Part shown: positions 1 to 64,000 of the stretch, piece by piece | Numbering within the stretch: position 1 is the stretch's first letter | How the letters are laid out: every line of letters begins with the position of its first letter | From: Thermofilaceae archaeon | Lineage (GTDB): Archaea > Thermoproteota > Thermoprotei > Thermofilales > Thermofilaceae | Length of the DNA: 64,000 nucleotides | Direction: 5' to 3' | NCBI GenBank assembly: GCA_038861545.1 | Contig: JAWCCZ010000002.1 | Span: 128,001 to 192,000 of the forward strand | Translations under genes and position numbers: made by a program | The notes under the pieces: generated by a model | What the model was told of the DNA's origin: nothing | What the model saw: only the letters and a program-made list of their open reading frames with translations | Databases searched by the model: none

Positions 1-1
1 A

Positions 2-2668
2 GCTTATGTCATCCGGGACGAAGAAGGTAATATCTCCAAGATTGAGTCAGTGGGTAAGTTTATACAAAACAAAGGGGAAGATATGCCGATTACACTGGAG
101 AAGAATAGTGAGATACTAAATTGTCACTACTATAACTCGCTTTCAGCCGTAGCTAAAAGGCTCCTAGGTGTGGAAGTTTTATCTGTTCTACCTCCGCAGA
201 AAGCCCGTGAAGCTAACAAGATTTTTAACCAAATTTTCCATGAGTGTCCCTTAACTCTTCAACCCTATGGGTACTTCGATAAAGTTACTGGGGAGTTCGT
301 TATAACGAGCCCCGAGACGCCTACGCCATGGATAAATTACATCGGTCAGGGGGATTACGGAGGAATAGTGTCAAACACGGGTGGAGGCTACTCCTTTGAC
401 CGGGATCCCCGCAACCGTAGAGTGACGAGATACAGGTATAATGCGATTCCAGTTGATCAACCAGGGCATTACATATACATAAGGGATGAAAGTACAGGCG
501 ATTTCTGGAGTCCAACGTGGCAGCCAGTGAAGAAGGAACTTGACTGGTATGAATGTAGACATGGACCCGGCTACACGAAGATCAGTAGCTTGTATAAAGG
601 CGTTAAGGCTTCTATCCTTTACTTTGTTCCCCCGAATCCACCTTTCGGCGAATGCCCTGTTGAACTACATGTCTTGGAACTAAGGAATGAAAGTGAGAGT
701 GTTAAAAAACTTAGACTCTGGACATACGAGGAACTCTGCTACTGGGACGCGTTTATGGATCAGACAAATCTCGACTGGGCTCAACAAATAGCCTCAAGTT
801 ACGTGAAGGATGGTACCATTGTGATGGGGGTTCAATTCCGCCCTACTCGAACCTTCTTCGCGAGCAGTGAACCTCCTGACGGTTACGATACGGATCGAGA
901 AATCTTCGTAGGAACATACAACGACCTCTCCAAGCCACAAGTTGTTGTAAGTGGGATATCAAGCTACAGCCTGGCTTCACGGGGGAACAATATCGTTTCG
1001 CTGAGCCACTGTGTAGAATTAAAGCCGGGGGAGGGGAAAAGGATAGTCTACATTCTCGGGATCACAGATAATCAAAGTTTGATAGCGAAAACCGTAGAGC
1101 ATTACCGTGATTATGGGAATGTGGAGAAAGCCTTCAAAGATCTAAGGGAAAATTGGGGCGAATACCTAGGCAAGCTGCGGGTTGAAACTCCGGACGAGGA
1201 GATGAACGCTATGGTGAACTACTGGAATGCGATCCAGTGTCGCGCTAACCTATACTGGTCTAGGTTTATTTCCCTCTATGACACGGGATTAGGTAGGGGG
1301 TTCGGGACACGAGATTCAGCCCAGGATACCCTTGGCACAGCGCACGCAGAGCCCGAGCGCGTAAGAAGAGTGCTGAGAATGCTCTGGGGGTTACAGTTCA
1401 AGGATGGACATACTTGGCATCTTATTTTCCCGTTAACTGGTGAAGGTGGGCCTGGACATGCTGCCGAAATGCCGTGGAGGCCGCAATGGTTCAGTGATGA
1501 TCATCTATGGCTTGTGTACGCTACCTGTAATTATATACGCGAAACAGGTGATTTCAATTTCCTCGAAGAGAGGATACCCTACCAAGATGATAAGAGGGAA
1601 GAGACTGTTTGGGAGCATATACAGAGGGCGGTGGAGTTCACGTTAAGGAAACGTGGCTCCCACGGCTTACCTCTATTGGGTTTTGCCGATTGGGATGATA
1701 CGATGAACCTGGACCATGGCTCAGAAAGCGCTGAAAGCGTCTGGACAGGTATGTTATTCTGCAGGGTAATGCTGGATCTTGCCGATCTCTGCAAGGCCCG
1801 TGGAGACCAAACGAGTGCAACGCGATTCGAGCAACTCCACAAGGAAATGGCTGAGACAATAAACAAGGTTGCTTGGGATGGCGAATGGTATGCGAGAGCT
1901 TTTGATGATAAAGGCAGGCCTGTTGGCGTTAAGGGGGAAAAGTACCATTGGATAAACCTTATCTCCCAAGCATGGGCGGCTATCGCGGATCTTGGCGATT
2001 ACGAGAAAGCTAGGAAAGCGCTGGAAAGCGCGATAGAACATTTGAACACACCCCTAGGGTTAAGGCTAATGAGGGATGCGATTAATAGCAAGAAAACCGG
2101 GGTAGAGGAGATCGATTACGAGAGCCTAGACCGCTACGGTGGGACTGCTACTTATCCGCCTGGTCTCAAGGAGAATGGGGGTATATTCAACCACGCTAAC
2201 ACGTGGGCTATAGTGGCTGCAGCTAAGCTGGGGTTAGCTGACCTCGCTTACAGGCTTTACCGTCAGATGTTGCCCCTTACTAGGAAAGACCAGGATACAT
2301 TGAAGGCCGAGCCCTACGTTTACTCTCAGAACTTAGCTGCCCCTGAACACCCGCAATATGGGTTAGCGCGAAATTCCTGGCTTACAGGAACTGCTTCCTG
2401 GATATACGTTGCCGCCACGCAATGGATCTTAGGTATTAGGCCGACGTTCAACGGTTTAAAAGTAGCACCATGCATCCCCGAAAGCTGGAACGGTTTTAAA
2501 GCTGTGCGGATTTTCCGCGGCTTAACCTATCAGATCATCGTTAAGAGGGTAGGTAAGGGAAATAAGGTTTCACTGAAAATTGACGGTAAACCGATCTCTG
2601 GCGATATTATACCTCTTCCACCTAAGGGAGTAAATGTGGTTAACGTTGAAGCAGATATCGGGGAATAA
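2..2668 (+). CDS. GH94 glycoside phosphorylase (cellobiose/chitobiose phosphorylase family), 5'-partial with N-terminal extension
   Basis: YGYFD..EFVIT..TPTPWINY start of the GH94 domain, RDSAQD, catalytic DWDD, ENGGIFNH, SWLTGTASW. The frame is open from nt 2 (AYVIRDEEGNISKIES), so the true start may lie upstream of the window. Confidence 0.93.
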   Translation, partial: AYVIRDEEGNISKIESVGKFIQNKGEDMPITLEKNSEILNCHYYNSLSAVAKRLLGVEVLSVLPPQKAREANKIFNQIFHECPLTLQPYGYFDKVTGEFVITSPETPTPWINYIGQGDYGGIVSNTGGGYSFDRDPRNRRVTRYRYNAIPVDQPGHYIYIRDESTGDFWSPTWQPVKKELDWYECRHGPGYTKISSLYKGVKASILYFVPPNPPFGECPVELHVLELRNESESVKKLRLWTYEELCYWDAFMDQTNLDWAQQIASSYVKDGTIVMGVQFRPTRTFFASSEPPDGYDTDREIFVGTYNDLSKPQVVVSGISSYSLASRGNNIVSLSHCVELKPGEGKRIVYILGITDNQSLIAKTVEHYRDYGNVEKAFKDLRENWGEYLGKLRVETPDEEMNAMVNYWNAIQCRANLYWSRFISLYDTGLGRGFGTRDSAQDTLGTAHAEPERVRRVLRMLWGLQFKDGHTWHLIFPLTGEGGPGHAAEMPWRPQWFSDDHLWLVYATCNYIRETGDFNFLEERIPYQDDKREETVWEHIQRAVEFTLRKRGSHGLPLLGFADWDDTMNLDHGSESAESVWTGMLFCRVMLDLADLCKARGDQTSATRFEQLHKEMAETINKVAWDGEWYARAFDDKGRPVGVKGEKYHWINLISQAWAAIADLGDYEKARKALESAIEHLNTPLGLRLMRDAINSKKTGVEEIDYESLDRYGGTATYPPGLKENGGIFNHANTWAIVAAAKLGLADLAYRLYRQMLPLTRKDQDTLKAEPYVYSQNLAAPEHPQYGLARNSWLTGTASWIYVAATQWILGIRPTFNGLKVAPCIPESWNGFKAVRIFRGLTYQIIVKRVGKGNKVSLKIDGKPISGDIIPLPPKGVNVVNVEADIGE

Positions 2669-2903
2669 CTACAGCTGCTTACTACGCGGTTTGGCAGGCA
2701 TCAACCATTAAACTTCCATTTATTTTACGCAGTTTAGGGGAGGCTAAACCACATAAATTTACTACACAGTTCCTACCCATTGCTATAAATAATATGAACT
2801 CAAGCTGAGGTGTGCCGGCATACTATAATTATTGTGAAGCTATGATATTACCTAGGTCAGAGCCTGCAGCGTAATTCATTTTAGTGAATAAAAGAGAAAG
2901 TGT

Positions 2904-3647
2904 ATGAGTTGTATGGAGGAGTTTGTTAGGGTGCCGAGTGCTGGTTTTGAGCTTGCTGGTGTTCTGCATTTGCCTGTTAATGTTTTTAAGCCGAAGCCTA
3001 TTCTCTTTCTACACGGTTTTACGGGTAGTAAAAGCGAAGCTGGAAGATTATACACTGATATGGCTAGATTCCTATGCATAAACGGCTACGCAGCACTAAG
3101 ATTCGACTTCCGCTGCCACGGAGACTCACCACTACCCTTCGAAGAATATAGAATCAGGTACGGGGTGGAGGACGCATTAAACGCTGCTAGTTATCTAAAA
3201 AGCTTAACTCGAGTAGATGCTACCCGTTTCGCTGTGGTCGGTCTTAGCATGGGGGCTGGCATAGCTGTCAGTTTAGCGTCGAATAGGGATGACGTAGCCG
3301 CTCTCATCCTCTTATCTGGTGGATACGGGCTTAGGGGTAGACCCCCTATTGGTATGGAAAAGGACGGATACTTTTACTTAGGAGCTTTAAGGAGAAAAGC
3401 TGAATGTGTAAGAGAGGATGCAGATTTCTCAGTTATGGAGCTGGCTGAACGGGTGAGAGCCCCCACACTTGTAATTCATTCTGTAGATGATGAAGTAGCC
3501 CCGATTAGCAGGGCAAAGGAATTTTATGAGAAGCTTACAGGAGAGAAGAAGTTTGTTGAAGTGCGTGGAGGCCACGTATTCAACGACTACCACGTTAGAA
3601 GACAAGTAGAAAGTGAAGTTCTAGCTTGGCTTAGAGAGTATTTCTAA
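2904..3647 (+). CDS. alpha/beta hydrolase (esterase/peptidase, S9-like)
   Basis: LHGFTG oxyanion motif, GLSMG nucleophile elbow, D..V and GGH catalytic residues. Confidence 0.9.
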   Translation: MSCMEEFVRVPSAGFELAGVLHLPVNVFKPKPILFLHGFTGSKSEAGRLYTDMARFLCINGYAALRFDFRCHGDSPLPFEEYRIRYGVEDALNAASYLKSLTRVDATRFAVVGLSMGAGIAVSLASNRDDVAALILLSGGYGLRGRPPIGMEKDGYFYLGALRRKAECVREDADFSVMELAERVRAPTLVIHSVDDEVAPISRAKEFYEKLTGEKKFVEVRGGHVFNDYHVRRQVESEVLAWLREYF

Positions 3648-3722
3648 AGACATGAATGACCCTCTATGAATATAACAGAGTATAGCCGTTTTTATAAGAC
3701 TTTGACGAGTATAGGTTTTAAT

Positions 3723-3737
3723 AAAGTAACTTTATAT
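3723..3737 (+). promoter_or_regulatory. archaeal BRE/TATA promoter (AAAGTAAC-TTTATAT), probably for a leaderless mRNA
   Basis: Purine-rich BRE immediately followed by TTTATAT, about 24 nt before the GTG at 3761. Confidence 0.55.
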
Positions 3738-3760
3738 TGATCTGAGATAACGATTAATCG

Positions 3761-4558
3761 GTGGCTACGTCAAGAGCTTCACTAAAAAGGAGGTTCCTAG
3801 ATTTACTTAAAGTAGATGAGGAATTTAGGTTAGCTGTAGCCGGCCTCATCGGCCTTGAAGAGATCCTTAAGAACCTTAACGTAACTCAGCAAGAGCTCGC
3901 TAAGCTAAGAGAGGATATGGTTAAAGGGTTTGAACGACATGATCAAGAGCTTGCTAAACTGAGAGAAGATATGATTGCTGGATTCAAGCGACATGACGAA
4001 GAATTTGCAAAAGTCTGGAGTGAGCTCGCTAAGCTAAGAGAGGATATGGTTAAAGGGTTTGAACGACATGATCAAGAGCTTGCTAAACTGAGAGAAGATA
4101 TGATTGCTGGATTCAAGCGACATGACGAAGAATTAACTAAACTAAGGGAAGACATGACTAAAGGGTTCGAAATAATTGATAGACGCATTTCTTCTCTTGG
4201 AGCTAGATGGGGTATCATGAGTGAGACCTCTTTCAGGCAAGGGTTGAAAGAAGTGCTAGAGAGGAATTTTAACGTTAAAGTTGAAAGGTGGAGGGAATTC
4301 GATGATGAGGGGTATGTTTTCAAGAGACCTAGCGAAGTAGAGATCGATATAGCGGTTAGCAATGGACAGATTATACTTATCGAAATCTCATCACATGTAA
4401 GAAAATCTGATGTTTATGTATTTAAGAATAAATGTGAGTTTTTTATGAAAAAGACTGGCAAAACCCCTTCTAAGCTCATAATAATTACGCCCTACGCAGA
4501 GAATGATGCAGTAAGCGCGGCCAAAGAGCTTGGCATTGAGATTTACACTTCCACATAA
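3761..4558 (+). CDS. coiled-coil repeat protein with C-terminal PD-(D/E)XK nuclease-like domain (DUF3782-type)
   Basis: N-terminal FLDLLKVDEEFRLAVAGLIG, repeated ELAKLREDM..GF.RHD, LGARWG..SE..FR, and a D..G.V...EIDI....LIEISS nuclease-like motif. Confidence 0.85.
   Translation: MATSRASLKRRFLDLLKVDEEFRLAVAGLIGLEEILKNLNVTQQELAKLREDMVKGFERHDQELAKLREDMIAGFKRHDEEFAKVWSELAKLREDMVKGFERHDQELAKLREDMIAGFKRHDEELTKLREDMTKGFEIIDRRISSLGARWGIMSETSFRQGLKEVLERNFNVKVERWREFDDEGYVFKRPSEVEIDIAVSNGQIILIEISSHVRKSDVYVFKNKCEFFMKKTGKTPSKLIIITPYAENDAVSAAKELGIEIYTST
3893..4134 (+). repeat. perfect 113-bp intragenic direct repeat (3893-4005 = 4022-4134), period 129 bp
   Basis: Identical nucleotide blocks GAGCTCGCTAAG...GACGAAGAATT, built on an 18-aa (54-bp) unit. 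Confidence 0.95.
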
Positions 4559-4715
4559 AGCCCATACCTGCTTATCTGATATAGTGAGTATATTATGCCG
4601 ACCTAGTAAAGAAAAGTTTCGGATAACTCGCCTAAAAAACTCTCGTGAGCGTGGTTGAATTCCAATAGAAAACTGGTATTCATATTTCTAAAGTAAAACT
4701 GTAAAGTAAGATACT

Positions 4716-5567
4716 CTAGTATGTTCCTAAACCGCCTGTACGTTTCATCCGATTCTCAACCTTCCTAAGCATAAACAACCCTAAAGCAAGCATAATCGCA
4801 GTTTGAGCGAGTAACAGAAGCCATTCGAATACTAATGGTATCAACGGCTCTGTTTTCAGTGCGTGATGCCTAACAAGGTCGGCAACATAAGTGAAGGGTA
4901 ACGTATACGAGATTAAACGAAGCGGGTTAGGGAGCGCCGTGACCGGGACGAAGACCCCGCAAATCCCTAGTAGTATAAATTGGATTATATTGTTTAAGGG
5001 ACCAACATTCTTGAAGCGAAGCACAAGCGATCCGTAAATTAAACCGAAACCTAGAGCGGCCACTAAACCGGTAACTAGACTGACTAGTACACCGAGGGGA
5101 TTGAAAAGTATTAACTCTACTTTGAAAATCGTTATAAAAAACGCATACATATAGAAAACGCCCATGAACATCGTCAACGTTCTAACACATAAGCCTCCCG
5201 AGAAGAGTATCGCTCTGCTAGCATTCGTAGTGAAAAGGACTTCTAGCGTTCCGGTCTGCTGCTCTCTCCGTATGGCCATTCCGAAGCTCCATATGCCCGA
5301 GCTGACTACATCCCAGAGAACCATCGCCCAGAACATCACATTCAAAACTGTGGGATCTTGCCACCGCTCTCGCGGAATGAACATTAATATTGGGACTATG
5401 AATAGGATGAGCCAAGCTGGGGTTGTAACTATATCGGCGATAACCCATGCAGGGTACCTAAAGTAGTTTCTAAACCATATTTCTACAACTCCTCTAAGCT
5501 CTGCAAGAGTTGCTTTAAAACCCAGTAAGGACTTAGTATTTGGACAGCTCGCCTTTCTTTCTTGCAT
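4716..5567 (-). CDS. ABC-2 type transporter permease
   Basis: About six TM segments, REQQTGTLE motif, GVFVPVTALP. Confidence 0.9.
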   Translation of the reverse strand: MQERKASCPNTKSLLGFKATLAELRGVVEIWFRNYFRYPAWVIADIVTTPAWLILFIVPILMFIPRERWQDPTVLNVMFWAMVLWDVVSSGIWSFGMAIRREQQTGTLEVLFTTNASRAILFSGGLCVRTLTMFMGVFYMYAFFITIFKVELILFNPLGVLVSLVTGLVAALGFGLIYGSLVLRFKNVGPLNNIIQFILLGICGVFVPVTALPNPLRLISYTLPFTYVADLVRHHALKTEPLIPLVFEWLLLLAQTAIMLALGLFMLRKVENRMKRTGGLGTY

Positions 5568-6381
5568 CGTCCTCCCACCTAGAGTAGAATACCTTACCCA
5601 AAGCTAAATAGCCTAGTGCCAGAACACCCATTAATGTTAACCTCTCAGCTAGAGGCAGTTGAGTATGCATCCCTGAAACGATCTTCTTTAACAGTTCAGA
5701 TGCATGGGAAGTTGGAACAACCTGAGCTACGAGTTGAACAACTCTCGGAAAAACTTCTAGAGGGTAGTAGAAGCCTGAAAGCATAGCAATAAACGAGCTT
5801 ACAATGTTTGCAACCGCCCATACCTCTTTGAAACGCACTGTCAGCGCGGCTACTACAAGCCCAAGGCCCGCTAGCGGCAGTATCCCCAGCGACACAATTA
5901 TAAAAGCCAGTAACCACTCATAAGGATTTAGAAGAGAGCCTGCAACTGCGATAACAAGGGATACGTTAACAGCGAAGACTCCAAGGAAGAGAAGGGAACT
6001 TGCAACAGCATGGAAGAACCATAGAAGTATTGTATTATTCGGGGTTAGGTAGTGAAGCTCAAAGGTGCCAATCAGCTGTTCCTCTCTGATGATCCCGGAA
6101 GTGTTCTCGATAAGGAACATACTGATCATCATAAGAGTTCCTCCAAGCGTCAAATACAATAAGGGGTTTTCCACCCCAGTGTTCATGTAGAAGTTCCTAG
6201 CTGCCGCTTCTCCACCTACTGTGTATCCTACACCTATGAAGAAGCCGCTAAGCATGTAGGGAAGCGATATAACGATCACTAGCGTGCCAATGTACCTGGA
6301 CATAATTTTCATCTCCTTTACGATTACCCCTGTCAGCGAGGTTATCACAGGATACTTAACTAGACGCTTCAAGGCGCTCAC
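5533..6381 (-). CDS. ABC-2 type transporter permease
   Basis: TM helices, EEQLIGTFE, SGFYYPLEVFP. Confidence 0.9.
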   Translation of the reverse strand: MSALKRLVKYPVITSLTGVIVKEMKIMSRYIGTLVIVISLPYMLSGFFIGVGYTVGGEAAARNFYMNTGVENPLLYLTLGGTLMMISMFLIENTSGIIREEQLIGTFELHYLTPNNTILLWFFHAVASSLLFLGVFAVNVSLVIAVAGSLLNPYEWLLAFIIVSLGILPLAGLGLVVAALTVRFKEVWAVANIVSSFIAMLSGFYYPLEVFPRVVQLVAQVVPTSHASELLKKIVSGMHTQLPLAERLTLMGVLALGYLALGKVFYSRWEDDARKKGELSKY

Positions 6382-7402
6382 CAGTCATAGCTACAAAGAC
6401 ATCCTCCAGCGTAGGCTCCAAGCTTTTAATACTGATAATCCTTCCCCGGCTCGACAGCAACATTTCTAATATCTCCTTTAAGATGAAATCACCGTCATAG
6501 ACGACTTTCAGCTCAGCTAAACCGGAAGCCGGATCCCGTATCCGTGCAGCCGCGCCGATAACTCCCTGCCTCTGTTTAACCGCTTTCAGTGAACTCTCAT
6601 CAAAGCCTATAAGCTCTACTTCAATCACTTTATGTTCAGAGACCTTTGATTTTAGTTCGCTTGGAGTCCCAATAGCAATAATTCTCCCTTTACTAATTAT
6701 GGCTACTCTATCGCATAGGAGTTCGGCTTCGTACATGTTGTGAGTCGTTAGAAGTATTGTTTTCCCCTCTTTCCTTAACTCCATTATTACCTCACGCACC
6801 TTCCGCGCAGCTGTTGGATCCAGACCAATAGTAGGCTCGTCGAGAAACAGCACTGGGGGATCTTGTAGCAATGCCCTAGCTACATTAAGCTTAGACTTCA
6901 TCCCAGTACTGTACTCCTCAACTAAGCGGTCAGCGTCAGCCTCTAAGTCCAGCAACTTAAGCAGGTAGTCTATACGGCTTTTAGCGTAGCCCCTTTCCAG
7001 ATGGTACAGCCTAGCAAAGTACATTAAATTCTCGCGCCCACTTAACTTCCAGTAGAAGCCTCTGTCGCTGTACAGGCTTACGCCGATGCTCTCGCGAACC
7101 TTATTAGCCTCATTTACAATATGATACCCATTAACCCAAGCTTCCCCAGAATCCGGAAGCAGCAACGTGCTCAAAATTTTAATTGTAGTCGTCTTACCTG
7201 CGCCATTAGGTCCCAGAAGCCCGAAAACTTCACTTCTCCTCACCTCGAAGGAAATACTTTTTAACGCTTCAACAACCCTTTTCTTACCCCTAAAGAGAAG
7301 CCCTCCCTCTCTCGTGTAAAAAATTTTACTGATGTCCTCAACTAGAATCGCTGAAGACATACTAACCACCACTTTAGGCTGCTCCGATAACCTTAACGTC
7401 AT
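6356..7402 (-). CDS. ABC exporter ATP-binding protein (NodI/DrrA-like)
   Basis: GPNGAGKTT, YSTGM signature, LFLDEPT, H-loop, C-terminal EPTLEDVF. True start possibly the ATG near 7360. Confidence 0.93.
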   Translation of the reverse strand: MTLRLSEQPKVVVSMSSAILVEDISKIFYTREGGLLFRGKKRVVEALKSISFEVRRSEVFGLLGPNGAGKTTTIKILSTLLLPDSGEAWVNGYHIVNEANKVRESIGVSLYSDRGFYWKLSGRENLMYFARLYHLERGYAKSRIDYLLKLLDLEADADRLVEEYSTGMKSKLNVARALLQDPPVLFLDEPTIGLDPTAARKVREVIMELRKEGKTILLTTHNMYEAELLCDRVAIISKGRIIAIGTPSELKSKVSEHKVIEVELIGFDESSLKAVKQRQGVIGAAARIRDPASGLAELKVVYDGDFILKEILEMLLSSRGRIISIKSLEPTLEDVFVAMTGERLEASS

Positions 7403-7444
7403 ATTTCTTTCTTGCGCAGGAATTCTGAGAAACCCTTATATAGC

Positions 7445-8176
7445 ATGCTAGCCGCTTCATTCGTGTGTCTAGAGTGGCTCTCCTCCGATGAACCACTGAT
7501 CCAACCTGGTATTTTTGCCTTCGAGGAAGCTAAAAATGCACGCCTTGGCTTGATCGTTTTTATGAAAAAGCTTACTGTAGAATGCTTAAGATAGCTTCAG
7601 CGAATGTGCTGACAAGTAAAGGGGAGAAAGGCCTTCACAGGGGTTTCTTTGTCACGAACAATGGTTTAGCTGTGTTTTTATCCTACTTTGGAGCTCCAGC
7701 TGCTGCTATGCTGGCTGAAGCATTAATTGCATCCGGGGTTAAGCGCTTGATAGCGTTCGGCGAAACGGGCTCTCTGAGTCCCGAACTTCAACCTGGCTAC
7801 GTCCTCCTCCCAACACATGCGATTAGAGAAGAGGGGACAAGTTACCATTATTTACCAGCTGATTGTGAAGCTAAAGCCTCCCGTAAACTGTTCATTAAGC
7901 TTAAAGCGTTACTCCGCGACGCTGAGATTCAGTACAAGGCTGGTGGAGTCTGGACAACAGAAGTTCTCTTCAAGCGGTGTACTTGGAGTGGAGATGGAAT
8001 GCTCAGCTCTGTTCTCAGTTGCTAAATATAGAAAAGTAAGCTCTGCGGCTCTACTTGTGGTAAGTGATACCTTATATGAGGGTGTTTGGAAACAGTATTT
8101 TGAAGACCCCGTTTTCTTAAGAACACTGGATAAGGTTTCCGAGCTACTACTTAGAAAGTGGCAAGTGCTTCTATAG
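7445..8176 (+). pseudogene. nucleoside (purine/uridine) phosphorylase, disrupted
   Basis: PNP/UDP motifs split across frames: DEPLIQPG (7412 ORF); GAPAAA..E.LI..G, GETGSL, REEGTSYHY, GGVWTT (7582 ORF); GVEMECSALF (7817 ORF). The usual D..FRET segment is missing. Confidence 0.85.
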
Positions 8177-8231
8177 GAATAGAGCAGGATTACATAGTTA
8201 GGAAGAAAAGTAAAAAATATTACAATAAAAA

Positions 8232-11200
8232 CTAATTCTTCAGTGAAGGAGGGGGAACTTTTCGCCTTGATCTAGCTTTAACCCTTAAACCGGTTACAAT
8301 GATCAGAAGAACAGCTATAACTAGTCCAGCTAAAATTAGTAAGAGAGTTGTGTAATTAGGCTTAAACTGTGCTACAACCCTCTTATTGCTGTCCATAATA
8401 ATCTTCGATACCGAGTTTGTTGAAAGAATATCGCCGGACCACCCGGTGAACTCGTAGTAACCCCCCAGTATTCCTAGGATACCGCTCATCTCAACTTTTG
8501 TTGGCGTAACACTGAAAGTCGCGGTTTGGTTAACAAGATACCAGCCAGCCCCCTCTGTTTTACCGTAAGGAGACTCGACGTCTAAGCGAACATAAGCGCC
8601 AACCTTGAACCTACCCGATAAGCCTTCACTACTGTAAAAGCCGTCAGAGACAATCACTTTAACTACGTAGCTCTCAGAGCCCTCGTATGGTGTCGGATCC
8701 CATTTAATTGAAGATGTAGTGATATCCCCAGCAAGGGGTATCCATGTTTCTCCACCGTCAGAGCTTACAAGAACAGTGTAGTACAAGAGGTCGCCGTCGG
8801 CATCTTTCCCCTCCCATGTTATGAGGAAAGCCCCAGTAACGTTGGATACTATGTCGCCTGCTTTTGGCGATGTAACACTTACTTGTGGTCTACTGGATGA
8901 GGCGCTTCTTGCCGCTAGAACTTTCCCTGAAGGATTTCTAAGCTCAATTGAGTGTATTTCTTCACTGAAAGCCGCATAGAACATGAAACCATACATATCT
9001 GTGTACATTTCGCCGGCGAATGAGACGTTTAACCCGTACCTAGCTAGTTCTTTGCCTTTAGAGTCTAGTAAAACCACTGAGTAATTTCCGATTAAACCCG
9101 GGGTTGCTATCCTGTCCGAGACACGTGTTCTAAATGGATCAAGGCGCCCGCTCCCGTTCCTGTAAATTGTACCGCTGATGCGTATAGCTTCCGGGTCAGC
9201 GCCACTTGGGTTAAACCAGCCGGTAATCAACCGCTCATACATTCCTGCCTGGATCCACCATGGAGCACCACCACAGGCTGACATTATGTAGCAACGCCCC
9301 TTATTGATTTGCTCACCTTTATTAACCCAGTAGCCCGCAGGACACTGATTTGCCGTTGGGCATGAGTAATCGTCGTAGTACATTGGCCCTAAAACGTGGT
9401 ACATCTCATGAGAGAGGGCAGAATAGCAAGAGCCTATGTCTACGTAAGCAGCCATTGGTCGAGAAGCTCCCCATGTACATCCGCCTCCACCTATAACCCT
9501 AAATGCTATAGTGAAATCGTAGCCTGCATCATCAGCGATTTTCCCAATCCCATTATCCCCGTAAAGGAAGCTCCAAGCCGCGTTACCAGCGCATTCACAC
9601 CAACTTCTACAAGCATCATTGCAAGGTGTATTGCAATCGCATGGACAGTATGATCTCATAAAAGCTGTATACTGTGCAGAACAAGTACCGTATAAACCTC
9701 TAATCATAATCGACGGATACACATTGTAGAGTATAGCTGCCTCCGCTGTAGGGTATATTGCTTGTAAAAACTCTATTTGAGTTTTAATTGCTGGAAGCAC
9801 TACATCGCGTATATAGGTGGATCTTGAAGTATATGTGCCCATTCCCCTGCTCAGTTCTGTACTATTTTCAGCCCAAGGGAAAAAGAGAATCTTAATTTTC
9901 TTAGTTGCTACAACTTCTTGAGATGAACTGTAGACATTATTGTCCTCGTTAACCTCTCTTACAGTGTTAAGTAAATCTGCTTGAACGTTGAAAGATGCTC
10001 TTGTAACCCTTCCAGTTGAAGGTCTAGGCATAGATAACGGATAAGGGGCAGTATAGTAAAGCCCTGCTGGCCATATACCACCTACCATGTATAGTATACG
10101 GCCAGTTGCAGTGAAATTGGATAGGTTAGCTGGAACATACACGATGGAGCTGCTTACACACTTTCTAATTCTATCATCAACCGTAAACCTTTTCGGTATT
10201 ATTGCTGTAGCTGTAGCGGATTTCGTTGTAGATCCTGCGTACTCGGGGTATTCCCATGTCCATTCGGTATTAGGTAGGTAGAGTGCTACATGAATGGGTA
10301 CATTATTTGCTAAAACTGGACACCTATTACACTCTATACTAACACCAACCTTAAAGATTGTCGACTTACCTGCAACTAGTTTATTAAATCCTTCAATCAC
10401 TTGTACAGGAGTAGCGTTTATTTTCACGTCAGCTGCTATACCCTTCAACGTTACATTCAGCTTCTTTGTAACTCCTGTAAGTCCAGCAGAGAACACATAT
10501 ATTGCCCGTCTCATCTCTTTTTCTTCTAGTAAGTGAGGGTAGTAGTTCGCATCGACGTTTAAGGAGATTATAACTGTTAGGGGGTTCTCTCCAACGTAAC
10601 CGGCAGCGGGGTTTATCGATATGTCAACACCAGCGTACACAAGGTCGAAACCGGGTAGGTTTGTCGTTCTAATCTCAAACCATTTATCTCCTACACCTGA
10701 AATCCTCCTAACAGTAACTTCGTAGATGGAATTCACAAGCCGGCTTTGGCTTCGGTTAAAAACGAGTTCATCTAAAAACACGTACGCTCTGAATTCGTCT
10801 CTTAGCTCGGTTAAACATCTTAAGGTCACTTCATACTTCCAAGGGAGCTCATAAATAGTTAAAAGGTACTGCCTAGAGGTAGAAAACCCTTTTTGATCGT
10901 GCACTGTCACCGTGATAAGGCGGTTTCCGTGGCTACCAATGGGCGGTGTCCCATATAGCTCAATACGATCAGTTCGTCCATGAGATAAACGCCACGCTAT
11001 ACCTGTAACCTCAGTCTCTAAGCCTGTAACAGTCCAGGTATAAGGTTCAGTGCCGCCAGAAACTGTTATGTAAGCTAAGTAAGAGGAGTTCTCGGTAGCT
11101 GCAGCAATTGTCTGAGGCTGTAAGTTAAGTCGGACACGGACTACAGTCAACGTGTATTCCTTAAAGATGACTAACGGTTTAGGTTGACCGAGATAGGTTT

Positions 11201-11498
11201 TAGTCGCTCTCACCGTGAAGCTATACGTACCTTCCTGCGTAGGAGTCCCAGAAATCACACTTTTATAGGAGTCAAGTTTATTAAGTGTTAACCCAGGCGG
11301 AAGGTTGCCGCTCGCTATATCCCAGCTATCAATCGTGGTATACGGTTCAGTAAACAATTGAACCTCATAGTATATCCCCATGGTAGCGTTCGGAAGCTTA
11401 TCCGGTTTAATAGTTATTTGTGCTAAAACTTCGGTAAAACCAACGCAAATGATAATTAGAAGAATCAACAATTTAATTTCACTACTTTCCTTACTCAT
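8232..11498 (-). CDS. large membrane-anchored surface protein with Ig-like domains and a putative zinc metalloprotease domain
   Basis: Signal peptide, putative Ig repeats (LPPGLTL..ISGTPT..GTYSFTVRA), CARDB-like E.NEDNN, HEMYHVLG motif, Cys-rich segment, SSDGGETW, C-terminal TM with basic/Pro tail. Confidence 0.8.
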   Translation of the reverse strand: MSKESSEIKLLILLIIICVGFTEVLAQITIKPDKLPNATMGIYYEVQLFTEPYTTIDSWDIASGNLPPGLTLNKLDSYKSVISGTPTQEGTYSFTVRATKTYLGQPKPLVIFKEYTLTVVRVRLNLQPQTIAAATENSSYLAYITVSGGTEPYTWTVTGLETEVTGIAWRLSHGRTDRIELYGTPPIGSHGNRLITVTVHDQKGFSTSRQYLLTIYELPWKYEVTLRCLTELRDEFRAYVFLDELVFNRSQSRLVNSIYEVTVRRISGVGDKWFEIRTTNLPGFDLVYAGVDISINPAAGYVGENPLTVIISLNVDANYYPHLLEEKEMRRAIYVFSAGLTGVTKKLNVTLKGIAADVKINATPVQVIEGFNKLVAGKSTIFKVGVSIECNRCPVLANNVPIHVALYLPNTEWTWEYPEYAGSTTKSATATAIIPKRFTVDDRIRKCVSSSIVYVPANLSNFTATGRILYMVGGIWPAGLYYTAPYPLSMPRPSTGRVTRASFNVQADLLNTVREVNEDNNVYSSSQEVVATKKIKILFFPWAENSTELSRGMGTYTSRSTYIRDVVLPAIKTQIEFLQAIYPTAEAAILYNVYPSIMIRGLYGTCSAQYTAFMRSYCPCDCNTPCNDACRSWCECAGNAAWSFLYGDNGIGKIADDAGYDFTIAFRVIGGGGCTWGASRPMAAYVDIGSCYSALSHEMYHVLGPMYYDDYSCPTANQCPAGYWVNKGEQINKGRCYIMSACGGAPWWIQAGMYERLITGWFNPSGADPEAIRISGTIYRNGSGRLDPFRTRVSDRIATPGLIGNYSVVLLDSKGKELARYGLNVSFAGEMYTDMYGFMFYAAFSEEIHSIELRNPSGKVLAARSASSSRPQVSVTSPKAGDIVSNVTGAFLITWEGKDADGDLLYYTVLVSSDGGETWIPLAGDITTSSIKWDPTPYEGSESYVVKVIVSDGFYSSEGLSGRFKVGAYVRLDVESPYGKTEGAGWYLVNQTATFSVTPTKVEMSGILGILGGYYEFTGWSGDILSTNSVSKIIMDSNKRVVAQFKPNYTTLLLILAGLVIAVLLIIVTGLRVKARSRRKVPPPSLKN

Positions 11499-11762
11499 AA
11501 TTTACTGAGTATTAGAAATATTTAAATTTTTCATTATTATAGAAAATTTAGCTACATTTTGCAAAATCTACTAATAAAATATTTCCCTAAAAATATTAAA
11601 TAGAAAAAATTATTTACCTATTTTTATTATTAGTTTATAAAACTTTTTTTTACTAGTAAATACTTAGAATTAAAATAAAACTATCAATTAGTATAGGATA
11701 GCTAAGAATTTACCAATTTAGATCCACTAATTGGTTGAATTAAAAACATTCCTGGTTGATTT

Positions 11763-12716
11763 TTACTTTAAGCGCGCACTTTTACGTGTTAAATACACGA
11801 GAACTGTGATTACAGCTGCCGCGACTACCGCGTACACAGCTAATAGGGTTTGCTGTTGACTTTGAGCCTCCTTAGCTGCCGCCTCCAGCCTGCCCGCAAT
11901 TATGTATTTGCTAATCCCTTCCGCTTTTAAGCCCCGGTTAAGCAGGTACACTACATCGAGGATACGTCGTTTCATGTTTTCAAGCTGATCCGCTTCAATA
12001 TAGGGTTGCAAGTAAATGTAAAACACAAACTTATCACCTGGTTTCATAAGTAGGCGATCACTGCCAGAGTATAATATATGCCTCACCCCGTAGGTAGTTC
12101 CGTTCCATTCCCTATCATCCGTAATGTCGAGGTAAGGCCCATTGAGAGATACATCGCTGAAGATTGTGGTTACGAGCCCCACATTAGTTCCAAATGGGAG
12201 TACCCAACCAGCCCCTTGGCTTCCTGGTCCTAAACTCGCTTCTCCGGAGATATACTCGGCTCTGAGCGTCACATCTTGGGCTCCGCCGTAAGGCATTACT
12301 GCAGTAATTTTACCACCGCTGAAGCTTTGAATAGGTAAACCTATAATCCAAGCGACATCCTCGAAGGAAGTATCAGTGCTCGCTTCAATGCAAATCTCTA
12401 CCAGTATATAGTCGTCACCTACCCATATTTGCTCGCTCCATTGAAACTCACCGTAACTGCATGTAACCAAGCCTGTGAAAGTATTCTCCCTTAATTCCCC
12501 AGGAGCCCAACTGGATTGGGCTCCACAGTCCTCATCCCATAACCATCCGGGACCCCACGTTACGATCTGCCCTACTAATCTAAGTGCGTAGTATTGCACT
12601 ACTACTGTACCACTGCTGTTAAAGAAAATTTCAGTATCGCCGTACCTGCCTTGAGGTAACCCAGCGGCACAGGCTGAAATAAGAAGTACCAGGAGGAAGT
12701 ATAAACATAGTTTCAT
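11763..12716 (-). CDS. secreted, C-terminally anchored hypothetical protein (paralog of 16267..17226)
   Basis: Signal peptide and C-terminal TM plus RK tail. Shares WGP.W.W, F..IAWII.LPI..F..G.IT, LRAEY.SGE and TD.REW.GTTY with the paralog. Confidence 0.8.
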   Translation of the reverse strand: MKLCLYFLLVLLISACAAGLPQGRYGDTEIFFNSSGTVVVQYYALRLVGQIVTWGPGWLWDEDCGAQSSWAPGELRENTFTGLVTCSYGEFQWSEQIWVGDDYILVEICIEASTDTSFEDVAWIIGLPIQSFSGGKITAVMPYGGAQDVTLRAEYISGEASLGPGSQGAGWVLPFGTNVGLVTTIFSDVSLNGPYLDITDDREWNGTTYGVRHILYSGSDRLLMKPGDKFVFYIYLQPYIEADQLENMKRRILDVVYLLNRGLKAEGISKYIIAGRLEAAAKEAQSQQQTLLAVYAVVAAAVITVLVYLTRKSARLK

Positions 12717-12811
12717 AGATGTTCTATGATTTTTAATGGAAATATTTTTAATTTATTCTCCTATCCATAGCAAAGATTTTTACCATCCTAGCCAAGAAAG
12801 CGTGGCTGGGA

Positions 12812-12988
12812 ATGACAAGTAAAAGCGCTTTACTTGTAGCGTGCACCCTCATCCTAGCTTTCACGATAAGCATGTTAGCGCCAGCGCTTGTGACGCTCAT
12901 ATGGTTCTTTACAGCCTTTGTAGCCTTCATTTACCTGATTATCGAGTTCATTAAAACCTTCTCTCAAACTTCAGAAAAGAAAGGCTAA
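12812..12988 (+). CDS. small two-TM membrane protein (58 aa), absent from the ORF track
   Basis: ATG 12812 to TAA 12988: MTSKSALLVACTLILAFTISMLAPALVTLIWFFTAFVAFIYLIIEFIKTFSQTSEKKG, two hydrophobic helices and a basic tail. Confidence 0.55.
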   Translation: MTSKSALLVACTLILAFTISMLAPALVTLIWFFTAFVAFIYLIIEFIKTFSQTSEKKG

Positions 12989-13111
12989 AATGTAGCTAGC
13001 TTTGCACTGTGAAGAGCTGTTAGGAAACAGGGTTCTGGGGTTGTGCAGCTAGAGGGAACCGATAGACATAAAATAGTTTGATAGCTATTTTAATTAGGTG
13101 AATACAAATCC

Positions 13112-13912
13112 ATGTATAGCGACATAAGAATTGAAAACCTCAATGATTCGAATATGGATGACTTAATCTATGTTTGCTCCTCAAAAAGGCTCGAAGACCC
13201 AGTTCATCAAGAAGGTATGAGGCTTAAGAGGCTTTGGCTTAAAGAAATGCTTGATGAATATGGTTCTTGTGCGAAAATTGCCTACTATAATGGAAGACCA
13301 GTAGCCCAAATCCTGTTTTACCCAGAAGTAGCTGAGAGAGCCAAGGCTTTTACGCGTGATGGTGTATTATTTATAAACTGTATCTACAATCCCACGCCGG
13401 AAGCGCAGAGACTAGGACTTGGTAAAATGCTATTGCAAAAAGTGATCGAGGAAGCTAAAAGAGGGGAGACATGCCTAGGCAGGAAACCTTGCAAATTTAT
13501 TCTTGCTAACGCCTTCAATACAGGAGAGTACTTACCGATGCCTCATTTCTACAGGAAGTATGGTTTCCTTCCAAGCGAGGAAGGGTCTGCTCTTTATCTT
13601 CCTATTGAAGGCGAGTACGAGCCGGTTCCAAGCGCTGAGTACAAACCGCTTGAAGAAGATAAAGGTAAAGCAGTAATATTCTATAGGCCGAAATGCCAGT
13701 TCTCATACCCCTTTGCTAAAAGGATAGAGATTATCATTAGAGAGACGTTGCCCCAGGTTACGATTGAGATGATAAACGAGTGGGAGAAGCCTGAGGAATC
13801 AGTGAAGCGTGGTAATTGGTGGCTTGTTGTAAACGCCAAGCCTATTAGAACATTCTTCATGGATGCTGAGAACTTCAAAGCCGAAATAAAGCAAGCAGTA
13901 TACGGAGCGTAA
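13112..13912 (+). CDS. GNAT N-acetyltransferase with YoaP-like C-terminal domain
   Basis: K..WLKEML, FINCIY, acetyl-CoA motif QRLGLGKMLL, FYRKYGF, C-terminal FYRPKCQFS; GGTGA RBS. Confidence 0.82.
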   Translation: MYSDIRIENLNDSNMDDLIYVCSSKRLEDPVHQEGMRLKRLWLKEMLDEYGSCAKIAYYNGRPVAQILFYPEVAERAKAFTRDGVLFINCIYNPTPEAQRLGLGKMLLQKVIEEAKRGETCLGRKPCKFILANAFNTGEYLPMPHFYRKYGFLPSEEGSALYLPIEGEYEPVPSAEYKPLEEDKGKAVIFYRPKCQFSYPFAKRIEIIIRETLPQVTIEMINEWEKPEESVKRGNWWLVVNAKPIRTFFMDAENFKAEIKQAVYGA

Positions 13913-14592
13913 TTCAACTTATTCGGATCAGTGAATCCTAGTGCAGGGCCGGGGAGTGAACCTAGAGGAAGTTTCCCTATAGTGGCTATAACCTAGTGGG
14001 GACTGGTTAACTTTTAGCTGCAGTAAGCTTCAAGGTATACGGTGAAAGAAGGTTATAAGTGCTACCAACATACAGGAGTTGCAACACCGGATGATTATTT
14101 GAGAAAAAATTCTTTTACTAATTTCATCCAACCGAAAAACTAACAGGGAAATAAGTTGCTTATGGTGACCGAACTCGGCTGGGGTGCACTTATATCCTAG
14201 AATATTCTACTACCTTACTACTTTACATACATACTTTCGGTTTGTTAGGCTTGAACTCGATTCGGCTAATATTCATTTAGATTAGAACCTAAGTTTATTT
14301 GCCGGCATTTTTCTTTTCATGATTCCAGTTACAGGAGAAATATACACTGACGTTTACTTGAGGAACTTGGAAACTTCTGCTCAATCAATAATTATCCTAT
14401 GCTCTCTAATCAGATACATCCTGTAGATGCCTTTATCCTCTAAAGCATCCTTTCTCAGTCCCATAAAGCCCAGGTATTTCCCCTCTCTAATTTCCTTTCC
14501 AAATGTTTGTAAAAACATCATACTAGGTCCAATAGATTTGAGGGGGATACATGTAATATCCACTTATTAGAAGGGCATACTTGAATCCTATT

Positions 14593-15459
14593 CTAGGAGA
14601 ACAATAAAGTTATGCTCAATGCAATGATCAAAGCGATATAAAGAATGTTTAATCTGTTTGTCAAAACTTCATCATAAAAAAGCCAAACCCTGGTAGCGAC
14701 TAGCGTCCCAATACAACTTAGCAGGGTAGGGAGACCTACATTCATTGAGAGGCTCAACCCGAATGGAAGCAGGATACACGTTATCCCTAAGAGATTTAAG
14801 ATTTTAACAAATAGGCTAATACAAGGTAAAACCAGTACGGAATATAGCCAGATTCTTACGCTCTTAGGAAATTCTACTTTTATAGTTGTTTCAAATACAC
14901 ACTCTCCTTCAAATCTAATGGAAAACCCTCTGCATTTAGGTGGCTTTGCCAAGACTTCATATCTACACCTTTCCACTGAAGTTAATGGAATGGGTTGTGT
15001 AGGTGCCAGAGGCTTTACTTTCACAAGCTTCAATGAAAGATTAGGGGGCGGAGTTACGTGAAGATAATTACTGGATTTATGCATCCCTATCAAGTAATGA
15101 GGGAATTCAACAAATTTTATTAATTTTCCGCCATATTTTACTCGAGGCCTAAGAGTATGACTCATTATTATGGTCTTTTGCGTCTTTGGTTCAATAGTAT
15201 ATTTTATACACAATAAATTTTCACCGCAGCAAGGATCTCTCTGTGGTATTATTTCTAGTAGTATTCCCTTATTATCTCTAACCTCAAGGTTTACTAGATA
15301 TAGATATTTTTCACTTGCAGGATCATATGGTCTGGAAAACTTAATTATATCGATTTTATCCTCTCCGTCATTTAGGAGGGTTAACAATGATATTATTTTA
15401 CCTTCAACTGGATTTTCAAGAAAAACATTAATTATTTGGCGTACAAGTATTAAACTCAA
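14593..15459 (-). CDS. orphan membrane protein: soluble beta-rich N-terminus plus about three C-terminal TM helices
   Basis: 288-codon ORF in AT-rich DNA, TTG start immediately after the upstream stop, hydrophobic C-terminus. Confidence 0.7.
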   Translation of the reverse strand: MSLILVRQIINVFLENPVEGKIISLLTLLNDGEDKIDIIKFSRPYDPASEKYLYLVNLEVRDNKGILLEIIPQRDPCCGENLLCIKYTIEPKTQKTIIMSHTLRPRVKYGGKLIKFVEFPHYLIGMHKSSNYLHVTPPPNLSLKLVKVKPLAPTQPIPLTSVERCRYEVLAKPPKCRGFSIRFEGECVFETTIKVEFPKSVRIWLYSVLVLPCISLFVKILNLLGITCILLPFGLSLSMNVGLPTLLSCIGTLVATRVWLFYDEVLTNRLNILYIALIIALSITLLFS

Positions 15460-15460
15460 G

Positions 15461-15706
15461 CTACTTTCTAGAGGTATTGTTCTCTAAGTATTTCCTCCAG
15501 TCGGGCCATACAACGTCTCTAACCTTTGGGGGGAGGGACATTACCTGGTCGATCGTGTAGGGCACGCGTATACAGTTAGGGTGGCTTAAAATTCTTTTAG
15601 TCTCCTCAGCCACTTCCTCCTCTGTTAAAACACGTTCCCTGAAACCTGTGTTTTTCCAGCCGAAAAGCTTTTTAAAATAATCAGAGTATAATGTCATCAT
15701 TTTCAC
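15461..15706 (-). CDS. small hypothetical protein
   Basis: TATA-like TTAAATA and GGTGA RBS upstream; abuts the downstream ORF, suggesting translational coupling. Confidence 0.6.
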   Translation of the reverse strand: MKMMTLYSDYFKKLFGWKNTGFRERVLTEEEVAEETKRILSHPNCIRVPYTIDQVMSLPPKVRDVVWPDWRKYLENNTSRK

Positions 15707-16266
15707 CAGTTACTTTATATACCTAAATTATATTTAAGGTTTTCTTCCTACAAGCCTGTTTTCTATGCGTTCATAAATTCATATCAAAAACGCATAACTG
15801 TAAGATTTTAGAAAGAAGTGTTTTTCATTGTGTATTTATTTAAGGATTATTCTAGGCGCTTTAATGATAAAAGGCTCTCTGCTTGCAGGCGACTTAACTA
15901 TTGCTGTTTTTGCTCAAGCCAACTCATCACTTGACCAGATATTCGCTTGTAGCACCAGAATTCCTTATCCTAAATCCCAAGCTATAGTTATGTTTTCAAC
16001 ATCTTGAAGCCTGAATGCGAAGATCTCCGAGCGCTCTTCCTTATATTATCCTCCATCTATATTAGATGGGGATTGCGATTATAGTTAAACATGTATCCCT
16101 CACTAAGAAGCTTTTCAATGAAATCTTTGTGATAATACCAAACTCTAGCTATGGTGACATGCTAGTGCTCTCCTAGAAATATATGAGCTATCACTGTACT
16201 CCTGGTCGAGTTAACTTTAACGTTGAAGCTGACCACTACTGGAAAAGGAAAAAACTTTGTGTAAAA

Positions 16267-17226
16267 TTATCTGTGGCGTCTTTTCAAGAAGAGTACTAAG
16301 GTGAATACCAGAGCTAAGGCAGCCACAACATATAGAATAAGCAGAGTCTGCCGCTCCCTTCTCATCTGCTCTATAGTGCTTTCAAGCTTACTCGCAGCTA
16401 AAAGATCTTTCAACTCTCTGGAAGAAGTGCCGCCCCCGCGTAGATAAGCTAGCCCATGCACGCGTTGAACCATAGCTTCGTAGCCCTCAGCGCTACTGTA
16501 AGGGTGTATATAAACATAGAATTTTATCGCATCACCAGCCTTAAGCACTTGGCGCCCTCCAGGATAGTAGAACCTCAGCCTGTATGTTGTCCCACCCCAC
16601 TCCCTTTCATCGGTAACGCTTAAGGGAACTTGAGCAGCAGTATCTGTGAAAACTGCCATTGTTACACCAAGGTTTTGACCGATAGGTACAATCCAGCCGA
16701 AACCATTATCATAACTGGCTAACTCCTCTTCCCCTGAAACATACTCAGCCCTTAACTTTACGTTTTGCAAAGTTCCATCGGATAGAAGAACCGTAATACT
16801 TCCACTCGCGAAATTTTCGATCGGTAAGTCGATAATCCATGCAATGTTTTCAAACGTTAAATCGGAATCCGTCGTCAACGTGAACTCATAAAGCGCGAAG
16901 TCTGAACCAAAGAGAGCCTCTTCCCTCCAAGTAAACGTACCCCAAGGTGAATTTAAACGTCCAGAGACTTCCCGATCCTTTACTGACTGCACTGGCCAGT
17001 TAATTTGAAGGCTGTAGTTGTTGTCCCACGACCAGTTAGGCCCCCAAAGTGCTACTTGACAGGTGATGTTGAGCGTTAAGTACCGTACTGTTATAGCGCC
17101 GCTGCCGCTCGTGATAATTTCTACTTCATTGAACTGAACCTTGGGCACAGCAGTAGCAGTAGATAATACTATTAGCGCTATCAACAAGGATGCACTCTCC
17201 TTCATCACTAAGTTTACTTGAACCAA
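16267..17226 (-). CDS. secreted, C-terminally anchored hypothetical protein (paralog of 11763..12716)
   Basis: Signal peptide, shared Trp-rich motifs, C-terminal TM plus KRRHR. Confidence 0.8.
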   Translation of the reverse strand: MVQVNLVMKESASLLIALIVLSTATAVPKVQFNEVEIITSGSGAITVRYLTLNITCQVALWGPNWSWDNNYSLQINWPVQSVKDREVSGRLNSPWGTFTWREEALFGSDFALYEFTLTTDSDLTFENIAWIIDLPIENFASGSITVLLSDGTLQNVKLRAEYVSGEEELASYDNGFGWIVPIGQNLGVTMAVFTDTAAQVPLSVTDEREWGGTTYRLRFYYPGGRQVLKAGDAIKFYVYIHPYSSAEGYEAMVQRVHGLAYLRGGGTSSRELKDLLAASKLESTIEQMRRERQTLLILYVVAALALVFTLVLFLKRRHR

Positions 17227-17305
17227 TATTAAGTATTTTACCTCCAGATTCTGACGTTAGGTTAGAAAAAAGCTCAAGTTTAACCGTCTTAGAAAGCTTT
17301 ACAGC

Positions 17306-19540
17306 TTAAAGTATTGAAACTTGAGTAAAGTAGATTTTCCTCAGATCGGCGATTCTCTCGGTTCGCGTAACCTTAAATCCTCCCTTCAGCCTGATATCTT
17401 GCGATGACGACCCAACCATTATCTCATATTCACCTGCTTCGAGTGTGAACTGCATAGCCCTGTCATAGAACGCTAACAGCTCACTAGGCAACTTAAAAAT
17501 AACCTGTTTGCTTTCCCCTGGCTTCAGAGTTAAACGTTTAAACCCTTTCAACTCTTTAACAGGTCTGGTGACGCTGGCTACTGGATCTCTTATGTACAGC
17601 TGGACGACTTCATCACCCTCTCTGTTGCCTGTGTTAGTTAAAGTAAAGCTTACAGTTAAAGTCTCTCCAGGTTCCAGTTTTTCCGGTTCTACCTTTAAGT
17701 TGTTGTACTCAAAGCTCGTGTAGCTTAAACCGTGACCGAATGGAAAGAGAGGTTTCCAATCCTCGTCTATATACTTAGAGGTGAAGCGATCCGAGGTTGG
17801 AGGTCTCCCTGTGCGCTTATGATTATAATATATTGGAACCTGCCCCACGGTTCTAGGCCAAGTAACCGGTAACTTACCTCCAGGGTTGTAGTCGCCGAAG
17901 AGTACGTCGGCTATAGCGTCTCCAGCATGCACACCTAAGTGCCAGGCTACCACGATTGCTGGTAAATACTCAGCGGACCAAGCGATAGTTAAAGGTCTCC
18001 CGGACATGACAACCTCGATAATGGGAATACCTGAATCTTTCACTGCTTCCCAAACCGTTTTAATAAGTTCTTCCTGTACCCCTGGCAAGCTCAAGTGAGC
18101 CCTAGAACCCGCCTCTCCGCTCATGTAGGCGCTCTCGCCTACAATTAGCACTACCGCATTAGCATTCTTGGCGAGTTCTATAGCTTCTGCGAAACCTTTT
18201 CTATCTTCGGATTGCACATCACAACCCTTAGCGTACAACACTTCTGTAGCTGGAGAGACTTTCCTTTTTACTCCCTCTAAAACTGTAACTGTGTCGTTTG
18301 GATCCCCTAGAGCCCGCCAACAGCCTAGCGGTGCATCCTTATCATCAGCTAGTGGCCCTATGACAGCTATTCTCTCAATGTCTTTCCGGAGAGGGAGCAC
18401 CCCCTCATTCTTTACGAGCACTATGCACCTGCGCGCGACTTCAAGCGCAATATCGAAATGCTCTTTGCATTTGATAATCTTCCTAGCTTTCTCGGAGTCG
18501 GCATACGGGTTCTCAAAAAGCCCGAGCTGGAATTTAACTGTAAGGATTCTTCTAATAGCTTCGTCAACCGCCTCAACAGGTAACACCCCGCTCTTCACTA
18601 AATCCAGTAGGTGCCTACGGTAGAGGTCGCTTACCATGTCCATATCGACGCCAGCCGAGATAGCCAGCTTAGCTGCATCAATACCATTTGAGGCAACTCC
18701 GTGTACGATAAGCTCGCCGATAGCGTTCCAATCGCTCACTACAAAACCCTTAAACCCCCATTCACTCTTAAGCACAGTCTTTAGTGTGTACTTGTTTCCC
18801 GACGCGGGGATACCGTTGAGATCGTTGAAAGCACTCATCACAGTGGCTACTCCTGCTGCCACAGCCGATTTAAACGGCGGCATGTAAACCTCCCTTAACG
18901 TTCTCTCGGAGATATCCACGGTGTTGTAGTCCCTACCTCCCTCAGCTGCCCCATATGCAACATAATGCTTCGCGCATGCAGCGACCCTTTCCGAATGAGG
19001 AGAGAGCTTCTCGCCTTGAAAGCCCTTCACAGCCGCCCAAGCCATAACAGAGGAAAGGTAGGGATCTTCGCCAAACCCTTCTGCAATCCTCCCCCAGCGG
19101 GGATCCCTAGCAATGTCGACCATAGGTGCAAATGTCCATTTTATGCCTTCAGCAGCAGCTTCCCTAGCAGCGACTTCAGCCGCTTTCCTAACCACTTCAG
19201 GTTCCCAGCTACTAGCCATCGCGAGTGGGATGGGGAAGATAGTTTTGTAACCATGAATTACGTCTAGACCCATCAGCAATGGTATACCGAGTTTTGAACC
19301 TTTAATCGCAAGCTCTTGAACCCTATTCACGTTCTCAACGCCCGTGACATTCAGTAAGGAACCAACTAACCCTTTTCTTACCAGCTCTTCGATATCCTTT
19401 GTGAAACCACTATACTGGCAAAGCTGTCCGATCTTCTCTTCAAGTGTCATCCTCTTTAAAAGATCATTAACGCGTTCATCAATGGGTTTGCTAGGATCCC
19501 TATAGGGTTCCACAAACCCTGTCACAGGCTGCCCACCCAC
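17306..19540 (-). CDS. bglX: GH3 beta-glucosidase (BglX-type)
   Basis: MTLEEKIGQL, DVIHG, RDPRWGR.AEGFGEDP, KHY, nucleophile VVSDW, SGE, PFGHGLSYT, C-terminal Fn3-like domain. Confidence 0.95.
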   Translation of the reverse strand: MGGQPVTGFVEPYRDPSKPIDERVNDLLKRMTLEEKIGQLCQYSGFTKDIEELVRKGLVGSLLNVTGVENVNRVQELAIKGSKLGIPLLMGLDVIHGYKTIFPIPLAMASSWEPEVVRKAAEVAAREAAAEGIKWTFAPMVDIARDPRWGRIAEGFGEDPYLSSVMAWAAVKGFQGEKLSPHSERVAACAKHYVAYGAAEGGRDYNTVDISERTLREVYMPPFKSAVAAGVATVMSAFNDLNGIPASGNKYTLKTVLKSEWGFKGFVVSDWNAIGELIVHGVASNGIDAAKLAISAGVDMDMVSDLYRRHLLDLVKSGVLPVEAVDEAIRRILTVKFQLGLFENPYADSEKARKIIKCKEHFDIALEVARRCIVLVKNEGVLPLRKDIERIAVIGPLADDKDAPLGCWRALGDPNDTVTVLEGVKRKVSPATEVLYAKGCDVQSEDRKGFAEAIELAKNANAVVLIVGESAYMSGEAGSRAHLSLPGVQEELIKTVWEAVKDSGIPIIEVVMSGRPLTIAWSAEYLPAIVVAWHLGVHAGDAIADVLFGDYNPGGKLPVTWPRTVGQVPIYYNHKRTGRPPTSDRFTSKYIDEDWKPLFPFGHGLSYTSFEYNNLKVEPEKLEPGETLTVSFTLTNTGNREGDEVVQLYIRDPVASVTRPVKELKGFKRLTLKPGESKQVIFKLPSELLAFYDRAMQFTLEAGEYEIMVGSSSQDIRLKGGFKVTRTERIADLRKIYFTQVSIL

Positions 19541-19571
19541 ATAGATAAAAAATAAGTAACTACTAAGCCTA

Positions 19572-20108
19572 CTACTTCAACTTGTTACCGAAACTCTCCA
19601 AGTGTACTATTTCTTTAAGCTCTCGGCGGGGCCTAGCTGTCGGCCGCTCGTCGGGATAGCCTACCGCAAAGAGACCTATAGGGAAAAGGTGATCCGGTGC
19701 ACCAATGATCTTCCTAACAGTATCAGCCACGGGCACGGTGTGAAGCCATACAGCGCCTAACCCGAGGCAGTGGAGGGCTAGCCAAAGATACATGGCTACA
19801 AGAGAGCCGTCAATCATGTAAGAGTCAGGAGCCCTTCGAGCATCGGATAGTACCACGATGGCTACTGGGGCTTCAGCGGTATACCTTGCCCACGGGTGTA
19901 TCTTCGACAACTTTTCGCGTTGCTCTTTATCGCGGACCACGACTAACTCCCAAGGTTGTCCATTCCTAGCGCTAGGTGCAGAACGAGCTACATCTATAGC
20001 TTTAAGAACCAGATCGAGGGGTACATCGTCAGGCTTAAACCGCCTAATACTCCTTCTAGTTAGGAGAGCTTCGAGGCATTCCTTGCTCTCCATGAGTGGG
20101 TTATACAA
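19572..20108 (-). CDS. nitroreductase family protein
   Basis: TRRSIRRF, APSARNGQPW, LGLGAVW, VGYP. Confidence 0.93.
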   Translation of the reverse strand: MYNPLMESKECLEALLTRRSIRRFKPDDVPLDLVLKAIDVARSAPSARNGQPWELVVVRDKEQREKLSKIHPWARYTAEAPVAIVVLSDARRAPDSYMIDGSLVAMYLWLALHCLGLGAVWLHTVPVADTVRKIIGAPDHLFPIGLFAVGYPDERPTARPRRELKEIVHLESFGNKLK

Positions 20109-20524
20109 CTCTAGTATTCATGCTTAACGCTCTTACTTCAGTGAACATGTAAACATTTTTAGTGTCAGCCGATAAATTATTGAACCGATGTATACTATAC
20201 TATGATTTCAAGTCCTCGGAGTTAGGACTACAAATGGTTAAAAGCCTCTCTCTCCGAAGATTCGGTAGAGGAGCATATTGATGAAAAGTCTTTCTCATAT
20301 AACATCTTTTAGGTTTAACTGGAAAGCCGATTCTTCCATTACAGTACTACGAAATTCTACAGTAAAACTAACTCTTATATTATTACAATGAATGATTATG
20401 GGGTAGTTGCAGGAATAAAATGAAAATAAAATACTTTATATGCAACTAGATCTAATGACAACGTTTGAAATTATAAAAAATCTTATATATTTCATAGATA
20501 AAAGACAAGTTCAGGGAAAACTTT

Positions 20525-21190
20525 ATGAGTCAAACAAATATTAATGAAATCACTTCTGAAAGCTGGAATTTCACGATAAAACTTTTGAGAGACGTTGGCA
20601 ACCTAATACTTTTAATCGTGTTGAATGTAATCCCGGTTGTGGACTTTATAGTCCTAGGCTATTTCAAGCGGATTGTTAGGTTCGATTTAAAGGATCCGCC
20701 GAAGCTGGATGATTTCGGCGGTCTTTTCATTGAGGGGTTCAAGCTTGTTATAGCTTCGCTAATTTACGCTTTCATACCGTTGATAATTCTAATTATAGGT
20801 TTCGCGGGCATGTTTTTCGGCGGATTCTTCGGAAGATTCGTTGGTTTAACATTTATAATCATAGGTGGCCTATTAGCCGTCGCAATATTATTCATAGGGT
20901 TACCGGCCCTCGCCATCTACATGAGGACAGACGATTTCTCTAAAGTTTTTGCTTTTGGCGAAGCATGGAATCTCATACAAGCATTCGGACTCGGAAACTA
21001 TATTATCCTGTATATCGTGCTCATAGTCTTCGGCTTAATAACCTCCGCAATCGGTAGCGTAATTCCATGGGTGGGACCCGCGATATTGGGCGTCTTTTCT
21101 GGAGCATTTTCCTTCAAAGCAATATCGCTCTTCGTTAATCGGAAATACCCTGTCAGGCTACCACCTCCACCACCGCCTCCGACTTTTTAG
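20525..21190 (+). CDS. DUF4013-type multi-pass membrane protein
   Basis: IPVVDFIVLGY..RIVR...PPKLDDFG.LF..G pattern; poly-Pro C-terminal tail. Confidence 0.8.
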   Translation: MSQTNINEITSESWNFTIKLLRDVGNLILLIVLNVIPVVDFIVLGYFKRIVRFDLKDPPKLDDFGGLFIEGFKLVIASLIYAFIPLIILIIGFAGMFFGGFFGRFVGLTFIIIGGLLAVAILFIGLPALAIYMRTDDFSKVFAFGEAWNLIQAFGLGNYIILYIVLIVFGLITSAIGSVIPWVGPAILGVFSGAFSFKAISLFVNRKYPVRLPPPPPPPTF

Positions 21191-21227
21191 TTAACTTTTA
21201 TTTACTAAACTAATCATGTACAAAGGA

Positions 21228-22217
21228 TTACAACTCAATTATTGCTTTCACTTCCTTCCTTTCCAGTGATTTCTTCAGAGCTTTTTCCGCGTTTTCAATT
21301 CCTTTGAACACGCTTGTAATAACCGGTTTTACTTTTCCAGCTTTAAGCAGCTCTACTGCTTTACTGAACTCGTTAAACCCTCCACACCTCGTGCCTATAA
21401 TCCTGAGCTCCTTTACCACAGCCTGCGTCATATCTACCGTGAAAGGCAAGCCTGGAGTTGACTTCAGGTGAATAATCCCCCTGGGCTTCGCTATCCTTAT
21501 CGCGAGGTTAAGTGCTGAGGGATCTCCGCTGCACTCAAAAATGATGTCGAAACCTAAGCCCTCTGGCGTGTTCTTAGCGGCATGAGCTGCAACGTCCTGC
21601 AATGGCACGGTATCAACTCCTAAGCCGGCTAAGTGTTTGGCTTTAGGACTATCGGGCCTCACAACAGCTATGTGGTCTACCCCCATAAGTTTAAGCACTT
21701 GGCATGTAAGCACAGCTAGGTTCCCACTTCCTATTACCGCCGACTTTATATTAGGGGTTGGTGTTACTTGCCCTACGGCGTTTAACACAGCTGCAAGGGG
21801 TTCAATCTCCGTTGCCTCTACAGGGTCTAAACCGTCAACTAGGTGTAAAGCCTCAAATGGAGCTATAAAATACTCGGCTAAACCTCCATCAAAATCTATG
21901 CCTAGCGTCCTCTTATAAGGGCAGTGTGTGTAAAGCCCTGAGCGGCAGTAGTAGCACCTCCAGCAGGGAAAGTTGATCTCCACAGTTACCAGGTTTCCCT
22001 TTAAGTTGTTAGGACCTTCCTCGACAACTCCCACTACTTCATGACCAAGAACTATAGGAGTTTTAAAGAGTGGATAGGTTCCTGTGAAGAATGCCTTATC
22101 TGTACCACAAATTCCTACTGCTATGCTCTTGATTAATGCCCATCCTCGTGGGGGCTCTGGTCGTTCAACATCCTCCACAACCAGCTTCCAAGGCGCATAT
22201 AGCCTAGCAGCTAGCAT
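21228..22217 (-). CDS. zinc-dependent alcohol/sugar dehydrogenase (MDR family)
   Basis: GICGTD, GHE, structural Zn site C..C..C.......C, G.G..A. Confidence 0.93.
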   Translation of the reverse strand: MLAARLYAPWKLVVEDVERPEPPRGWALIKSIAVGICGTDKAFFTGTYPLFKTPIVLGHEVVGVVEEGPNNLKGNLVTVEINFPCWRCYYCRSGLYTHCPYKRTLGIDFDGGLAEYFIAPFEALHLVDGLDPVEATEIEPLAAVLNAVGQVTPTPNIKSAVIGSGNLAVLTCQVLKLMGVDHIAVVRPDSPKAKHLAGLGVDTVPLQDVAAHAAKNTPEGLGFDIIFECSGDPSALNLAIRIAKPRGIIHLKSTPGLPFTVDMTQAVVKELRIIGTRCGGFNEFSKAVELLKAGKVKPVITSVFKGIENAEKALKKSLERKEVKAIIEL

Positions 22218-22333
22218 GGAAATTGATTAAGAGCCCCAGGTAAAAACTATATCTATAATGAAAAGTGTTGACTTAGCGTTTCCAGCTACCTTAAAAACTG
22301 GATTGAAAAAGATCCACCTTGTTTAAAATGAAT

Positions 22334-22786
22334 TTATTTATAGTTCAGTAACTCGATAATCGCCCCTAGCGTGGTGCAGGCGTCCACGTACGCGTAGGAT
22401 CCGCCAGTGAAATTACCCCGTTGGACTAGCTCACCTCCGCTTTCTTCTAGCTTGCTAATTCCTTTATCCATATCCCTTACTTCAAATGCAATGTGATGGA
22501 TCCCAGGACCATGCTTTTCCAAAAATTCACTCCAAGTGCTAGGGCCGCCTACTGGTTCAATCAGCTCAAGGACTATGTTCTCAAAGTTGAAGAATGCAAG
22601 CTTAGCTCTACCGCTGGAAGGTTCTCCTCTATACATCATGTGAGTCCTGTCCCATTCCTCGGTTTCTATCACTTTAGGCTTTTCAACTCCAAGCAAACGG
22701 GCCCAGTTCTCGGCAACCTGCTCAATATTCCTGACAACTACCGATACTTGGACAACTTTACCGAAGTTTTTCCCATTTTCAACCAT
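22334..22786 (-). CDS. VOC/glyoxalase family (methylmalonyl-CoA epimerase-like)
   Basis: QVSVVV, LELIEP, GPGIHHIAF, IIELL. Confidence 0.88.
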   Translation of the reverse strand: MVENGKNFGKVVQVSVVVRNIEQVAENWARLLGVEKPKVIETEEWDRTHMMYRGEPSSGRAKLAFFNFENIVLELIEPVGGPSTWSEFLEKHGPGIHHIAFEVRDMDKGISKLEESGGELVQRGNFTGGSYAYVDACTTLGAIIELLNYK

Positions 22787-22865
22787 ATGGGTCGCTTGAA
22801 CTCTAAGCGTAAGAGGTATTATATGTGGCGTTTTCTATTTTAATCGAAGAAGGAAATTAAACGCC

Positions 22866-23705
22866 ATGCCAGAAACTCTAGAGAAACAAGTTAAGTTACA
22901 AACGGGTTTAGAAACGTTAATGCGAGCTTGGATCCCTGAAGTACAGCCTAAAGCGGTGGTTGTAGGTATCCATGGTTTCGCAGAACACTCAGGTAGGTAC
23001 TCTCACGTAGGATCTTTCCTTGCTGAGCATGGCTTCTCTCTCTATATGTACGACTTAAGGGGTCATGGTTTATCGAAGGGTGTTAGAGGTTACCTGGACT
23101 CATTTAACCAGTTTGTTGAAGACACGATAGCTTTTTTCGAGCTAGTATTTAAAGAGGTAAATGGTGTTAAGCTGTTTTTACTGGGCCATAGTATGGGGGG
23201 TTTAATAGCTGTACACGTGGCTGCTAAACTCAATGACGAAATCTCAGGTTTGATTACTAGCGGTGCAGCATTGGAGCTGAAAGTGAAAATGGCGACAAGT
23301 TTGCTTCTTAAACTGTTAAGTATTTTAAAACCTACGGGAAGAACTCGCCTGCCTGTAGCGGTTGATTGCTTATCAAAAGATAAAGAAGTTATTGATAAAT
23401 ATATGGTAGACCCTTTGGTTTTTAAAGATCCAACATACAGGCTTTTAGCGGAGTTTGGAAAAGGGGTCTCTGAGGTTTGGAACCTTGTAGGGAGAATCTC
23501 CGTCCCAGCCCTCATAATGCATGGTGAAGATGACTGTTTAGTACCTCCTACTGCATCTCAGAAACTATATGATAGGCTGCCATCGTCCAAGAAAATGTTA
23601 AAGATGTATAAAGGCCTTAAACATGAAATCTTTAATGAAACCGAGAAAGAGATTGTATTTAAGGACCTAGCTGAATGGTTGAATAAACACACAGTCAATA
23701 TATAG
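22866..23705 (+). CDS. lysophospholipase/monoacylglycerol lipase (alpha/beta hydrolase)
   Basis: HGFAEHSGRY, DLRGHG.S, GHSMGG, HGEDD, HEIFNE. Confidence 0.92.
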   Translation: MPETLEKQVKLQTGLETLMRAWIPEVQPKAVVVGIHGFAEHSGRYSHVGSFLAEHGFSLYMYDLRGHGLSKGVRGYLDSFNQFVEDTIAFFELVFKEVNGVKLFLLGHSMGGLIAVHVAAKLNDEISGLITSGAALELKVKMATSLLLKLLSILKPTGRTRLPVAVDCLSKDKEVIDKYMVDPLVFKDPTYRLLAEFGKGVSEVWNLVGRISVPALIMHGEDDCLVPPTASQKLYDRLPSSKKMLKMYKGLKHEIFNETEKEIVFKDLAEWLNKHTVNI

Positions 23706-24001
23706 ATTAACTTATGAAGGCAAGCTGCTTATCTCACATAGAATAACGGCTTACCAGATGCTCCAACTTAATTGTGATTGACTCTAAGAGTTAGGGGTAA
23801 TTAACATACCTTTTTGAGGTTGAGGCTAGTGCTTTAAGAAGAGTGTATATACTCTCCATGATCTAAAGGCTCTATAAAAATACATAGGAAAATTCGGCCT
23901 TGCCGTTGCCATTCATCAGCCTGGAAAACTGGAAACTGGCTGATTAGCTTGGCTTGAAAATTTGCCTAGTAAAAAAGTTGTAAATTTTGTATAGACAATT
24001 A

Positions 24002-24613
24002 TTAAAGCGATAGCTCTACAGTCAGTTTTATAGCCTTCACCTGAAGTTTTAGTGGGAGACTGGCTAGCAGGTTCATTTTGCGAGCAACTATGTCGGGCGT
24101 ATAGGCTACATGGATGAAACCGGCACGTTTAGGATAACCGTTTAAGTCTGCGTGACGTAAAAGAGTGTACATCGTGAAGTTACAGAGAAATGTTCCAGCC
24201 GAGTATGAAATAGTAGCAGGAATTCCCTTCTCCTTTAACTTTTCGAGAATCTTTCTCAAGGGAAGTGTAGAAAAGTAAGCCGCGGGGCCTATGGGGTCTA
24301 TCGGTTCATCTACAGGCTGCCAGCCATCATTGTCCGGTTTCGAAGCATCTTTAATGTTAACTGCCACACGTTCAAGTCTGAGGTGGCTGGCACCTCCATA
24401 TAATCCTAAAGATATAGCTATTTCAGGTCTATTCTCGTTTAGCAAACTTGTAAGCTCTGTTCCAGCCCTCTTGAATGAAACCGGTAAAATCGCCATATGA
24501 ACATCATAGCCGTGATTTATGAGTTCCTCTGCGGCCTTTTTAGCTACTATAGCTGATGGATTTACCTCTTCTCCACCAAAAGGTTCGAAGCCTGTTAATA
24601 GAATTCTTGCCAC
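24002..24613 (-). CDS. pcp: pyroglutamyl-peptidase I (C15)
   Basis: LLTGFEPFGG..VNPS, ERVAVN, AGTFLCN, GFIHV. Confidence 0.95.
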   Translation of the reverse strand: MARILLTGFEPFGGEEVNPSAIVAKKAAEELINHGYDVHMAILPVSFKRAGTELTSLLNENRPEIAISLGLYGGASHLRLERVAVNIKDASKPDNDGWQPVDEPIDPIGPAAYFSTLPLRKILEKLKEKGIPATISYSAGTFLCNFTMYTLLRHADLNGYPKRAGFIHVAYTPDIVARKMNLLASLPLKLQVKAIKLTVELSL

Positions 24614-24724
24614 ACAGGTTTTACTAGGCTTTGCTTTAAGTTTCTCGATAATTTGTTTTTAGTCCTGAAGTACTAGAAAAATTTAAATCTTATACAAAGA
24701 ATTTTTTCAGGCAGGAAGAATAGG

Positions 24725-25555
24725 ATGAAAGTAATTATGTATCTAATTTGCATTTCAACTTTTACTTTAGTAATGGCTATTCTCATTCTTTTATTCTCAG
24801 GTACTGAAAGAAAAGAAAACGTTGTTCTCGAGTTTAACATTACAGGTGGCATCTGGGGCAGAAACGATGGATTTAAACTCTACTCCAATGGAAGCGCAAC
24901 GTACAGGGTAAGAAAAGAGATTGTCAGAACCCTAACGCTGCCAGTACAAGTTTTGGAAGAGCTGGACAGTAGAGTTAAACAATTAAGAAGGTCATACCCT
25001 GATGGTTTAAAGCTCGAGCCGAGTGACGGTGCTGATTACTTTATTTATAGCTTAGCCGTTCACAGCGACGAGAAAATTATCTCCTACCAGTGGACCAGTT
25101 TCAATAAAGTACCCAATGAACTGTTCTATCTTACCGATTTACTACATGGTGTGAATGGTTTCCTTGCAAACCCGGAAAGCATTATTGTCTACATAAGAGC
25201 CGGCTCCTTAAACGTCAGTAAAGGTTACGTCCTGGAATTGCATGTTTTTGCTTTCAACCCGGCACAGGAGGATTTCATGTACGATTCACCGACGCCATGT
25301 CATCCCGACTTCAAAGTGCTTTTATACAGGGATAGGGACGAACCTGTTGAGCTGTTCCCCGCAGGCTATGACTCTAGTGTCCCATGCATTCAAGTAGTGC
25401 AACAGCGTAGACTGAAGGCTAATGAAACTCTGTATGCTGAGTATAGAATAACCCTTAATGAGGAAGGTACTTACATTATAGAGGCTAGCTTCCCCTACTC
25501 TGAATGGAGTCAGAGAAGGTTTACATCTAGGATAATGGTTACAGTAAAGGGTTAA
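24725..25555 (+). CDS. membrane-anchored protein, putative emfourin-like plus BsuPI-like protease-inhibitor domains
   Basis: N-terminal TM; TGGIWG...GADYFIYSL...VPNEL..L; then NP......SPTPC.PDF.V...CIQVVQ.R.L..NE...GTY.IEA. Confidence 0.55.
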   Translation: MKVIMYLICISTFTLVMAILILLFSGTERKENVVLEFNITGGIWGRNDGFKLYSNGSATYRVRKEIVRTLTLPVQVLEELDSRVKQLRRSYPDGLKLEPSDGADYFIYSLAVHSDEKIISYQWTSFNKVPNELFYLTDLLHGVNGFLANPESIIVYIRAGSLNVSKGYVLELHVFAFNPAQEDFMYDSPTPCHPDFKVLLYRDRDEPVELFPAGYDSSVPCIQVVQQRRLKANETLYAEYRITLNEEGTYIIEASFPYSEWSQRRFTSRIMVTVKG

Positions 25556-25611
25556 GAGGAGGCTCGCATTCACGTAAACGTTAAATTTTACCATTATAAG
25601 TTTGCTCAAGC

Positions 25612-27114
25612 TTAGGATAAGCCTTTTAGCCGTAAGAGCAAGTTAACCAAGTATGGTTCAGTAAGCGCTAAGATGGCTAGACGCAACACGTCGGATATGA
25701 TCCCTGCTTTAAACATGTTCTTCACGTCAACTTTCTTCGACCCGTAAATTATCGCCATAGGTGGTGTCGTGGAGGGTATAGCGCTCGATATAGAGCATGC
25801 TAAAGCTGTTACGATAATTGGGGAAGTGGGGTTTAACCCAGCACCTTTGGCAATTGAAGCCACTAAAGGAACAGATACCATAGCTGAAGCTGTATTCGAA
25901 GCTGGAAAAGTGACAGCGAAGCCGACCAGTGCTCCGATAACGGAGAGAGAAAAAGGGTTCAGCTCGATACCCGTGTTAATTACTATAAGAGCTAGCCACT
26001 TGGAGAAACCACTAGTGTCTAGCGCTTTACCCATTGCTATGCCTCCACCGAAAAGGAAAATTACATTCCAGTCTATTCCTGAAGCTATTTCTTCGAAAGT
26101 AAGTAGCGGGCGCTTGCGGCTTCTTAATAAGCCTAAAAGAACTATTGCTAAGGCGGCAGGGGCAGCTTCAGGTAGTAGCCTTGACGCTGACGTTGCCATC
26201 TGGCTTAAACTCGGCTCTAAGGAAGCTGCGATCGATAAGATGCCCGGAATTAGCCAGAGAAATAGTGTAACTAAGAAAACTAGGAGAACCATTTTTTCCT
26301 CTATGCCCATTTTATCGAGGACGCTAACTTCCCTTTCGATTACTTCGCTCGCCTTAGAAACTCGCTTTTCCTCTACTTTAACCACCTTAAAGACTATAAT
26401 CCAGGAAACAATTAACCCGATTACTGCTTGAGGAGTACCGATGAGGAGCCAGTCGAAGAATGTTAACTTAAAGTTTGGGGTATACTGCTCCAGTACCTGT
26501 TTCGCCACAAGGTTTGGAGGTGTACTAATCAAGAAAAGCATAGCCCCTGCTGTGGCAGCTTCGCCTAAGGAGAGCATTGTGGCTTCCGCGAAGCTAGGGG
26601 AAAGCTTCAACATTTCGATGTATGAAAGTACTATAGGATAGACTACGGAGGTTGAAGCAGTTATAGAGCCGGTTACTGTGAGCAAGAAAACCGGTAGACA
26701 TGCAATGAATAATGCTGCAAGCATCGGTTTCTCCCCCTTGTAAATCCGTGCAACCCTGAGCGCAACTCTCTTATCAAGCCCCCAAACCCGGAATGCTTTT
26801 GCTAGAGTAAAGCCACTCATGAAAACCCAGATTATAGGGTCAGCAAAGCTGCGAAGCGCCTCGCTCCATGATATATAACCTAGTAAGCTGATGAGGGTGG
26901 CGGCAAGCAAACCTGTAAGACCGAGCGGGATTAACTCGAATACCCACCAAGTCGCGATCCATATTAGAACGCCTAAAGCAATTTGAGGAGCTTTCAGGCT
27001 TACTGCACCAACTTCTTTTGCAGCTACTTCGATAAAGGGGAGGGGAGGGGTAACCAGTAGCAGTAAGAAGAATAGGGGTCCTAAAAACCATTTAGTTAAT
27101 TGCCTCTTACTCAT
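25612..27114 (-). CDS. DASS/SLC13 family di-/tricarboxylate or sulfate symporter
   Basis: Many TM helices, ISTPPNL, IDWNVIFLFGGG, ASNTA, TTPPMAI. Confidence 0.9.
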   Translation of the reverse strand: MSKRQLTKWFLGPLFFLLLLVTPPLPFIEVAAKEVGAVSLKAPQIALGVLIWIATWWVFELIPLGLTGLLAATLISLLGYISWSEALRSFADPIIWVFMSGFTLAKAFRVWGLDKRVALRVARIYKGEKPMLAALFIACLPVFLLTVTGSITASTSVVYPIVLSYIEMLKLSPSFAEATMLSLGEAATAGAMLFLISTPPNLVAKQVLEQYTPNFKLTFFDWLLIGTPQAVIGLIVSWIIVFKVVKVEEKRVSKASEVIEREVSVLDKMGIEEKMVLLVFLVTLFLWLIPGILSIAASLEPSLSQMATSASRLLPEAAPAALAIVLLGLLRSRKRPLLTFEEIASGIDWNVIFLFGGGIAMGKALDTSGFSKWLALIVINTGIELNPFSLSVIGALVGFAVTFPASNTASAMVSVPLVASIAKGAGLNPTSPIIVTALACSISSAIPSTTPPMAIIYGSKKVDVKNMFKAGIISDVLRLAILALTEPYLVNLLLRLKGLS

Positions 27115-27231
27115 GGAAAAGAAACTAGCTTTCAGGTATTATTGCTTTGCTATATGCTTTATAAAGTTATGCCTAATCGACTCAGCATGGGAAGTATAAG
27201 CTCCTTGGAGCTCACATTGTGAAGCTACTAT

Positions 27232-27987
27232 TCAATACACTTTAACGTAGTCTATCTCCAAATATGTTCTCAAGCGGTTCTCCTGAGTTAGGTGTCTGTA
27301 AACTCTGCCCGCGTCCCGCCTATTGTAGCCGAATACAGCGTTATCGATCCAGAAATCCACTCTAGCTTTAGACTCGTAACCCACGTTGGGAAGCCGCGCT
27401 ACGGGTTTCCCATCTATGTAGAAATAAACCCATCTTTCCCCCCAGTCGATTTTATAGATATGCCATTGTGTTAGGTCGAGATCCTGTACAGCAGGTTTTA
27501 CCGAGTGAATTAGAACCCCTACTTTACCCCCGCTTAGCTTTGAAAGCATACTAACTAAGGACAAGGATCCCCTGTAGAGCTTCAAAAGGTAAAAGTGGTT
27601 TCTAACCTGTGCAAAGAAGCCTTGAAACATGTATGGTCCACGGCTTTGAAGGTGGATGAACCAGATCGGCATGCATGAGTCAAAAACCATTGTATGATTC
27701 CAGAAACCCCAGCCAGCGCTACCGTAGTGGAGAAAACTTAATCTCACTTTAGCTTCAAAAGTTTTCCTATGCCAAAGTAGCTCGTCGAAGAGCCCATCGG
27801 AAAGCTCGGCATTCGAATAGTAGAGTGCCTCTGTAGGTCCTGTCCAAAGACGGATAACACTCTTTTCATGCTCGAAACCGGCAAAGTTATCCTTCCTGTA
27901 ATCCCAGTAATTACTCATCTCTTCAAAGTCATCGTATAAACTTCCGCTTTCCTCGATTCTCTTCCTCAGTTCATCTTTAGGAGTCAT
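27232..27987 (-). CDS. concanavalin-A/GH16-like jelly-roll protein
   Basis: YSNAEL.D, GSAGWGFWN, WHIYKIDW....V.FYIDG, C-terminal LEIDYVKVY. Confidence 0.7.
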   Translation of the reverse strand: MTPKDELRKRIEESGSLYDDFEEMSNYWDYRKDNFAGFEHEKSVIRLWTGPTEALYYSNAELSDGLFDELLWHRKTFEAKVRLSFLHYGSAGWGFWNHTMVFDSCMPIWFIHLQSRGPYMFQGFFAQVRNHFYLLKLYRGSLSLVSMLSKLSGGKVGVLIHSVKPAVQDLDLTQWHIYKIDWGERWVYFYIDGKPVARLPNVGYESKARVDFWIDNAVFGYNRRDAGRVYRHLTQENRLRTYLEIDYVKVY

Positions 27988-28177
27988 ACATAGACATTTA
28001 TTTCATCGCCTAATAAAACATACCGGATACGGTGGGTAGGAATTAGCGTAAAAGTTTAACTATCAAAACCTGGTAGTCCTAGAGAAGCCCAAGCTAAGTC
28101 TATAGCACCGTAACAATACAATCCATTTTATAAATTTAATATATAATGTTTTATGTAGAAAAATTTCAATATTTATC

Positions 28178-29488
28178 TCATCCTGAAACTGTTACTCCTT
28201 CGATTAGTGCATCGGGTGTATATATACCGGAATACGTGTCCTTTATTCTTCGAGCTAGCTTTATGTTATATGCGAGCTGGTAAATATTGCCGCTAACAGC
28301 AACAGGTTTAATCGGTACGAGTTCTCCGTCCTTTACTATATAAGGGTTAGAGGCTACAACACTAAAGTTCCCGGAAATGGGGTTTACTGTGTGGACACTA
28401 AGCAATCCTCCTTCTATAATGATTCTTGCCCCGTTTTCTAACTCCTTCTCAGGTAGAGACCCCCCGGCCACTATCAGGTTAGAGCTTCCAACCCCTACTA
28501 TACCTCTCGCCCTCACTGCGTTACCAGTGCTATGAACTCCCATCCTGCGAGCAGTGTAGGTGTTGTGGAGGTAACCTTTTAGAACACCGTTCTCCACCAG
28601 TAGAGACTTTCTTCGCGCTACACCTTCACCGTCAAAGAGGCTTGTCGAAAGACCTCCAGGCATTGTCCCGTCGTCTAAGATTGTCATGCTACCGAGCACG
28701 TTCTGGCTTAGCTTATTGGCAAGCGGGCTGAATCCCTCGAGAATATTCATCGCGTTAAAAGCTGGAACCAGAAGCGTCGATAAAAGCTCCGCAAAAGGCT
28801 CGGCTCGAAACAGCACCGATGCCTTAAATGATTCGTTAAGCTTGGTAGCTCGTGAAGCGTCGAGAGCTTGCCTAACAGCTTTCTCAATCACTGGGTGAAG
28901 GTTTGCCGTAAAGGAGCGGGATGCCATATTTGCGCCGCCAGCCCCCTCTCCAGCTTTTAGGTAAAGTCCAGCCCAAAAGAACGTACCTCGGTCTTCGACT
29001 GCAACGTTCCTCGAACTAGCAATACAGGTTTGCCCGCAACTTACTCCTACACCCGCTCCTGAAACTTTTACCCTAGGGTCAACCTGTGCCTCATCAATAA
29101 GCTGTCTAGTTAATTCGGAAAGCCAACTAAGCTCGGCTGTAGCCACACCCTCGTCGAAACCAATCCAGCTGTGCTTAGCGGGTTCCGGATCAGGTAAACC
29201 GTTCCAGTGTGGGTCTTCCTCAGCTTTAGAAGCTAGCTCAACCGCTTTTCTAACTATATCTTCAAGAACCCTTTTATCCAACGAGCTAGCCGTGGCTATA
29301 GAAACACGCTTCCCAAGAGCTGCTCTAACCTCCACCTGAGCTGTATTTGAGGCGGAAGCTTTTAAGTGTACACCCTCGGAGCGTACGTTTCTCCTAACTG
29401 AAGTAGAAACATATACCTCGGCTTCCCCTGCCCCAAATTCTAAGGCTCTCTTAACGCTCCACTCAGCTAAGGATAACAGATCGCTCAT
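28178..29488 (-). CDS. pmbA: PmbA/TldE non-catalytic subunit
   Basis: FDGEGV, GVLKGYLHN.YTA, STGNA, N.ISGNFS; no HExxxH; overlaps the tldD stop. Confidence 0.9.
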   Translation of the reverse strand: MSDLLSLAEWSVKRALEFGAGEAEVYVSTSVRRNVRSEGVHLKASASNTAQVEVRAALGKRVSIATASSLDKRVLEDIVRKAVELASKAEEDPHWNGLPDPEPAKHSWIGFDEGVATAELSWLSELTRQLIDEAQVDPRVKVSGAGVGVSCGQTCIASSRNVAVEDRGTFFWAGLYLKAGEGAGGANMASRSFTANLHPVIEKAVRQALDASRATKLNESFKASVLFRAEPFAELLSTLLVPAFNAMNILEGFSPLANKLSQNVLGSMTILDDGTMPGGLSTSLFDGEGVARRKSLLVENGVLKGYLHNTYTARRMGVHSTGNAVRARGIVGVGSSNLIVAGGSLPEKELENGARIIIEGGLLSVHTVNPISGNFSVVASNPYIVKDGELVPIKPVAVSGNIYQLAYNIKLARRIKDTYSGIYTPDALIEGVTVSG

Positions 29489-30873
29489 TTGGTCTCACCT
29501 CCTACTAAGAGTTTAGTTCTTAACGTTGGACCACCGTCTCCTACATGCACCATTTGTCCCATTTTCCCGCATCCGCCGAACGGGCTAGTAGATATTGAAA
29601 CTGTTTTCGATACAGCATTCACGTGTTTAAGCATCTCCAGAATATTCCCAGCTAGAACTACGTCTTTCACCGGCTCCTTTATCTCACCATTTTCGATTAA
29701 GTAACCGATGCTTGCATTGAACGTAAATGTGCCATCCTCCTCTACTTGACCACCTCTAGGCTTATCTAAGAGCAAGCCGAACTTCGTATCGCGTATAATC
29801 TCTTCCTCGCTCCAGTCACCGGCTTCGAAAAACGTGTTCCGCATCCGTACGATTGGTTCATGGTAAAAATCTTGGGCTCTACCGTTCCCCGTCGGCTCCA
29901 TACCTAGAAGCGCCGCCGTTTCCCTGCTATGCAGGTAACCCTTCAGCAAACCCTTTTCCACCAGGGTAACTCTCGTTGTGGGAATACCCTCATCATCAAC
30001 TGGGAAAAATATTCCTCCCCGCTCGTCAATCCCTGCATCGACTATCGTGACAGCATCGCTAGCTATTTTCTCTCCAAAACGGCCGGCCAGAGGGCTTACA
30101 CCTGTGTATATCCCCTCACCTTCAGTGAGATGCCCGAAGCTCTCGTGCGCGAAAACTCCTGTGAGATCTGGACGAGTGATCACCGTTAACTCTCCTGCAG
30201 GAGGTCTTTTAGCCTTAAGCGAATCCCTAGCCATTGATAAGGCGCGCTCCGCTATAGCCTCCGGCGCGTTTTCACCCTTGTATGCTTCTACTCCCCTAGA
30301 TGTGCCATAAGTTTCGAAACCATCGCCGATGCTTCCCCCATCCCTTAACACCGCGGATGCTGATAAGCCGGTGACAAGCCTTTCAGACGTTACTTTCACG
30401 CCTTCGCTCGTGTAAAGCTCAATGCTTCCGTAGTACGCGCCGAACCTTACAGTTACAGAGGCCGCGCCGCCGCTTCTAGCTGTATCGTGCGTCCTCTTGA
30501 CGAGATCTAGCTTCTCTTCTACACTGACCTTAGATGGATGTTTCAGTGCGCTACTTATTAAGTAGCTGCCGGACTTCACTTCACCGGAGATCTTCTTCCC
30601 ACCTTCACCGATAGCCCGGGCCGCTTTCACAGCCTCCTCGACGGCCGACGTTAACCCCTCTACGCTTAGATTATGTGTTGATGCAAAGCCAAAGTTCCCG
30701 TTTACAAGCACCCTGACACCTGCGCCCTTAAGCCTCTGATAGCTTTGAGAAACCACCCTCCCATTCACGTATACGATAAGCTCTCTGGCGGTATCCTCGA
30801 GCCTTAGCTCGGCGAAGGAAACACCCAACTTAGAGGCGACTGACAGCGCGCGGTTAGCTAAATCTTCGTGCAC
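29485..30873 (-). CDS. tldD: TldD metalloprotease subunit
   Basis: HESFGH, DDEG, TGNGRA, RMRNT, GCGK.GQ...VG.GGP. Confidence 0.93.
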   Translation of the reverse strand: MHEDLANRALSVASKLGVSFAELRLEDTARELIVYVNGRVVSQSYQRLKGAGVRVLVNGNFGFASTHNLSVEGLTSAVEEAVKAARAIGEGGKKISGEVKSGSYLISSALKHPSKVSVEEKLDLVKRTHDTARSGGAASVTVRFGAYYGSIELYTSEGVKVTSERLVTGLSASAVLRDGGSIGDGFETYGTSRGVEAYKGENAPEAIAERALSMARDSLKAKRPPAGELTVITRPDLTGVFAHESFGHLTEGEGIYTGVSPLAGRFGEKIASDAVTIVDAGIDERGGIFFPVDDEGIPTTRVTLVEKGLLKGYLHSRETAALLGMEPTGNGRAQDFYHEPIVRMRNTFFEAGDWSEEEIIRDTKFGLLLDKPRGGQVEEDGTFTFNASIGYLIENGEIKEPVKDVVLAGNILEMLKHVNAVSKTVSISTSPFGGCGKMGQMVHVGDGGPTLRTKLLVGGETK

Positions 30874-30963
30874 AGCAATTCCGTAAAGCCTCTTGTAAAA
30901 GTTTTTCGCACATCTGGCTAGATCTAACTAAATCGATTTTTACCCCCCCGTCGCTGTCCTAGT

Positions 30964-31359
30964 GTGGTTCACGAGTGGGCTCTAGCAGAGGCGATCATCA
31001 AGAAGTTAGAGGAAGTAGCTAAAGGATCGCCGGTTTCAAGCGCGGTTATAGCTGTGGGTGAGCTACAGAGCGTTGATATTGAGATCTTAACCTTCGCCAT
31101 CGATGAGTTGAAAAAAGGCACTAAACTCGAAAACGTACTTGTTCAAGTTGAAAAAGAACCGGCTGAGCTCGAGTGCTCCAACTGCGAACATAGATGGGCA
31201 TTCGGCAACACCGGGCTCGGCGAGGAAGAAAAGGAGGCGATACATTATGTGCCAGAGCTTGTACACGCTTTTGTTCGATGCCCTAAGTGTGGTAGCCCTG
31301 ACTTCCGTATCGTGCAAGGCCGTGGGGTTTGGATTAAGGCTGTAGAACTGGGTGGTTAA
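30964..31359 (+). CDS. hypA: hydrogenase nickel incorporation protein HypA
   Basis: N-terminal VHEWALA, GEL, CxxC...CPxCGS, GRGV. Confidence 0.95.
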   Translation: MVHEWALAEAIIKKLEEVAKGSPVSSAVIAVGELQSVDIEILTFAIDELKKGTKLENVLVQVEKEPAELECSNCEHRWAFGNTGLGEEEKEAIHYVPELVHAFVRCPKCGSPDFRIVQGRGVWIKAVELGG

Positions 31360-32085
31360 GTGGACCCGAGACCGGCAATCGTTGATGAAAGACTGAAAGG
31401 GGTTTCTAGGATTATACTAGTCTGTAGCGGGAAAGGCGGAGTAGGTAAAAGCTTAGTAGCTTCGCTTTCATCACTGCTGGCTGCTCGAGAAGGGTTGCGC
31501 GTAGGCCTGCTGGACATAGACTTCTACGGGCCATCTTGCCACGCAATACTCGGTGCCAGTAGCGCGAAAACGGTAGAGGATAAAGGGTTAATCCCTCCAA
31601 CAGTAGCCGGCGTAAAGCTAATGTCTATAAACTTTTTCGCTGAAGAACAGCCGCTGCCATTGAGAGGAGAAGAAATCACAGATGTCCTGCTCGAGTTACT
31701 CGCGGTAACTATCTGGGATAGCTTAGATTTACTATTCATCGATTCGCCCCCCGGAACAGGCGAGGAAATACTCGATACAGTTAAAATCGTGAAAAGGGCT
31801 GAGGCGCTGACCGTCACCACCCCCTCAAGGCTGTCCCTGTCAACCGTGTCGAGGCTAGTTAAACTACTCCGCGAGCTTCGAATACCGGTTCTAGGTTTGA
31901 TAGAGAATTTAGGGCGAGGAGAAGACACTGTTCGCCGAAGAGCAGAAGAATGGGGGGTGATGTACTTGGGATGGCTGCCGTACTATCCTGACCTAGAGGT
32001 AGTTATAGGATATCCGGAAAAGCTAGTCGAGACCCCCGTTGCGTTCCACCTTCGAAAAGCTCTGCATGTGGCTCAGCTGATATAG
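31360..32085 (+). CDS. hypB: Mrp/MinD-family ATPase, probably ATPase-type HypB
   Basis: SGKGGVGKS, DIDFYGPS, DSPPGTG. Lacks the CxxC of ApbC/Mrp Fe-S carriers and directly follows hypA. Confidence 0.8.
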   Translation: MDPRPAIVDERLKGVSRIILVCSGKGGVGKSLVASLSSLLAAREGLRVGLLDIDFYGPSCHAILGASSAKTVEDKGLIPPTVAGVKLMSINFFAEEQPLPLRGEEITDVLLELLAVTIWDSLDLLFIDSPPGTGEEILDTVKIVKRAEALTVTTPSRLSLSTVSRLVKLLRELRIPVLGLIENLGRGEDTVRRRAEEWGVMYLGWLPYYPDLEVVIGYPEKLVETPVAFHLRKALHVAQLI

Positions 32086-32124
32086 AGCTAGTCGGTTAAC
32101 AGGTTGTAACCCTTTGCTTTTAAG

Positions 32125-33174
32125 CTACGCCGCCCCTTTCTTGACCACCTCAAGCCCATCGGCGATAACTTTATACCTAGCAGCGTACCGGCCGTGCTTT
32201 TCCTCGTACTCTATAACCCGGTCGAGCCTGGGTATAACCCTGTGGTTTAAAACCGCGAACAACACGTCATCTACATCACGCTTAGTTACGTAATCTCTGC
32301 CCTCAAGGAAGGCCCAGGCCTTCGCCATCCTGAGCAGTGCGATGCCGGCCCTAGGGCTCGCGCCGAGCTCGAAGTACTCGCCAGCTATTCGATTAACCTC
32401 AGGCCTAGTGAGCCTGATTAACGTTGCAACATAGTTTACTACTTCTTCATTGACCCTAACACGCTCCGCCGAGCTGTCCTGCGCACTAATCACCCAGCTT
32501 GGCTCAACTACAGGCCCTATGTCCTCGAAAGGCTCGACCAGTCTATAAGCGTGAAGCTTTAAGATGGATTTCTCTTCTTCAAGCGTGTTTGGATAGCCCA
32601 TAACTACCCGAGTGGTGAATCGATCGAGCTGGGCTTCAGGCAACGGATAAGTGCCCTCCTGCTCCACTGGGTTCTGAGTCGCAATAGCAAAGAAAAACTT
32701 CCCATTCTCTCTAAACTCAAGTCTGTAAGTTTCTCTACCAATTGTTACCTGTCGTTCTTGCATCGCCTCTAGTAAAGCACTCTGTGTCTTCGGCGTCGCT
32801 CGGTTAATCTCGTCCGCTAGGAGTAAATAAGCGAAAACCGGGCCGAACTTTACTTCGAAATCCCGCATCTGTGGATTGTAAACTAGGCTTCCCGTGACAT
32901 CGGAGGGCATTAAGTCTGGAGTTAACTGGATTCTCGAGAAACCCCTGAAGGGAATACCGTTTATATTCTTCTCTACGCTTAACAAGCCCAGAGTTCTCGC
33001 CAGTGCTTTAACAATTGTGGTTTTCGCGATGCCAGGTATGCCTTCAAGCAAAACGTGGCCGCCTGAGATTAATGAAGCAAGGATTAAGTGCTTTTCACGT
33101 GTGTATCCTATGACCGCTTTATCCAGTGAGCCGAAGATTTTCGAAACCTGCTTAATGGCATCTGAAGCTCCCAC
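32125..33174 (-). CDS. moxR: MoxR-family AAA+ ATPase
   Basis: GHVLLEGIPGIAKT, RIQLTPDLMPSD, ADEINRA.PKTQSALLEAMQE, ATQNPVEQEGTYPLPEAQLDRF, GASPR. Confidence 0.96.
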   Translation of the reverse strand: MGASDAIKQVSKIFGSLDKAVIGYTREKHLILASLISGGHVLLEGIPGIAKTTIVKALARTLGLLSVEKNINGIPFRGFSRIQLTPDLMPSDVTGSLVYNPQMRDFEVKFGPVFAYLLLADEINRATPKTQSALLEAMQERQVTIGRETYRLEFRENGKFFFAIATQNPVEQEGTYPLPEAQLDRFTTRVVMGYPNTLEEEKSILKLHAYRLVEPFEDIGPVVEPSWVISAQDSSAERVRVNEEVVNYVATLIRLTRPEVNRIAGEYFELGASPRAGIALLRMAKAWAFLEGRDYVTKRDVDDVLFAVLNHRVIPRLDRVIEYEEKHGRYAARYKVIADGLEVVKKGAA

Positions 33175-33175
33175 G

Positions 33176-33213
33176 AAGCCTATGATAAGGATGCTAAGTT
33201 ATATAGGCTTAGC
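33176..33213. promoter_or_regulatory. divergent promoter with TATA box flanked by inverted repeats
   Basis: TTATATA at 33199-33205, about 25 nt from the moxR start; GCTAAG-N9-CTTAGC and AAGCCTAT-N19-ATAGGCTT. Confidence 0.5.
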
Positions 33214-33230
33214 TACCGAAATAGTTAAGC

Positions 33231-34088
33231 TTGGATAGTAGAGATTTCTTGGGGTTTATGGATAAGAGATTTTACACTGAAGACGAACTTCGAGGAGCTA
33301 AGGTTTACGATTGTGAGGGTTTACTTTACGGCGAAGCTGGGGGATTAACGCTCCTAGAGGAAGGCGTTTTCATAGAGGTTTATCTTAAAAGGAAAATCGG
33401 AGAAATTACCGTGGACAGGGATAAACTGTTTTCCAACCTCATGGCCTTAGGGGTATACCCCGAGAATCTTACGCTAGTAGAACTCGTTTCGCTAAGCCGA
33501 GGGCTTGGATTAGATATTCCCAGCCGAACTGCGGATGCAGAGATATCGCTTCTGAAGGCCCGCGTTCCCGTAGAAGAAGTACTCTGGCTTGATTCAAGGA
33601 ACGTAGCCCCCTTTGGGGAGTTAAAGATAATTTTCCTAGCCACACCACGAGAGGCTGAATTCCGTGGTTGGCGGCCTAAACCCCCTTCGAAATGGCCTAG
33701 GAAAGAAGATGTAAAGGGAAAGCTCGTGCTCAGTATTTCCAATGGTATAGTCGGCGCAGTGGAGGAAATGGTAATCGGTATCGGAGGCGTTGGACTGAGA
33801 GTAACTCGATCAAGTGGAGGAAAGGAGGTGAAATGGCTTGCATTCGTTACCACGCTAAGGCGTAAAGGACAAGACAGGTTGGCTGACAGGTTAACGGGGG
33901 AAATCGACCCCTACAGTAACCCAAGGCTTACGGGCGGCGAAGCTGAAAAAGCCTTCAAGCTGGTTAAAGAATTGGGTGCAGAGGAAGACGTTGAGCTCTT
34001 AGCCAAACACACAGTTGAATCAAAGGATACCATCGACGTGCCGTGGAGCTCGGTAGTGCGCATTGGTGACGCGGTGGTAATCGAGTGA
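33231..34088 (+). CDS. hypothetical protein with tandem PRC-barrel-like domains
   Basis: ELRGAKVYD.EG..YG and VKGKLV....G.VG.V starts; VPVEEVLW and VPWSSVVRIGDAVVI ends. Start may be the ATG at 33258. Confidence 0.7.
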   Translation: MDSRDFLGFMDKRFYTEDELRGAKVYDCEGLLYGEAGGLTLLEEGVFIEVYLKRKIGEITVDRDKLFSNLMALGVYPENLTLVELVSLSRGLGLDIPSRTADAEISLLKARVPVEEVLWLDSRNVAPFGELKIIFLATPREAEFRGWRPKPPSKWPRKEDVKGKLVLSISNGIVGAVEEMVIGIGGVGLRVTRSSGGKEVKWLAFVTTLRRKGQDRLADRLTGEIDPYSNPRLTGGEAEKAFKLVKELGAEEDVELLAKHTVESKDTIDVPWSSVVRIGDAVVIE

Positions 34089-34942
34089 ATGGAAAACTTT
34101 GCGAAGAAGTACGGAAAGCTGCGCTTATTGGAAGAGCCCGGGCGGAATCTTTCCTTATCGGGGAATACCCAGTTAACTTAAAGGGGATAGGGTTGGAGTA
34201 CACCGATCTTCGCGAATACCACCCAGGCGATGACTATAGGAGAATTGATTGGAGAGTATCAGCGAGAATCGGGCTTGGGCTCGGGAAACTTTTCGTTAAA
34301 GAGTACAGAACGGAGAAAATGGTTCGTTTAGCCTACTTACTGGATTTAACCGCTTCAATGAGTTTCAAGAAGAAGATTAAGACCCTAGCTTTTACGGTAG
34401 CCTTCCATGCGAGGCTTTCAGAGGCTCTGCGCGATGAAGTCGCCGTATTAACCATCAGCGATAAAGTGCGTGTAAGAAGTTTTTCAAGACCAACTGCTGC
34501 CTTGGTTGATATACTTGAGACTGCTTGCAAAGGGAACATTCAAGGGGCTCTCGACTTAAGCGACGCGATGCCAGAGATCCTCAACCTAGCTCGAGGCATT
34601 CCCGTGGCAGTCTACACAGATTACGCGAACACTGCGGACAGCTATTCTCGAATTGCTAAGGCCATTCTAGCTTCAGGAGGTAACTTAAAATTCTATGTAT
34701 TTGTTACAGCAAGCGAGAGAGAACCTGCTAGCTGGAAATGGGAGTTGCCTTTAACTGAATCAGAGCTCAGTTCTCTATCTCTTCAATCAATAGAAGATTT
34801 CTCCAGGGAAGTAAAAAAACATATAGCATTAGTAAAAAGCCTTACCCCATATCGTTCAATTATCGAAGTCCCGGTCACCAGTATAGACCCCCCACTTATC
34901 CCCTTGCTAACGAGTTATCTTGCTTTAAGATCAAGCGCTTAA
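34085..34942 (+). CDS. DUF58 domain protein (MoxR partner)
   Basis: G.GLEY.DLREY.PGDD.RRIDWRVSAR, LFVKEY, LDLTASM. Confidence 0.93.
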   Translation: MNGKLCEEVRKAALIGRARAESFLIGEYPVNLKGIGLEYTDLREYHPGDDYRRIDWRVSARIGLGLGKLFVKEYRTEKMVRLAYLLDLTASMSFKKKIKTLAFTVAFHARLSEALRDEVAVLTISDKVRVRSFSRPTAALVDILETACKGNIQGALDLSDAMPEILNLARGIPVAVYTDYANTADSYSRIAKAILASGGNLKFYVFVTASEREPASWKWELPLTESELSSLSLQSIEDFSREVKKHIALVKSLTPYRSIIEVPVTSIDPPLIPLLTSYLALRSSA

Positions 34943-34979
34943 AGCTAAGTAAGCAGAAAAATTTAACTCCAATTTAATA

Positions 34980-35906
34980 ATGTTAAAAATTATGCCGTCG
35001 GTCGTAATAGCTCAAGGCGTAGCTAAATCATATGGGAAGACAGAGGCTCTACGTAATGTGAGCTTCCACCTCCCGGAGGACACGGTCGCAGGCTTATTGG
35101 GGCCGAATGGCAGCGGTAAGACAACGACTATTAAGATCCTGCTAGGCCTACTTAGAAAGGATAAAGGTGAAGTAGAGGTTTTCGGATGCGACCCATGGCT
35201 AGAGGAGGCTGAAGTCAGAAGGAGGGTTGGAGCAGTTCATGAAAAACCCCTTTACCCTCTCGATGAAAGGGTGAGTAGGCTTTTACGGCATACTGTTAGG
35301 ATGAAAGGAGCCCCTCAAAACGAAGTAGGGAGACTCTTACATTTAACAGGGCTAAGCGAGTATGCAGATATGAAAGTGCGTGCTCTCTCGAGGGGATACC
35401 TACAGCGGTTAGGTATTGCGATCGCACTAGTGGGTGATCCAGAGCTCTTGTTACTAGATGAGCCCACAGCTAATTTAGACCCTAGCGCGAGAAAAGATAT
35501 ACTGAGGCTTATCAAAACATTGCAAGAAGAACTGGGGGCAACGATCATGGTGTCAAGTCATATTGTACCGGAACTTCAAGAGGTTTGCGATTATGCCGTG
35601 TTCATACAGGAGGGAATTGTACTCGACTATGGTAGCATGGATGAGCTAGCTAGAAAATATAGTGTTTCGGCGCACTACTTTATTACTGCTAAAAACGTGA
35701 GGTTGTTGGCTTCCGAGCTCGTTAAGGAAGAGTTCGTCGAAAGCGTGGAGCTAGGCGACGGATACCTTACTCTACGTGTCAAAGGAGGTGCTTACACGGC
35801 AGCTGAAGTCACTATTGCTAAGCTCGCCGAGAAAGGCCTAGTAGAAAACTATGAGCTTCGGACAGCCAGCTTAGGAGAACTGTACTCAAAAGTTATCGCC
35901 CAGTAG
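34980..35906 (+). CDS. ABC transporter ATP-binding protein
   Basis: GPNGSGKTT, LSRGY, LLLDEPT, SSH. Confidence 0.93.
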   Translation: MLKIMPSVVIAQGVAKSYGKTEALRNVSFHLPEDTVAGLLGPNGSGKTTTIKILLGLLRKDKGEVEVFGCDPWLEEAEVRRRVGAVHEKPLYPLDERVSRLLRHTVRMKGAPQNEVGRLLHLTGLSEYADMKVRALSRGYLQRLGIAIALVGDPELLLLDEPTANLDPSARKDILRLIKTLQEELGATIMVSSHIVPELQEVCDYAVFIQEGIVLDYGSMDELARKYSVSAHYFITAKNVRLLASELVKEEFVESVELGDGYLTLRVKGGAYTAAEVTIAKLAEKGLVENYELRTASLGELYSKVIAQ

Positions 35907-36668
35907 GTGGGAAGTTTGAAGACTCGTAAAACTGAGTGGACTGCTTTAACAGTTTACATGCGTTACGTGTTCAACAGTGTAGCTAAATGGAACCTCGGCT
36001 TAGCTCTGGTAGTACCGCCTTTGAATATACTTGTACTCGTGTCCTTAATCCCCTCTTTCACCAGCCAACTCATGCTAACGCTGGTCTCTTGGACCAGTTT
36101 TCTTTACTCTGTCTTCGCCATAATAGCTGCTTACGCTTTCGCTAGCGATTTATCGCGGGGCACGTACACTATTTTTCTTTCTCAACCATTAACCCGAAGA
36201 GGGTACGTGATTACGTGGATGCTGGCTATAGCAGTAGCGCCGGCTACGGCCTACCTGCTTAGCTTAGTAATTCCGTTCGTTGTTATAGATATTCGGCTGA
36301 TTAAATCCTTCGACCCAATTGATTTCCTTCTCCTATTCCTAGAGGGGGCTTTCCTAAGTATGGTGATATTCCTAGCCGGTTTAATTAGTAGACGTCCAGA
36401 ATTAGTAGCTGTGATCGGGGTTTTCATGCATATAATTTTATTTATCATCCTAGGCATCATCTATTCTCTGACGTATCACTTTAGTCGCTCCCACGAGCTT
36501 ATCGCGCTCATATACGCAATAGTATACCCGTTTAAGTCAAAGGTTTTCCAGTTAACGTTACAGTACGCTGGTGTTACTCACTGGGCTGCTTATGCTAACC
36601 TAGCGTTGTCTATCATGCTAATTACTATAGCTATTGAATACTCTAAGAGAAAGTTTGAGGTGATGTAG
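35907..36668 (+). CDS. ABC-2 type permease
   Basis: About six TMs, DLSRGT...FLSQPLTR motif. Confidence 0.85.
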   Translation: MGSLKTRKTEWTALTVYMRYVFNSVAKWNLGLALVVPPLNILVLVSLIPSFTSQLMLTLVSWTSFLYSVFAIIAAYAFASDLSRGTYTIFLSQPLTRRGYVITWMLAIAVAPATAYLLSLVIPFVVIDIRLIKSFDPIDFLLLFLEGAFLSMVIFLAGLISRRPELVAVIGVFMHIILFIILGIIYSLTYHFSRSHELIALIYAIVYPFKSKVFQLTLQYAGVTHWAAYANLALSIMLITIAIEYSKRKFEVM

Positions 36669-36670
36669 CA

Positions 36671-37462
36671 GTGCTTCGAATTCTAGGTGTGGTATTAACA
36701 GTAACTGGAATCACTATTTTAATAACCTTAACCGTAGTCTCAATTCTGGGTACACTATTCTGCAGCTACGTGAGTGCTCACCACTCTGACTACTTCTCTC
36801 TGCAGAATGAAACCTATGTTTCGGTTTCCGCTAGTGAACTTCAGGTAATGGCTATTGAAGGATTTAAGTACTTCTACCGCTCTAGGCTTGTATCCGAGGG
36901 GGTTTTATACTGCTATGCAGCGATCACCCCCCAAGTATTTGTCATCAATCTAACTTTACAGAAAGGGAAACTTTATCTACTTAAACTGAGCGATCGAACG
37001 CTAGTAGAACCACTGCTACACTCAACTTCCATTTCTGATGATGTTATTGAAATACTGGAGAAGAAAGCTGTAGCAAAAGCCGAGTTAATCGAAAATCAAG
37101 TAAACACTGTAGGGATTTACCAACCCGGCGTCAAGGTGTACGAGACTTCGCTAGAAGTACAGCCAGGAGCATACTACGTGGTTACCTTACTGGCGGGAAG
37201 AATTTACCAACAACCCCCTAATTGTACGCGACCTATGCAAGGCTACTTCTGGCAGGAGGATACTATATGTAAGGTAGTTTCCCCTACCCCCGCTCAAATC
37301 GTTAGAAGTTTAACGATTTCAGCGCTTGGAGTCCTGATACTGGCTTACGACTTAAAAGTGGAGGAAGAATCATTACCTAGATGGATAAACCCAGCATTCG
37401 AAATCTTACGTAAAGCAAACAGGAAAGTAAAATCGCTGAAGCAGAGAAAAAGCACCAGCTGA
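36671..37462 (+). CDS. hypothetical membrane protein (N- and C-terminal TM)
   Basis: GAGGTG RBS, two hydrophobic segments, co-oriented in the operon; 3' end overlaps the convergent vWA gene. Confidence 0.7.
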   Translation: MLRILGVVLTVTGITILITLTVVSILGTLFCSYVSAHHSDYFSLQNETYVSVSASELQVMAIEGFKYFYRSRLVSEGVLYCYAAITPQVFVINLTLQKGKLYLLKLSDRTLVEPLLHSTSISDDVIEILEKKAVAKAELIENQVNTVGIYQPGVKVYETSLEVQPGAYYVVTLLAGRIYQQPPNCTRPMQGYFWQEDTICKVVSPTPAQIVRSLTISALGVLILAYDLKVEEESLPRWINPAFEILRKANRKVKSLKQRKSTS

Positions 37463-38375
37463 GCTTAAGTCTTTCGATTTTTTTCTCCGTCACAGAGACT
37501 CTGGCGGTGTAGCCCACAGCTGTACGGGTGACTTCATGCGATAAGTGCTCGAAAACTTCTATTAACTGCTGGGCAGTTTCAGCGTTAAACCATTGTCCAC
37601 CAGTTGCTATAGCTATCCGCTGCATTTCAGCGGCCCCAGTATCTCCACCGGGGCCTATGTAGACAGTGTTTACCGTTATGTTAAGCCTATTCATTTCATG
37701 CAAGAGATCCTCGTAGAAGCCCTGATCGGCTGGCAAACCATCGCTGACGAACACCACTGTGCACGACGCATTGAAAGCTCTGTAGGGTTTCAACATATTT
37801 AGAGCCACGCTCAACGGATAAGCATACATTGTACCCCCTCCCGGCTCTAACTCCATAACCGCGTTCTTTACCTGCTCCACGTCGCGAACCACGGGCACAG
37901 TCAACCGGATTTTGTCGTCGAAAGCGATTAACCCAACACTTATGTTTGCAGGTATACCCTCTAGAAACCTTAGAATAGCTGATTTCGCGACGGAAATTTT
38001 TACACCGCCTGTTATTGTATCGCTCATACTTCCCGAAACATCGGTTGCTATAACGACCGCTGGTCCCGTTACTTTTAGCGTCTCCCGCACCTCGGCTTCC
38101 ACCTCCTTAATTTGCAGCTTCTCGACCTCGAGGTAAGGAGAAGCAAGACCCATGCAAAGCGTGGCTGATAAAAGCAACTTTAAAATTAAGGTAGGCGTGC
38201 GCTTACCCCTTTTATTCAGCTGCTTAACTACTTTAAGCATAGGATTCTCCAGTCGAAAAAACCTTGCTGTAATCCGCCTGTAGAGATAGAAATGCAAGTA
38301 AAAGACAAATGTAAACATTAGAGGAACAGCGGCGAATAAGAAGTAGATGTTCTCGAACCTTAGCATGTTAAACAC
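37377..38375 (-). CDS. membrane vWA-domain protein (BatA-like)
   Basis: RFEN..F N-terminus, TMs, MIDAS DVSGS, GGT, SDG, C-terminal TM. Confidence 0.9.
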   Translation of the reverse strand: MFNMLRFENIYFLFAAVPLMFTFVFYLHFYLYRRITARFFRLENPMLKVVKQLNKRGKRTPTLILKLLLSATLCMGLASPYLEVEKLQIKEVEAEVRETLKVTGPAVVIATDVSGSMSDTITGGVKISVAKSAILRFLEGIPANISVGLIAFDDKIRLTVPVVRDVEQVKNAVMELEPGGGTMYAYPLSVALNMLKPYRAFNASCTVVFVSDGLPADQGFYEDLLHEMNRLNITVNTVYIGPGGDTGAAEMQRIAIATGGQWFNAETAQQLIEVFEHLSHEVTRTAVGYTARVSVTEKKIERLKLSWCFFSASAILLSCLLYVRFRMLGLSI

Positions 38376-39276
38376 CGTCCACCAAGGCGGAAAAAGCTAA
38401 AAACAAAGCTATCATTGAGAGAATACGAGCTGGCTCGTAACTACGTCTCACCTCTTCGATGTAAGCCTCACCTTTAGCGAGAAGCGCATTATACCTCGCC
38501 TCTCTCGCTGCTTTCGCGGCAAGGCTTTCAATAGCCTCTATAGTGAACTCATTCACCACGTAAACTTCTGCTCCAGCCGCCTCCGTTACCTGTGGTATTA
38601 TCCCCTGACCCCCAATCGAGATAATCATCATAGGGAGACCCTTGCTCTTGAACAGCGTGGCTACCTGAAGTGGATCGGATCCGTAATTACTCATACCATC
38701 GCTTACGAGCACTACGACAGCGGGTAGATCAGCTACGTTTGAGATTGAAAGAGCGTAAAGAAGCGAGTCGCCTAGAGCTGTAAACCTTTCTCCAGCTGTT
38801 AAACCATCTAAAGCTTTTAAACAGTCAACTGGCAGGCCATCGCATACACTCCTTACAGAGGAAGAAAACACGGCTAAGTGCACGTGATCGTTAGGGGTAA
38901 GCGAGGAAAAATACCTTTTAAGTGCTTCAATTGCTACATCGAAGCGCGTCCTTGAACCGTAACTATACGTTATGCTCCTTGAGACATCTAAGAGGACTAC
39001 GTGAAGTACTTTATTTTCTGATAATTGATCGACTTGCTCTAACTGCACCTGCCTCTTCACTGTATACTCGTAATAGGGTACTGCAGCGGTGAAGATTAAA
39101 ACCAAAAGCGCTGCTACCCTTAAAGCTTCAAACCCGAGATTTAAACGGGAAATATTCAATTCAAAGAGTTGTTTAAGCCTTACTTTGTTATTCCTAGTTT
39201 TTAGAAGTATTAAGAAGACAGGTAAAACTAGTGAGACTAGAACCATAGCTTCTGGATGTTCAAAACCCCAAGCCAT
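38368..39276 (-). CDS. membrane vWA-domain protein (BatA/BatB-like)
   Basis: FEHP N-terminus, TMs, DVSRS, T.LGD, SDG.SN.G.DP, C-terminal TM. Confidence 0.9.
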   Translation of the reverse strand: MAWGFEHPEAMVLVSLVLPVFLILLKTRNNKVRLKQLFELNISRLNLGFEALRVAALLVLIFTAAVPYYEYTVKRQVQLEQVDQLSENKVLHVVLLDVSRSITYSYGSRTRFDVAIEALKRYFSSLTPNDHVHLAVFSSSVRSVCDGLPVDCLKALDGLTAGERFTALGDSLLYALSISNVADLPAVVVLVSDGMSNYGSDPLQVATLFKSKGLPMMIISIGGQGIIPQVTEAAGAEVYVVNEFTIEAIESLAAKAAREARYNALLAKGEAYIEEVRRSYEPARILSMIALFLAFSALVDGV

Positions 39277-40202
39277 TAATCATCACCTCCAGGTTCTCCC
39301 CAACCAGCTCCGCTGTCACCTTGCTTATCATTCTGGTTAAGGTTGCTACCCGAGCACTGTTCACACTCGCTTAATACATAGGATTTTAGGAGGGCTACCT
39401 CGTAGCCGAATTCCCCACTTTCGCCGGGCTTCAGTTTTAAAGCTACTTCAATGATATCGGAGCTGAAATTCACAGGTTCTCTCATGAGACAAGCCTTCTC
39501 CAGGGCGTTTACATCGGTTAGTTGTACAAGCTTGGCTGCAATCAAGAGGTTTTCTAAAGCTTTAGCTACCTGGGAAACTTGCTTAATTGCCTCATGGTGT
39601 ATTCTCTTATGACTATCAGATAGAAGTGCTTCGTTATCGACCCGGGCTAGATTCACCAGGGCTCTATGCATGTCCGGTAAAGCTTTTTGAAGCTCACGCT
39701 CCAGCACTGATGCACCTTTATGCGCTTTAAGAAAGTCACAGCGCCTAACTCCTTCGAGAAATTCTCGCAACTCATAGCGGGCAGTTGATATATCTTCAGC
39801 TGCGGAGGCAATATCAGCGGCAGCTGAGGCGGCATACGCATAGCTGACTGCCGCTTCGCGTAGCTGTTCACCAAGTTCACTACTCCAGAGTTCAGGTAGC
39901 TCGCATGCATTAATAAGTAGAGCTGCTACCATCCCCATTCGATGGATATGGCTGGATGCGTTAACTGGTGAACCCTTAAGCGCTGACGATAGGAGCCTAG
40001 TCGAGTAGTTGAGACCTTGTGCTGCTTCCACGAATAGGTTAGGCAGGTCTTTTACATCTAGGCTAGCATAAGCAGGCTTGGGAGGACTATAATATGTCAA
40101 AGCTAGAAGCATAAACAGTAGCAACGCTAAAACTAGGAAAACTGTGTTACTTAAGTTGATTTTCGGGAAGCGAATCTTAACCATATACTTATAACTTGAC
40201 AC
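39276..40202 (-). CDS. membrane-anchored all-helical hypothetical protein
   Basis: N-terminal TM, Ala/Leu-rich helices, Gly/acidic tail GAGWGEPGGDD; its stop overlaps the next start. Confidence 0.75.
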   Translation of the reverse strand: MSSYKYMVKIRFPKINLSNTVFLVLALLLFMLLALTYYSPPKPAYASLDVKDLPNLFVEAAQGLNYSTRLLSSALKGSPVNASSHIHRMGMVAALLINACELPELWSSELGEQLREAAVSYAYAASAAADIASAAEDISTARYELREFLEGVRRCDFLKAHKGASVLERELQKALPDMHRALVNLARVDNEALLSDSHKRIHHEAIKQVSQVAKALENLLIAAKLVQLTDVNALEKACLMREPVNFSSDIIEVALKLKPGESGEFGYEVALLKSYVLSECEQCSGSNLNQNDKQGDSGAGWGEPGGDD

Positions 40203-40311
40203 TACTATATATCTGGTTTTTCCAATGAACCGTAGGTGCGTTTACGCATGGAATGAAGAATTTACGAGTTAATCTGGGACATAATTCCATAAAACCTGTA
40301 AACTGTATAAA

Positions 40312-41358
40312 CTAGCTGAGCGAAGTTGTTTTAAACGTAGTCAGTAATGCCTCCAACTTTCCTTTAGGCGCCTCTTCGCGATAGCTTCTAAGCGGGTACT
40401 CGCTGTGCGTAGTAGTTAAAACTAAGTATTTTTTCCCATGTAACCTGAGAATTGTACGCGGGACTTCAAGGAAATCTTCGCTGCTTACCGCGTCGTTAAA
40501 GATTAAGTCCACTGGTACACCAGTGAAGAAAACAGCTTTTTCAGCTTTAACTCTTAAACTTGCAACTTCTCTAGACCAATTAAGAGCTTCTTTAAGTGTT
40601 GACTTCGGTGCGAGATCGAGAGGGTGGAAAGCGTCATACATTTGAAGCAAACGTTCAAATAAACCACCTTTCCGTAGATCCCCATCGCAGTGAAGAATAG
40701 CCCATTTACCAGCCTTATGTATTACACCTGCAAACTTCCAATGCCATGGGAAATACAGTTCTTCGTAAAAATCCCTGCTGTATAGCGGCCCAGTGTACGC
40801 CGCTGAATCGTCTGCAACCCTTACAGCGTCTACAGTATCTAGCTCTGCACCAGCCTTCACGATCTCGAGCACATAGGAGGCGATCCTCCCGTACAGTCTG
40901 CTCGCCTCGCTATGCTTTAAAGCATAGAAAACCCCGAAACTAAAGTGGTGGAATGTTTGGCCAAGCTCCACGCTTCGACGGTAGGCCGGTTTAGCGAAAA
41001 ACGCCTCGGAAATCTCGGTGGGTCCTAGAACTTTCAGTATTACAAGCTTGCCGTTAACTAAACCTTTAATACGCCTGTTAAAGCTTTCAATGGCAGAGAA
41101 TATTACTTCAGCGGGATCCGGCCACTCATATCCGTCGACGTTAATACGGTCAAGCCAGCTACTCAGTCTTTCGTTTTCACGTCTCTGAAACGGACCCCCT
41201 TCCTCGTAAAAGTTTCTCCAATCGGCTATCTTAACGCCAGCGCCAATTGCATCGCTTACTGAAGACTCGAATGCTTTATCGTCCGACTCTATGTGTAGAG
41301 GAGCTCGCGGCGGCTCTAATCCTTCAAAAACCATCTCAATAAGCCTTCTACCCTTCAC
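40312..41358 (-). CDS. uroporphyrinogen decarboxylase / MtaA-CmuA superfamily protein
   Basis: Y.WPDP, ADD.A...GPL.S...Y.E..FP, LHCDG. Confidence 0.75.
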   Translation of the reverse strand: MKGRRLIEMVFEGLEPPRAPLHIESDDKAFESSVSDAIGAGVKIADWRNFYEEGGPFQRRENERLSSWLDRINVDGYEWPDPAEVIFSAIESFNRRIKGLVNGKLVILKVLGPTEISEAFFAKPAYRRSVELGQTFHHFSFGVFYALKHSEASRLYGRIASYVLEIVKAGAELDTVDAVRVADDSAAYTGPLYSRDFYEELYFPWHWKFAGVIHKAGKWAILHCDGDLRKGGLFERLLQMYDAFHPLDLAPKSTLKEALNWSREVASLRVKAEKAVFFTGVPVDLIFNDAVSSEDFLEVPRTILRLHGKKYLVLTTTHSEYPLRSYREEAPKGKLEALLTTFKTTSLS

Positions 41359-41539
41359 GCTAAGATAATAGAACCAGTAATTAAAAACACTCTACTAGAA
41401 CATAGATAGTTATTCGGCACCCAGCAGCGCCTTCGAGACAGCCTTTTAAACAGCCGCTAGTGTATACCAGACTAGTAGGGGATGATAAGGGATCTGAATA
41501 TAGCGTGCAGACTGAGGGTGAAACCATTGGGTATACAGC

Positions 41540-41927
41540 TTCTCCTTATCAACACTAAGCTCGGCGAGGAAGTGGAACTGAGAATATTCGGTAGAATGAG
41601 AGTTAGTGGAGGCCTACGTGGTTGGATACGGTTTCGTTAAAGCCTTTCTCTCTTAACTTTGTTCCAAGGCGTAAAAAGAAAATCGTTTTCCAGGACCCCT
41701 CCGCCGCGCAAGCCTTCACAAGCCTTTCTCGCCCCCACTGCATAGGGTAGCATTGATTGAATGGATTATGTTGGAGCATGCTCTCAGAAAGTTCGGCTAG
41801 GTATACTTCTGGCGCAACAGGGTACAAGATAAACGTAACAACTGGTAACCTGAAGATCGAAGTTAAGACGGGGAAGCACTCGAGAAAAGTCTTGAAAAAC
41901 AAGGCAACTAATGAAAAGCGCCCTTGA
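41540..41927 (+). pseudogene. relic of an AAA_14/DUF4143-type archaeal ATP-binding protein (C-terminal part)
   Basis: Fragments RRKKKIVFQDP.AA, EWIMLEHALRKFG*VYFWRN and Y.I.V.TGNLKIEVKTGK, with stops and frameshifts. Confidence 0.6.
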
Positions 41928-42381
41928 TGTCTACGAAGGTTAGTGAAGCATAACTGCTGCAAGAGTGCAGCACATCAGAGGTCATTGGAGCTAAACATGG
42001 GGGATCTCGGGGGAGTGATTGACTCTACGCTAAACAATTGCTTTCCTTACCCCTTTAGAATCTTTTGCTACTTTAATATCAAGATATCTAGGATACATAT
42101 GAAACATATGGTACTTAACGCGCAATAATGTGTCCGAAATATGGGTAGACCCGTCGAGGTCTAGGAGCTTCTATGTATAGTGGCTGTGGCCTCGCTTGGA
42201 CCGGCTTGTAGAAGATAATTTTGAGCCCCGAAGGGGGCGTGGGTTCTGTTGGAGGCTGTAAAGCACTTCAACTTCCCTTCCGAGGAGTGAAAGGAGGAGG
42301 AAGAGTTGAACTGACTTAGCGGCGCGTAAGATATTCTTCAGTTATTTAAACATTTAGGTAAAGAAAACTTTCTAACTATTT

Positions 42382-43797
42382 TTACCGTTGGGCGAGAGTT
42401 CTTAGCGCCGCTAGCTGTAGCGGGTACGCCAGCGGCGAAGCCGTGAGTAAGGGTTGTGTAGCTAGTTGCAACTTAACGATGTCGAAAGCGGTGAGGCCGC
42501 TTTGTATAGCTGCAGCAGCGTAATTGACCATTTCACCGACAGACTCAGGACCCGCTACTTGGACACCGACTAGCCTTAGATCGCTCCTTGTGAAGATGGC
42601 TTTCAACTTGATTCTAGACGCTCCGGGAAGGTTGGCGGGGTGTCTGTTCACTGTTTCTACGGCGGAAGCTATAACGTCCAAGCCACGTTCCCTGGCCAAC
42701 GTCTCTGTCAATCCAGCGGCGGCCAGCACGGTGCCAGATACAACCGTGGAGTAAGTGGGGAGAACCCCTTCAACGCCCCTCGAAGGCGCAAGCCCGGCTA
42801 TGTGCATTGCTGCAATCCTCCCCTCTGCAACCGCCAGCGTTGCGAAGTAAGCCCGCGTGGGGTGGTCCGTGAAGAAGTCCTTCTTCTGGGCTATGTCACC
42901 TACCGCATAGATGTCCGGGTCGCTTGTCTTCATGAAGGAGTCGACTATCAAGTGACCTGATTCGTCTACCGCTAACCCCGCTTTTCTCGCAATTTCTGTG
43001 TTTGGGGTTACTCCCACGGAAATAAGAACTGCGTCCGCCTCGATCTCCTCGCCCGCATCCAGAATGACTTTCTCTACCCTATCTCTCCCTCTGATTTCTC
43101 TCACCCTGGTTTTGAAGTGGAACTTGACGCCTTTCCCCTCCAGCTCCTTCCTCGCGATTTCACCGAACTCTCTATCGAAGGCGAGCGGCAGCACCTCGTC
43201 GAACACTTCAACTATATGCACTTCCCTTCCCTCCGCCAGGTCGTCGGCGTACTCAACCCCAACGAAGCCGGCTCCTATGATGACGATCTTCTTTGCACTC
43301 TTAAGTACGTTGAAGGCTTTCGTGAGGGGTTCGTACTCCTTCTGGATAAGTACGACGTTATCCAGCTCTACACCTGGAATCTTCGGCTTCACGGGGTTCG
43401 TGCCCGTAGCTAACACGAGCTTCCCGTATCTGTACTCCCTCCCGCTCGCAGTCTTCACTACTTTCCTTCCCCTATCGATTTCAACGAGTTCGTCGATTGC
43501 CAACTCCACGCTCGCCCCTGTGAGAACCGTGTCGGAGATAAGGCAGCCATCCGTGGAACCTATAGTCTCAACGATGTAAGGAACCGAGCAGGGTATCGGT
43601 TGGGCTTTCGTCCTCCTTACAACGAGAACCTTGAAATTGGGGCGGAGACTCTTTAAAGCTAGAGCAACGGCGAGCCCGCCCGCTCCACCGCCCACAACTA
43701 CAACGTCGAACTTCTCCACACTAGTGAAGCTATGATCTGGCCCTAAAAAGTTTAGCTTTTCCACTATTTCGGAGAAATCAAATTTAATTTGATTCAA
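42382..43797 (-). CDS. FAD-dependent NAD(P)H oxidase / CoA-disulfide reductase family
   Basis: GGGAGG, single redox Cys in IPCSVPY, ATG, GAGFVG.E, YAVGD, C-terminal dimerisation domain. True start probably the GTG at 43719. Confidence 0.92.
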   Translation of the reverse strand: MNQIKFDFSEIVEKLNFLGPDHSFTSVEKFDVVVVGGGAGGLAVALALKSLRPNFKVLVVRRTKAQPIPCSVPYIVETIGSTDGCLISDTVLTGASVELAIDELVEIDRGRKVVKTASGREYRYGKLVLATGTNPVKPKIPGVELDNVVLIQKEYEPLTKAFNVLKSAKKIVIIGAGFVGVEYADDLAEGREVHIVEVFDEVLPLAFDREFGEIARKELEGKGVKFHFKTRVREIRGRDRVEKVILDAGEEIEADAVLISVGVTPNTEIARKAGLAVDESGHLIVDSFMKTSDPDIYAVGDIAQKKDFFTDHPTRAYFATLAVAEGRIAAMHIAGLAPSRGVEGVLPTYSTVVSGTVLAAAGLTETLARERGLDVIASAVETVNRHPANLPGASRIKLKAIFTRSDLRLVGVQVAGPESVGEMVNYAAAAIQSGLTAFDIVKLQLATQPLLTASPLAYPLQLAALRTLAQR

Positions 43798-44023
43798 ACT
43801 TCGCTACTGAACTTTTGATACACTAAATCAGGGAACTGCGATCGCGCCTCGTTCAAGTTGCCACTCCACTCCCCCTTGCAGCGAGCTTCACTCTCTTCAG
43901 ACCGACCATGCGGACCCGGTGAGTCATGTAGCTTCGAGGCGTTAGGCGTCACAACCTTGATCAATGGAATAACTCCCTGGCGAGGACATGCCCAGTATCT
44001 TCCCAGAGCAGTCTTGTGCCACT

Positions 44024-44147
44024 CTCCTCGATCAGAGCGTTATCGCTAGCGTAGGGAATAATACCTCTCCCAGACGGGAATCACCCCAAGAGAACGGTTG
44101 AGAGCCTGAGTGATAATGAAGTTGAAAGGCTCCTCGAGGCAGTCAAT
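44024..44147 (+). pseudogene. relic of an Fpg/Nei DNA glycosylase (H2TH domain)
   Basis: LLDQSVIASVGN, then frameshifted G(I)HPKRTVESLSDNEVERLLEAV, matching the H2TH consensus LLDQ..IAGIGNIY..E....GIHP.R....LS..E...L. Confidence 0.7.
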
Positions 44148-44161
44148 GCCCCCGCTGCGGG

Positions 44162-44423
44162 ACACCCAATGACCCTTGTATGAATTTAGCCTTTGAGGAG
44201 GCTCTGTCGAGGACGAAATAGTAAAATCGGTCTCCGATGCACTCCGTGTCTAGAGAAACACCAGGCAGTGGTCATCAGTTATTTCCAGAGGGTTGAGAAG
44301 GGAGTGACCCCCATTGAAGTGGAGAGACCTGGTGCCAGCGTTGTCAGAAAACTCACTGGTGAAGGAGCAAACCACCACGATCTCGGCAACACGAACTACG
44401 CATTCGTTGTGAAGTCCCAGAAA
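44162..44423 (+). pseudogene. lplA: relic of lipoate-protein ligase A (N-terminal half)
   Basis: DPCMNLAFEEAL, LRV*RN, AVVISYFQ, VVRKLTGEGANHHDLGNTNYA (consensus RR.TGGGAVYHD.GN.NY), with stops and frameshifts. Confidence 0.8.
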
Positions 44424-44996
44424 CTGTCCGAGTGGGCTTGGGACTTGATCTTGACCGCGAGGGATTAGGCAGAGAGCAGACTCACCCTTTGCGGTTCCAG
44501 CGTGGATGTCGCATCCTGCGTCTTCGATAGGAGGGGCCTCTCCACAAGACCCTCGCCCCATTCAAGGTGGATCTCACCCCTCGGACACCGTTGCCTCTTG
44601 CGCTTCACTTCCCTCCCCGCCGCTCCTCGCTCTGGAGCGTACTCGTCTGCGACCCCTGGCTACTGGACCTCATCGAGCCGGCCGGCGCACGAAAAGGAAC
44701 AGCAAAAAAGCTAAGGAGGTGGCATACTGTTATATGAATCGCATCATGTTTCTTGGCATGTTCTAGCTCTCACTTTCGGCACTTAAGTTAATATCACAGA
44801 TGGGCAAAAACTTTACTGCCTCTTTGCCAAAAACTTCTCCTGAGATAAAGGGTATCCTGTGAGATAGCCCCTTCCAAAGCTTCAAGAAAATTTACTTTGA
44901 AGTAAAAGAATCAGTAGCTTTATAATCCTCCCAAGCATGAATGAAATTCACCTTTCCAGGGATATACTTAAAAAATGACTATTAAAAGGGGGGTGC

Positions 44997-46298
44997 ATGG
45001 TTAAGCCTGCGGATGAGGAGAGCAATGCGTTTTTCAGGGACGTATACCCGTTTGTCGATGTTCCACATGTAGGCCTTATAGATGACCGCGAACTAGCTGA
45101 GAACCTTAGCAAAATCTACTTCACGGACACGACTCTTCGGGACGGGCAGCAGGGCTGGAGAGTATTTACCATTAAAGAGCATGAAAGGATATACGAGCTT
45201 CTCGCAGAGATAGGAAAAGCCATAGTCGGCACGGAGGTTTTTCTTTACACTAGTAAAGATAGGGAAGTGGTCAGGCGATTACTGAGTTACGGTTACGAGT
45301 GGCCCAAGTTAATCGCCTGGATAAGAGCTATGCATTCTGACCTTCAGCTAGTTATAGATGCCCGTTTGGATGAAGCGGTTATACTTACGTCAATATCCGA
45401 CTACCACATAAAGTATAAGTTTAATTCCACCAGAGAAGAGGTTACGAGGAAGTACCTAGAGGTTATAGAGAAAGCGCTCAACCATGGCATAACTGTTAAA
45501 GCCTCCCTTGAGGATATAACCAGAGCTGATCTGCACGGTCTCGTAATACCTTTTGTAAGAAAACTTATGGAGCTGAGCGAGAAGTATGGAGTGCAAGTGA
45601 AGATAAAAGTATGCGATACTCTTGGTGTAGGCCTACCCTTCTATGAAGCCCCACTACCTAGAAGTATACCGAGGATTGCCCGGGCTTTAAGAGGCGCTGG
45701 AGTTTCGCAGGAGTACATGGAGTTCCATGGACACAACGATCTGGGCCTCGTCGTGGCTAATCATCTATCAGCATGGCTATATGGGATAGCGTCAGCTAAC
45801 TGCACGCTCCTCGGTATTGGAGAAAGAGCTGGGAACTGTCCCCTCGACATCATGGCTGTGCACTATGCTGGTCTGAGGGGTTCCAATGATATAAATTTAA
45901 AGGCTCTAGCTAAAGTAATTGAAGTTTTTGATGAGATGGGCTATAAAGGTGCCGAGCATTACCCTATTGTTGGCAAGAATGCCTTTAGAACAAAAGCAGG
46001 GATACATGTTGACGGTCTCATGAAGAACCCGGAAGTATACTTGCCGTTTGATCCAATGAAGGTTCTAGGGCGGCCATACTCGGTAGCTATAACTCCTTAC
46101 GCAGGCAGGTCAGCTGTAATATTATGGATAATGAACCACCTTAGATATGATAAATTAAGCAAAGACGATGAACGAGTTACAGCTGTCTACAACGAGATAG
46201 TTGAATACTTCAATAGAACTGATAGAACAGAGCCTTTAAGGGATGAAGAGACAGCTAACTTCATACGAAAATACTTCCCAGAGTTATTTGAACGTTGA
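44997..46298 (+). CDS. DRE-TIM Claisen synthase, most like Re-citrate synthase
   Basis: FFRDVYPF..VP N-terminal extension, TDTTLRDGQQ, SDYHI, HGHND, GIGERAGNCPL, AGIH.DGL.KN.EVY..FD; no LeuA regulatory domain. Confidence 0.8.
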   Translation: MVKPADEESNAFFRDVYPFVDVPHVGLIDDRELAENLSKIYFTDTTLRDGQQGWRVFTIKEHERIYELLAEIGKAIVGTEVFLYTSKDREVVRRLLSYGYEWPKLIAWIRAMHSDLQLVIDARLDEAVILTSISDYHIKYKFNSTREEVTRKYLEVIEKALNHGITVKASLEDITRADLHGLVIPFVRKLMELSEKYGVQVKIKVCDTLGVGLPFYEAPLPRSIPRIARALRGAGVSQEYMEFHGHNDLGLVVANHLSAWLYGIASANCTLLGIGERAGNCPLDIMAVHYAGLRGSNDINLKALAKVIEVFDEMGYKGAEHYPIVGKNAFRTKAGIHVDGLMKNPEVYLPFDPMKVLGRPYSVAITPYAGRSAVILWIMNHLRYDKLSKDDERVTAVYNEIVEYFNRTDRTEPLRDEETANFIRKYFPELFER

Positions 46299-46330
46299 AA
46301 TGTATTACCTAATCTAGCTGGTGAAAATTC

Positions 46331-47584
46331 TTGGGATTCATAGATAGACTCATATCCAGGATTACCGGAAGAGATGTATCTCCAGGAGATATAGTTGTTG
46401 TAAATATTGATGTAGTGTACGCTCAAGATGGGACAGCACCCTTAATTATTGAAACGATAGAGAAAGAATTAGGGTTAGAGGAGTTACTGGCAGCGAATAG
46501 GACTTACTTTTTCATAGATCATTCAGCACCTGCACCTCATATAGCTGCAGCTACGGCTCATAGAGAGATGAGGAGATTCTGTAGGAGGCAAGGTATACGT
46601 TTATACGATGCTGGAAATGGTATATGCCACCAAGTGGCTATAGATGAGGGCATAGTTAGACCCGGCATGGTAGTCATGGGGGCCGACAGCCATACACCCA
46701 CTGTTGGAGCTCTAGGACTTTACGCTTTAGGGGTTGGAAGCACGGATGCGGCCATAGCTATTGCTTATGGGAAACAGTGGACGAGAATCCCTTTTACAGT
46801 GAAAATTGTTCTTACAGGCAGGCCACCTAGAAGTGTTATGTCCAAGGACATAGCCTTAAGCTTAATAGGCGAGCTTAAGACAGACGGTATGGTAGGAAAA
46901 GCTATTGAGTTTCATGGAGAGGCTCTTAAGCACCTTTCCATGGATTCAAGGTTTACTTTGACAAATATGAGTACAGAAATGGGTGCTGAATCGGCTGTAA
47001 TACCAGTGGATGAAGCGGCTAGACAGTGGCTTGAAAACAGAAGTTTAACTCCCCTTAGGTATGTAGACTATGATCCGTTGAAAACCCAGTTTATAGAAGA
47101 GTTAACATTTGAAGTGGATAGGATAGAGCCAATGGTTGCAATGCCACCAGATGTAGATAACGTCTTAGCGGTTAGTGAAATAGAAGATGTAGAGGTGGAT
47201 CAAGTGTTTATAGGCTCCTGCACCAACGGTAGGCTTGAGGATATAGAGATCGCAGCTAGGATTCTTAAGGGTAGGAGAATTCATGGAAATGTTAGGTGTA
47301 TTGTTTCGCCTGCATCTAAAAAAGTGTATTCGGAAGCGCTTAGGGAAGGGTATATCCAGATATTAGCTGAAGCTGGATGCATTGTAGCTCCACCTACCTG
47401 TGGACCTTGTGTAGGGGCACACATGGGTATTCTCGCTGAAGGCGAAGTTGCTTTAGCTACAACTAATAGAAACTTCCCGGGAAGAATGGGGCATAAAAAT
47501 AGCAAGTTATATTTAGCATCGCCAGCCACGGCCGCTGCAACAGCTATAGAGGGCAAGATAACCGATCCGCGTAAATATCTTTAG
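46331..47584 (+). CDS. leuC: 3-isopropylmalate dehydratase/homoaconitase/aconitase family large subunit
   Basis: QDGT, DH, GICHQ, GADSHT, GSCTNGR, CGPC.G, NRNFPGRMG, ASPATAAA. Confidence 0.93.
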   Translation: MGFIDRLISRITGRDVSPGDIVVVNIDVVYAQDGTAPLIIETIEKELGLEELLAANRTYFFIDHSAPAPHIAAATAHREMRRFCRRQGIRLYDAGNGICHQVAIDEGIVRPGMVVMGADSHTPTVGALGLYALGVGSTDAAIAIAYGKQWTRIPFTVKIVLTGRPPRSVMSKDIALSLIGELKTDGMVGKAIEFHGEALKHLSMDSRFTLTNMSTEMGAESAVIPVDEAARQWLENRSLTPLRYVDYDPLKTQFIEELTFEVDRIEPMVAMPPDVDNVLAVSEIEDVEVDQVFIGSCTNGRLEDIEIAARILKGRRIHGNVRCIVSPASKKVYSEALREGYIQILAEAGCIVAPPTCGPCVGAHMGILAEGEVALATTNRNFPGRMGHKNSKLYLASPATAAATAIEGKITDPRKYL

Positions 47585-47586
47585 AG

Positions 47587-48114
47587 ATGATCGACATGGT
47601 AAAAGGTAGATGCTGGAAACTGGGGGATAACGTAAGCACGGACCACATAATATCAGGTAAGCACAAGTTCAGCGCTATAGACAGCCTAGACTCAATGATC
47701 CCCCACGTCCTCGAAGAGGTGATACCTGAGTTTTACAAGAAGGTTAGTAAGGGCGATATAATCGTCGCAGGGAAAAACTTCGGCAAAGGGTCCAGCAGAG
47801 AACAAGCTCCAAGGCTTCTAAAAATAGTCGGCATTTCAGCTGTTGTGTCAAAAAGCTTCGCGCACATCTTCTATAGGAATGCCGTAAACATCGGGCTCCC
47901 GGTCGTAGTAGCACAGAGAATTCCAGAGGTTTCCGAGACTGGTGATATCATAGAAGTAGACCTTGAGAATGGCATCGTGAGAAATGTTACTAAGGGCGTT
48001 GAGGAGCGCATAAGCCCTTTCCCGATAGAGGTGGCAGTAATACTTAAGGCTGGAGGCATTGTTGAATATGTCAAGCGATACGGTGCACCACCATGGCTAG
48101 GAGGTACAAAGTAG
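47587..48114 (+). CDS. leuD: 3-isopropylmalate dehydratase/homoaconitase family small subunit
   Basis: GDNVSTDHII, GKNFGKGSSREQA, SFAHIFYRNAVNIGLP. Confidence 0.93.
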   Translation: MIDMVKGRCWKLGDNVSTDHIISGKHKFSAIDSLDSMIPHVLEEVIPEFYKKVSKGDIIVAGKNFGKGSSREQAPRLLKIVGISAVVSKSFAHIFYRNAVNIGLPVVVAQRIPEVSETGDIIEVDLENGIVRNVTKGVEERISPFPIEVAVILKAGGIVEYVKRYGAPPWLGGTK

Positions 48115-49148
48115 GGTTCATAAGAGGTGATGGAATAGGCCCAGAGATCGTTGATGCGGCGTTGGAGGTTATATCCCATTTAATGCCAGGTATAGAACTC
48201 GTTGAATTTCAAGCTGGTTACGAATATTATAAGAGAACTGGTAAAACCATAGAAGATGATTTTCTCGAAAAGATTGAGGAAGTAGACGCCATTATTAAAG
48301 GACCTCTATATACGCCTTCTCACGATCCTAACTTCAAAAGCGTTAACGTTTTGATTAGGAAGAAACTAGACCTTTACGCAAATATTAGACCATTCAAGAG
48401 CTTTCAAGGGGTTTCTCAGAAAAACTTCAACCTAATCATATTTAGAGAAAGTACTGAGGGAGAATACGTTGGTATAGAGGGTACATTTGGAGACCTAGCT
48501 GTTTCGCTAAGGATAATAACTAGGAAAGGTGCAGAAAGGATATGCAGGCAAGCGTTCAATTATGCAAAAAAAGTGGGGTTAAAACGAGTAACAGTGGTAC
48601 ACAAGGCAAACATTCTTAAATTAAGTGACGGGCTTTTTAGGCAGACGTTTTTCGATGTAGCTAAGGAGTTCCCTGATGCTGTTCCCGAAGAAGTCATAAT
48701 CGATACAGCTACCTATGCCCTTGTGAAAAATCCTGAGAAGTTCCAAGTGCTTGTTACACCAAACCTCTACGGCGATATTCTTTCCGATCTAGTCGGTGGG
48801 CTTGTGGGTAGCCTAGGGCTATGCGGGTCGGCGTTAATAGGCGATAAAATAGGGGTTTTCGAACCCATTCACGGCGTGGCATTAGATATAGCTGGCAAGG
48901 GTATCGCTAACCCCATTGGGATGCTTACAGCTTCAAAGCTCATGCTCGAATATTTAGGACAAAAAAACGAAGATTCAGAAATAATTAGGAAAGCATCAAT
49001 CCTTGAAAATGTCATACGCATAGTTGTAGAGGATAAAAGAGTTTGGACACCTGATCTAGGAGGCCGATACAGAACCGGAGATATAGCCAAAGCTATAATG
49101 GAAGAGTTAAACAATAACACTCTACTAATAGAAAACAATAGAATATAG
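48093..49148 (+). CDS. beta-decarboxylating dehydrogenase, probably NAD-dependent isocitrate dehydrogenase
   Basis: GDGIGPE, KSVNVLIRK, RE.TEGEY, VHKANI, NLYGDILSD, EPIHGVALDIAGKGIANP. Confidence 0.88.
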   Translation: MARRYKVGFIRGDGIGPEIVDAALEVISHLMPGIELVEFQAGYEYYKRTGKTIEDDFLEKIEEVDAIIKGPLYTPSHDPNFKSVNVLIRKKLDLYANIRPFKSFQGVSQKNFNLIIFRESTEGEYVGIEGTFGDLAVSLRIITRKGAERICRQAFNYAKKVGLKRVTVVHKANILKLSDGLFRQTFFDVAKEFPDAVPEEVIIDTATYALVKNPEKFQVLVTPNLYGDILSDLVGGLVGSLGLCGSALIGDKIGVFEPIHGVALDIAGKGIANPIGMLTASKLMLEYLGQKNEDSEIIRKASILENVIRIVVEDKRVWTPDLGGRYRTGDIAKAIMEELNNNTLLIENNRI

Positions 49149-49325
49149 TTTTCGTCTAACTAGTATAAAAAGAAGCCTAATAAATATTATTGTTACCCTC
49201 TGACACTGTTATAACTATGTGGGAGAGTTTCAAAGTATTTCGGCTAGGCCAATAGCTTTAATGAAGCCTAAACGCTCAAGTTTTAGAGTAAATGTTTTAA
49301 CCTGAAGAATCACCTTTCAGGTAAG

Positions 49326-50558
49326 GTGGTTCCCACCAGAATCGACCACAGGCTTTGCTCTACATGTAAAGGCTCGCGAAGACTTTGCGGGCTTCCCGAG
49401 TGTCCTATCTTGACCCGAATCAAGCAGCAGATAGGTATTAGCGAGAAACTGAAGCACATCAGGGAGCTGGAATCCCCTACACCCCCCTCAGTGTTAGTGG
49501 GCGAGTATGGTTATCCTATCGTAAGGGTGGGCATAAACCTACCAGTGAGCGAGGGAGAAGCTAAACTATACGAAAACCCTGCTCAATGGTGGGGCAAGCT
49601 TAGCCTTTACGAGATTGTGAAGCTGAGAGCTGGCCTCGTTTACTCCTATACACGTGCTCAAATCAGATCGGTGAACTCTAGAAGCGTCGAAGCTGTTCAA
49701 GAGGCTGCGATGTCCCTGAAACCCGTAGATTCGGAAGTACTGTTCCGAAAAACGCCTGTTTTCAGTATGCGGTTTGACCCTCTCCTTAAGCCAGTAGGTT
49801 TAGCAGGTGAAGTGGAAAAAATGCGAGTAGCCGATAACCCAGTAGTGCCGAGGAGGGTTGACCAGCTGGTAGAGGATAGAGTGAAGGCCTTACCTGCACT
49901 TATCGAGCTCTACGAGTGTGGCTACGATATTTATTACCTTCAGCGATTGCTCTCCTCTGGAACACTAGGCTTCAACCGTCGCCTCGTGCCCACCAGGTGG
50001 GCTATAACAGCGGTGGACAAGCACCTAGGAGATCACCTGCTTAGAAAAGTGCGCGAGTATCCAGAGATAAGGGAGTATGAAGTTTACCACTCCAGCTACA
50101 TTGGAAACAGGTACACTATACTCCTTATTCCAAGCGCTTGGTCGATGGAGATGATCGAGGCATGGTTGCCCCGCTCCGTATGGGTTCCCGGAGAGAAAGC
50201 TCAAATCTATACAATCTATGAACGATACAGCGGACACCCCACAGCGGAGGATGGTGGTTACCAAGCAATACGCATAGCGATACTAGAGTACCTCAACTCT
50301 AGCAGAAAATGCGCAGCGGCTTTAGCTATCCGTGAAATCACACCGGATTACTTCGCACCAGTCGGTAACTGGCAGATCCGTGAAGGGGTGAGGAACGCTC
50401 TGAAAAATAAACCGTTGCGAGCCAATAACTTAAAAGAAGCTTTCGAGCTGGTGAGCTCGCTGACTATAATCCCCATACATGAGATTCTAAGGTTAAGCTG
50501 GCTCGCTAGAAGCACTGAACGCCAAAGAAGTCTCACAGAGTTCCTAGATAACTCCTAA
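49326..50558 (+). CDS. nreA: Nre-family DNA repair protein
   Basis: C..CKG.R.LCG...CP Zn motif, PPSV.VGEYGYP, RRLVPTRWAITAVD, PVGNWQIRE, C-terminal PIP box QRSLTEFL. Confidence 0.92.
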   Translation: MVPTRIDHRLCSTCKGSRRLCGLPECPILTRIKQQIGISEKLKHIRELESPTPPSVLVGEYGYPIVRVGINLPVSEGEAKLYENPAQWWGKLSLYEIVKLRAGLVYSYTRAQIRSVNSRSVEAVQEAAMSLKPVDSEVLFRKTPVFSMRFDPLLKPVGLAGEVEKMRVADNPVVPRRVDQLVEDRVKALPALIELYECGYDIYYLQRLLSSGTLGFNRRLVPTRWAITAVDKHLGDHLLRKVREYPEIREYEVYHSSYIGNRYTILLIPSAWSMEMIEAWLPRSVWVPGEKAQIYTIYERYSGHPTAEDGGYQAIRIAILEYLNSSRKCAAALAIREITPDYFAPVGNWQIREGVRNALKNKPLRANNLKEAFELVSSLTIIPIHEILRLSWLARSTERQRSLTEFLDNS

Positions 50559-50699
50559 ATATTTCCCACCCTGATTCAGCTTGAATTAACCTCTCGGTAA
50601 CGCTTTGCAAACCGTATAAGTTTAGTCTTAGTTTACCTGAGATTTCAAAATAACGTAAACCGAGACCTAGTGGTTATATACCAAACTAGTATGAAGTAA

Positions 50700-51395
50700 G
50701 TGATGAGCTGGGAACAAGCTAAAGTGAACGCCGCTAAAGCTGCTTTAAGTGAAGTTGAGAAATGTAGTATCGTGGGCGTAGGTACAGGCTCAACTGTGGA
50801 AAAGTTCATCGAGCTATTAGTGAGCGAGTATTTTTCTAAAAACCAGTTTTACGTTCCATCGAGTATTGATACTGCTTTGAAGCTTTCTCAGCATGGCTTG
50901 TTGGTCCTCGATCCAGGATCCGCACCTGAAATCGAGATTTACATTGACGGGGCGGATGAAGTCGACCTTAAGTTGAATATGATTAAGGGGGGTGGAGCTG
51001 CGATGACCACGGAGAAGATTCTAGCGCACTATGCCCGTAAACGCGTATTCATTGTAGATCAAACCAAGCTTGTTAATAGGCTAGGTGAAAAGCATCCTGT
51101 TCCAATAGAAGTGCTACCACAAGCCCTTACAAGCGTTTTAAGAGAATTAGAAAAGCGGGGTTTCAGAGCTGTACCGCGTTTCCTAGGAAAGGGGAAAGCT
51201 GGTCCAGTGGTATCTGACACTGGTGGCATTATCATCGACGTGTACACTGATTCGATAAATGACCCGGAAAAGCTTAACTTAACGCTGAAAAGCTTACCTG
51301 GAGTTGTAGAAACTGGCTTATTCATTGGTTACGCCGATGTCGTGTACGTAGGATACCCTGAAGGGTATAGAGTATTCAGTAAAACTCAGCTTTAG
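50700..51395 (+). CDS. rpiA: ribose-5-phosphate isomerase A
   Basis: GVGTGST, DGADEVD, IKGGGAA.T.EK, PGVVETGLF. Confidence 0.97.
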   Translation: MMSWEQAKVNAAKAALSEVEKCSIVGVGTGSTVEKFIELLVSEYFSKNQFYVPSSIDTALKLSQHGLLVLDPGSAPEIEIYIDGADEVDLKLNMIKGGGAAMTTEKILAHYARKRVFIVDQTKLVNRLGEKHPVPIEVLPQALTSVLRELEKRGFRAVPRFLGKGKAGPVVSDTGGIIIDVYTDSINDPEKLNLTLKSLPGVVETGLFIGYADVVYVGYPEGYRVFSKTQL

Positions 51396-51525
51396 CAACT
51401 ACGCCTTAACGGAGCCCGCTGGACGGTATTGTTACGGTAATACTATTGTAATACCCTTATCAATAAGTTAACTTTCGAGGTAGTACCCGTGTTTTCTTTA
51501 AAACCATTCTTGAGATCTATTCTCA

Positions 51526-51813
51526 ATGGCTAAAAGAAGATTTGTAACAGTCGAAGAATACGAGAAACGCATGCTATTCAAATTGCTTAAGGAAGCCGGC
51601 GTGGAGCCTATCCCAATAATCGAGAAATTCGTTGAGAAAAGAGACGAATACTGTGCCCGATTGATAAGCGAACTTACGCACATTGAACCGCATGTTGCGA
51701 TAAAAGTCGCGGGTAAACTACTTCAGTCGCCGAACCCGCTAGACAAGACTCTTGGGGCTTGGCTGGCAAGTAAGCATGTGGAAAACAAGCCTCCTAGCAC
51801 TCTTTACGCCTAG
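51526..51813 (+). CDS. small hypothetical protein
   Basis: 95-aa charged helical ORF with an AT-rich TATA-like element about 25 nt upstream. Confidence 0.6.
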   Translation: MAKRRFVTVEEYEKRMLFKLLKEAGVEPIPIIEKFVEKRDEYCARLISELTHIEPHVAIKVAGKLLQSPNPLDKTLGAWLASKHVENKPPSTLYA

Positions 51814-52211
51814 CGATGATCGCCCTCCGAAACTTTTAACGCTCGAAGAAAACTAAGTACTGCTAAAGAATCCTCGACCGCCTTACAGTGATTAGGATTC
51901 ATCGGTAAAGTCGTAGAGCTTCAGCAGCTTTAGTGTGGACTTCACAGCTTTGATTTTAACACTTAGTGCTCTAGCCAAGCTATGGTTCTAGCTTAGACCT
52001 TGTAAACTCTCATTCAAGAAAATTAAATTAATGCTTTGAAACTTAACTGTTATTCCCTTCATTAAATAATTCAACAGTATTGAAAACAGCTTGTCAGTTA
52101 AGAAACTTTATAGAATAATTTATCTGGACTACTTATGTGGAAACGTTAAATCCACTGAAATAAACCACAGCTTTAGATACTCATATTCAGGAAAACCGCT
52201 AATGTTTTTAG

Positions 52212-54023
52212 CTATACAGAGGGGGCCAAGGGTTGAGCCGCAAGCGATTCCATCTGGATTCCATACAGTTTCGCGTATACTCCTCCTTTCTTTAGGAGCT
52301 CTTCATGTTTACCCTCTTCAACAACCCTACCTTCATCTACTACGATTATGTGGTCAGCTCTTACTATGGTTTGAAGCCTATGCGCTATTACGATCGTAGT
52401 CCTACCTTTAATTAATTTCTCTAATGCTTCCTGCAGCTTTGCCTCTGTGTACGGGTCCACGCTACTTGTCGCTTCATCTAAAACCAGTATAGTAGGTTTA
52501 GCGACGAACACCCTAAGAATGGATATAAGCTGTCTTTGTCCTACTGAGAGATTTTTGCCACCTTCAAGCACTGGTGTGTCAAGGCCCTGTGGCAGTGACT
52601 CTACAATGAATTCAAGACCTAAGTCCTTCACAGCTTGCTCCACATCCTCTCGTTTAGCCTTCGGGTTTGCTAGAAGTATATTATCAAGTACAGTGCCAGA
52701 CACAAGAAGCGGATCTTGTGGAACCATCACCATAGTGCTTCTCAGCACACCCAGCTTGTACTTCTGTGCATTTACACCATCAATTAATATTTCACCGCTC
52801 CACGGCTCGTAAAACCGGAGCAGTAAACTTACAATAGTCGTCTTGCCTGCACCAGTTGGACCAACAATAGCAGCGAACTCTCCGGACCTTACCTTAAAGC
52901 TGACATTTTTCAACACTGGCGAATTACTGTAGCCGAATACTACGTTCCTGAACTCCACCTCACCTCTTTGAGGTGGAGTTTCCAGTTCACCTTCCTCCCT
53001 TTCTGGTTCCCATTCTAAGAAGGTGAAGACTCTTTCCGTTGCCGCTAGTGTGGACTGTATAGTTGTCAGGAACATTACCAGCATTCGTATAGGCCTGAAG
53101 AATGAACTGAGGTAGCTGTAGAACGCCACTAAAGTTCCTACGCTCACTAAACCCGTTACCGCCAGGTTCCCACCGTACACAAGTATAGCTACTGTTCCTA
53201 GAGCTTCTATGAATGCCATAGCTGGGTTCATGGCAGAGGTTACAGCTTCTGCTTGTACATTTGCTCTAAGGTTTTCCTCGTTTACTCTCCTGAACTCCTC
53301 TACATTCCGGTTCCTTCTAAACGAGAAAGCTTGTACAACCGCAGCACCTGAAACATCTTGAGAAATTCTGCTCGTAACCTCGGCTATCTTCTTTCTTGTT
53401 TCCCTATACGCTCTCCTAGCCTGCTTAACTATTATAAAGTTGACCACGATGATTAGCGGTATAAGCGCGTAAGCCACTAAGCTCAGGTGTGGGCTTAGGC
53501 TCCACATCATCACCACAGCTCCACCTATCGTGATGACATCGGCTATCGTATTCAGCAATCCCATCGTAGCCATATTACCAATAGTATCTACATCATTCAT
53601 AATTCGTGAAGTAATTCTGCCAACAGGTTCCTGTGCTACCTTATCTAATCTCACTCTATGTAGATGCCGGTACATACCAGCCCTCAAATCATACATAACC
53701 CTACTAGCTAAGTAGGAGGAAGAGTAATCCCCCATGAAGTTCGTCGCTAGGTTTACCAAAGTTAAAGCAAGGAAAACAGCACTCCAATAAGCTAAAGTTG
53801 CAATATCTCCTCCAATAGCACTGTCTATAAGGAACTTCGTGATGAAAGGTGTCGCTATTGAAAACCCTATTCTAGCGAATATTGATGTAGCTGTTAAAAC
53901 GAAGTGTAGTTTATACTTAAACGACAGCCCGATCAGTTTAGCCAGTAGAACTCTATCAGGATATTTTCGAGCAACTTTCTCCTCGTCTACCCTGAAAAAG
54001 AAGAATGGAGGTGGACCACCCAT
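52212..54023 (-). CDS. ABCB-type half transporter (TMD+NBD), subunit B
   Basis: GPTGAGKTT, LSVGQRQ, LDEATS, IAHRL. Confidence 0.95.
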   Translation of the reverse strand: MGGPPPFFFFRVDEEKVARKYPDRVLLAKLIGLSFKYKLHFVLTATSIFARIGFSIATPFITKFLIDSAIGGDIATLAYWSAVFLALTLVNLATNFMGDYSSSYLASRVMYDLRAGMYRHLHRVRLDKVAQEPVGRITSRIMNDVDTIGNMATMGLLNTIADVITIGGAVVMMWSLSPHLSLVAYALIPLIIVVNFIIVKQARRAYRETRKKIAEVTSRISQDVSGAAVVQAFSFRRNRNVEEFRRVNEENLRANVQAEAVTSAMNPAMAFIEALGTVAILVYGGNLAVTGLVSVGTLVAFYSYLSSFFRPIRMLVMFLTTIQSTLAATERVFTFLEWEPEREEGELETPPQRGEVEFRNVVFGYSNSPVLKNVSFKVRSGEFAAIVGPTGAGKTTIVSLLLRFYEPWSGEILIDGVNAQKYKLGVLRSTMVMVPQDPLLVSGTVLDNILLANPKAKREDVEQAVKDLGLEFIVESLPQGLDTPVLEGGKNLSVGQRQLISILRVFVAKPTILVLDEATSSVDPYTEAKLQEALEKLIKGRTTIVIAHRLQTIVRADHIIVVDEGRVVEEGKHEELLKKGGVYAKLYGIQMESLAAQPLAPSV

Positions 54024-54025
54024 GT

Positions 54026-55771
54026 TTACATCACCTCTGCAACTGGGGCCTCAGCTACTAGCACGCCGACCAGTTTAGCGTAAATGCCTCCCCTCCGCAT
54101 CAGCTCATCATGAGTCCCCTCCTCAACAACTTTGCCATCATCTAAAACTATTATTCGGTCGGCGAGCCTCATCGTACTAGGTCTCTGAGTAATCAAAACT
54201 ATAGTCTTACCCTTAAAGTGCTCTGTAATGGCTTCGTAAATCGCTTTTTCAGTTTCTGCGTCTACACTAGACATCGAGTCATCCAAAATAATTATTTTAG
54301 GGTCTATAAGCAACGTACGGGCAATAGCGAGCCTCTGCCTTTGCCCACCGGAAACAGTCACCCCCCTCTCCCCAATAGGGGTATCATAACCTTGAGGAAG
54401 ACCAGCGACAAAATCGTGGAGCTTCGCTAACTTAGCCGCTCTAACAATATCCTCTTGTGTCGCATCCGGTTTTCCATACGCAATATTATTCCTTATAGTG
54501 TCCGGAAACACGTATATGTCTTGGTGGACAATCCCAATTTGCCTCCGAAGTGAATCCAATTTCACCTTCTTTATATTAATTCCATCTATTAGGATAGATC
54601 CCTTCTGTGGATCATAAAACCTTGGAATTAGTTGCACAAGCGTGCTCTTTCCACTTCCAGCTGGACCAACAATTGCGACAACTTCGCCCGGTTTCACCCT
54701 GAGGCTCACTCCTTTCAGCACCCATTTCTCATTATCATAGCTAAACCAGACATCCTTAAGCTCAACTTCACCCCTTGTAACTTCCAAAGGTATAGCGTCT
54801 TCCGCCTCCCTAACCTCTGGCTCAATGTCCAATATTTCGAAAACCCTAGAGGCGGCCGATAAACCGTACGCGTAATTCACGGTGAAAAACCCCAATGCGA
54901 TAAATGGCCATATAACCATGCTAGCATACATAGCCATTGCAACAAGATTTCCGACGGTTAAAGAATTGGACGCAACCATGCCTCCACCAATCCAGAAAAC
55001 AATTAATCCGCTGAGGCTTGCAATAAAGCCAACGAAAGGCCAAGTAGAAGCCCTTAACTTCGCCCCTTTAAGCGAAAGCTGAAGGTGTTGATCGCTTAAC
55101 GTTATGAAACGCTCCCATAGCAGGGGAAAAGCATTCAATGCTCGTACAACCTTTAATCCACTTGCCACCTCGGTGACGTGTGATGTCATTTTCCCATAAA
55201 GCTCTCTCGATGAATCAAAGATAGGCCTAATTTGTCTTGCAAAACGTCTTACAAGTAGAAATATCACCGGCAAAGGAATAATCGAGTAGAATGTTAAGGT
55301 TGGGCTAATAGTCACCATGAAGTATAGTGCTGCTGCAAGCGTGAAAAGGGCACCAGTTAAGCCGGTAAAAGCCATACGAATGAAACCCGTAACTACGTCA
55401 ATATCTCCTGTGGCTCGCGCAACAAGCTGTCCAGTATCCACTCGTTTGTAGAAACCTAGAGTTAACTCTTGGAGACGTCTGTAAACATCATTCCTTAAGT
55501 CGAAAGCAATCTTCTGAGAAAGATACTGGGCGCTTAAGTTAGTTGCATAGTTAAGGAAACCTTGAACTAAGATTAACGCGATGATTGGTAAGGCTAACAA
55601 AAAGATATTTCCAGGTTGCCCGTAGATTAATGCGTTTATAACTTCACCGGCTAAGGTTGGCGTATACATTCCTGTGAAGGAACCAGTCAGGGAAAACGCA
55701 ACCGCAAGGACAGCTAGCTTCCACTGTCTACCCGCGTACGATAACAGTCTCCTTCCGTTTCTCGAGCTCAT
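54026..55771 (-). CDS. ABCB-type half transporter (TMD+NBD), subunit A
   Basis: GPAGSGKST, VSGGQRQ, degenerate Walker B LDDS, switch Gln in ITQR. Confidence 0.95.
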   Translation of the reverse strand: MSSRNGRRLLSYAGRQWKLAVLAVAFSLTGSFTGMYTPTLAGEVINALIYGQPGNIFLLALPIIALILVQGFLNYATNLSAQYLSQKIAFDLRNDVYRRLQELTLGFYKRVDTGQLVARATGDIDVVTGFIRMAFTGLTGALFTLAAALYFMVTISPTLTFYSIIPLPVIFLLVRRFARQIRPIFDSSRELYGKMTSHVTEVASGLKVVRALNAFPLLWERFITLSDQHLQLSLKGAKLRASTWPFVGFIASLSGLIVFWIGGGMVASNSLTVGNLVAMAMYASMVIWPFIALGFFTVNYAYGLSAASRVFEILDIEPEVREAEDAIPLEVTRGEVELKDVWFSYDNEKWVLKGVSLRVKPGEVVAIVGPAGSGKSTLVQLIPRFYDPQKGSILIDGINIKKVKLDSLRRQIGIVHQDIYVFPDTIRNNIAYGKPDATQEDIVRAAKLAKLHDFVAGLPQGYDTPIGERGVTVSGGQRQRLAIARTLLIDPKIIILDDSMSSVDAETEKAIYEAITEHFKGKTIVLITQRPSTMRLADRIIVLDDGKVVEEGTHDELMRRGGIYAKLVGVLVAEAPVAEVM

Positions 55772-56170
55772 GCTACACCACCGTGTAGCGTCACAAATGT
55801 ACCTCTAATAAGGTTTCCTATACCGCTGAAAAAATTAATTAAAACGCATAAAACTCCAACCCTTGTAATAGCCGGGGTAATTTTCATACTGTTCCCTCAC
55901 TTACCTAATATAGTAACTTATTTTAATATTTTTCTATTTAGGATCTTGAAAACATCTAGTAATGCGTATATAAAACCTGGGAAAAACAATTCAGCCTTTT
56001 AGCAACTGTTCTACAGTAAAATGATCGAAATTTTTATGCTCAGGCATTAACTTAAAACTACCTGAAAAAGCTTAATTATAAATATGCTAAACATTCATTA
56101 TAAGTACTTTTTAATGAAAATCATTTTAAAGGACACACCAAGTGGCTTAGAAAAAGTTTATAAGTAAATA

Positions 56171-58375
56171 GTGCTCAAAGGGTCGATGCAAAATAAGCAA
56201 GCCTCTGGTTCGAAAAGCGGAAAAGGGAAAACTCTCTACCTATTAATTGCTGTTGTAGCAATTATCGTAGTAGGAGCTTTAATGTTCTGGTTCTTAAGTG
56301 CACCACCAAGAGAACAGCCCTCGGAGGAGAAACCTCCAACTGAACCATCTGCCCCTTCGAAAACTTTCCATAAGCAAGTTCTCTACATAATTGTAAATGA
56401 TGAAGGCACGAGAATAAACATGTATAAAACAGGCGTGTTCGATATTGGAGTTGTAACGCCTGCACGATGGCCTGATGTTAATAATACTCCGGTTAACGAA
56501 TTTTCACTTAGACTTGTACGTAGACCAGATAGGCCTGGGCTTACCATACAGTATATTTGTCTCAACCCAGAACGAGAACCATTAAACAACGTGAACGTAA
56601 GGCGTGCACTGGCATATGCGACGCCTTACGAGATAATTCTGAATCAAGTTTTCAACAAGCTGTACACTCAATTGCACACAATAGTTCCTAAGGGCGTTCC
56701 AGGGTACACCGAATTTGGGATCGAAAAGTTTGAGTATAATGTTACGAAGGCAAGCGAGATAATTGCTAAGCTGAAAGCTGAGACCGGCTTTGATCCAAGC
56801 AAGTACGTGATTACAATCATCTATAATGAGGGTAATACCGCGCGTCAGCAAATCGCTAGCCTGCTTCAACAATCATGGGGCCAACTCGGCTTCAAAGTAA
56901 ATGTTGAAGCCTACTCTTGGCCGAAATACCTTGACCTTTTTGATCACTTCCAGTACGATGTAGCGTTACTCGGATGGATACCCGATTACCTCGACGCTGA
57001 CAACTACCTGATGCCCTTCGTATACGGTGGTGCCGAATTCAGTGAAATCGAATACCACGCTAACGTGGCGGCAGAAGATGTAGGCAACTATGTATCTTCG
57101 ATAGAAAGTATAATAGAGGTGGAAGACTACACAGTAATTGTTGGCCCGAAAGGTACTGGTGCTAGCTACACCGGACCCACAGCTAAGCCGTTAATTATAA
57201 TAAACTATGTAGTGGACTGGGATACTACTAATGCAAACTGGAAAAATCCGATTAGTATGGTTACGCTGGGCGCTGGTGGGTTAAAAGATATAACGTTAAG
57301 CGCCTTGTGCAGGGCTTCGCAGAGGATTATTGAAAGCAGTGTGAGGAAAGCCGTTATCCAGGCTGCTGTGATTACGTTTAACCGGGCGGTATCAATGATT
57401 TTAATGGGGCAAAACATAATAGGAGAAAACTTCGGTACATGGGTCTACGGTATGTATTACCCGTTATCAACTTTTGCTCGCTATGATCTTGTATGGGAAA
57501 ACGCAAGCGCGCCTGTAATCGATACTGGTGTGTTGGATGTTAAAAATGACCCTGAAACAATGGTTATAGGCACTATTGGTTGGCCTGATACATTTGATCC
57601 TGCTAAGTCATATGAATCATTTGGCTGGGAGATTTTCTGGCATGTTTACGGGCGGCTTGTAACACTGTGGAAGGAAGATACTGAACCTATACCTGAGTTA
57701 GCAGTTGCCTGGGCTTTCAGCAAAGACGGGACTGATTTGTACTTCGTTATGCGGGGTGATGTACTGGCATACGACCCATGGAATGGTAAAACGTATCCAA
57801 TTACCGCGGTTGACGCCCTCTTCAGCGTTTGGCGAGCGGTAAGGGCAAACTTACCCGGCGGACCTCAGTGGATGATTGACAGTTTCATCGACGTTAACTC
57901 ATCGTCCGTACTAACAGAGAACGAACTCGACTCGATAGCTAAAACTGAAGGCTTAATAGCGGAATTTAAAGGTAAGACAGCTGAAGTGAAAAGCTTTTCT
58001 GAGCTTTTGAACTTCTTCGGCTACTCCGGTAAAACAGCTGGAGTAGTAAAATTCAAAATGTGGTTCCCCTATGCACCGATCCTTCAAATATTCGTTACAG
58101 GCGTGGGCTCGGTTTTTCCAATGGAGTATGCACTGGGAGACCAATACCAAGCAGCGCTTGGAGATTCGAATAATGGTAAGATACCGGCTGCATGGGCAAA
58201 TTACATTCAACCCGGGCAGGAGGATCCGGTGTTCCTATTATTATCGACGAAACCTGTGTCGACTGGACCCTACTACGTGGCTGACTATAAAGAGGATAGC
58301 TACGTGCTTCTAAAGTTCAACCCCTACTACTGGAACACAACCTTATGGCAAGAGCTATACAGTTTCAAACCATAA
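56171..58375 (+). CDS. dppA: peptide ABC transporter substrate-binding protein (family 5), circularly permuted
   Basis: N-terminal TM anchor; VRRALAYA and GW.PDY.D motifs precede P.TFDPA, PELA..W..S.DG, TGPY and NPYYW; first gene of the dpp operon. Confidence 0.9.
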   Translation: MLKGSMQNKQASGSKSGKGKTLYLLIAVVAIIVVGALMFWFLSAPPREQPSEEKPPTEPSAPSKTFHKQVLYIIVNDEGTRINMYKTGVFDIGVVTPARWPDVNNTPVNEFSLRLVRRPDRPGLTIQYICLNPEREPLNNVNVRRALAYATPYEIILNQVFNKLYTQLHTIVPKGVPGYTEFGIEKFEYNVTKASEIIAKLKAETGFDPSKYVITIIYNEGNTARQQIASLLQQSWGQLGFKVNVEAYSWPKYLDLFDHFQYDVALLGWIPDYLDADNYLMPFVYGGAEFSEIEYHANVAAEDVGNYVSSIESIIEVEDYTVIVGPKGTGASYTGPTAKPLIIINYVVDWDTTNANWKNPISMVTLGAGGLKDITLSALCRASQRIIESSVRKAVIQAAVITFNRAVSMILMGQNIIGENFGTWVYGMYYPLSTFARYDLVWENASAPVIDTGVLDVKNDPETMVIGTIGWPDTFDPAKSYESFGWEIFWHVYGRLVTLWKEDTEPIPELAVAWAFSKDGTDLYFVMRGDVLAYDPWNGKTYPITAVDALFSVWRAVRANLPGGPQWMIDSFIDVNSSSVLTENELDSIAKTEGLIAEFKGKTAEVKSFSELLNFFGYSGKTAGVVKFKMWFPYAPILQIFVTGVGSVFPMEYALGDQYQAALGDSNNGKIPAAWANYIQPGQEDPVFLLLSTKPVSTGPYYVADYKEDSYVLLKFNPYYWNTTLWQELYSFKP

Positions 58376-58391
58376 TTCTCAATTCCTTTTT

Positions 58392-59465
58392 TTGAGGTGT
58401 TTGTTTTTGGGGCTAGTAAGTTACCTAGTTAGAAGGATGCTAACCCTAGTACCTAGCATTATAGGTGCTCTTCTGATAACTTACCTCATAGCTTACGTTA
58501 TACCGACGGATCCCGTAAGAGCATGGGTTGGAGAGAAACTAATGGACCCCTCAACCCTGGAGAGGTTGAAGAACGAGTATAAGTTCAATGCCCCATGGTA
58601 TGAGCAGTTCGCTTTCTTGATTCAGAAACTTTTCACCGGTACACTAATCGACCCCACTAAGGGCGTCCCTGTTGTTCAGCAGGTTTCAGAAAAGTTCCCG
58701 ATCACAGTAGAGTTGGCTATTTTCGGATTCATATTCACCATAGCCATTGGTATACCCCTAGGTATAGTAGCAGCAGCTAAGAAGGATAGTTTAGTCGACC
58801 TGTTTGTTAGGGTATTTGCCCTTTTTGGGGGTTCAATCCCATCTTTCGTGCTATACTACTTCTTAATACTTACTTTTTACGTTTATGCTCGAGCGTCACT
58901 TATGGCTGGAGTACCGACTGTAAGCTCAGCGTGTATAGCGGAATTAAACGGTATTAAGGATGCAATACCCGTGCTCGGTTTGCTTATCTGGTCTATCGGG
59001 CAAGTACCCATGTTCGGTGGATCTATTTGCGGTGAATTCAACATTCTATCGAGCACTTTTATACGTATGTGGCTTCCAGGACTCGCTCTAGGCCTCCTTT
59101 CAGGCGGGTTTATAGCCAGAGTGGTAAGAAACAGTTTGCTGGATGCTCTCAGCTCTGATTCCATTTTGTTTGCTAAAGCGAGAGGGTTGAGAGAGGGTAG
59201 AATATGGCGTCATGCTCTTAAAAATGCATTCGCGCCGATAACCACTATCTTAGGGCTAAACTTCGCCGGCCTTCTTACTGGTGCAATTATTGCCGAGAAT
59301 GTGTTCAATATACCAGGGGTAGGTAGGTACATGTACCAAGGAATCAGCAGGCTCAACTTCCCGGTTATCATCGCAGGAACATTCCTTTATGCCATAGTGT
59401 ACATAGTCATGAATCTAATAGTGGATCTTGTTTACGCGTTGGTGGATCCGAGGGTGAGATACTAA
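58392..59465 (+). CDS. dppB: peptide ABC transporter permease
   Basis: P.TVELA, GIPLG, AKARGL..., HALKNA, ENVFNIPGVG, DPRVRY. Confidence 0.95.
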   Translation: MRCLFLGLVSYLVRRMLTLVPSIIGALLITYLIAYVIPTDPVRAWVGEKLMDPSTLERLKNEYKFNAPWYEQFAFLIQKLFTGTLIDPTKGVPVVQQVSEKFPITVELAIFGFIFTIAIGIPLGIVAAAKKDSLVDLFVRVFALFGGSIPSFVLYYFLILTFYVYARASLMAGVPTVSSACIAELNGIKDAIPVLGLLIWSIGQVPMFGGSICGEFNILSSTFIRMWLPGLALGLLSGGFIARVVRNSLLDALSSDSILFAKARGLREGRIWRHALKNAFAPITTILGLNFAGLLTGAIIAENVFNIPGVGRYMYQGISRLNFPVIIAGTFLYAIVYIVMNLIVDLVYALVDPRVRY

Positions 59466-59468
59466 CCG

Positions 59469-60584
59469 GTGAACTGTATGAGTGTTCTCTATAACCTGTT
59501 CAGTCGCATAGTAGATTACTACGCTAAACTACGCGACGAAGTGAGCTCAGGCTGGCTGGAGAAAAACAGATCCAAGTTACTTGAAACTAAGCTTTCACTC
59601 TTCGTTTTCACTTCCTCGAAGGTAGGGGTCACGGGGATAATCCTCATTTCTGTTACGCTATTTTTAGCGATCTTTGGCCCCTTCATAGCTTGGGAGCCTT
59701 ATGAGCGTTACCCGCTACTCCTGCGGCCGGAGCTAGCTGGCAAGCTGCCATACCCGCCATGCGTCGGCCAGTGCGATGGACTTCCTTTATGGGGAACGGA
59801 TCACTACGGGCGAGACGTCCTATCGTTAACTATTAGGGGTTTCAGAATATCGCTAGTTATGAGCGTTACAATAGTCGCCTTTAGTGCCATACTTGGCATT
59901 GTGCTGGGGCTTATCTCAGGCTACTTCGGGGGTATCCTCGACGAAATTATCATGAGATTTACTGATATGATGCTAGCTTTCCCGGGGCTTGTATTGGCAA
60001 TCGCGTTCAGCCTTACGCTGAGGCTATCCCTGCGAAACTTTATGATGTCAAACCCGACGTTCACTGGTTTTGTGGCTGCTATCTTCGCCTTAGATCCGAG
60101 CGATGCTCCTAATCTAGCCAACATGCTTTCCGTGTTCTTTGCCTTAATACTCGTCTGGTGGCCGCCTTACACACGGGTTGTTCGAGGCTCTGTGCTTACA
60201 GTTAGAGATCAAGGATTCGTTGAGGCTGCTAGAGCATTAGGACTTTCGACTAGAAAGGTGCTTTTCAGACACGTATTACCGAATATTGCTTCTCCCCTTA
60301 TGGTGATGTTGACCTTCGACTTAGCCACAGCAACGCTCTCTTCGGCGGCTCTATCATTCTTAGGACTAGGCCCTCAACCGCCGATTCCCGACTTAGGTCT
60401 TATAATATCGCAGGCTGGACAGTACTTCCCCGAAAGAAGCTGGTGGATAGTCCTCGAAGCTGGCGTAGCTTTACTACTTATATCGCTCGGCTGGAACCTA
60501 GTTGGCGACGCGCTGAGAGACGTGTTCGATCCTCGAACTAGAAGGTCAATTGAGTTGAAGGCTAAACTGAAGGTGGGAGCGTGA
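59469..60584 (+). CDS. dppC: peptide ABC transporter permease
   Basis: GTDHYGRD, FVEAARALG, HVLPN, LSFLGLG, GDALRD. Confidence 0.95.
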   Translation: MNCMSVLYNLFSRIVDYYAKLRDEVSSGWLEKNRSKLLETKLSLFVFTSSKVGVTGIILISVTLFLAIFGPFIAWEPYERYPLLLRPELAGKLPYPPCVGQCDGLPLWGTDHYGRDVLSLTIRGFRISLVMSVTIVAFSAILGIVLGLISGYFGGILDEIIMRFTDMMLAFPGLVLAIAFSLTLRLSLRNFMMSNPTFTGFVAAIFALDPSDAPNLANMLSVFFALILVWWPPYTRVVRGSVLTVRDQGFVEAARALGLSTRKVLFRHVLPNIASPLMVMLTFDLATATLSSAALSFLGLGPQPPIPDLGLIISQAGQYFPERSWWIVLEAGVALLLISLGWNLVGDALRDVFDPRTRRSIELKAKLKVGA

Positions 60585-61594
60585 GCAGAGCTATGGATGA
60601 TAAGCAAGTACTAAAAGTGAGGAACTTAACAGTAAGGTTTTACACATACGCAGGGGTGGTTCACGCGGTTACCGACGCCTACATAGATATCTACGAGGGG
60701 GAAAGCATCGCGATAGTTGGAGAAACCGGCTGTGGAAAAACAATTTTCACCAGGGCTATTACCGGCCTCATAGAGCCGCCGGGTAAGATAGAGTCTGGGA
60801 CAGCCCTCTTTAGAAGAAGAGGCGGAGAAGTTATTGACTTGCTAAAGCTTGGTCGCGAAGCCCTTAGACAGATAAGGGGGGATGAGATATCCTATGTTTT
60901 CCAGGATCCCTCAAGCGCCCTTGATCCCCTGTACACTGCAGGTTACCACATCACCGAGACCCTCAGGGAGCACTATTCAATTGACAAGTCTGAAGCTAAT
61001 AGTAAGGCTATCGAACTACTTAGAAACGTCTTGATTCCAAATCCTGAACTACGTGTGAAAAATTACCCGCACGAACTCAGTGGAGGAATGAGGCAAAGAA
61101 TTGTTATAGCCGCGGCGATTGCTAATCAACCTAGGCTATTAATCGCCGATGAACCCACTACGAATTTAGACGTTACCGTCCAAGCTCAAATCTTAGAACT
61201 GATTGAAAGCCTCAAAGAGAAGTATGGGATGGGCCTTATCCTGATCACGCATAACCTTGGAATAGTAGCCGAAATAGCTGAGCGTGTCTACATAATGTAC
61301 GGCGGTATGGTAGTGGAAAACGGAGACGTTTTCTCGATATTTGAAGCCCCTCAACACCCTTATACGAAGCTACTTTTACGCTCCGTCCCCAACCCTCTGA
61401 TAAAAGTAGAGAAACTTGAGTCGATACCAGGCACCGTACCGGATTTAATTGACATGAAGCCCGGATGCCCGTTCGCCCCGCGGTGCCCCCAGGCTCTTCC
61501 GGTATGCTCCGAAAAAACTCCCCCACAGGTTAATTTAGGGAAAGGCCACGTGGTGCATTGCTGGCTTTTAGAGAAAGGTGGTGCCAGTGAGTGA
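60581..61594 (+). CDS. dppD: peptide ABC transporter ATP-binding protein
   Basis: GETGCGKT, YPHELSGGMRQR, DEPTT, C-terminal GCPFAPRC..C..HC. Confidence 0.95.
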   Translation: MSRAMDDKQVLKVRNLTVRFYTYAGVVHAVTDAYIDIYEGESIAIVGETGCGKTIFTRAITGLIEPPGKIESGTALFRRRGGEVIDLLKLGREALRQIRGDEISYVFQDPSSALDPLYTAGYHITETLREHYSIDKSEANSKAIELLRNVLIPNPELRVKNYPHELSGGMRQRIVIAAAIANQPRLLIADEPTTNLDVTVQAQILELIESLKEKYGMGLILITHNLGIVAEIAERVYIMYGGMVVENGDVFSIFEAPQHPYTKLLLRSVPNPLIKVEKLESIPGTVPDLIDMKPGCPFAPRCPQALPVCSEKTPPQVNLGKGHVVHCWLLEKGGASE

Positions 61595-62549
61595 ACTCCT
61601 CAAAGTGAACCTAGTGAAGAAGTACTTTAGAGTCCGCGGCTCTTTGTTCAAGACACTAAAGGCGGTAGATGGTGTCAGCTTCACTGTTACGAGAGGGGAA
61701 ACTCTCGGGCTTGTAGGTGAAAGCGGGTGTGGTAAATCAACGCTCGGTAGAGTTGTGATCAAGCTACTTGAGCCGACCTCCGGGGAAATCCTGTTTATGG
61801 GTGAAGATGTAACGAAACTTAAAGGGGAGAGTCTAAAGGTCTTCAGGAGACAAGCCCAGATAGTTTTCCAAGACCCGAATACAAGCCTTGATCCAAGGAT
61901 GACTGTGCTCGAAATACTAGCCGAGCCTCTGCTAGAACACCGGCTAGTCGCTAATAGTATAGAGGAATACCTCGTCGAACAGCTTGAGAGCGTTGGTCTG
62001 AGGGAAGATCACCTTTACAGGTATCCACATGAGCTTAGCGGAGGACAGAAACAGAGGGTTGCGATTCTCCGAGCGCTTCTACTTAAACCATCCTTTATTG
62101 TGTTAGATGAACCCACATCCTCACTTGACGTTTCCGTGCAAGCGCAGATTCTCAACATGCTCAAAGAGATACAGTCGAAAATGGGGATCTCCTATCTATT
62201 CATCTCTCACGATATAGGGGTGGTGAAGTATATGAGCCATAGAATCGCGGTTATGTACTTGGGCAAAATAGCTGAAATCTCACCCTCCGAAGTGATTTTT
62301 GAAAAAGCTTTGCATCCCTACACTAGCTATTTACTGGCCTCTGTACCCATTCCTGATCCACGCTACTCGCGGAATAGGAAAAAAGCCGTGCTGCAAGGAG
62401 AGCCGCCTTCCCCGATAGAAGTACCTCTCGGTTGCCGTTTCCACCCTAGATGCCCCCACGTAACCGAGAAGTGCAGGAGAGAAGAACCCCAGCTAGTTGA
62501 AGTCGAAAACGATCACCAAGTAGCCTGCTGGCTTTACTCAAAAGCTTGA
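61578..62549 (+). CDS. dppF: peptide ABC transporter ATP-binding protein
   Basis: GESGCGKST, YPHELSGGQKQR, HPYT, GCRFHPRC. Confidence 0.95.
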   Translation: MVPVSELLKVNLVKKYFRVRGSLFKTLKAVDGVSFTVTRGETLGLVGESGCGKSTLGRVVIKLLEPTSGEILFMGEDVTKLKGESLKVFRRQAQIVFQDPNTSLDPRMTVLEILAEPLLEHRLVANSIEEYLVEQLESVGLREDHLYRYPHELSGGQKQRVAILRALLLKPSFIVLDEPTSSLDVSVQAQILNMLKEIQSKMGISYLFISHDIGVVKYMSHRIAVMYLGKIAEISPSEVIFEKALHPYTSYLLASVPIPDPRYSRNRKKAVLQGEPPSPIEVPLGCRFHPRCPHVTEKCRREEPQLVEVENDHQVACWLYSKA

Positions 62550-63161
62550 CCCGCAGGCTTTCTCGAGCTCTATTTTTACTATGGACTCACCTAGAAGGTA
62601 CTTCTCATGAAGCCTTGACCGCATCACCTCATCCCCGAGAACCGTGAATATTTGCCTCTTCGCATTAACTACCATGAGTATGTGTATAACTCCTCGATAC
62701 TCTAACAACCCGGGCTTAATCTCCTGGGCAAACTTTCTAGAGAGAGAAAAAACCGCATAATTTCTAAAAGTTTCCTCGATTTTCCTAGCTGCACCCTTCG
62801 CTCCGACCAGCCTAACAGCAGTATAATCCGCTTGATCGAAAAAGAAAACGGGTTGGGGAAGCTCCTCTTTCGAGCCGTCTGCCAATTGCAAGAACTCATT
62901 GAGAACCTCTTCAGAACACCTTAAAGGCTCAACTACAGGTGCCTCTATAGCCATCTCCTCAGAAGTTAAAATTCGGGAAGAGACTTTACGGGATAGTAAG
63001 AGGCGCAGGGTTTTCGAACCTAGCAAGCTGGATGCAAAGCAGTCCACTAGATAACTCCAGTCCGGTTTGTCTCTGTGATCCAAACGAGCGAAGGGGTACC
63101 AGAAAAGGGCCTTAGCATTTAATCTTCGAACAACTTCGCGGTCAGCGTATGCGTAGGGCAT
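62538..63161 (-). CDS. hypothetical protein
   Basis: 207-codon ATG ORF with a TATA-like element upstream; no motif recognised. Confidence 0.65.
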   Translation of the reverse strand: MPYAYADREVVRRLNAKALFWYPFARLDHRDKPDWSYLVDCFASSLLGSKTLRLLLSRKVSSRILTSEEMAIEAPVVEPLRCSEEVLNEFLQLADGSKEELPQPVFFFDQADYTAVRLVGAKGAARKIEETFRNYAVFSLSRKFAQEIKPGLLEYRGVIHILMVVNAKRQIFTVLGDEVMRSRLHEKYLLGESIVKIELEKACGSSF

Positions 63162-63249
63162 AAAGTAAGTCTAAGAACCGACCTTTAAATTAATTAAGAC
63201 GTAGACAGGATACCTCTGCCATAAAAGGTACAACCCAGCGGTGATAGAC

Positions 63250-64000
63250 GTGAAAATCGAAATAGTTACTTTAGACAGCCGTAAAGTCCCCCTCGTTAAG
63301 CTTGAAGAGGGTGACGAAGCCGTTATAGTCTCGGATTTACACTTCGGGTTAAGATATAAAGGGAGATTCCTTACCAAGTTTAAGGAGTTTGAAAACTTTT
63401 TAAGGCATCTAGCTGGTAAACCACCCTCCTTACTTATTTTGCTCGGCGACGTTTTCGAGCTATGGAGCGCTAAAGCCAAAGATGTTTTTGCAACGGCTTA
63501 CGCCTCGTTGAGGGAATTAGCTAAGCTGGACTGTAAAATGATATACGTTGCGGGAAACCATGACCACGTTGTAGCCCATTTGGATCGCATGAGTTTCTTC
63601 GAAAACGACAATCTCCTCATTTCGCCGGAATACATCGTTTTAGAAAGCTCCGGTCTTAAAGGCTTGCTTTTCCACGGTCATCAGCTTGACTGGAAGTTCA
63701 TCAGATTTAAGTGGCTTTGGCGGACAGAGCCTTACATCTACCTTCTCTCCGAATCCCTTTCAGCTTTACCGTGGTCCACTGAATGGATACTTGCAGTGGG
63801 CTACGCGTTGCTCTTCTTGTCTTTCATCTCCATTACGAGTAGAGCACCCCTTTCCTTGAGGTTTGTGGCTGTAGCCTCAGCTCTCCTCCTGACAGCGCCT
63901 TTCATCATACTATCCTGGAGGAAAATCCAGGATAAGTTCTGGTACGGCCTAGTACAACCCTTAACTTACCAAATGTTCAAAAGCAGACTGCGTGGAAAGG
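63250..64000 (+). CDS. calcineurin-like metallophosphoesterase with TM segments (3'-partial), absent from the ORF track
   Basis: GGTGA RBS, GTG start; VSDLHFG, LLGDVFE, AGNHD, FHGHQ, then hydrophobic helices; open to the window end. Confidence 0.88.
   Translation, partial: MKIEIVTLDSRKVPLVKLEEGDEAVIVSDLHFGLRYKGRFLTKFKEFENFLRHLAGKPPSLLILLGDVFELWSAKAKDVFATAYASLRELAKLDCKMIYVAGNHDHVVAHLDRMSFFENDNLLISPEYIVLESSGLKGLLFHGHQLDWKFIRFKWLWRTEPYIYLLSESLSALPWSTEWILAVGYALLFLSFISITSRAPLSLRFVAVASALLLTAPFIILSWRKIQDKFWYGLVQPLTYQMFKSRLRGK

What the first reader, a model, noticed from the sequence alone, without database searches (positions are those of the whole stretch)
44997..49148. A 'leuACDB' look-alike that may be a citrate-to-2-oxoglutarate operon: Re-citrate synthase, LeuCD-type aconitase, NAD-IDH
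Seen: four tightly packed genes. The synthase has an FRD.YPF..VP N-terminal extension, TDTTLRDGQQ, SDYHI and AGIH.DGL.K..EVY..FD, and no LeuA regulatory domain. The dehydrogenase has S-V-N (KSVNVLIRK) and Asp-Ile in HGVALDIAG. The small-subunit specificity loop reads SGKHKFS. Established: these synthase motifs typify clostridial Re-citrate synthase; Ser/Asn at this position (E. coli IDH S113/N115) select isocitrate over isopropylmalate; Asp-Ile indicates NAD+; methanogen small subunits have YLVY (IPMI) or YLRT (homoaconitase) in this loop. Inference: a self-contained archaeal module making 2-oxoglutarate/glutamate, in which a heterodimeric LeuCD enzyme serves as aconitase. Pipelines would probably mis-annotate it as leucine or lysine synthesis.
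Basis: partly seen in the sequence, partly recalled or inferred. Interest (0 to 1): 0.8.

Follow-up and report, generated by a model that had tools for sequence, protein, structure and literature searches.

The report
Archaeal Re-citrate synthase to 2-oxoglutarate operon
Four tightly packed genes in an uncultured hot-spring archaeon look like leucine-synthesis genes but most likely make 2-oxoglutarate (the precursor of glutamate) from oxaloacetate and acetyl-CoA, a route known from anaerobic bacteria that databases mislabel in archaea.

Summary
The synthase scores below all curated LeuA, NifV, homocitrate-synthase and CimA cut-offs. In trees it falls with the Clostridium kluyveri-type Re-citrate synthase family, not with the NifV, homocitrate or isopropylmalate synthases, and it shares that family's signature motifs.

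The genome is 92% complete. It has no Si-citrate synthase and no paralogue of any of the four genes. IlvC, IlvD, LysW, LysX and LysZ were also not found. A glutamate dehydrogenase is present.

The four-gene order recurs in about 14 Thermoproteota genomes, all without Si-citrate synthase. Ignisphaera-like carriers also hold a complete, separate branched-chain cluster and a bona fide NADP-isocitrate dehydrogenase.

The dehydrogenase has the isocitrate-type S-x-N loop. The small-subunit loop matches neither the isopropylmalate nor the homoaconitase type.

Three caveats apply:
- A nested sister sub-clade of the synthase lies in lysWXZK clusters and is probably a homocitrate synthase, so clade membership alone does not fix the substrate.
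- No oxaloacetate-forming enzyme was found.
- Nothing has been assayed.

This scan has already reported similar modules in Thermoplasmata and in bacteria. Verdict: interpretation supported (about 0.75); a new variant of a known kind.

The parts
44767..44996 (+). Upstream intergenic region. It holds A/T-rich TATA-like stretches (TTTATAA at 44919-44925; TTAAAAAA and TATTAAAA at 44968-44987) and a G-rich stretch just before the ATG.
   Evidence: Read directly from the sequence. The promoter assignment is inferred and untested.
44997..46298 (+). Synthase of 433 aa, a DRE-TIM (HMGL-like) enzyme of the C. kluyveri-type Re-citrate synthase family. Predicted reaction: oxaloacetate + acetyl-CoA to citrate.
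45030..45065 (+). N-terminal extension motif FFRDVYPFVDVP. It is shared with the bacterial Re-citrate synthase family and absent from NifV, homocitrate and LeuA-type synthases.
45123..45152 (+). TDTTLRDGQQ. The family signature is RDGQQ, where LeuA, NifV and homocitrate synthases have RDGEQ.
46331..47584 (+). LeuC/HacA-type large subunit of 417 aa, with [4Fe-4S] cysteines C297, C357 and C360. Predicted large subunit of a two-subunit aconitase. It is the only aconitase-family gene in the genome.
47587..48114 (+). LeuD/HacB-type small subunit of 175 aa.
47653..47673 (+). Substrate-recognition loop SGKHKFS. Relatives have GK[YH]KF[SEG]. The loop is lysine-rich, unlike YLVY (isopropylmalate isomerase) or YLRT (homoaconitase).
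48093..49148 (+). Small beta-decarboxylating dehydrogenase of 351 aa, of LeuB size. Predicted NAD-dependent isocitrate dehydrogenase.
48336..48362 (+). KSVNVLIRK, the S-x-N substrate loop found in isocitrate dehydrogenases.
   Evidence: 6lky has YRSVNVTLRQ, whereas Thermus homoisocitrate dehydrogenase has FFGAIRYLRR; the loop is conserved in all four-gene operons.
48870..48896 (+). HGVALDIAG, with Asp-Ile at the cofactor-discriminating position. NAD preference is inferred.
   Evidence: plus established knowledge of this enzyme family.

Best explanation
The four genes form one operon that encodes the oxidative branch of a split citric-acid pathway, built entirely from paralogues of the leucine pathway.
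1. A Re-face-type citrate synthase of the C. kluyveri family condenses acetyl-CoA with oxaloacetate to citrate.
2. A two-subunit LeuCD-type iron-sulfur dehydratase isomerises citrate through cis-aconitate to isocitrate.
3. A small LeuB-sized dehydrogenase, probably NAD-dependent, oxidatively decarboxylates isocitrate to 2-oxoglutarate.
4. The genome's glutamate dehydrogenase then converts 2-oxoglutarate to glutamate.

Shown: the gene anatomy, the family placement of the synthase, conservation of the operon, and the absence of the alternative pathways. Inferred: all substrates, the Re stereochemistry, NAD use, and the source of oxaloacetate (probably aspartate transamination).
For: Synthase:
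- It scores 190 bits or less against every curated LeuA, NifV, LysS and CimA model, whose cut-offs are 413-950 bits. Bacterial members of its half of the tree score the same way. The other half scores 280-580 bits.
- FastTree and IQ-TREE split the family into two halves with 99% support. P0001 lies in a 20-row archaeal clade within the half that holds P0128 and P0448 (named 'citrate (Re)-synthase' by JGI) and a Desulfovibrionaceae protein.
- It is 40% identical over its full length to P0448, against 24-32% over the core only to NifV, homocitrate and isopropylmalate synthases.
- The characterised CKL_0973 and SYN_02536 sequences printed in a paper's supplement share its N-terminal motif, S.SDYHIF, EDITRAD, LPRS, E[WF]HGHND, GERTGNCPLE and AGIH.DG motifs.
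- The signature positions WIRA, SDYHI, the LPRS insertion and HGHND are kept in the operon-type proteins and in the bacterial Re-type proteins.

Elimination in the window's own genome (92% complete):
- No PF00285 Si-citrate synthase.
- A single aconitase-family gene and no paralogue of any of the four genes.
- No IlvD and no real IlvC.
- No LysW, LysX or LysZ.
- Glutamate dehydrogenase present.

Comparative evidence:
- The four-gene operon occurs in G000, G026, G032, G010-G012 and G086-G094, none of which has Si-citrate synthase.
- Ignisphaera-like carriers also have a full separate IlvBCD, CimA, LeuA, LeuB and second LeuCD set.
- The same carriers have a bona fide type-II NADP-isocitrate dehydrogenase (588 bits against a cut-off of 335). 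That enzyme needs a source of isocitrate.

Dehydrogenase:
- Its best solved relatives are NAD-isocitrate dehydrogenases.
- The S-x-N loop is conserved in all four-gene operons.
Against: - No activity data exist for any member of the archaeal clade.
- The characterised Re-citrate synthases themselves could not be placed in the tree. Only motif comparison and automatically named relatives link the clade to them.
- A nested sub-clade of the same archaeal clade sits in lysJ/lysK-lysX-lysW-lysZ clusters and is probably a homocitrate synthase, so substrate choice is labile in this clade.
- One genome (G007) has a synthase-dehydrogenase pair together with Si-citrate synthase and LysW.
- Ignisphaera-like carriers have weak LysW-like genes 15-25 kb from the operon.
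- The dehydrogenase and both dehydratase subunits score below every curated equivalog cut-off, including the isocitrate dehydrogenase and aconitase ones.
- The Thermus homoisocitrate dehydrogenase scores almost as well as the NAD-isocitrate dehydrogenases.
- No PEP carboxylase, pyruvate carboxylase or intact PEP carboxykinase was found to supply oxaloacetate.
- The genome is 8% incomplete.
Confidence: 0.75

Rival explanations
1. The operon encodes homocitrate synthase, homoaconitase and homoisocitrate dehydrogenase. It would make 2-oxoadipate from 2-oxoglutarate for the alpha-aminoadipate route to lysine, or for another use.
For: - A sister sub-clade of the synthase lies inside lysWXZK clusters.
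- The best small-subunit model is a methanogen HacB2 model (181 bits, below its cut-off of 230).
- Thermus homoisocitrate dehydrogenase is a near-top solved relative of the dehydrogenase.
- Ignisphaera-like carriers have weak LysW-like genes on the same contig.
Against: - The window's genome has no LysW, LysX or LysZ. It would also have no other source of the 2-oxoglutarate substrate, since it lacks Si-citrate synthase and has no other aconitase or isocitrate dehydrogenase.
- The LysW-linked sub-clade has changed six signature positions that the operon type shares with bacterial Re-citrate synthases.
- The dehydrogenase has S-x-N. The Thermus homoisocitrate enzyme has G-x-I followed by Arg, and the LysW-associated G007 enzyme has S-I-T.
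- The small-subunit loop is not YLRT.
Confidence: 0.08
2. The operon is a broad-specificity 2-oxoacid elongation module. It would accept oxaloacetate and also other 2-oxoacids such as 2-oxoglutarate or pyruvate, like the bifunctional Pyrococcus and Thermus enzymes. 2-Oxoglutarate would then be only one of its products.
For: - All four proteins lie between the curated families and reach no equivalog cut-off.
- The genome has only one set of these enzymes.
- Bifunctional isocitrate/homoisocitrate dehydrogenases exist as a curated family (NF040855, hit at 279 bits).
- The loop sequence is new.
Against: - No downstream pathway for the other products was found in this genome: no IlvC/IlvD and no LysW/X/Z.
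- Relatives that do make branched-chain amino acids keep a separate dedicated gene set.
Confidence: 0.12
3. The operon is a true leucine (isopropylmalate) or citramalate/isoleucine gene set, as public annotation says.
For: - The gene order and protein folds are those of leuA-leuC-leuD-leuB.
- NCBI records name homologues 2-isopropylmalate synthase.
- The large subunit passes the archaeal isopropylmalate isomerase/homoaconitase subfamily cut-off.
Against: - No IlvD and no real IlvC are present to supply 2-oxoisovalerate or to use 2-oxobutyrate.
- The synthase is far below the LeuA and CimA cut-offs and lacks the regulatory domain.
- The dehydrogenase has Ser and Asn where isopropylmalate dehydrogenases have Glu and Leu (established knowledge; loop shown).
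- The small-subunit loop is charged, not YLVY.
- Relatives carry a separate canonical Leu/Ile cluster as well.
Confidence: 0.03

Closest known systems
Re-citrate synthase of Clostridium kluyveri (CKL_0973) and Syntrophus aciditrophicus (SYN_02536), both characterised enzymes (cited and printed in PMC12016533)
   Same: - The same DRE-TIM family half in the tree.
- The same N-terminal extension motif, plus RDGQQ, WIRA, S.SDYHI, the LPRS insertion, E[WF]HGHND and AGIH.DG..K...Y..FD.
- No LeuA regulatory domain.
- The host genomes lack Si-citrate synthase.
- About 40% identity to clostridial family representatives.
   Different: - Here the enzyme is archaeal (Thermofilaceae) and forms its own clade.
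- It is encoded first in an operon with a two-subunit dehydratase and a LeuB-sized dehydrogenase.
- No biochemistry has been done on it.
- Its clade also contains a probable homocitrate synthase branch.
Bacterial Re-citrate synthase, aconitase and isocitrate dehydrogenase operons (C. acetobutylicum CAC0970-0972, from my own knowledge), and the Thermoplasmata and bacterial modules reported earlier in this scan (e1-1494965, e1-907808, e1-898872, e1-5579745, e1-4431767)
   Same: The same pathway logic: a LeuA-family citrate synthase replaces the Si-type enzyme, and the three steps to 2-oxoglutarate are encoded together. Several of the earlier cases also use a LeuCD-like two-subunit aconitase.
   Different: By their reports, the earlier cases use the Heliomicrobium/Thermoanaerobacter-type (second) Re-citrate synthase clade and an ordinary E. 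coli-type NADP-isocitrate dehydrogenase. Here the synthase is the C. kluyveri type, the dehydrogenase is a small LeuB-like enzyme with an NAD signature, and the host is a crenarchaeote.
Methanocaldococcus jannaschii isopropylmalate/citramalate isomerase (small subunit MJ1277, PDB 3vba) and homoaconitase (small subunit MJ1271, PDB 2pkp)
   Same: The same two-subunit architecture. The small subunit scores 139 and 118 bits against these two. The large subunit passes the archaeal isopropylmalate isomerase/homoaconitase subfamily cut-offs.
   Different: The specificity loop reads GK[HY]KFS instead of ARYLVYT or GPYLRTT. Both subunits score below the LeuC, LeuD, HacA and HacB equivalog cut-offs.
Small homodimeric NAD-isocitrate dehydrogenases (PDB 6lky, 6ltf) and Thermus thermophilus homoisocitrate dehydrogenase (PDB 3asj, 1x0l)
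   Same: Size of about 335-350 aa and 252-262 bits. It shares the S-x-N loop and the Asp-Ile cofactor motif with the NAD-isocitrate dehydrogenases.
   Different: It scores below all curated isocitrate dehydrogenase cut-offs and reads HGVALDIAG where the relatives have HGSAPDIA. It differs from the Thermus enzyme in the substrate loop.
Ignicoccus hospitalis, an archaeon reported from isotope labelling to use a Re-citrate synthase (Jahn et al. 2007, as cited in PMC12016533; the paper itself is not held)
   Same: An anaerobic crenarchaeote whose order mostly lacks Si-citrate synthase (PMC5556600). Homologues of the window's synthase occur in Pyrodictium, Stetteria and Thermogladius.
   Different: I could not check whether Ignicoccus carries this gene or operon. 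That work is physiological, not gene-level.

Membership tests
C. kluyveri-type Re-citrate synthase (EC 2.3.3.3) | HMGL-like DRE-TIM catalytic domain with no LeuA_dimer regulatory domain | tested here: met
   Pfam finds PF00682 plus PF22617 only.
C. kluyveri-type Re-citrate synthase (EC 2.3.3.3) | Family signature motifs: the N-terminal F.[RK]D.[FY]P[FY]..VP extension, RDGQQ, WIRA, S.SDYHI, the LPRS insertion, E[WF]HGHND | tested here: met
   Compared with CKL_0973 and SYN_02536 as printed in a paper's supplement and with family representatives.
C. kluyveri-type Re-citrate synthase (EC 2.3.3.3) | Groups in a tree with Re-citrate synthases rather than with homocitrate, isopropylmalate or citramalate synthases | tested here: met
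   The family splits into two halves at 99% support. Caveat: the Re-type half is anchored by automatically named and motif-matched proteins, not by the characterised sequences themselves.
C. kluyveri-type Re-citrate synthase (EC 2.3.3.3) | Uses oxaloacetate and gives citrate with Re-face stereochemistry; oxygen-sensitive and dependent on Mn2+ or Co2+ | not testable with these tools
   Needs enzyme assays or 13C labelling.
C. kluyveri-type Re-citrate synthase (EC 2.3.3.3) | Host lacks Si-citrate synthase | tested here: met
   No PF00285 in G000 or in any of about 14 genomes with the four-gene operon.
Homocitrate synthase of the LysW alpha-aminoadipate pathway | Genome encodes the carrier-protein pathway (LysW, LysX, LysZ and the rest), often next to the synthase | tested here: not met
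   No LysW, LysX or LysZ in G000. The synthase scores 167 bits against the LysS model, cut-off 413.
2-Isopropylmalate synthase / citramalate synthase | Reaches the curated LeuA or CimA model cut-offs, and the genome has IlvC and IlvD | tested here: not met
   The synthase scores 74-189 bits against cut-offs of 450-950. No IlvD and no real IlvC.
Aconitase (function), LeuCD-type two-subunit form | Aconitase-superfamily fold with three cysteine ligands for a [4Fe-4S] cluster | tested here: met
   PF00330 and PF00694; C297, C357 and C360.
Aconitase (function), LeuCD-type two-subunit form | Membership of a curated aconitate hydratase family (AcnA, AcnB, PRK07229) | tested here: not met
   341 bits against a cut-off of 612 for PRK07229, and lower for AcnA and AcnB. 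The function is inferred from operon position and from this being the only family member in the genome.
Isopropylmalate isomerase / methanogen homoaconitase small subunit | Specificity loop YLVY (isopropylmalate isomerase) or YLRT (homoaconitase) | tested here: not met
   The loop is GKHKFS here and GK[YH]KF[SEG] in relatives.
Isocitrate dehydrogenase (NAD) | Ser and Asn in the substrate loop (E. coli S113 and N115), and Asp-Ile at the cofactor site | tested here: met
   KSVNVLIRK aligns with YRSVNVTLRQ of 6lky. The loop is conserved in all four-gene operons. HGVALDIAG is present.
Isocitrate dehydrogenase (NAD) | Reaches a curated isocitrate dehydrogenase equivalog cut-off | tested here: not met
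   292-319 bits against cut-offs of 432-510.

The most novel reading that the evidence does not exclude
This operon would be the gene-level basis of the Re-citrate synthase route inferred long ago from labelling in anaerobic Crenarchaeota. It would be a complete citrate-to-2-oxoglutarate branch made only of leucine-pathway paralogues: a previously uncharacterised two-subunit aconitase with a lysine-rich K-[Y/H]-K-F specificity loop, and a LeuB-sized NAD-isocitrate dehydrogenase. The same archaeal synthase clade was later re-tooled into the LysW-linked homocitrate synthase of Thermoproteaceae-like archaea. One clade would then record a natural citrate-to-homocitrate synthase switch marked by six coordinated signature changes: WIRA to WGRA, SDYHI to SDIHI, LPRS to LPYS, HGHND to HGHGD, H.DG to H.DA, and YLPFD to YLSMD.
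Probability: 0.45. Interest if true: 0.65.

Novelty: new variant of a known kind. Interest (0 to 1): 0.5.

Why it matters
Many anaerobic Crenarchaeota are described as lacking citrate synthase. One example is the Pyrodictium genome paper, PMC5556600, although Pyrodictium carries a 54%-identical homologue of this synthase. Their citric-acid pathways are therefore drawn as incomplete or reductive.

Recognising this operon would correct leucine and homocitrate labels in many archaeal genomes. It would also change metabolic reconstructions of hot-spring and vent archaea.

The operon offers enzymes for studying how 2-oxoacid-elongation enzymes choose chain length. Three parallel sets (citrate, isopropylmalate/citramalate and probably homocitrate) coexist in closely related genomes. 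A two-subunit aconitase has, as far as I could find, not been characterised biochemically: no paper in the searchable library uses such a term.

Tried and rejected
- Characterised reference sequences. I could not put CKL_0973 or SYN_02536 into a tree.
- Word-based protein searches. P0197 reached only metagenomic proteins, automatically named 'citrate (Re)-synthase' or '2-phosphinomethylmalic acid synthase'. P0128 reached only Clostridia MAG proteins 78% or more identical to the query. Neither returned a named C. kluyveri entry.
- The search for related loci on genome contigs. It returned 9 useful archaeal loci. The other 71 were distant Bacteroidales and similar hits at about 30% identity.
The contexts of the Pyrodictium, Stetteria, Thermogladius and Desulfovibrionaceae homologues were therefore not examined.
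- Papers not held: PMC1913417 (Li 2007), PMC1913412 (Jahn 2007) and PMC3187404 (Marco-Urrea 2011).
- Literature searches for a two-subunit or heterodimeric aconitase, and for other spellings of Re-citrate synthase, found nothing archaeal.
- Expression. No RNA holder is listed for this stretch.
- Strict complementarity between any synthase homologue and Si-citrate synthase was rejected. Solitary homologues co-occur with Si-citrate synthase in one family. Only the full four-gene operon is exclusive.
- Counting columns where the operon type or the solo type agrees with bacterial Re-type proteins gave 6 against 5. The count is not decisive. The nature of the changes is informative.
- Not used: structure prediction, complex prediction and the protein atlas. 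None could settle substrate choice.

Full report
**Observation.** The window holds four co-directional ORFs at 44997-46298, 46331-47584, 47587-48114 and 48093-49148. They are separated by 32 nt and 2 nt, and the last two overlap by 22 nt. Pfam sees only an HMGL-like domain and the post-HMGL homocitrate-synthase domain in the synthase, with no LeuA regulatory domain. It sees aconitase and aconitase-C domains in the middle two proteins and the Iso_dh domain in the last. The neighbouring genes are unrelated: a flavoprotein disulfide reductase on the other strand upstream, then Nre and ribose-5-phosphate isomerase downstream. The unit therefore stands alone. A/T-rich TATA-like stretches precede it and a short T run follows the stop codon. 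Neither was tested.

**What curated models say.** Against NCBIfam the synthase scores at most 190 bits, while the LeuA, NifV, LysS and CimA cut-offs are 413-950 bits. The large subunit passes only the broad archaeal isopropylmalate isomerase/homoaconitase subfamily models. The small subunit scores 181 bits against a cut-off of 230 for a methanogen HacB2 model. The dehydrogenase is below all isopropylmalate, homoisocitrate and isocitrate dehydrogenase cut-offs. None of the four is a member of a curated, function-specific family.

**The synthase family.**
- A search of 1.84 billion representatives gave a set of full-length relatives that also cover the N-terminal extension.
- Trees of these and some named proteins split the family into two halves, each with 99% support (FastTree; IQ-TREE with SH-aLRT).
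- One half holds NifV of Rhodobacter and Klebsiella, homocitrate synthases and isopropylmalate synthases. These carry RDGEQ and score 280-580 bits on the curated models.
- The other half holds P0001 in a 20-row archaeal clade (99%). It also holds clostridial proteins (P0128, and P0448, which JGI names 'citrate (Re)-synthase'), an Oceanidesulfovibrio protein, and others. These carry RDGQQ and score only 140-200 bits on the same models.
- P0001 is 40% identical to P0448 over its whole length, against 24-32% over the core only to the other half.
- The supplement of PMC12016533 prints the sequences of the two biochemically characterised enzymes, C. kluyveri CKL_0973 and S. aciditrophicus SYN_02536. 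By eye they share with P0001 the following motifs: the N-terminal F-Y/F-K/R-D-I/V-F/Y-P-Y/F..VP motif, TDTTFRD..Q, TEFFLY..KDR, GYEFPE..WIRA, S.SDYHIF, EDITRAD, CDT[LM]G.G, LPRS, E[WF]HGHND, AWLYG, GIGERTGNCPLE and TRAGIH.DG..K..E.Y..FD.
- Those sequences could not be typed into a tree, so the anchor is motif-level plus automatic names.
- The same paper states that Re-citrate synthases fall into two types and that an archaeon, Ignicoccus, uses one.

**Elimination inside the genome.** The window lies in a 1.63-Mb assembly of 12 contigs, 92% complete and 0.2% contaminated.
- tblastn finds no paralogue of any of the four proteins.
- There is no Si-citrate synthase and only this one aconitase-family gene.
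- There is no IlvD, and the only IlvC-model hits are weak Rossmann-type matches.
- No LysW is found with two models and no LysX.
- The LysX, LysW and LysZ proteins of a relative give no tblastn match.
- A glutamate dehydrogenase is present (224 bits). A glutamate-synthase domain is not convincingly present.
- Leucine, isoleucine and carrier-protein lysine synthesis therefore have no surrounding pathway here. 2-Oxoglutarate does have a sink.
- The weak point is the oxaloacetate supply. No archaeal PEP carboxylase or pyruvate carboxylase was found, and PEP carboxykinase is represented only by a 53-residue fragment interrupted by a stop codon. Transamination of aspartate is the likely source. Earlier notes of this scan, which saw aspartate aminotransferase genes fused into operons with bacterial Re-type synthases, make that plausible. 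I did not test it.

**Comparative evidence.**
- The four genes occur in the same order and spacing in nine loci from Thermofilaceae, Desulfurococcaceae, Ignisphaera and unclassified Thermoproteota assemblies. They also occur in G032 and G010-G012 of the window's class.
- Among 86 genomes of the class, 51 have Si-citrate synthase and 15 have a P0001 homologue.
- Every genome with the full operon lacks Si-citrate synthase (G000, G026, G032, G010-G012), as do all nine genomes behind the public loci.
- The complementarity is not general. In one family (f13) a solitary homologue (44-49% identity) co-occurs with Si-citrate synthase. G007 has a synthase-dehydrogenase pair together with Si-citrate synthase.
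- Complete Thermofilum-like genomes have neither gene. This fits a dispensable biosynthetic role.

**A natural control.** The Ignisphaera-like carriers (G087-G093) hold the following besides the operon:
- a canonical cluster with IlvD, IlvB, IlvC, a citramalate synthase (525 bits against a cut-off of 450), a short LeuA-type synthase with RDGEQ, and a LeuB (418 bits against 410);
- a second LeuCD pair whose small-subunit loop reads PAKHL[RK]YT.

They have exactly three synthases. The operon is thus a third, separate elongation module and not their leucine pathway. They also encode a bona fide type-II NADP-isocitrate dehydrogenase about 12 kb from the operon (588 bits against a cut-off of 335). 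That enzyme has no Si-citrate synthase or classical aconitase to feed it, and the operon is the only candidate source of isocitrate. The same fact means the operon's own dehydrogenase is partly redundant there, which I cannot explain beyond a difference in cofactor.

**A complication that limits the phylogenetic argument.**
- In f13 genomes the solitary homologue lies next to lysJ, lysK, lysX (324 bits against 276), lysW (92 bits against 75), lysZ (273 bits against 194) and an aminotransferase. It is therefore probably the homocitrate synthase of the alpha-aminoadipate pathway.
- This sub-clade sits on a long branch (0.63) nested between operon-bearing lineages.
- It has lost the N-terminal motif. 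It has also changed WIRA to WGRA, SDYHI to SDIHI, LPRS to LPYS, HGHND to HGHGD, H.DG to H.DA, and YLPFD to YLSMD.
- The operon-type proteins keep the residues of the bacterial Re-type enzymes at all these positions.
- I read this as retention of the ancestral citrate-forming function in the operon type and a shift in the LysW-linked branch. It also shows that substrate choice is labile in this clade.
- Weak LysW-like genes lie 15-25 kb from the operon in Ignisphaera-like genomes. For those genomes the homocitrate reading is not excluded as firmly as it is for the window's genome.

**The dehydratase.** The large subunit has the three cluster cysteines. In alignments with solved structures, the M. 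jannaschii isopropylmalate/citramalate isomerase loop is ARYLVYT, the homoaconitase loop is GPYLRTT and the P. horikoshii loop is GRYNLTK. The window has SGKHKFS, its close relatives have GK[YH]KF[SEG], and the deeper f10 operons have GR[YF]F[HY]LRG. A basic loop fits a tricarboxylate substrate rather than isopropylmalate. It does not by itself separate aconitate from homoaconitate. The aconitase assignment rests on operon position and on this being the only family member in the genome.

**The dehydrogenase.**
- The best solved relatives are small NAD-isocitrate dehydrogenases (6lky 262 bits; 6ltf 255 bits). Thermus homoisocitrate dehydrogenase follows closely (252 bits) and Sulfolobus isopropylmalate dehydrogenase next (239 bits).
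- In the substrate loop the window's KSVNVLIRK matches YRSVNVTLRQ and FSSINVAMRR of the isocitrate enzymes. The Thermus homoisocitrate enzyme has FFGAIRYLRR.
- By established knowledge, isopropylmalate dehydrogenases have Glu and Leu at the positions of E. coli S113 and N115.
- S-x-N is kept in all four-gene operons, while the G007 enzyme, which sits in a genome with LysW, has S-I-T.
- Asp-Ile in HGVALDIAG suggests NAD.

**Comparison with what is known, and novelty.**
- The pathway logic is known from Clostridia, Dehalococcoides, Syntrophus, Desulfovibrio and Heliomicrobium (PMC12016533).
- This scan has already reported similar operons, several with a LeuCD-like two-subunit aconitase, in Thermoplasmata and in bacteria. 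Those use the other Re-type clade and an ordinary NADP-isocitrate dehydrogenase.
- Two earlier notes describe unresolved four-gene clusters with RDGQQ synthases in other genomes.
- New here: the C. kluyveri-type synthase in Thermoproteota, a LeuB-sized dehydrogenase with isocitrate-type residues, an undescribed small-subunit loop, and the link to a LysW-associated sister branch.
- In the searchable literature I found no gene-level description for Crenarchaeota and no paper on a two-subunit aconitase. A Pyrodictium genome paper states that citrate synthase is missing from most Desulfurococcales, although Pyrodictium carries a 54%-identical homologue. The key papers of 2007 and 2011 are not held, so prior gene-level identification cannot be excluded.

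**Verdict.** It is a variant of a known kind of system, mislabelled in public records, of moderate interest. All substrate assignments remain inferences that simple anoxic enzyme assays or a complementation test would settle.

Noticed in passing
L083:6004-12937 (G056:C1, about 195000-202000): A solitary homologue of the window's synthase (459 aa, 46% identical) lies in a lysJ / synthase-lysK-lysX-lysW-lysZ-aminotransferase cluster, in genomes that also have Si-citrate synthase. It is probably a homocitrate synthase derived from the Re-citrate-synthase-like clade, with six coordinated signature changes.
   Followed up: partly
L098:2575-3846 (G088:C1) and L102:1503-2723 (G090:C1): Ignisphaera-like genomes without Si-citrate synthase or classical aconitase encode a bona fide type-II (eukaryote-like) NADP-isocitrate dehydrogenase about 12 kb from the operon. 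They therefore carry two candidate isocitrate dehydrogenases.
   Followed up: partly
L092:6667-8396, L093:5962-7694 and their counterparts: A second LeuCD pair in Ignisphaera-like genomes has the small-subunit loop PAKHL[RK]YT. It lies on the same contig as, and within 10-15 kb of, a CimA/LeuA/LeuB/IlvBCD cluster, and next to histidine or thiazole genes.
   Followed up: partly
L084:6870-9215 (G007:C2): A synthase-dehydrogenase pair with no dehydratase genes between them, in a genome that has Si-citrate synthase and LysW. The synthase keeps the Re-type signatures, but the dehydrogenase loop reads S-I-T instead of S-V-N.
   Followed up: no
L085, L086, L090 (G010-G012 operons): The deeper-branching four-gene operons have RDG[VMA]QA instead of RDGQQ and a small-subunit loop GR[YF]F[HY]LRG. 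Two of them read APQLAG instead of A.DIAG at the cofactor site, which suggests different specificity or cofactor use.
   Followed up: no
G000:C6:4179-4340 (outside the window): The only match to GTP-type PEP carboxykinase is a 53-residue fragment in a 70-aa frame with an internal TGA. It looks like a gene relic.
   Followed up: partly
window:43860-44760: Another first-reader note (e1-5615030) describes the DNA just upstream of the operon as a splice of dead Fpg/Nei and LplA gene relics. I saw only short ORFs there and did not examine it.
   Followed up: no
P0130, P0137 (bacterial relatives, about 600 aa): Some bacterial Re-type synthases, such as the printed Syntrophus enzyme, carry a C-terminal extension of about 150 aa that the archaeal proteins lack.
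   Followed up: no
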